This document shows, in pieces, positions 1-13,967 of a stretch of 13,967 nt of DNA (within the stretch, counting starts at the first letter, position 1; each line of letters opens with the position of its first letter). The notes under the pieces are model-generated. The model searched no databases and was not told where the DNA came from. It saw nothing but the letters and a program-made list of their open reading frames with translations. The position numbers were made by a program, and so were the translations under genes. Source of the stretch: Promethearchaeota archaeon (GTDB taxonomy: Archaea; Asgardarchaeota; Lokiarchaeia; Sigyniarchaeales; SOKP01); contig SHMW01000097.1 of NCBI GenBank assembly GCA_008080735.1, positions 1 through 13,967 on the forward strand, read 5' to 3'.

Positions 1-147
1 TGGACGTGTCCCGAATGTGGCACGCATCATCACCGAGATAAGAACGCCTCGGTCAATATTAAGAAAGAAGGAATACGCCTCTTAGAGGAAAGAGGTATCA
101 CCGTCATTTGGCGAAATACTGTAGGGACTAAGGGAAGTTACGCTTAA
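1..147 (+). mobile_element. tnpB: 3' end of IS200/IS605-family tnpB (RNA-guided nuclease TnpB C-terminus), truncated by the window edge
   Basis: Frame 1 translates [48 protein letters not shown] (TAA 145-147). It shows the second CxxC of the zinc ribbon, the RuvC-III 'RD.NA..NI' motif and a typical 'TVGT.G..A' tail. It is not in the ORF track. Confidence 0.9.
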
Positions 148-329
148 GAATTAAAATCAATTAGATCTTCATCAATAACAAACGCACTTAGTTAGACTAA
201 TCTTATATATTCAAAACATTTTAATTATATCATAATCTAAATAAATCGATATTTGGTATAAAACAATTTTTTAATTTGATTTGTAGATCATTGTAATTAC
301 ATTAAAATTCAATATATTTCATTATAAAA

Positions 330-1877
330 ATGCTAGTCGCGACTATAGAAGAGAATGGAAAAAAGAGAAAGGAAGAGATCTTTGTAATCGACTCTCACAG
401 CCATCTTGGGAAGGATGAGGATGGAGCCACGATGATGAACCCTCTCGCCCCTGGAAGCGGTAGTTTTGATTTTTGGAGCAAGATTCAAGGAAGAATAATA
501 GAAGATTGGGAAGAATCCGATGAGCAATCATTTCACACGAGAATGGATGGAAATAATGTAAAGATCTCACTCTCCTTTGAACCATATCCATTTGCTGATA
601 AATTATTCACTCATTTACAAAAGCTTGGGAAAAAATATTCCGATATTAAGGAAAAATTAAAGTTTAATACGTTTATTGATATGGCTGTTGTATTTCCTTT
701 TCAAGATGTATTCCGAGATAAACAACCTGAAGCATTATATCGCGCCAGTAATTTAAATATCTCACGCTTCACGAATCAGTTACCTTTTTCACTAAAAATT
801 ATGGGATATTGTCGTGTGGACCCCCAAGAAGGACAAAAAGCGATTAACGAGGTCCGATATGCCCGAGAAACATTAGGTTTGCGAGGTCTTAAGTTACACC
901 CGAGAAGTGAAGGATGGGTCGACGCGGTTAGGACTGGAGAACCAATCCCGATCATGTTGGAAGCTATTAAACATTCCATGCCAATCATATTTGATACTCG
1001 TGGAAAAAAGACTATTATGGATTTAGGGGAGTTAATTCGAAATACCCGAAATATGCTCAAAAATAAATATCCTGATTTATTACCGCATTTTAAAGCAATA
1101 GTTGCACATTTTGCTCAAGGAAATGTAGGTGATTATGAGGTTTATAATACAGTCGTTCAACCGAATACATATGGTGACTTATCAATGCTCCACGGAGAGG
1201 GGGCAAAAAACTTTTTCAAAGATTTTCGGCAATGGTTTGAATCTAATCATAAAGAAAACATAAATAATAGATCATGGTCAGAATATCTCTTGTTCGCTAC
1301 TGATTATCCTTATTTTGGCGAAATTCACGCAGAAAAGTTATTAATCAATCTTTTTAATAAAGATTTCTTTGAAAACGGCGGTACTCTACGCGATACTAAG
1401 AATATTTTAGGATTAAATCAAATACGGATTTTACCGGAATATAGCATGAAACAAGACTTGACCTATAAAAATTCCTATGCTACAACAATCATCTCGAATC
1501 CCCATTATTCTACGGATCAACAGAGTAGTTATGAAATGGCGATTTCGGCACTCGCGAAATTGATTGCCGATAATAAGATTGATATTAAGAGGTTCCTCTT
1601 CGAATTTGAGAATGATTGGGATACTTTAAGTGATAATGTCTTGATATCGGCGATAAAGAAATCCACTAAAGAGGAAGTCCCGCTCTATCTGGTGGAGATG
1701 ATCGAAAACCACGTATCTTTACTCTCCCCATTGGCTTCTTATTCAAATTGGAAAAAGTTTGGCTATAAGTTCTTCAATCCCGATGATAGAACCTTCTTCT
1801 CATCTTTAATGAAAAACTATTACTTGGCCAATAATGTTGAAGATGCTGAAAAGGGATTGTTAGAAATTTTTCCCTAA
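330..1877 (+). CDS. Amidohydrolase-superfamily (Amidohydro_2-like, TIM-barrel metal-dependent hydrolase) protein with ~140 aa C-terminal extension
   Basis: Motifs: IDSHSH (metal-binding HxH), GLRGLKLHP, IVAHF and LLFATDYPY (catalytic Asp). The substrate cannot be inferred. Confidence 0.85.
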   Translation: MLVATIEENGKKRKEEIFVIDSHSHLGKDEDGATMMNPLAPGSGSFDFWSKIQGRIIEDWEESDEQSFHTRMDGNNVKISLSFEPYPFADKLFTHLQKLGKKYSDIKEKLKFNTFIDMAVVFPFQDVFRDKQPEALYRASNLNISRFTNQLPFSLKIMGYCRVDPQEGQKAINEVRYARETLGLRGLKLHPRSEGWVDAVRTGEPIPIMLEAIKHSMPIIFDTRGKKTIMDLGELIRNTRNMLKNKYPDLLPHFKAIVAHFAQGNVGDYEVYNTVVQPNTYGDLSMLHGEGAKNFFKDFRQWFESNHKENINNRSWSEYLLFATDYPYFGEIHAEKLLINLFNKDFFENGGTLRDTKNILGLNQIRILPEYSMKQDLTYKNSYATTIISNPHYSTDQQSSYEMAISALAKLIADNKIDIKRFLFEFENDWDTLSDNVLISAIKKSTKEEVPLYLVEMIENHVSLLSPLASYSNWKKFGYKFFNPDDRTFFSSLMKNYYLANNVEDAEKGLLEIFP

Positions 1878-1905
1878 ATTTTTATTTTCAATTTTTTCAT
1901 TATTT
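1878..1905 (+). terminator. Probable archaeal oligo(T) terminator
   Basis: Consecutive T-runs (attttttattttcaattttttcattattt) directly follow the TAA of the amidohydrolase. The AT-rich background weakens the call. Confidence 0.4.
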
Positions 1906-2056
1906 GTGGTAAGAATTATTGCTTTTTTTATAAATAATATGATAGGTTTATAACATTTAATACTCGAAATTAAAAGTGTATGTTTTTATTATTTATACAA
2001 GCTTAAAATTGTGTAAATAAAACTGGAATTTTACGTTTTTTTACCGAAAAATAATA

Positions 2057-2084
2057 TGACAATGTATTTTTTATAAAATTGTCA
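2057..2084 (+). promoter_or_regulatory. TATA box (TTTATAAA, 2070-2077) flanked by the inverted repeat TGACAAT-N14-ATTGTCA; candidate promoter/operator of the signalling cluster
   Basis: Perfect 7-bp arms at 2057-2063 and 2078-2084. The TATA box ends 27 nt before ATG 2105, which fits a short-leader or leaderless archaeal transcript. Confidence 0.45.
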
Positions 2085-2104
2085 ATAAAAAATTGAAATT
2101 TATA

Positions 2105-2791
2105 ATGAAGAATATGGAAAACCAAGTCAGTAAGACTGGGGAATATGAAATTAATTCTGAGAAAAATGAATTATCAGTATATCTAGAAAAATTTCCCTTT
2201 ATCACCATAATAGGAAAGTATGATCATATTTTAGGTCCAAGCTGTTTATATACACCTGTAGAATATGAGGATGAAGATTTCATCAAAAATTTGCTTCGAG
2301 ATGCTCTTAATACTAAAAATAAATTTGTAATTTTAAATCACGATAAATTTTATTCTCAGACATGTAAAGTAAGAATTAAAGATGAAGATGCACGAGGGAG
2401 AAATCAACTATATGCAATAATATTGCTTAGACATATTGAAAAGCCTTTGATACCTACGGTCCATTTTAAGAAGATAGAAATGCTTTTTCGTAAAGTAGGG
2501 GAAGAGGAGATTTTAAAAAATAATATAACTGTTTTTGAGGAATTTGCCCAACAGATCAGAGAGACCTATTTTAATAAGGATGAATTACTTCCCTTGGAAT
2601 CGTGCAATCTTAAAGTAAGAAGTGGAGTGAATACCATACAAGGTTTTTGTGAATTAATATTGGAAGAGAAAACCAAGAAGAAAAAGTTATCGGATGAGAT
2701 GATTGTAGACTATATCAATTTGATGCTTGATTCTTGTGATGAGATTATTAAAGCTTTGGAGGAAAATCTTCAAGGTTCTTTTCATGGATAA
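2105..2791 (+). CDS. Folliculin/SMCR8/C9orf72-like longin (uDENN) domain protein fused to a degenerate, His-less HisKA (DHp) domain
   Basis: N-terminal IIGKYDHILGP matches the longin beta1-beta2 'F/Y-D-x-x-x-G-P' hairpin, and VRIKDEDARGRNQLYAIILL matches the FLCN/SMCR8 'D-x-x-A-R-G' loop. C-terminal LESCNLKVRSGVNTIQGFCELILEE aligns with LASMSHELRTPLNAIVGFTDLILEE of the kinase ending at 11371. The ORF track starts at TTG 2093; ATG 2105 (or 2114) is more likely. Confidence 0.7.
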   Translation: MKNMENQVSKTGEYEINSEKNELSVYLEKFPFITIIGKYDHILGPSCLYTPVEYEDEDFIKNLLRDALNTKNKFVILNHDKFYSQTCKVRIKDEDARGRNQLYAIILLRHIEKPLIPTVHFKKIEMLFRKVGEEEILKNNITVFEEFAQQIRETYFNKDELLPLESCNLKVRSGVNTIQGFCELILEEKTKKKKLSDEMIVDYINLMLDSCDEIIKALEENLQGSFHG

Positions 2792-2818
2792 ATAAGAAAA
2801 GGAAATAATAAGTTTATA

Positions 2819-3700
2819 ATGGATAAAGACAAAAAGATTATTATTTGCGGTCCTCCTAACAGTGGAAAAACCACGATAGTAAACGTATTTTTTAAAAAGG
2901 CAAATCCGCTAAAACTTTTAAAGAATTCTCTTGAGCCAACAAGAGGGATCAATTCTGAGCAATTTTCACTATTCGAGTCTAATTTAGGTATATTTGATTT
3001 GGCTGGACAAGAGAATAAAGATTGGTTTACAAAGGATAAGGATATATTTGAGTACAGTGATATTATATTGTGCGTATTTGATATTAATAATTCCTTGAAA
3101 TCGATCGTCTCTTTTCTTATAAAAATCTTAAGAATTAAGCAGGACACTCATACGCTTTCAGAATGTAAAATCATCACCTTTCTTCATAAGGTCGATCTTG
3201 CTAATCGATCCTATATTTCCCAAAAACATAGAGCAGTTTCAAAATTTTTTGAGAGTCGTTATCCGCATATAGAATTGGATTTTTATTTAACATCTATTAC
3301 CAGACAATACTTTTATAATACATTTAATATTATTTTAGAAATTTTGAATCTACTCTTTCAAAAGGACCTTATTCCAATTAGTCAGAGACAATTCGAATTT
3401 TTAAAAACGGAACTCTACCTTATTTTAAAAATCGATTCAAGTGTAAAATATTCCATAGAAACACTTTCAGAGAAGATTAGATTAAATAAAAACCTATTAA
3501 ACACACATTTAAAGAGATTGGAAAAATTGGGGTTCCTTACATTTCTTAATAATAGAGATGTTGTTTGTTTTACAGAGAGGTGCGGGTTTTTTAAACAAGG
3601 TTTCTTGAAAGAGGTACATAAGATTGAAGAAATAAGTAGAAATAAGGAAACTAAATTGTTTTATACGTTGGGAGAATTGAATAACATTCCAATTGATTAA
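2819..3700 (+). CDS. Rag/Gtr-Arf-like small GTPase with C-terminal winged helix-turn-helix domain
   Basis: G1 GPPNSGKT, G2 EPTRG, G3 DLAGQ, G4 HKVD and G5 LTSI are present (HKxD and TSI are Rag-like). Residues ~195-258, ELYLILKI..YSIETLSEKIRLNKNLLNTHLKRLEKLGFL..VVCFTER, follow a MarR/ArsR-like wHTH pattern. Confidence 0.85.
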   Translation: MDKDKKIIICGPPNSGKTTIVNVFFKKANPLKLLKNSLEPTRGINSEQFSLFESNLGIFDLAGQENKDWFTKDKDIFEYSDIILCVFDINNSLKSIVSFLIKILRIKQDTHTLSECKIITFLHKVDLANRSYISQKHRAVSKFFESRYPHIELDFYLTSITRQYFYNTFNIILEILNLLFQKDLIPISQRQFEFLKTELYLILKIDSSVKYSIETLSEKIRLNKNLLNTHLKRLEKLGFLTFLNNRDVVCFTERCGFFKQGFLKEVHKIEEISRNKETKLFYTLGELNNIPID

Positions 3701-3728
3701 TTATAATAGAGATTGATTGGTGATTGGT

Positions 3729-5753
3729 TTGGAACACAAAGAACAAGACACAAAAAAAAGCAAAAGTCTAAGCAACTGTAATATAGCTCAGAATGAGAAA
3801 TCATCCAAAAAAAAAGGATATAATGCGCAGCTCGAAGCCTTAAATATTCAATATCATCAATTGGTAGCCAATATACCCGGTGCAGTTTTTCAGTTTGGTT
3901 TAGCGGATAAAAATGAAATTTCCATTCAATATATAAGTGAAGGGATCTACGAATTAACTGGACTAACGAGGGATGAATTTGAAGGATCAATTTCACAATT
4001 AATAGATATCATCTATCAGAAAGATTTAAATTCATTTAGAAAATCCCTTGAACATTCTATAGAGAATTCTGAACCTTGGAACATGGAATTCAGAATTATT
4101 ACTAAAAATACCGGAGAAATCAAATGGTTAGACGGTAGGTCAACTTTAAAATTGATAGATGGACGAAGTTACATGTGGTATGGAGTTTTGTTAGATATAA
4201 CTGAGAAGAAGAGTGCGCAAATTAGATTAAAGAAGATAAACGAAAAACTTGAGCAGAAAGTAAAAGAAAGAACACATCATCTCAAGGAACGGGTTAAAGA
4301 AATTAGGTGTCTCTATGATATTTCTAAAATCGTTGAAAATGCAAAATTTAGCTTAGAAGAGACGTTCAAGAGAATTGTTCAGAGGATACCTAAATCAATG
4401 CAATATTCCGATATTAGTTGTTCAAGAATCAAATATAATCAAACAGATTTTTTATCACATAATTTTAAAAATTCTGACTGGAAGATCTCAGTTCCCATTC
4501 AAAATAAAGCAAATATAGGGGAAATCGAAATCTTTTATACAGAGAAGAGACCTCAAGAATCATTTGGTCCGTTTTTAGAGGATGAATTGAAATTATTAGA
4601 GGCCATAAAAGAGATAATAGAGAGATACTTAGAACGAGAAGAGACTAAAAAAGAGCTTTTAAGAAAAAATCATGCAATAAATTCCTCAAAAAGCGCTATC
4701 ACAATCTTGAATATGAAAGGAACAGTTGAATATGTTAATCCAGCATTCTTAAAGATGTGGGGATATGAAGATAAAAAAAGTGTTCTCGCCAGATCTGCGC
4801 TGGAATTTTGGGCAGAGGAAAAAAAGGCTCAAATGATGATCACAAAGATTTTTAGTGAAGGAAAGGCGTCTGGACAGATGGAAGCAAAAAGAAAGGATGG
4901 GTCAAATTTTATTGCAAATGTACAAGGTAAGATAATTCTTAATGAAAAAAATGAGAAAACAGGTATAACTGCTTCTTTTATCGATGTCACGGATACAGTT
5001 AATGCGAAACAAAAATTAGAAAAAAGTATGGAAGAACTCAAAAGGTCTAATCAGGAATTAGAACAGTTCGCATATGTGGCTTCACATGATCTACAAGAAC
5101 CATTAAGAATGGTTTCCAGTTTTACACAATTACTTCAAAAGCGTTATTATGATAAATTAGATGAAGATGCAAATGAATTTATTGAATATGCAGTAGATGG
5201 AGCGAAACGAATGCAGAATCTTATAAATGATCTACTCACTTTTTCAAGAGTGGGGATGAGAGGTACTCCATTCGAACCTATAGATATGAACAAAGTCCTT
5301 TCAAATACCCTTCAAAATCTCAAATTTGTAATAAAAGAAACTGATACTAACATAATCTATGACGAATTACCCATTATTAACGCAGATCGTTCTCAAATAC
5401 AGCAAGTTCTCCAAAATCTTATTTCAAATGCAATAAAATTCCATGGAAAAGAAGCACCAAAAATCCGAATATCCTCCACAGAGGAAGAGTCTAAATGGAT
5501 ATTTTCTGTGAAAGACAATGGTATCGGCATTGATCCCCAATTTTTTAATAAAATATTTGTTATTTTTCAGAGGTTACATAAAAGAGGGGAATATGAAGGG
5601 ACTGGCATTGGACTAGCTCTTTGTAAAAAGATTATTAATAGACATGGGGGGGAGATTTGGGTTGATTCTGAAAGTGGAGAAGGCTCAACCTTTCACTTTT
5701 TTATTCCTAAAAGTAAAATTAAGAAAAATATAAAAATGAGTGATAAAATATGA
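3729..5753 (+). CDS. Cytoplasmic sensor histidine kinase: PAS - GAF-like - PAS - HisKA - HATPase_c (Cph1-like kinase core)
   Basis: H-box FAYVASHDLQEPLR, N-box QNLISNAIKF, G1 DNGIG and G2 GTGIGL are present; the PAS domains end in DITEKK and DVTD. No transmembrane segment is visible. There is no ATG before the first PAS. TTG 3729 follows GGTGAT (3719-3724), so it is preferred over TTG 3717 of the ORF track. Confidence 0.93.
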   Translation: MEHKEQDTKKSKSLSNCNIAQNEKSSKKKGYNAQLEALNIQYHQLVANIPGAVFQFGLADKNEISIQYISEGIYELTGLTRDEFEGSISQLIDIIYQKDLNSFRKSLEHSIENSEPWNMEFRIITKNTGEIKWLDGRSTLKLIDGRSYMWYGVLLDITEKKSAQIRLKKINEKLEQKVKERTHHLKERVKEIRCLYDISKIVENAKFSLEETFKRIVQRIPKSMQYSDISCSRIKYNQTDFLSHNFKNSDWKISVPIQNKANIGEIEIFYTEKRPQESFGPFLEDELKLLEAIKEIIERYLEREETKKELLRKNHAINSSKSAITILNMKGTVEYVNPAFLKMWGYEDKKSVLARSALEFWAEEKKAQMMITKIFSEGKASGQMEAKRKDGSNFIANVQGKIILNEKNEKTGITASFIDVTDTVNAKQKLEKSMEELKRSNQELEQFAYVASHDLQEPLRMVSSFTQLLQKRYYDKLDEDANEFIEYAVDGAKRMQNLINDLLTFSRVGMRGTPFEPIDMNKVLSNTLQNLKFVIKETDTNIIYDELPIINADRSQIQQVLQNLISNAIKFHGKEAPKIRISSTEEESKWIFSVKDNGIGIDPQFFNKIFVIFQRLHKRGEYEGTGIGLALCKKIINRHGGEIWVDSESGEGSTFHFFIPKSKIKKNIKMSDKI

Positions 5754-6200
5754 AAAAGAAAGATAATTGGCAAACCAATAGAGATTCTTCTTGTAGAAGA
5801 TAATCCTGGAGATATAAGATTAACCAAGGAAGCATTGAAGGAGAGTAAAATTTTAAATAATCTCAATATAGTGATGGATGGAGAAGAGGCTATGAAATAT
5901 TTGCTTAATGAAGGTGAGTACGGTGAAAAACCAAAACCAGATATCATACTTCTGGACCTTAATTTACCAAAAAAAGATGGTCGTGAAGTTCTTGCAGACA
6001 TCAAACAAATAAAAGATTTAAGACATATCCCGGTGGTTATTTTAACAAGTTCAGAAGCAGATGAAGATATTATTAAAACCTATGAATTGCATGCTAATTG
6101 TTATGTAACCAAACCAGTTGATCTTGATCAGTTCAGTAAGGTCGTAAAAGCGATTGGAGATTTTTGGTTCAGCATTGTTAAATTACCAAATGAAGATTAA
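5754..6200 (+). CDS. Stand-alone receiver-domain response regulator (Rcp1-like); start codon anomalous
   Basis: The open frame from 5754 reads [20 protein letters not shown]...[12 protein letters not shown]...VILTSS...YVTKPV...FWFSIVKLP, with all receiver residues intact. The ORF-track start TTG 5835 cuts off the acidic pocket. The obvious ATG (5750) is out of frame by one base. Confidence 0.88.
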
Positions 6201-6234
6201 ACAAGCTTATTCAACCAAGCTAGGTGAGTTAGAG

Positions 6235-8505
6235 ATGAAAGATAAAGTAAGAGACATAATAGACATCTTATTAATTGAAGATAATATAGCAGATGTCAAA
6301 TTGCTGGAGGTTTTATTATCAGAAAATATAAATGTAGATTTTCAATATAAATTACACATAGCAAATACTCTAAAAGAAGGATTTAAATTATTGGAACAGA
6401 ACTCATTTGATGTTATTCTTTTAGATTTATCACTGCCAGATAGTAATGGTTTTAAAACTATTTCAACAGTTTATGAAGAGATAACCGAGATTCCTATCAT
6501 TGTCTTAACGGGTTTGGATGATATAAAGGGAGGGAGAAAAGCAGTCAAGCTGGGGGCTCAAGATTTTTTAATAAAAGGTAAAGTTGATGGAAATCATTTA
6601 GTACAGTCAATCTATCATTCTATCGAACGACATAAGATGATAAAAACTATTGAGGACCTTGCAAATGATTTGCAAAAAGAAGAACATAAACTGAGAAAAA
6701 TTATCAATGCTAATGCTGATGCGATAATAATTACATCAAAGAATGGAAAAGTTCAATTTATTAACCCTGCTGCTGAAGAATTATTTGAATGTAAAAGCAC
6801 TTCATTTAAAGGGGAAGAATTTGGATATGACATTAGCGAGAATGGAGGAAAAGAGATTTGTATCCAAAATTCCACTACGAAATATGCTGAAGTGAAACAA
6901 GTGGATATAGAGTGGGAAGGAAAGCACGCGAAACTCCTCACTCTCAGAGATATTACTAAAAATAAGCAATATGAGAAACTATTAAAAAAATCTGAAAGGA
7001 AATATCGTAATTTATTTGAAAATTCGCCATATCCTATTTTAATAATGGATTCTAGCGGAAAAATCGTAGATTGCAATTCTAATGTGTTAGAATTATTCGA
7101 AATTAATAAAGAAGAATTTATATCGGGAAATTATAAGGATGAGTTTCTTAAACCACTTAATGAGAGTAATCTTTTCTCTGAGAATTTAGAAGAATTAGAT
7201 CAGAATAACCTTCCCGATTCCTATGAGATGGAAATTAGAGTTTCTGAAAATAAAAAGTTATGGTTGGATCTCAATTTCTCATTCATATACTTAAATAATA
7301 CCCCATTAATTCATCTCTTAATCCGGAATATTACGCCGATTAAGCAATCTGAGAGAGAAATGCGAAAGTTAGAAAACACTCTCCACGAGATGAATTTGCT
7401 TATTGAACATGCTCCTATGGCCATTTTTTTAATATATAAGAATGGAAAGATTTTAAGAGCTAATAAGGCAGCGTTAGATTTATTTCAATACAGAGAAGAA
7501 AGTTTGTTAAATTCTAGGGTATATGACCTATTTGATTCGAAATATCAAAAGCTAATAAAAAGTCATTATCGGAAAGATGTATTCCATTCCGATTTGGAAA
7601 ATCAAATTGAAGCCCGAATAATAAGGAAGGACGGAAGGGTCAAGGATGTTGAAATTACATCAACTACCTTAAAGATTGCTGGTAATGTGATAATCCAATC
7701 TTTTATTTCAGATATAAGCTCTCGTAAAAATTATGAGAAAAATAGAGAATTACTGTTAGATCAACTAATCCAATCCTTAGAGTTTAAATCTAAATTTTTA
7801 GCGGCAATGTCCCATGATCTAAGAACCCCTCTCAATGCGATTATAGGGTTTTCGGGCTTATTATTAGATGAGTCCTATGGTAAGTTAAATGAAAGTCAAG
7901 AGGATTACTTAAATGATATTTACAGTGCTGCTGACCAATTAAGTGATTTGATAAATGCAATGCTCGACATTTCAAAAATTGAAATTGGAGGATTTGATTT
8001 AAAAAAGAAGGAATTCGATTTATATCCATTAGTAAAACAAATCCATTCGTTGTTTAAACCCCTCTATAAAAAAAAGGAGTTATCATTTCAAATTAAAAAT
8101 CTAAATAAAGCCAAATACATCTATGCAGATCCTGTAAGATTTAAGCAAATATTATATAATCTTATAGACAATGCTATAAAATATACAGAAGAAGGGGGAA
8201 TCATTTTAAGAATATTCGAACATCTTGAACACTGGGAGTTCCAAATAGAAGATACGGGGATTGGAATTGAAGAAAAGGATTATGAAGTTGTATTTAGAGA
8301 ATTTGGTAGAATAAAAAATGATGTGAAAAAGGAAGTCTCAGGTTCGGGAATAGGTCTATCCTTAACAAAACGTCTTGTCAAACTACATGGAGGGGAAATA
8401 TGGTTTGAAAGCGAGAAAGATAAAGGAACTACATTTTTCTTCACATTACCAAAAAGTAAGGAGGTTAGAAATAATGCAAATATCAAAACAAAATCAGAAA
8501 TTTAA
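6235..8505 (+). CDS. Hybrid kinase: REC - PAS - PAS - PAS - HisKA - HATPase_c
   Basis: The receiver is intact (LLIEDN, LLDLSLPD, VLTG, FLIK). Three PAS repeats end in DITK, NITP and DISS. The kinase core has H-box MSHDLRTPLN, NLIDNAIKY, DTGIG and GSGIGL. ATG 6235 is preceded by AGGTGA (6222-6227) and is preferred over the overlapping 6154 start. Confidence 0.93.
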   Translation: MKDKVRDIIDILLIEDNIADVKLLEVLLSENINVDFQYKLHIANTLKEGFKLLEQNSFDVILLDLSLPDSNGFKTISTVYEEITEIPIIVLTGLDDIKGGRKAVKLGAQDFLIKGKVDGNHLVQSIYHSIERHKMIKTIEDLANDLQKEEHKLRKIINANADAIIITSKNGKVQFINPAAEELFECKSTSFKGEEFGYDISENGGKEICIQNSTTKYAEVKQVDIEWEGKHAKLLTLRDITKNKQYEKLLKKSERKYRNLFENSPYPILIMDSSGKIVDCNSNVLELFEINKEEFISGNYKDEFLKPLNESNLFSENLEELDQNNLPDSYEMEIRVSENKKLWLDLNFSFIYLNNTPLIHLLIRNITPIKQSEREMRKLENTLHEMNLLIEHAPMAIFLIYKNGKILRANKAALDLFQYREESLLNSRVYDLFDSKYQKLIKSHYRKDVFHSDLENQIEARIIRKDGRVKDVEITSTTLKIAGNVIIQSFISDISSRKNYEKNRELLLDQLIQSLEFKSKFLAAMSHDLRTPLNAIIGFSGLLLDESYGKLNESQEDYLNDIYSAADQLSDLINAMLDISKIEIGGFDLKKKEFDLYPLVKQIHSLFKPLYKKKELSFQIKNLNKAKYIYADPVRFKQILYNLIDNAIKYTEEGGIILRIFEHLEHWEFQIEDTGIGIEEKDYEVVFREFGRIKNDVKKEVSGSGIGLSLTKRLVKLHGGEIWFESEKDKGTTFFFTLPKSKEVRNNANIKTKSEI

Positions 8506-11371
8506 TCTTTTATTTATATATAGCAAATATGAGAATTTAGAAATCTTAGCAAAAAGTTTGAAAGAGTTAGAAGCTTTTAACTATAATTTCATCTTAAATA
8601 AAAGAAAAATAGACTCAGTGAAAGGAATTAATCTCGCTAATTTTGATATCTGTATCTATAGCGACTTTCAGCTTGAATTATCTCAACTTCACAAATATTT
8701 TGAAAATATTAGGAACTTAAAGCAGAAATCTGTTATCTTTATAGGGAAACCCCAAGCCATTGAGAATTTAAACAAGATTTTTAGATTAGGGGTCAATTAT
8801 TATTTGGAACAAGATATATCAATTAATAGTCTATGTAAAGCAATTCTAAATTGCATACAATCTCCTAATCTAAAAAAAAGGACTAAAAAATTGGAGTTCT
8901 CTCAAGAAAAATTTAGAAGTCTTTTCGATAATTTAAACGATTCGGTAATTTTCCACGATCTAAAAGGAGATATAATCGAAGTTAATGATACGGCATGTAA
9001 AAGATTAAACTATACGCACGAGGATTTAAAAACAAAGAACCTTGTTTCAATAGATAGTCCCAAATTTAGAAAGTTTATTAAAGATCGAATTGAAGAATTG
9101 AAAAAGAAAGGAAATATCATATTTGAGTCAGAACATTTAACTAAAGGAGGAAAAGTTATCCCAGTAGAAATTAGTACCACTTTAGTTTCTTACGAGGGAA
9201 AAGAGGCTATACTTAGTATCGCTAGAGATATTTCCTTGAGGAAGAAGAAGAAGAAAAAGTACCAAAGAACCTTACAAAAATATAAACAACTTCATAAAGA
9301 GATGGAATTAATCCTTGATCACATCCCAGGTCTTGTTTACCATAAAGATACAGAAAACAACTTTTTAAGAGTTAATAAAAATTTAGCAGAAGTACATGGG
9401 ATGAGCAAGGAAGAAATGTCCGGAAAAAGTTGTTTTGAGATATTTCCAGAAGAACAAGCTCAAGCATATTGGGAAGACGATCTAGATGTTATTAAATCCG
9501 GAAAGCCCAAACTTTTTATTGAAGAAAAATGGCAAACTCCAGAGGGTTTACGCTGGACAAGCACTAGTAAAGTCCCGCTCAGAGATGAGGAGGGAACGAT
9601 TAAAGGAATTATAGGGTTTTCTATTGATTTAACAGAGAAGAAATTAATCGAAAAAGAACTTATTAAGTCTCAGAGAGAACTCAAAGTACGGAATAAAATA
9701 TCAAATCTTTTTCTAAGATATCAAGATGAAAAACTATACAATAAAATCTTAGATTACTTGCTTGAGATGTTTGAATCAAAGATTGGATATTTCAGTTATA
9801 TTAATAGTAAAGGAGATTTAGTATGTCCCACCATGAAAGGAGGTATATGGGAAAGATGTAGTGTAGTGGATAAAGATTTTATTTTCCCTAAGGATTCCTG
9901 GGCTGGATTATGGGGTCGATCATTAGAAGAGAGTAAAATTTTAACCTCTGAGGGCCCTTTTAATTTACCTCAAGGACATATCAAATTAAAAAATGTAGTC
10001 TGTATTCCCATTATATTCCAAAACGAAATTATTGGTCAAATTACTTTAGGAAATAAAAATAGCGGCTATGATAAAAAAAATATCAACTTGTTAAAAACCA
10101 TCTCAAACAAAATTGCCCCGATCTTGGATTTACGATTAAAAAGAAAACAGCAAGAAAGGAAAAAACAAAAAATTCAAGAAAAATTAAGAGAATCAGAAAA
10201 AAAATATCGTAGTGTCTTGGAGAATATAAAGGAGGGCTATTTTGAAATAGATTTAGATGGTAATTTCACTTTTTTTAACAATGCATTAACCAAAATTCTT
10301 GGATTGCAGGATAAGGAAATAAGAGGTAATAATTTAACTGATTATATAGATCAAAAGACAGAAATGCGCTTATCAAAAGAGTTTAAGAAGATCTTAAATA
10401 CAAAAAAAGGAAAAAAAAATATTCAGTTTAAACTAAAAAAAAACAATGAGGAGGAAATGTATCTTGAGACATCTGCTTATCCCCTATATAATTCCGATGA
10501 TAAAATGATTGGATTTTTTGGTTTATCTCGTGATATTACGGAGCGCAAGAGGGCGGAGCTAATCCAGAAAGAATTTCAAAATGAATTAGAACGGAAAGTG
10601 GATGAACGCACGAAAAAATTGAATCAAGCACTTCAAAAACAAAAACATTATTTAGACCATATTCTTAAAGCTTCACAATTTAAATCAGAATTTCTAGCGT
10701 CTATGTCTCATGAATTAAGAACCCCTCTGAATGCAATTGTTGGATTCACCGATTTAATATTAGAAGAATCTTTTGGAAAGCTTAATGAAAAGCAAAAAGA
10801 CTTTCTAAGCGATGTGAAGAGTTCTTCGCAGGATTTGCTTAATATGATTAATCAAGTATTAGATATATCAAAAATCGAAGCGGGTCAGCTCAACTTAGAC
10901 ATAAAAAGCTTTTCTCTTACTAACATGGTCAACCAAATTGATTCTACATTACGAGCATCTCTTAATGAAAAAAAACTTCAATTTATCACGAAAGGGTTAG
11001 ATAATATAAGCGATTTTAAAGCCGATCCGATTAAGTTTAAAGAAATTCTTACCAATTTACTAACTAATGCAATAAAATATACATTAAAAGGGAAAATTGA
11101 GTTAATTGCTGAAGATTCTGGAAAGAATTGGCTGTTTAAAATCTCTGATACAGGTATAGGTATAGAAAAGGAAGATTACAATATCATATTTAAAGAATTC
11201 AAAAGAGGGAACTCTCCTCTTATCAATTCAAAGAGAGGTACAGGACTCGGTTTACCTTTAACAAAAAGATTGGTAAATTTACATGGAGGAGAGATTTGGT
11301 TTAGAAGTAAAAAAGGAGAAGGAACAATTTTTTTCTTTACAATACCTAAAATGAAGATTAAACGTAATTAA
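8474..11371 (+). CDS. Histidine kinase: pseudo-receiver - PAS - PAS - GAF - PAS - HisKA - HATPase_c
   Basis: The kinase core has H-box MSHELRTPLN, NLLTNAIKY, DTGIG and GTGLGL. PAS domains end in DISLRK, DLTEKK and DITERK. A GAF region ends in VCIPIIFQNEIIGQITLGNK. ATG 8474 is preceded by GGAGGT (8460-8465) and is preferred over 8375. Confidence 0.92.
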   Translation: MQISKQNQKFNLLFIYSKYENLEILAKSLKELEAFNYNFILNKRKIDSVKGINLANFDICIYSDFQLELSQLHKYFENIRNLKQKSVIFIGKPQAIENLNKIFRLGVNYYLEQDISINSLCKAILNCIQSPNLKKRTKKLEFSQEKFRSLFDNLNDSVIFHDLKGDIIEVNDTACKRLNYTHEDLKTKNLVSIDSPKFRKFIKDRIEELKKKGNIIFESEHLTKGGKVIPVEISTTLVSYEGKEAILSIARDISLRKKKKKKYQRTLQKYKQLHKEMELILDHIPGLVYHKDTENNFLRVNKNLAEVHGMSKEEMSGKSCFEIFPEEQAQAYWEDDLDVIKSGKPKLFIEEKWQTPEGLRWTSTSKVPLRDEEGTIKGIIGFSIDLTEKKLIEKELIKSQRELKVRNKISNLFLRYQDEKLYNKILDYLLEMFESKIGYFSYINSKGDLVCPTMKGGIWERCSVVDKDFIFPKDSWAGLWGRSLEESKILTSEGPFNLPQGHIKLKNVVCIPIIFQNEIIGQITLGNKNSGYDKKNINLLKTISNKIAPILDLRLKRKQQERKKQKIQEKLRESEKKYRSVLENIKEGYFEIDLDGNFTFFNNALTKILGLQDKEIRGNNLTDYIDQKTEMRLSKEFKKILNTKKGKKNIQFKLKKNNEEEMYLETSAYPLYNSDDKMIGFFGLSRDITERKRAELIQKEFQNELERKVDERTKKLNQALQKQKHYLDHILKASQFKSEFLASMSHELRTPLNAIVGFTDLILEESFGKLNEKQKDFLSDVKSSSQDLLNMINQVLDISKIEAGQLNLDIKSFSLTNMVNQIDSTLRASLNEKKLQFITKGLDNISDFKADPIKFKEILTNLLTNAIKYTLKGKIELIAEDSGKNWLFKISDTGIGIEKEDYNIIFKEFKRGNSPLINSKRGTGLGLPLTKRLVNLHGGEIWFRSKKGEGTIFFFTIPKMKIKRN

Positions 11372-11374
11372 TAT

Positions 11375-12181
11375 TTAATCTTGATCTTCTTCTACTATAA
11401 CATCATTTAAGTTTTTTATAGTTTTTTCTTTTAATTTTTCCAAGTTCCCTGGCGTCCCAGTAGGTATTTTCTCTAATTTCTTAACAGAAGGTTTACTAGT
11501 TTTTTCTTTTATTTTCTTTTCTAAATTGATGATTCTGGAACTAAGCTGGATGACTGCATTTATAGTACTTTCTAATATTTGAGCCATTCTTTCTATTTTA
11601 ATCTCTATAGGTCCCTTTTTAAAAGTCTTGCCGTTAATGATTTCTCTAACCAGATTAACAAATTTTGGTTGGTTTGGAAAGCTTGAATAAATAGATGTTA
11701 AATAGATTTCATAATTATACTTTCTCTCATTTAGTTCTGGTTCAATTTGATCTTTTATATTTTTTATATTTGATTTTATAGATTTATTATCCTGAATCTC
11801 AGGGTCATATTTATGTAGAAAAATTAGGAAATAAGGATTTTCCTCCAATTTAATAACAAGTTCTAAGATCTTGTTGAAATAGTTCAAACTCTCTTCTATA
11901 CGGTCAATATCTTGTATATCAAAAACATAAATTATTAAATCTATATCTTGAAAATAGCGCTCTGGTTCTTCGAGATATTGATCTCGATGATCTTTTTGCC
12001 CTCCGAAGTCCCATATAAGGAAATTCATATCCTTTGTGTCAATTTCTCGTCGATCAACACCTCTTGTTGGTTCTAAAGAAGCTAAATCATCGATTCCTAA
12101 CTTTCCTCCGAATCGGGATAATAGTGATGTCTTCCCCGCGTTATCTAATCCTAGTACTATAATCTTTTGTTCTTCAATCAT
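11375..12181 (-). CDS. Arf/Rag-like small GTPase with C-terminal coiled coil
   Basis: G1 GLDNAGKT, G2 EPTRG, G3 WDFGGQ, G4 HKYD and G5 LTSI are present, followed by the heptad segment IERMAQILESTINAVIQLSSRIINLEKKI. Confidence 0.9.
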   Translation of the reverse strand: MIEEQKIIVLGLDNAGKTSLLSRFGGKLGIDDLASLEPTRGVDRREIDTKDMNFLIWDFGGQKDHRDQYLEEPERYFQDIDLIIYVFDIQDIDRIEESLNYFNKILELVIKLEENPYFLIFLHKYDPEIQDNKSIKSNIKNIKDQIEPELNERKYNYEIYLTSIYSSFPNQPKFVNLVREIINGKTFKKGPIEIKIERMAQILESTINAVIQLSSRIINLEKKIKEKTSKPSVKKLEKIPTGTPGNLEKLKEKTIKNLNDVIVEEDQD

Positions 12182-12218
12182 ATTTTAATCATTTAATTAT
12201 ACACTCATTACTATTGAA

Positions 12219-13685
12219 TTATTCTACAATTCCTCTTTTTTTGAATAAATCTTTTAATTCTGATATAATATCCCTTCTCGCATGAGCTCTTCCTCTTGCG
12301 CGTAATTCACTTTTTGATAAAGGTTTTTCTGAAGATTTATCTGAAACAGAATCTATTGCTGGAGGTTCAGGAGGGGGATTAAGATCTTTCGTATTTATGT
12401 TTCTTTTTTCAGCTTGCTGAGTAGGTTTAGGAGATTTTCCAGTTGGTGGTGCTATTGGTGGTGCTGTTGGTGGTGCTGGTGGTGTCATTTCTGGATCATT
12501 TCTTTCCAAAATTTCTTGGTTTATTGTTTTATTGTTATTTTTAGCGACTTGTGAAAAATCTAATGGTTTAGGAGTTCTTTTTGAGTAATATAGTCCTTGA
12601 TTATCTCTTTTATCCTCTTCAGCAACGAAATCCTCTGGAATTTCTCGAAATGGTATATCAAATAAAGAACCTGACACCTTAGCGGGTGAGATTCTAATTA
12701 ATAATCGTTTCATTTCAGATAATTCCGAAGAAATATTATCCATTAATTTAAGGTTAATATCCAGAATTTTTTCTAGTTTAGCATCGATATCTGGTATCTT
12801 TTGTTCTCCTTTCTCATATTGTTTTGAGAAAAAATTCTTAATGCTTTTAGCAATATCAGGTTCATTTGAATAAAAATTATAAATACTCGTTAGAATGATC
12901 TCGAAATTCCACGAGTTTTCTTTTTCTCCAAATAAATTGGAAACTTTATCATTTAGATATTCAATTTTTATCTGAAAATCAGGGTCATTAATGATGTCAG
13001 AATCTGCTTTATTGAGTAAGACCAAAACATAAGGAAACTCATCCATATATCCTAGTATATTCAGTAAATCATTTAAATAATCGACAGCATCGTCGTAACG
13101 AACATCATCTTGTGAATCAATCACAAAAATTAGAACATCAACTTGAACAAAAAACTTCTCAGGATCTTCGAGGTATTCTTCCACATGTCTTTTTTGTCCA
13201 CCTAAATCCCACAATACTAAATTTAATTTATCTGATTGAAATTCTTCAATATTTGCCCCCTTTGTGGGCTCTAAATCCATTAAATCGTGATAATCATAGT
13301 TATGAACCAATCTATTTATTAAACTTGTTTTTCCAGCAAAATCTAAACCTGCAATAACCACTTTCATTTGTGGTTTTTTTAGATATTCCTTTCTCTTATT
13401 CCAAGAATTGGAAATTAAACGTGAAGAAATATATAAATTTCGCAATATGGATTCATCAATAACTTTTTTTTTCAATATCTTTTGATATTGTTTTTGAGTT
13501 AAATCAGACGCATCTCTGATAGTCTTTATATCAGTCTTTTTTAAAGCATCTATCACACCCACATTAACATCCTTGAGTTTATCTAAGTTTAAGTCTAATA
13601 TAGCTTTAATACTTGTGGGATAATAATCTAATTCTAAAAAGCGATCACAAAAATATTTTATAATTGTCTTTGCGGATTCAGACAT
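12219..13685 (-). CDS. Multidomain Arf/Rag-like GTPase: N-terminal HhH-like domain, G domain, coiled coil, proline-rich linker, C-terminal amphipathic basic helix
   Basis: G1 GLDFAGKT, G2 EPTKG, G3 WDLGGQ, G4 NKAD and G5 LTSI are present. The tail contains TPPAPPTAPPIAPPT and PPPEPP and ends RRDIISELKDLFKKRGIVE. ATG 13685 is preferred; the GTG at 13694 looks like part of a GTGA ribosome-binding site. Confidence 0.88.
   Translation of the reverse strand: MSESAKTIIKYFCDRFLELDYYPTSIKAILDLNLDKLKDVNVGVIDALKKTDIKTIRDASDLTQKQYQKILKKKVIDESILRNLYISSRLISNSWNKRKEYLKKPQMKVVIAGLDFAGKTSLINRLVHNYDYHDLMDLEPTKGANIEEFQSDKLNLVLWDLGGQKRHVEEYLEDPEKFFVQVDVLIFVIDSQDDVRYDDAVDYLNDLLNILGYMDEFPYVLVLLNKADSDIINDPDFQIKIEYLNDKVSNLFGEKENSWNFEIILTSIYNFYSNEPDIAKSIKNFFSKQYEKGEQKIPDIDAKLEKILDINLKLMDNISSELSEMKRLLIRISPAKVSGSLFDIPFREIPEDFVAEEDKRDNQGLYYSKRTPKPLDFSQVAKNNNKTINQEILERNDPEMTPPAPPTAPPIAPPTGKSPKPTQQAEKRNINTKDLNPPPEPPAIDSVSDKSSEKPLSKSELRARGRAHARRDIISELKDLFKKRGIVE
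12444..12485. repeat. Short coding tandem repeat (tggtggtgc core, 12/12/9/9-nt units) encoding the APP(T/I) proline-rich repeat
   Basis: The + strand reads tggtggtgctat tggtggtgctgt tggtggtgc tggtggtgt. Confidence 0.8.
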
Positions 13686-13808
13686 AAATATCACATTAAA
13701 ATTCCAATAAAAGTTAAATCCAATTAATTCATCGAGTAGATCCTTTTAAGTTTGTGGAAAAAAAAATCTAGGTTTTTAGTTATATTTTCCTTTTTTTTAT
13801 CATTGAAA

Positions 13809-13967
13809 ATGCGAGAAAACTTATCTCTTAAGGGATGAGATGAATCGCATCGGAAATCAGCAATTCAACGCACCCTTGCCTTTTAAATACGCGGACTCGT
13901 TCTCTCCTACAGTACACTTTAAATGAGATCCTACCAAATGCACTCTACATTACAGCTTACGGTCATA
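13809..13967 (+). mobile_element. Probable IS200/IS605-family left-end hairpin followed by a possible decayed tnpA 3' remnant on the - strand
   Basis: An outer stem ATGCGA (13809-13814)/TCGCAT (13845-13850) encloses CTTATCTC-TTAA-GGGATGAG (8 pairs, 2 G-T), then ATGAAT. This resembles the subterminal hairpins of IS605-group ends. GC content rises from here. The - strand reads HLVGSHLKCTVGENESAYLK, weakly like the TnpA 'LW..SY...TVG' tail. Confidence 0.6.

Follow-up and report, generated by a model that had tools for sequence, protein, structure and literature searches.

A conserved gene cluster of Lokiarchaeia brings together a longin protein of the FLCN/NPRL2 type, Rag-like GTPases, histidine kinases and receivers, and this association is not due to chance. 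The cluster was analyzed in a 13,967-nucleotide stretch of contig SHMW01000097.1 (the window), which was found only in two DNA runs, both from one marine-sediment study, and in no listed RNA data set. It would represent a conserved cytoplasmic signaling module of one order of Lokiarchaeia, assembled from two-component parts and Rag-type switches. The best explanation for the whole, to which we lend about even credence, is a Lokiarchaeial kinase/receiver module that steers Rag-like GTPases through the GAP activity of the longin protein (g1), whose dead DHp hairpin would serve as a dimerization or docking face.

Gene content and linkage of the cluster

The cluster consists of six co-oriented genes on the + strand, g1 to g6, which are separated by 34 nt at most or overlap, so the compact arrangement reported in a preliminary description of this DNA is borne out by the coordinates. 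They encode a longin with a His-less DHp hairpin, a Rag-like GTPase with a winged helix (wHTH), a PAS kinase, a receiver, a REC-PAS kinase, and a PAS/GAF kinase with a degenerate REC. The start at 2057 given in that description belongs to a 6-codon ORF, the true gene start being located between 2093 and 2114. For g1 (2093/2114..2791, +), the probable start is the ATG at 2114, which yields a protein of 225 aa, the same length as its closest homologue; in the 232-aa ORF, the longin covers residues ~35 to 160 and the hairpin residues 165 to 226. The second gene, g2 (2819..3700, +), begins 27 nt past g1 and encodes a Rag-family GTPase (residues 1-185) followed by a MarR/ArsR-like winged helix (~189-251) and further helices. 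Two other Rag/Arf-like GTPases are encoded on the opposite strand and converge on the six-gene cluster: g7 (11375..12181, -; 268 aa, Gtr1_RagA E 1.1e-26), convergent with g6 and bearing a coiled-coil tail, and g8 (12219..13694, -; 491 aa, Gtr1_RagA E 3.1e-23), which is extended at the N terminus and has a Pro-rich basic tail. No membrane segment was predicted in any cluster protein.

The remaining genes belong to two-component systems, and the kinase, receiver, REC-kinase and pseudoREC-kinase assignments made previously agree with Pfam, the g6 receiver being weak and degenerate. HisKA and HATPase_c domains are present in g3, g5, and g6 along with PAS/GAF sensors, and receivers are found in g4 and at the N terminus of g5. 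The g3 product (3717..5753, +, 16 nt past g2) is a soluble PAS-PAS histidine kinase. The g4 product (5754..6200 as a stop-to-stop frame, +) is a stand-alone receiver (Response_reg E 2e-16) with the motifs LLVEDN and ILLDLNLP, which supply the ED pair and the Asp (in LLDLNLP) of the acidic pocket. The g5 gene (6235..8505, +, 34 nt past g4) encodes a hybrid kinase with a receiver at residues 38 to 152, three PAS domains, HisKA, and HATPase_c. Finally, g6 (8474..11371, +), which overlaps g5 by 32 nt, encodes a kinase with the order degenerate receiver, PAS, PAS, GAF, PAS, HisKA, and HATPase_c; its N terminus is collinear with the REC profile (9.8 bits, E 3.9e-5 against one target), but neither the acidic pair nor the Lys is preserved.

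As read in this contig, the g4 frame offers no ATG, GTG, or TTG before 5835; it is also the frame of g3, from which only the TGA at 5751-5753 separates it. The ATG at 5750 lies one base out of the g4 frame here and in frame in relatives; in a close relative and in a second metagenome contig, two 1-nt homopolymer differences give g4 a normal ATG start. As already remarked in the preliminary description, no output domain was found by Pfam on the two-component proteins of the window. However, its statement that the only DNA-binding-like domain sits on the GTPase does not extend to the system, since a protein of DNA-binding type, RHH-DHp(His)-REC, occurs in related loci; this genome has two copies of it on another contig.

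Conservation was assessed in 21 distinct related loci from 21 other Lokiarchaeial genomes, which amount to fewer than 21 independent observations because the compared genomes are kin. In all 21, the g1 homologue has a histidine kinase gene at a distance of less than 3 kb, and a distance of 10 kb includes on average 3.6 kinases, 2.6 receivers, and 3.3 GTPases. Random 20-kb pieces of this genome contain on average only 0.22 kinases and 0.24 GTPases, and both kinds occur in 2.2% of them; this corresponds to a local enrichment of ~15-fold, with kinases and GTPases together in every related locus. Thus, the linkage of g1 and g2 homologues to kinase and receiver genes anticipated for Asgard relatives is observed in all the loci examined, and it outlasts inversions and reordering across several genera. 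Moreover, of the 71 small GTPases of this genome, which also encodes 47 kinases, 10 are within 5 kb of a kinase, against 5.4 ± 2.2 expected at random. Genome-wide clustering is therefore only weak, which sets this cluster apart in its mixing of the two kinds.

The individual families differ in their constancy. The g5 kinase family is present in the 21 related loci, the g7 family is found in 6, and the g8 family (~498 aa) adjoins the longin-DHp gene in 15. An orthologue of g2 lies directly downstream of the g1 homologue, on the same strand and at 13 to 116 nt, at 29 of 53 places. No g2 orthologue was detected at E<1e-60 in 15 of the 51 genomes with a longin-DHp gene, some of these genomes being incomplete, which indicates that g2 is not an obligatory partner of g1. 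The longin, the GTPase, the kinases, and the receivers are all conserved in many genomes, closed ones included, and one closed genome of 4.3 Mb carries the cluster.

The longin and DHp-like regions of g1

The earlier assignment of g1 as a longin followed by a pseudo-DHp is upheld by its fold matches and by profile comparison. The AF2 model (pLDDT 78.8) shows a longin fold (b-b-a-b-b-b-a-a) and then two long helices (165-196 and 201-226). Its top structural matches are NPRL2 (Z 12.4, rmsd 2.8 over 129 residues), Npr2 (Z 11.7), and FLCN (Z 11.6), with the longins of Mon1-Ccz1, TRAPP, and CPLANE lower at Z 8 to 10. In the same way, Foldseek places GATOR1 and FLCN chains at the top, its whole-length matches being LOV-histidine kinases. 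By sequence, Pfam gives a match to Folliculin (E 1.8e-3) that covers residues 91 to 135, whereas the g1 profile found no meaningful match among PDB chain sequences, FLCN and NPRL2 being out of reach at this level. Neither a DENN nor an NPRL2 C-terminal domain was detected in g1, and Pfam identified no second longin gene in the window.

An alignment of 40 homologues (50-93% identity to g1) reveals invariant elements: the GP motif (G48-P49), which opens the strand 48-53; the ARG loop (A100-R101-G102); and the sequence GKYDHxLGP. Arg101 may be the equivalent of R164 in FLCN. In the C-terminal tail, the most conserved stretch of these homologues is an H-box-like helix. When the hairpin is compared by hhalign with a profile of 114 Loki DHp domains, the probability is 92.8% (E 3.9e-7), and the column of the phospho-acceptor His corresponds to a near-invariant leucine, Leu173 in g1. 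The protein ends 6 residues past the hairpin, lacking HATPase_c. Within the genome, the hairpin finds its closest non-self match in the DHp of the neighboring kinase g6 (E 0.0064). A structural comparison recovers the DHp of HK853 (Z 8.0) and that of GacS among many generic helical hairpins at Z ~8. The DHp assignment is thus drawn from the sequence, because by structure the hairpin fits any helical hairpin equally. The g1 hairpin is a DHp that lost both the phospho-acceptor His and the ATPase domain.

Related architectures exist in the form of PAS-longin-DHp variants; longer fused forms of g1 itself were absent at E<=0.001, which is weak as evidence. This genome also encodes, on contig C33 and next to another Rag-like GTPase, a fusion of a receiver with a GP-motif domain, which resembles g1 at the level of the motif only (hhalign probability 5%, E 0.0076, 28 columns).

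The Rag-like GTPase g2 and its modeled complex with g1

The description of g2 as a GTPase with a winged helix also holds. Its best Pfam family is Gtr1_RagA (E 2.3e-15), and the G motifs are conserved: G1 (GPPNSGKT), T41, G3 (DLAGQ), G4 (HKVD), and TSI. By structure, the GTPase domain best matches RagD (Z 21.8) and LokiRagO (Z 21.5), followed by RagC, and the values for the first two are ~4 above those of other small GTPases. LokiRagM (PDB code: 9m28) was considered as a member of the g2 family and rejected, as its match (Z 15.0) covers the G domain only and the g1 longin also matches 9m28, which corresponds to a different architecture. The g2 model (pLDDT 89.8, pTM 0.87) shows a C-terminal topology a-b-a-a-b-b followed by helices. 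The profile of this region matches winged helices of the MarR, ArsR, Lrp, and TFE types among PDB sequences, including MgrA (6.1e-4) and HlyU (7e-4), and sub-threshold matches to HTH_5, HTH_24, or MarR occur in some of 40 family members; a Protein atlas feature search with the same region gave no usable match. The Rag-type C-terminal roadblock is absent from g2, and a full-length overlay on Gtr1 and RagA gives an rmsd of ~11 Å. Full-length orthologues share 39 to 55% identity. Among family members, the winged helix has a net charge of between -8 and +15, only R233, R254, and K259 are conserved as basic positions in it, and its ligand would putatively be DNA.

Complex modeling of g1 with the GTPase, as suggested previously, placed the conserved Arg and the GP loop in the nucleotide pocket. 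The ipSAE values are 0.68, 0.68, and 0.73, with 0.00 for the best control; 58 of 80 solved complexes attain this mark, as do 2 of 110 mismatched pairs. Contacts agree by at least 97% between runs, and the partner pLDDT is at least 81. In the model, residues 43-49, 69, 72-73, and 101-106 of g1 face the P-loop (13-14), switch I (36-43), and switch II (62-68, including Gln64) of g2, and Arg101 touches residue 14 of the P-loop and residue 40 of switch I. According to this model, the g1 longin would bind g2 in a GAP geometry. The good score may echo the solved FLCN-RagC and GATOR1-RagA complexes, and it does not discriminate among g2, g7, and g8 as the target because close paralogues would also pass.

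Proposed signaling role and relation to known systems

Based on these data, the g1 longin would most likely bind the Rag-like GTPases of the cluster at their switch regions, with the co-operonic g2 as its foremost partner, and then act as a GAP through the invariant Arg101 aided by the GP loop. The hairpin would most likely join two longins as a dimer, and it may retain a receiver-docking face like that of the neighboring kinases; once phosphorylated by the PAS/GAF kinases, a receiver could therefore dock on it and alter the GAP activity. The most specific form of this mechanism, in which a phospho-receiver on the dead DHp of a dimeric longin switches an Arg-finger GAP on paralogous Rag-like GTPases, one of them reading out on DNA via its winged helix, is speculative and in our view unlikely as a complete scheme.

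The strongest competing explanation, which we consider rather unlikely, is that the dead DHp is a mere dimerization handle for a two-longin platform, the kinases and receivers being co-regulated neighbors that act elsewhere, for example on RHH-DHp-REC. DHp domains are established dimerization modules, and the RHH-DHp(His)-REC protein of the related loci could be the real two-component output. Also, longin GAPs require a paired longin according to a longin-GAP survey (Traffic 2025, PMC12290439). However, the existence of PAS-longin-DHp and REC-longin-like fusions suggests that such longins are under direct sensory control (see also Liu et al. 2020, bioRxiv 10.1101/2020.10.19.343400). Moreover, the H-box-like helix is near-invariant except for the His, beyond the needs of a coiled-coil handle, and the kinases stay within 3 kb in all the related loci despite the reshuffling of gene order.

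A signal running in the reverse direction appears improbable. In this case, the longin would read the nucleotide state of the Rag-like GTPase, and the His-less DHp would interfere with the kinases as a heterodimer or a receiver decoy, in the manner of DivL or anti-kinases. DivL, a pseudo-histidine kinase that keeps its ATPase domain and PAS sensors, has Tyr for His and reads DivK~P, which provides a precedent. Both DivL and g1 have a DHp devoid of the phospho-acceptor His that possibly still engages receivers, although g1 has the hairpin only, joined to a longin. The position of the longin before the DHp, where a PAS sensor would stand, the whole-length matches to LOV-histidine kinases, and the closeness of the hairpin to the DHp of g6 are consistent with this alternative. 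Nonetheless, DHp-DHp heterodimerization is generally selected against, and Arg101 is found at the P-loop in the g1-g2 model. Also, an invariant Arg and a GP motif mark catalytic GAP longins and not passive readers (PMC12290439).

Still more improbable is a role for g1 in nucleotide exchange (as a GEF) or as a passive GTPase platform, as in TRAPP, Mon1-Ccz1, DENN, or Ragulator. The majority of characterized longin regulators are GEFs or scaffolds (PMC10933270), and longins of Mon1-Ccz1, TRAPP, and CPLANE appear among the fold matches of g1; however, the best of those matches are the GAP subunits NPRL2, Npr2, and FLCN, the invariant Arg lies at the modeled nucleotide pocket, and the GP motif is reported as specific to GAP longins (PMC12290439). 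Finally, hitch-hiking of genes with no shared function, which the multi-copy nature of both families and the kinship of the genomes could favor, is very improbable given the ~15-fold enrichment, the presence of both kinds in all related loci against 2.2% of random windows, and the survival of the linkage through rearrangements across genera.

As a GAP, g1 would resemble FLCN (acting on RagC/D), NPRL2 of GATOR1 (RagA/B), and SMCR8/C9orf72 (Arf), with which it shares the longin fold, the GP motif before strand 2, the conserved Arg in the ARG loop, and a Rag-family GTPase, here a neighbor, whose P-loop and both switches form the modeled interface. However, the eukaryotic GAPs of this type work as pairs of different longins and carry DENN or other C-terminal domains, whereas g1 (225-232 aa) has neither these domains nor a partner longin, carries a His-less kinase hairpin, and is encoded among two-component genes. 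Within Asgard archaea, the GP motif was defined in the Traffic 2025 survey (PMC12290439), which includes Asgard GP-motif longins and asks which Asgard GTPases pair with them. Also, many NPRL2-like longins fused to two-component domains were described by Liu et al. 2020, and the same general logic was proposed there. Thus, g1 belongs to the same longin class and phylum and follows the same combination of two-component and eukaryote-like regulators, but the His-less DHp fusion, the operonic Rag-like GTPase-wHTH, and the conserved multi-GTPase/multi-kinase cluster are not described in the available text of either source. Literature searches on Asgard GTPases with two-component neighborhoods and on LokiRag structures likewise revealed no account of this cluster. 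The initial impression that the architecture was undescribed is only partly right, as the general link between such longins and two-component systems is already published (Liu et al. 2020).

The cluster also recalls the actinobacterial conservons (CvnA kinase, CvnB roadblock, CvnC, and CvnD GTPase) and MglA/MglB/RomR (PMC4316618), where a small GTPase, a roadblock/longin regulator, and a kinase or receiver are co-encoded and the GTPase is the likely output. However, its GTPases are of the Rag type and not of the MglA type, and its regulator is a longin with a predicted Arg finger and not MglB. The kinases are soluble PAS/GAF proteins accompanied by receivers, and a single protein unites the GTPase and the winged helix. 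No match to roadblock or DUF742 was found in the window by Pfam.

Asgard genomes are rich in Rag-, Arf-, and Rab-like GTPases and in longin/roadblock proteins, and these are mostly found outside operons (PMC10933270). The cluster offers a testable pair, a small soluble longin with catalytic motifs and a co-operonic Rag-like GTPase, together with candidate kinases and receivers for their control. Should the phosphorylation-gated GAP prove true, the cluster would mirror the GATOR/FLCN-Rag nutrient axis in a prokaryotic style, two-component kinases standing in for TOR. Moreover, if the pair works as GAP and substrate, the FLCN/GATOR-Rag mechanism predates eukaryotes, and the cluster would show how this mechanism was wired into prokaryotic phosphorelays.

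Gene organization of the cluster

The window is one entire contig (13,967 bp) of a Lokiarchaeial MAG of ~4.1 Mb and ~30% GC. Positions 2093 to 11371 (+) hold six genes, g1 to g6, with successive gaps of 27, 16, 0, and 34 nt and a 32-nt overlap between g5 and g6, in agreement with the six co-oriented, tightly spaced genes of the preliminary description. The longin protein g1 is followed, according to Pfam and on the same strand, by a Gtr1/RagA GTPase (g2), a PAS-PAS-HisKA-HATPase_c kinase (g3), a receiver (g4), a protein with REC, three PAS domains, and a kinase core (g5), and a PAS-PAS-GAF-PAS protein with a kinase core (g6). Two Gtr1/RagA-Arf-like GTPases (Pfam) converge on the cluster, g7 (11375-12181, −) and g8 (12219-13694, −), the latter having an N-terminal extension of ~100 aa, a coiled-coil that follows its G domain, and a low-complexity, Pro-rich stretch with a basic tail at its end. 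No membrane segments were found in any protein of the window.

The g6 N-terminus aligns collinearly with a receiver profile (9.8 bits; single-target E = 3.9e-5); neither the acidic pair nor the conserved Lys of receivers is retained, so the designation "pseudo-receiver" seems reasonable, albeit weakly supported. Regarding the g3/g4 junction (5720-5760), both genes share one frame, being the TGA at 5751-5753 their sole separator, and the ATG at 5750 is shifted by one base relative to the frame of the g4 receiver. In the locus of a close relative (L029) and in one contig of a metagenome run (X2), an A is gained behind 5731 and another is missing at 5753; with these changes, the kinase is 4 residues shorter and the receiver (149 aa) begins at the ATG equivalent to 5750. 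This difference may reflect an assembly error or variation between strains, or else the window's strain may have a read-through fusion. Upstream of the cluster, 330-1877 (+) encodes a 515-aa protein with a weak Amidohydro_2 match; this same gene is also upstream of the cluster in L029, and in another Lokiarchaeial locus (L004) the cluster has a shorter Amidohydro_2 gene nearby.

Conservation of the gene neighborhood

The synteny of longin-DHp and GTPase-wHTH homologues with kinase and receiver genes extends to related genomes. Each of three g1 homologues located on long contigs sits amid Gtr1/RagA GTPases, kinases, and receivers. After annotation of 20 further neighborhoods with HMMs built from the window's genome, a kinase was found within 3 kb of the longin-DHp gene in 21/21 distinct loci, which, the genomes being related, are not 21 independent events. 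Mean counts within 10 kb of this gene are 3.6 for kinases, 2.6 for receivers, and 3.3 for GTPases, against a background of 0.22 kinases and 0.24 GTPases in random 20-kb pieces of the window's genome; 2.2% of these pieces have one or more of both kinds, and 0/5,000 have two of each. Small GTPases of this genome are not generally near kinases (10/71 within 5 kb, vs 5.4 ± 2.2 expected at random).

In a recurrent order, the longin-DHp gene is preceded by a divergently oriented RHH-DHp-REC gene and ~500-aa GTPase and followed by GTPase-wHTH and two kinases, after which come a convergent pair of GTPases (~519 and ~441 aa) and a receiver. The linkage outlasts inversions and gene reordering among loci. 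The g5/g6 kinase family is present in all 21 loci. At 29 of 53 places, a g2 orthologue lies directly downstream of g1 on the same strand (13-116 nt), and 5 further places have one within 15 kb; it is missing at E < 1e-60 from 15 of the 51 genomes that have g1. The g8 family, found in 15 related loci, is the GTPase oftenest beside the longin-DHp gene, so g8 is as good a candidate target of the longin-DHp protein as g2.

A ~288-aa family in 9 related loci combines an RHH-like N-terminal segment, a His-retaining DHp, and a C-terminal receiver, with no ATPase domain (for example, L008:7209-8051, −, and L013:7213-8091, −). Two tandem copies occur in the window's genome on a contig other than that of the cluster (C1:101003-101842 and C1:102327-103172). 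This family could provide the DNA-binding component of the system, the ribbon-helix-helix call having been made by reading the sequence only.

The longin domain and the His-less DHp of g1

Against Pfam, g1 gives a single sub-threshold Folliculin match (E = 1.8e-3). Its 273 homologues from a word-indexed search all belong to Loki/Promethearchaeota, with a Pfam domain in none, and an exhaustive scan of 1.84 billion proteins yields only 33 clusters at 50% identity. Of 400 genomes of the phylum, 68 have the family; these all belong to the window's class and, with one exception, to its order. The GKYDHxLGP motif and the A100-R101-G102 loop are invariant among 40 homologues; KDEDARG of g1 would correspond to KDSLARG around the catalytic R164 of FLCN, a lead only. 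In the AF2 model (pLDDT 78.8), the longin fold leads into a pair of long helices (165-196 and 201-226). NPRL2 (Z 12.4; rmsd 2.8 over 129 residues) heads its VIA-align matches, ahead of a Loki longin at Z 12.0, yeast Npr2 at Z 11.7, and FLCN at Z 11.6, the remaining longins being lower (Z 8-10); Foldseek is consistent with this ranking. A GP motif opening strand 2 beside a conserved Arg, as in g1, is described in a 2025 Traffic article (PMC12290439) as specific to GAP-type longins and carried also by some Asgard longins.

Concerning the tail, its profile aligns with that of 114 Loki kinase DHp domains (probability 92.8%, E = 3.9e-7), the H-box His column corresponding to the near-invariant Leu173 of g1. 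The downstream R-x-x-x-N-x-I-x-G-F-x-x-L-I-L-E-E pattern is kept, and an ATPase domain is absent from g1. In a tail-only search of the window's genome, the best non-self match is the DHp of the adjoining kinase g6 (E = 0.0064), with other kinase DHp domains among the weaker ones. Many hairpins, HK853 among them, score Z ~8, so the fold does not identify the g1 hairpin on its own. Judged by its sequence, the g1 tail is a dead DHp, as the preliminary description had proposed.

In two variants of the g1 family, P0253 (391 aa) and P0256 (388 aa), a PAS domain is N-terminal to the longin and dead DHp; here a sensor domain is wired straight to the longin without any kinase. According to Pfam, P0262 (556 aa) lacks an ATPase domain and has six HisKA (DHp) stretches in tandem, an unusual multi-hairpin architecture.

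The Rag-like GTPase g2 and a possible control of its candidate longin partner

The G motifs of g2 are intact (G4 = HKVD), and its G domain is nearest to RagD (Z 21.8, rmsd 1.9, 27% identity), LokiRagO (Z 21.5), and RagC (Z 17.9). Whereas Rag GTPases usually have a C-terminal roadblock domain, in g2 its place is taken by an a-b-a-a-b-b unit and additional helices that pack against the G domain (model pTM 0.87), with profile matches to MarR (MgrA, 6.1e-4), ArsR (HlyU, 7e-4), Lrp, and TFE winged helices. This supports the GTPase-wHTH fusion reported initially, and the two-domain build is conserved full-length in homologues at 39-55% identity. The net charge of the predicted winged helix ranges from -8 to +15 across the family, so that any DNA binding by it is putative.

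ESMFold2 modeling of g2, GTP, and Mg with g1 residues 25-232 gave ipSAE values of 0.68, 0.68, and 0.73 (best of three controls, 0.00), the mark used being attained in calibration by 58/80 solved complexes and 2/110 mismatched pairs. Contacts were at least 97% concordant across runs, with partner pLDDT of at least 81. The predicted interface involves g1 residues 43-49 (GP loop), 69, 72-73, and 101-106 (ARG loop), and g2 residues 13-14 (P-loop), 36-43 (switch I), and 62-68 (switch II, including Gln64). FLCN-RagC and NPRL2-RagA have this geometry, so the pass may stem from likeness to those solved structures, and g2 paralogues would pass too. The model supports GAP-like engagement of a Rag-like GTPase by g1 but is no demonstration of it.

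In the model, the longin of g1 docks on the nucleotide pocket of g2. The dead DHp would dimerize the longin into a paired-longin platform, which in eukaryotic GAP complexes is formed by two subunits. The dead DHp may also keep the receiver-docking face of the neighboring kinases, in which case phosphorylated receivers could gate GAP activity through it. That this hairpin is a dimer handle only we consider unlikely; a reverse signal flow, in the manner of DivL, appears improbable, and g1 acting as a GEF or scaffold is a slim prospect. Direct sensory control of such longins fits with the near-invariance of the H-box-like helix, as well as with the PAS-longin-DHp variants and a receiver/GP-motif fusion. 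The latter is found in the window's genome (C33:7651-9230; L033:809-2388), where a 299-aa receiver protein comes after a 184-aa Rag-like GTPase and has in its C-terminal part a WDDIVGP motif (WD..GP) resembling the GP motif of C9orf72, the putative longin there having an hhalign probability of only 5%. A second sub-threshold Folliculin match in the window's genome (C47:7750-7935, −; E = 3.9e-4) falls within a 472-aa frame. Its contig carries five genes for small GTPases, and a GTPase was flagged at about the same position; this frame may encode a GTPase-longin fusion.

As an observation, the preliminary description is confirmed overall; its interpretation, a two-component cascade acting on a longin-GAP/GTPase switch, is supported in part only, namely in the parts of the cluster and their conserved association, which our data show, and in the modeled g1-g2 docking. 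Loki Rag-like GTPases have been described, and in MK-D1, GTPase genes lie generally outside operons with roadblock or longin genes (Tran et al., PMC10933270). Small GTPases, roadblock regulators, and kinases or receivers are already linked in bacterial conservons and MglA systems (PMC4316618). In the portions of published sources covered, no description was found of the His-less DHp fusion, the Rag-wHTH partner, or the conserved cluster. Liu et al. (bioRxiv 10.1101/2020.10.19.343400) have reported NPRL2-like longins joined in many cases to two-component domains, and they suggest that Asgard growth regulation stays centered on two-component systems with eukaryote-like regulators. The value of the cluster is that it offers a concrete, conserved, and fully soluble regulator-GTPase-kinase set amenable to bench work.

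Follow-up and report, generated by a model that had tools for sequence, protein, structure and literature searches.

Asgard archaea encode many small GTPases, together with longin and roadblock regulators. To our knowledge, nobody knows the signals that feed these GTPases and regulators. In the cultured Lokiarchaeon, GTPase genes generally do not lie in operons with regulators, and for this reason GTPase partners are hard to predict (PMC10933270). The window analyzed here, a contig stretch of 13,967 nt taken at its full length, carries a gene whose product, according to an initial annotation, joins a longin domain directly to a two-component hairpin that has lost its phospho-acceptor histidine. 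This raises the question of whether the hairpin descends from the DHp domain of histidine kinases, and, if so, what such a domain could be doing in a longin protein.

Using profile searches, structural models and the comparison of gene neighbourhoods, we find that the protein is very probably a FLCN/SMCR8/NPRL2-type longin domain followed by a HisKA-derived DHp hairpin with no ATPase domain, in a family whose core clade lacks the histidine. No earlier description of a longin-DHp fusion was found in the literature, and the conserved combination of a longin and a degenerate DHp domain is apparently undescribed. Two-component signalling and a small GTPase may be connected through this fusion.

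The gene and its longin domain

The gene lies on the forward strand (2105..2791) and, according to the open reading frame list and its translation, encodes 228 aa from the ATG at 2105. TTG 2093 and ATG 2114 are other possible starts, the latter at the position where the closest homologue begins. Homologues are 213-232 aa long, and the family comprises more than 280 proteins, with full-length copies found only in the archaeal order (Lokiarchaeales-like) to which the window belongs.

The N-terminal part (aa 29-137, 2189..2515) is a longin domain of the FLCN/NPRL2/SMCR8 or "GAP-longin" type, as supported by an AF2 model (pLDDT 79.8), Foldseek matches and sequence motifs, so that the direct fusion of the hairpin to a longin domain proposed by the initial annotation was borne out. 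The top Foldseek matches of this part were GATOR1 NPRL2/3 (E 3e-4), chains of the FLCN complex and the Lokiarchaeota longin 8yqg, with E-values from 3e-4 to 6e-3, and Sec22b was also among the matches. Pfam Folliculin matched below threshold (E 0.0019), and phmmer found no PDB match for the longin part. Two motifs are invariant in 40 homologues. One is Arg97-Gly98; Arg97 (CGA, 2393..2395) lies in an ARG loop, and 7 of 8 diverse Asgard longins share the RG pair in the alignment. The arginine-finger residues of the eukaryotic counterparts are FLCN R164, NPRL2 R78 and SMCR8 R147, and on the strength of its conservation Arg97 is a candidate arginine finger. The other is G44-P45 (2234..2239), found within YDHILGP between longin strands 1 and 2, which aligns with Asgard Folliculin-type longins that exceed the Pfam cut-off and corresponds to the GP motif defined in PMC12290439 (Traffic 2025).

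Relationship of the hairpin to HisKA domains

Residues 158-226 form a two-helix hairpin, which the evidence below supports as a diverged HisKA/DHp domain without the phospho-acceptor His and without a catalytic domain. In the AF2 model the hairpin is antiparallel (pLDDT 88.6 when modelled alone). Helix 1 (aa 158-192, 2576..2680) contains the degenerate H-box NLKVRSGVNTIQGFCELIL, which hhalign and PDB profile alignments place on real H-boxes, and helix 2 (aa 197-226, 2693..2782) aligns with the second helix of HK853 and of the local kinases. The hairpin had been placed at 2594-2770; its end there agrees with residue 222, whose codon finishes at 2770, and its start falls three bases late, as P163 begins at 2591.

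The likeness to the DHp domains of the neighbouring kinases, on which the first proposal was built, is above chance, with BLASTP E-values, as single comparisons, of 8e-6 for kinase 3 and 5e-6 for kinase 2. A match to the Pfam HisKA profile, suggested as a check, was obtained in part: HisKA is the best match for aa 150-228, but at 15.5 bits (E 0.018) it stays under the cut-off of 26.9. The same family is the top match in 31 of 40 homologues, with a best E-value of 2.8e-4, and one relative, P0146, passes the cut-off at 27.1 bits.

Profile-profile comparison depended on the breadth of the profile. A diverse family profile matched 11 real DHp domains with 96.1% probability in hhalign (E 3.5e-9, 56 columns), whereas a narrow core-clade profile matched the same 11 domains with only 54% (E 1.2e-4). 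Against the PDB, the search with the diverse profile was headed by HK853 variants, its two best matches being histidine kinases (4jas, E 0.0069; 7n0e, E 0.019); 6 of its 10 matches were kinases, with both helices aligned and Leu placed over His260. The narrow hairpin profile gave seven weak PDB matches, none of them a kinase, and full-length family profiles gave only chance-level PDB matches, neither longin nor kinase. A HisKA profile iterated from the genome's own kinases missed the window protein at E 1e-3, scoring 11.5 bits over aa 176-217. A transitive connection was found with phmmer, in which the window protein as sole query matched P0141 at a library-wide E of 4e-8; by Pfam, P0141 consists of six tandem HisKA repeats (1.6e-37).

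Structural comparison pointed to the same domain. The six best Foldseek matches of the hairpin model were all HK853 DHp domains, with TM 0.68-0.70 and rmsd 1.7-2.3 Å at non-significant E-values of 0.18 or worse, and designed helical hairpins were likewise among the matches. As a lead only, 25 of the 30 named ESM Atlas feature matches of aa 150-228 were HisKA clusters. Matches of the whole model to LOV-histidine-kinase chimeras (E about 1e-3) were discounted, their TM being about 0.2 and their rmsd about 25 Å.

The histidine column across the family

Every alignment gave the same register, with Leu169 (CTT, 2609..2611) on the phospho-acceptor His, and the sequence confirms the leucine that had been reported at this position. 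Conservation of the column throughout the family rules out a sequencing error or a pseudogene as its origin: among 181 aligned sequences, some of them duplicates, it holds Leu in 139, Met in 18, Ile in 6, Val in 1, Lys in 1 and His in 11. Nor does a HATPase_c domain follow the hairpin, as had also been noted, since the reading frame stops at 2789-2791, two residues past helix 2, and the next gene encodes a GTPase.

The H-box is the best-conserved stretch of the hairpin, with R172, N176, T177, Q179, G180 and F181 invariant or nearly so. Ser173, at the His+4 position, is nearly invariant, and the core clade has Lys or Gln in place of the acidic residue that follows the His. Furthermore, two cysteines occupy invariant columns: Cys182 (GFC, 2648..2650), which ordinary HisKA domains lack, and Cys211 (DSC, 2735..2737), which lies in helix 2 at about the same height.

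Whether homologues keep the histidine, a question raised by the initial annotation, has a different answer for different parts of the family. The core clade does not keep it (Leu, Met or Ile, rarely Val), whereas seven deep-branching or sporadic relatives (P0144, P0146, P0129, P0145, P0130, P0059 and P0140) have His in exactly the Leu169 column. P0145 is a near-copy of P0129, and a word-index search with P0129 returned only itself and one close relative. In the family tree, P0144, P0129, P0130 and P0059 fall outside the core clade of 47 rows (SH-aLRT 83). P0144 and P0146 have both the His and the longin Arg, P0129 and P0130 have the His only, and the core clade has the Arg only.

Kinase and receiver genes surround the His-bearing deep branches. 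A Spo0B/ChpT-type phosphotransferase has a phosphorylatable His at the site where the window protein lacks one; P0144 and P0146, each followed directly by a receiver gene, could fit this type. The ancestor may have been a longin-HisKA protein that still carried its His, of which the deep branches beside receiver genes would be survivors. Because the tree is unrooted and its deep branches are long, this order of events, with the His ancestral and then lost, rests on the HisKA origin of the hairpin and not on the tree.

Neighbouring genes

Downstream in the window, on the same strand, Pfam identifies two kinases with RTPLN-type H-boxes: kinase 2 (6154..8505, REC-PAS-HisKA-HATPase) and kinase 3 (8375..11371, PAS-GAF-PAS-HisKA-HATPase), both candidate docking partners. 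The resemblance claimed for these two proved to be the closest among the HisKA kinases of the genome, which number at least 22; kinases 2 and 3 ranked first and second when the family profiles were compared with 22 of its DHp domains. The hairpin and the kinase DHp domains are about 30% identical in sequence; the hairpin has Gly where they have Pro, and it carries two Cys specific to the family. A DHp phylogeny, which the initial annotation had proposed, joins the family to the RTPLN-type side, but the DHp-only tree, with 83 columns, is too poorly resolved to point to a donor kinase. In five other genomes the kinase stretch matched by the family profile is no more than 4 kb away from the family member.

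About 14 of 29 loci, one from each of 29 other genomes, have kinase or receiver genes no farther away than 1.5 kb, and kinases or receivers were nearby in all four wide loci examined, which included distant members; stand-alone receivers are also encoded near family genes, one of them in the window (5754..6200 frame). However, across these genomes the most constant neighbour of the family is not a kinase but a Rag-like GTPase with a winged-helix tail. In the window this Rag/Arf-like GTPase (2819..3700, forward strand) starts 27 nt downstream of the longin-pseudoDHp gene, and its Pfam matches are Gtr1_RagA (2.3e-15) and, weakly, MarR/HTH_24 in the C-terminal winged-helix tail. In 18 of the 29 genomes, the gene that directly follows on the same strand is an orthologue of this GTPase; none was seen in this position in the other 11, two of which are cut by contig ends. 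Four of the 29 loci revealed neither a kinase nor a receiver nor a GTPase directly downstream. The place of this GTPase as the most constant neighbour was missing from the initial annotation.

The 2819..3700 GTPase is the likely partner of the longin domain. When two copies of the longin-pseudoDHp protein were modelled with the GTPase, and the GTPase partner alone was scored, the complex reached 0.36 against 0.00 for the best control; this is weak support, a score such as 0.36 being wrong more often than right unless the guess is likely beforehand. Of 80 solved complexes 58 pass the mark that it reached, as do 2 of 110 mismatched pairs, and passing scores of 0.60 or under comprise just 7 of the 80 solved complexes and both of the passing mismatches. 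At least 69% of contacts agreed between the runs, and the pLDDT of the GTPase partner was at least 79.

Proposed role and alternative explanations

The explanation that we favour, with slightly better than even confidence, is that of a HisKA-derived docking and dimerization hairpin attached to a GTPase-regulating longin domain. The hairpin would be beyond phosphorylation and would serve to dimerize and to dock. Two chains would form a four-helix bundle, joining two longin domains as a platform for the GTPase, and a two-component partner, be it a receiver domain or the RTPLN-type DHp of kinase 2 or 3, would dock on the H-box face, which is strongly conserved. As a GAP-like regulator, the longin domain would act on the GTPase-winged-helix protein encoded just downstream. 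We infer that by this mechanism, to which as a whole we give a little less than an even chance, a small-GTPase switch would respond to the state of the phosphorelay encoded nearby.

The best surviving rival, although we consider it unlikely, is a pure dimerization device, in which the hairpin forms homodimers, no two-component contact is left and the nearby kinases are a historical leftover; the longin domains would thereby gain a two-fold platform, for which longin GAPs and GEFs of eukaryotes rely on heterodimers. It is consistent with the loss of the His, with the constancy of the GTPase, rather than a kinase, as neighbour, with the four loci where none of the three gene types was detected immediately downstream, and with the observation that longin and roadblock regulators function as dimers (PMC10933270). 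However, the H-box stretch is conserved beyond what core packing would require, kinase and receiver genes recur around the family in the proportions given above, and the nearest sequences to the hairpin are those of the adjacent kinases.

A modulator of kinase activity is a distinctly poorer candidate. RetS-GacS is a precedent for kinase modulation by heterodimerization, and in a similar manner the hairpin could enter mixed four-helix bundles with kinases 2 and 3 and block or redirect their autophosphorylation. That these two kinases are the most similar of the 22 DHp domains, that a matching kinase stretch lies within 4 kb in five other genomes, and that in the DHp tree the hairpin joins, with weak resolution, the side of the RTPLN-type kinases would all agree with such pairing; yet common descent may alone explain the similarity, and the low identity, the Pro-to-Gly change and the two family-specific Cys argue against it.

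Marginally less probable again is a His-independent phosphatase of receivers, or a sensor of phosphorylated receivers, in which the hairpin without its CA domain would bind or dephosphorylate them. The isolated DHp domain of EnvZ is able to dephosphorylate a receiver, and in HisKA domains with phosphatase activity the His+4 residue is Thr or Asn. The nearly invariant Ser173 at this position and the stand-alone receivers encoded nearby would suit the proposal, and DivL provides a precedent of a repurposed pseudo-kinase (PMC4211667). The Lys or Gln that replaces the acidic residue in the core clade speaks against this activity, which in any case overlaps our preferred explanation and does not exclude it.

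Finally, a generic helical hairpin, whose HisKA likeness would be chance or convergence in a coiled-coil-like tail, would account for the scores below threshold that the window protein and the core-clade profile obtain in Pfam and PDB searches, for the non-significant Foldseek E-values and for the similar scores of designed hairpins, but it is very improbable and already disfavoured by the hhalign result with one register across both helices, by the histidine kinases that head the PDB profile search, by the relative above the Pfam HisKA cut-off, by the deep relatives with His in the exact column, by the transitive connection via P0141 and by the constant genomic connection to two-component genes.

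Returning to the docking and dimerization hairpin on a GTPase-regulating longin, a more far-reaching version of it, which we put forward tentatively and consider less probable, is that the family is the physical coupler of an unrecognised Asgard pathway leading from a phosphorelay through the His-less DHp and the longin GAP to the Rag-like GTPase. A phosphorelay of PAS-kinase and receiver would dock on the His-less DHp face and control the attached FLCN-type longin GAP, which in turn would determine whether the Rag-like GTPase, itself equipped with a winged-helix DNA-binding tail, is in one nucleotide state or the other. If true, a eukaryote-type longin-Rag switch would receive a prokaryotic two-component input, the arrangement may foreshadow GATOR/folliculin-Rag nutrient signalling, and P0144/P0146, P0129/P0130 and the core clade would be living intermediates on the way from phosphotransfer to pure docking.

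The family offers a GAP-type longin whose gene forms a conserved pair with that of one specific Rag-like GTPase, and a covalent connection of the longin domain to a two-component module. Some of its natural members have the His or the Arg and others lack it, a variation through which the direction of evolution, and also the mechanism, can be tested at the bench. Furthermore, it adds a clear example from the archaea in which a kinase domain has shrunk to a pseudo-domain, and fits the view that archaeal two-component signalling proceeds mostly via protein-protein contacts (PMC5847659).

Comparison with known systems

The hairpin shares with HisKA (PF00512) DHp domains, such as that of Thermotoga HK853, its two-helix architecture, its length, an aligned second helix and the H-box pattern R-[ST]-x-[LIV]-N-x-I-x-G-F-x-x-L-[IL]-L, HK853 being the best match both in structure and in PDB sequence. 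It differs from them in having Leu for the phospho-acceptor His, Lys or Gln for the next acidic residue, Gly for the conserved Pro, two invariant Cys, no HATPase_c domain and a score under the Pfam cut-off.

The longin part resembles the Asgard FLCN/SMCR8-type longins, for which Rag/Arf-like GTPases are the suggested partners, in its fold, GP motif and invariant Arg-Gly loop (PMC12290439). That study makes no mention of a HisKA/DHp tail or of a two-component link, and its emphasis is on Heimdallarchaeia, whereas the present family was found at full length only in the window's own order. The RHH-HisKA-REC proteins of Lokiarchaeum GC14_75 (Galperin et al. 2018, PMC5847659) are likewise novel fusions in Lokiarchaeota that contain HisKA without a catalytic ATPase domain; there the fusion partners are a DNA-binding RHH and a receiver, and PMC5847659 is silent on loss of the His and on longin domains.

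Caulobacter DivL is a pseudo-histidine kinase that senses the state of a response regulator (DivK~P), another histidine-kinase module without a phosphorylatable His, there reused as a protein-binding sensor (PMC4211667). Unlike the large bacterial multi-PAS protein DivL, which keeps its CA domain, the window protein is archaeal and has the DHp only, fused to a longin domain. In the metagenomic P0141, the HisKA hairpins also lack the His, with a hydrophobic residue instead (Phe in P0141), and lack a CA domain, but the protein has six repeats, a hydrophobic N-terminus and no longin.

The receiver-domain protein RomR of Myxococcus is part of the GEF (RomR-RomX) for the GTPase MglA. MglA is a Ras-like GTPase regulated by MglB, a dimer of the roadblock/longin fold (PMC10933270), and the system as a whole is a precedent for two-component-type domains feeding a longin/roadblock-GTPase switch. 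In Myxococcus the parts are separate proteins and include no DHp, whereas here a DHp remnant and a longin domain are joined in one chain.

Organization of the window and the hairpin of P0001

The window has a G+C content of about 30% and its genes form mostly one co-oriented run: an amidohydrolase-like gene, the gene of the 228 aa protein P0001 (2105..2791), a Rag/Arf-like GTPase with a winged-helix-like tail (GTPase-wHTH, 2819..3700), a PAS histidine kinase (3717..5753), a receiver (frame 5754..6200), a REC-PAS kinase (kinase 2, 6154..8505) and a PAS-GAF-PAS kinase (kinase 3, 8375..11371); two further Rag/Arf-like GTPases lie on the opposite strand. The receiver gene lacks a start codon in its own frame (5736-5835), and its full REC domain follows the kinase TGA (5751-5753) in the same frame. 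The coupled ATG at 5750, which overlaps the stop as ATGA, is shifted from that frame by a single base over an A5 run. This pattern suggests either a single-base homopolymer mistake in the assembly or a genuine frameshift.

The initial annotation described a His-less, HisKA-like hairpin fused to a longin domain in P0001, and this observation is confirmed, while the interpretation given to it is partly supported. The peptide quoted is found in the window, the phospho-acceptor position reads as Leu169 (CTT, 2609-2611), Pfam gave no HATPase_c domain after the hairpin, and the ORF stops two residues past the second long helix. The likeness to the DHp domains of the neighbouring kinases was recovered in single BLASTP comparisons (E 8e-6 with kinase 3, 5e-6 with kinase 2).

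HisKA origin of the hairpin

The HisKA profile match of P0001 was sub-threshold with the protein alone (E 0.018, 15.5 bits, cut-off 26.9), but the signal gained strength once relatives were added. HisKA was the top Pfam family for 31 of 40 homologous tails, and the deep relative P0146 scored 27.1 bits, above the cut-off. A profile from 12 diverse family tails (A4) aligned by hhalign with 11 genuine DHp domains, taken from the window and related loci, at 96.1% probability (E 3.5e-9, 56 columns), whereas a narrow core-clade profile reached only 54% and found no kinase in the PDB. In the PDB, the two best matches of A4 were histidine kinases (4jas, an HK853 variant, E 0.0069; 7n0e, E 0.019), and kinases made up six of the ten matches, with both helices aligned. 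The hairpin fragment was modelled at pLDDT 88.6 (helices 8-37 and 42-71 of the fragment), and its six best Foldseek matches were the HK853 DHp (TM 0.68-0.70, rmsd 1.7-2.3 Å), with E-values that were not significant, as expected for 70 residues, and with designed hairpins also among the matches. ESM Atlas features of aa 150-228, used as a lead only, gave HisKA clusters in 25 of 30 named matches. Every alignment placed Leu169 on the phospho-acceptor His in one common register. We take the HisKA origin of the hairpin as established, with high confidence.

With P0001 as sole query, phmmer also found the metagenomic protein P0141 (556 aa; E 4e-8 among 1.8 billion representatives), which has a Gly/Ala-rich, hydrophobic N-terminus ahead of six tandem HisKA hairpins (Pfam, E 1.6e-37), where Phe replaces His (SFNLRT, SFKLRT), and no CA domain; judged by its sequence, it is another His-less HisKA architecture.

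The family and its His column

Homologues of P0001 number more than 280 and are 213-232 aa long; all named sources are Lokiarchaeota/Promethearchaeota metagenomes. Among 400 genomes of the phylum, full-length copies were confined to the order that the window belongs to, most of them in the same family as the window; outside that order, matches covered only the longin half or were real kinases. Another metagenomic protein, P0132 (196 aa), joins a membrane-protein-like N-terminus to the family tail (52% identity over P0001 aa 143-225) and may be either a genuine fusion or a chimera created by assembly or gene calling.

In 181 aligned sequences, some of them duplicates, the His column held L (139), M (18), I (6), V (1), K (1) and H (11). 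Homologues divide into a core clade without the His and distinct deep relatives that keep it (P0144, P0129, P0145, P0130, P0059, P0140 and, added later, P0146), with H-box-like motifs SHHVR, SHKIR, EHKAR and EHKR. The His-bearing rows included in a family tree, P0144, P0129, P0130 and P0059, fell outside its core clade of 47 rows (SH-aLRT 83); this tree is unrooted and its deep branches are long. Because the domain derives from HisKA, we infer loss of the His in the core clade as the simplest reading.

The His and the longin Arg follow a reciprocal pattern: P0144 and P0146 (loci L004, L045) retain the H-box His as well as the longin Arg-Gly; P0129 and P0130 (L003, L007) keep the His, lack the Arg (GIEG, NEKD) and adjoin no GTPase; the core clade keeps the Arg, has no His and is paired with GTPase-wHTH. 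C182 (GFC, helix 1; 2648-2650) and C211 (DSC, helix 2; 2735-2737) are invariant in the core clade, present in P0129 and P0130, and absent from P0144, P0146 and ordinary HisKA domains; the four Cys of a putative dimer could together provide a metal or redox centre.

The longin half

The AF2 model of P0001 (pLDDT 79.8) contains an alpha/beta domain at aa 22-137, whose best Foldseek matches were GATOR1 NPRL2/NPRL3 chains (E 3e-4), followed by FLCN-complex chains, the Lokiarchaeota longin 8yqg and Sec22b; Pfam Folliculin matched P0001 weakly. G44-P45 and R97-G98, invariant among homologues, have identical aligned counterparts in longin-Ras and longin-PAS-PAS fusions as well as in Asgard longins that exceed the Pfam threshold for Folliculin. 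An Asgard longin class with a GP motif and an arginine finger, with Rag or Arf-related GTPases suggested as partners, was described in 2025 with no mention of a DHp tail (PMC12290439). The longin half of P0001 fits this FLCN/SMCR8-type class, with R97 as a candidate for the arginine finger.

The GP/RG longin domain also occurs in other signalling fusions of the phylum, namely longin-PAS-PAS (~430 aa), longin-Ras-like GTPase (417 aa) and PAS-longin-hairpin (~390 aa), the last with a degenerate H-box (fusions at L041 962-2263(-), L042 610-1893(-), L043 903-2153(-) and L047 686-1858(-); proteins P0131 and P0136).

Gene neighbours

The P0001 gene is tied to one specific GTPase and to two-component genes. 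A GTPase-wHTH orthologue lies immediately 3' on the same strand in 18 of 29 other genomes (phmmer E 1e-26 to 1e-100), the remaining immediate neighbours being a kinase or receiver (5), a contig end (2) or nothing recognised (4). Aligned orthologues from 14 genomes (A6; 40-54% identity) always come right after the longin-pseudoDHp gene, and their winged-helix-like C-terminal tail matches MarR/HTH_24 weakly; joining a GTPase to a putative DNA-binding domain is unusual. A second GTPase type is often divergent, upstream of the family gene. About 14 of the 29 genomes have a kinase or receiver gene no further than 1.5 kb away. The same GTPase/two-component mix surrounds one core-clade member and the His-bearing members: P0129 and P0130 have REC-PAS kinases and receivers around them, and P0144 and P0146 have a stand-alone receiver directly next and flanking Rag-like GTPases.

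Single internal stops interrupt family-gene matches in L023 (TAA) and G282:C241 (TGA), and some genomes have their GTPase-wHTH orthologue broken into two ORFs (L027 596-1491(-)); those in L023, G282 and L027 are probably assembly errors or decaying copies.

Profiles made from family tails alone gave their two highest scores among at least 22 HisKA kinases of the window's genome to the adjacent RTPLN-type pair (19.6/15.5 bits with the core-clade profile, 27.5/27.1 with the diverse one), and five other genomes have a kinase stretch matching the family profile no more than 4 kb from the family gene. In a DHp-only tree of poor resolution, the family joins the RTPLN-type side.

Discussion

P0001 is incapable of autophosphorylation because it has no CA domain; its acceptor site also holds no His. 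The most conserved part of its tail is the H-box stretch (R172, S173, G174, N176, T177, I178, Q179, G180, F181, C182). The hairpin would dimerise in the DHp manner, thereby pairing the longin domains into a GTPase platform; its conserved H-box face may dock a receiver or a kinase DHp, and the longin domain may act on the downstream GTPase. Modelled as a complex, two P0001 copies with GTPase-wHTH scored 0.36 (best control 0.00), which is weak support. Of 80 solved complexes, 58 passed the mark that this score passes, as did 2 of 110 mismatched pairs, but those passing it at 0.60 or less comprised just 7 of the 80 together with both mismatches. The runs shared at least 69% of contacts, with a partner pLDDT of at least 79. 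The modelling only slightly raises the odds that P0001 binds the GTPase.

Alternatively, the hairpin could be a pure dimerisation device, or P0001 a RetS-like kinase inhibitor. It could also be a His-independent receiver phosphatase or phospho-receiver sensor, for which DivL offers a precedent. A generic hairpin is disfavoured by the evidence for a HisKA origin.

On testing the defining features of HisKA, we found P0001 below the curated score and lacking both the His and the CA domain, and for these reasons its tail, which behaves as a DHp remnant, is best called a HisKA-derived pseudo-DHp and not filed as a functional HisKA member. Longin-pseudoDHp combines known parts in a new domain architecture that is conserved and under selection, and the natural intermediates in its family are informative. 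Full-text searches, which cover subscription journals thinly and are no proof of novelty, returned no paper joining longin and HisKA in this sense, nor one combining longin, Asgard and histidine kinase. A HisKA fusion without a CA domain, as in P0001, is already known from the RHH-HisKA-REC protein of Lokiarchaeum (PMC5847659), and pseudo-kinases such as DivL (PMC4211667) are known in bacteria.
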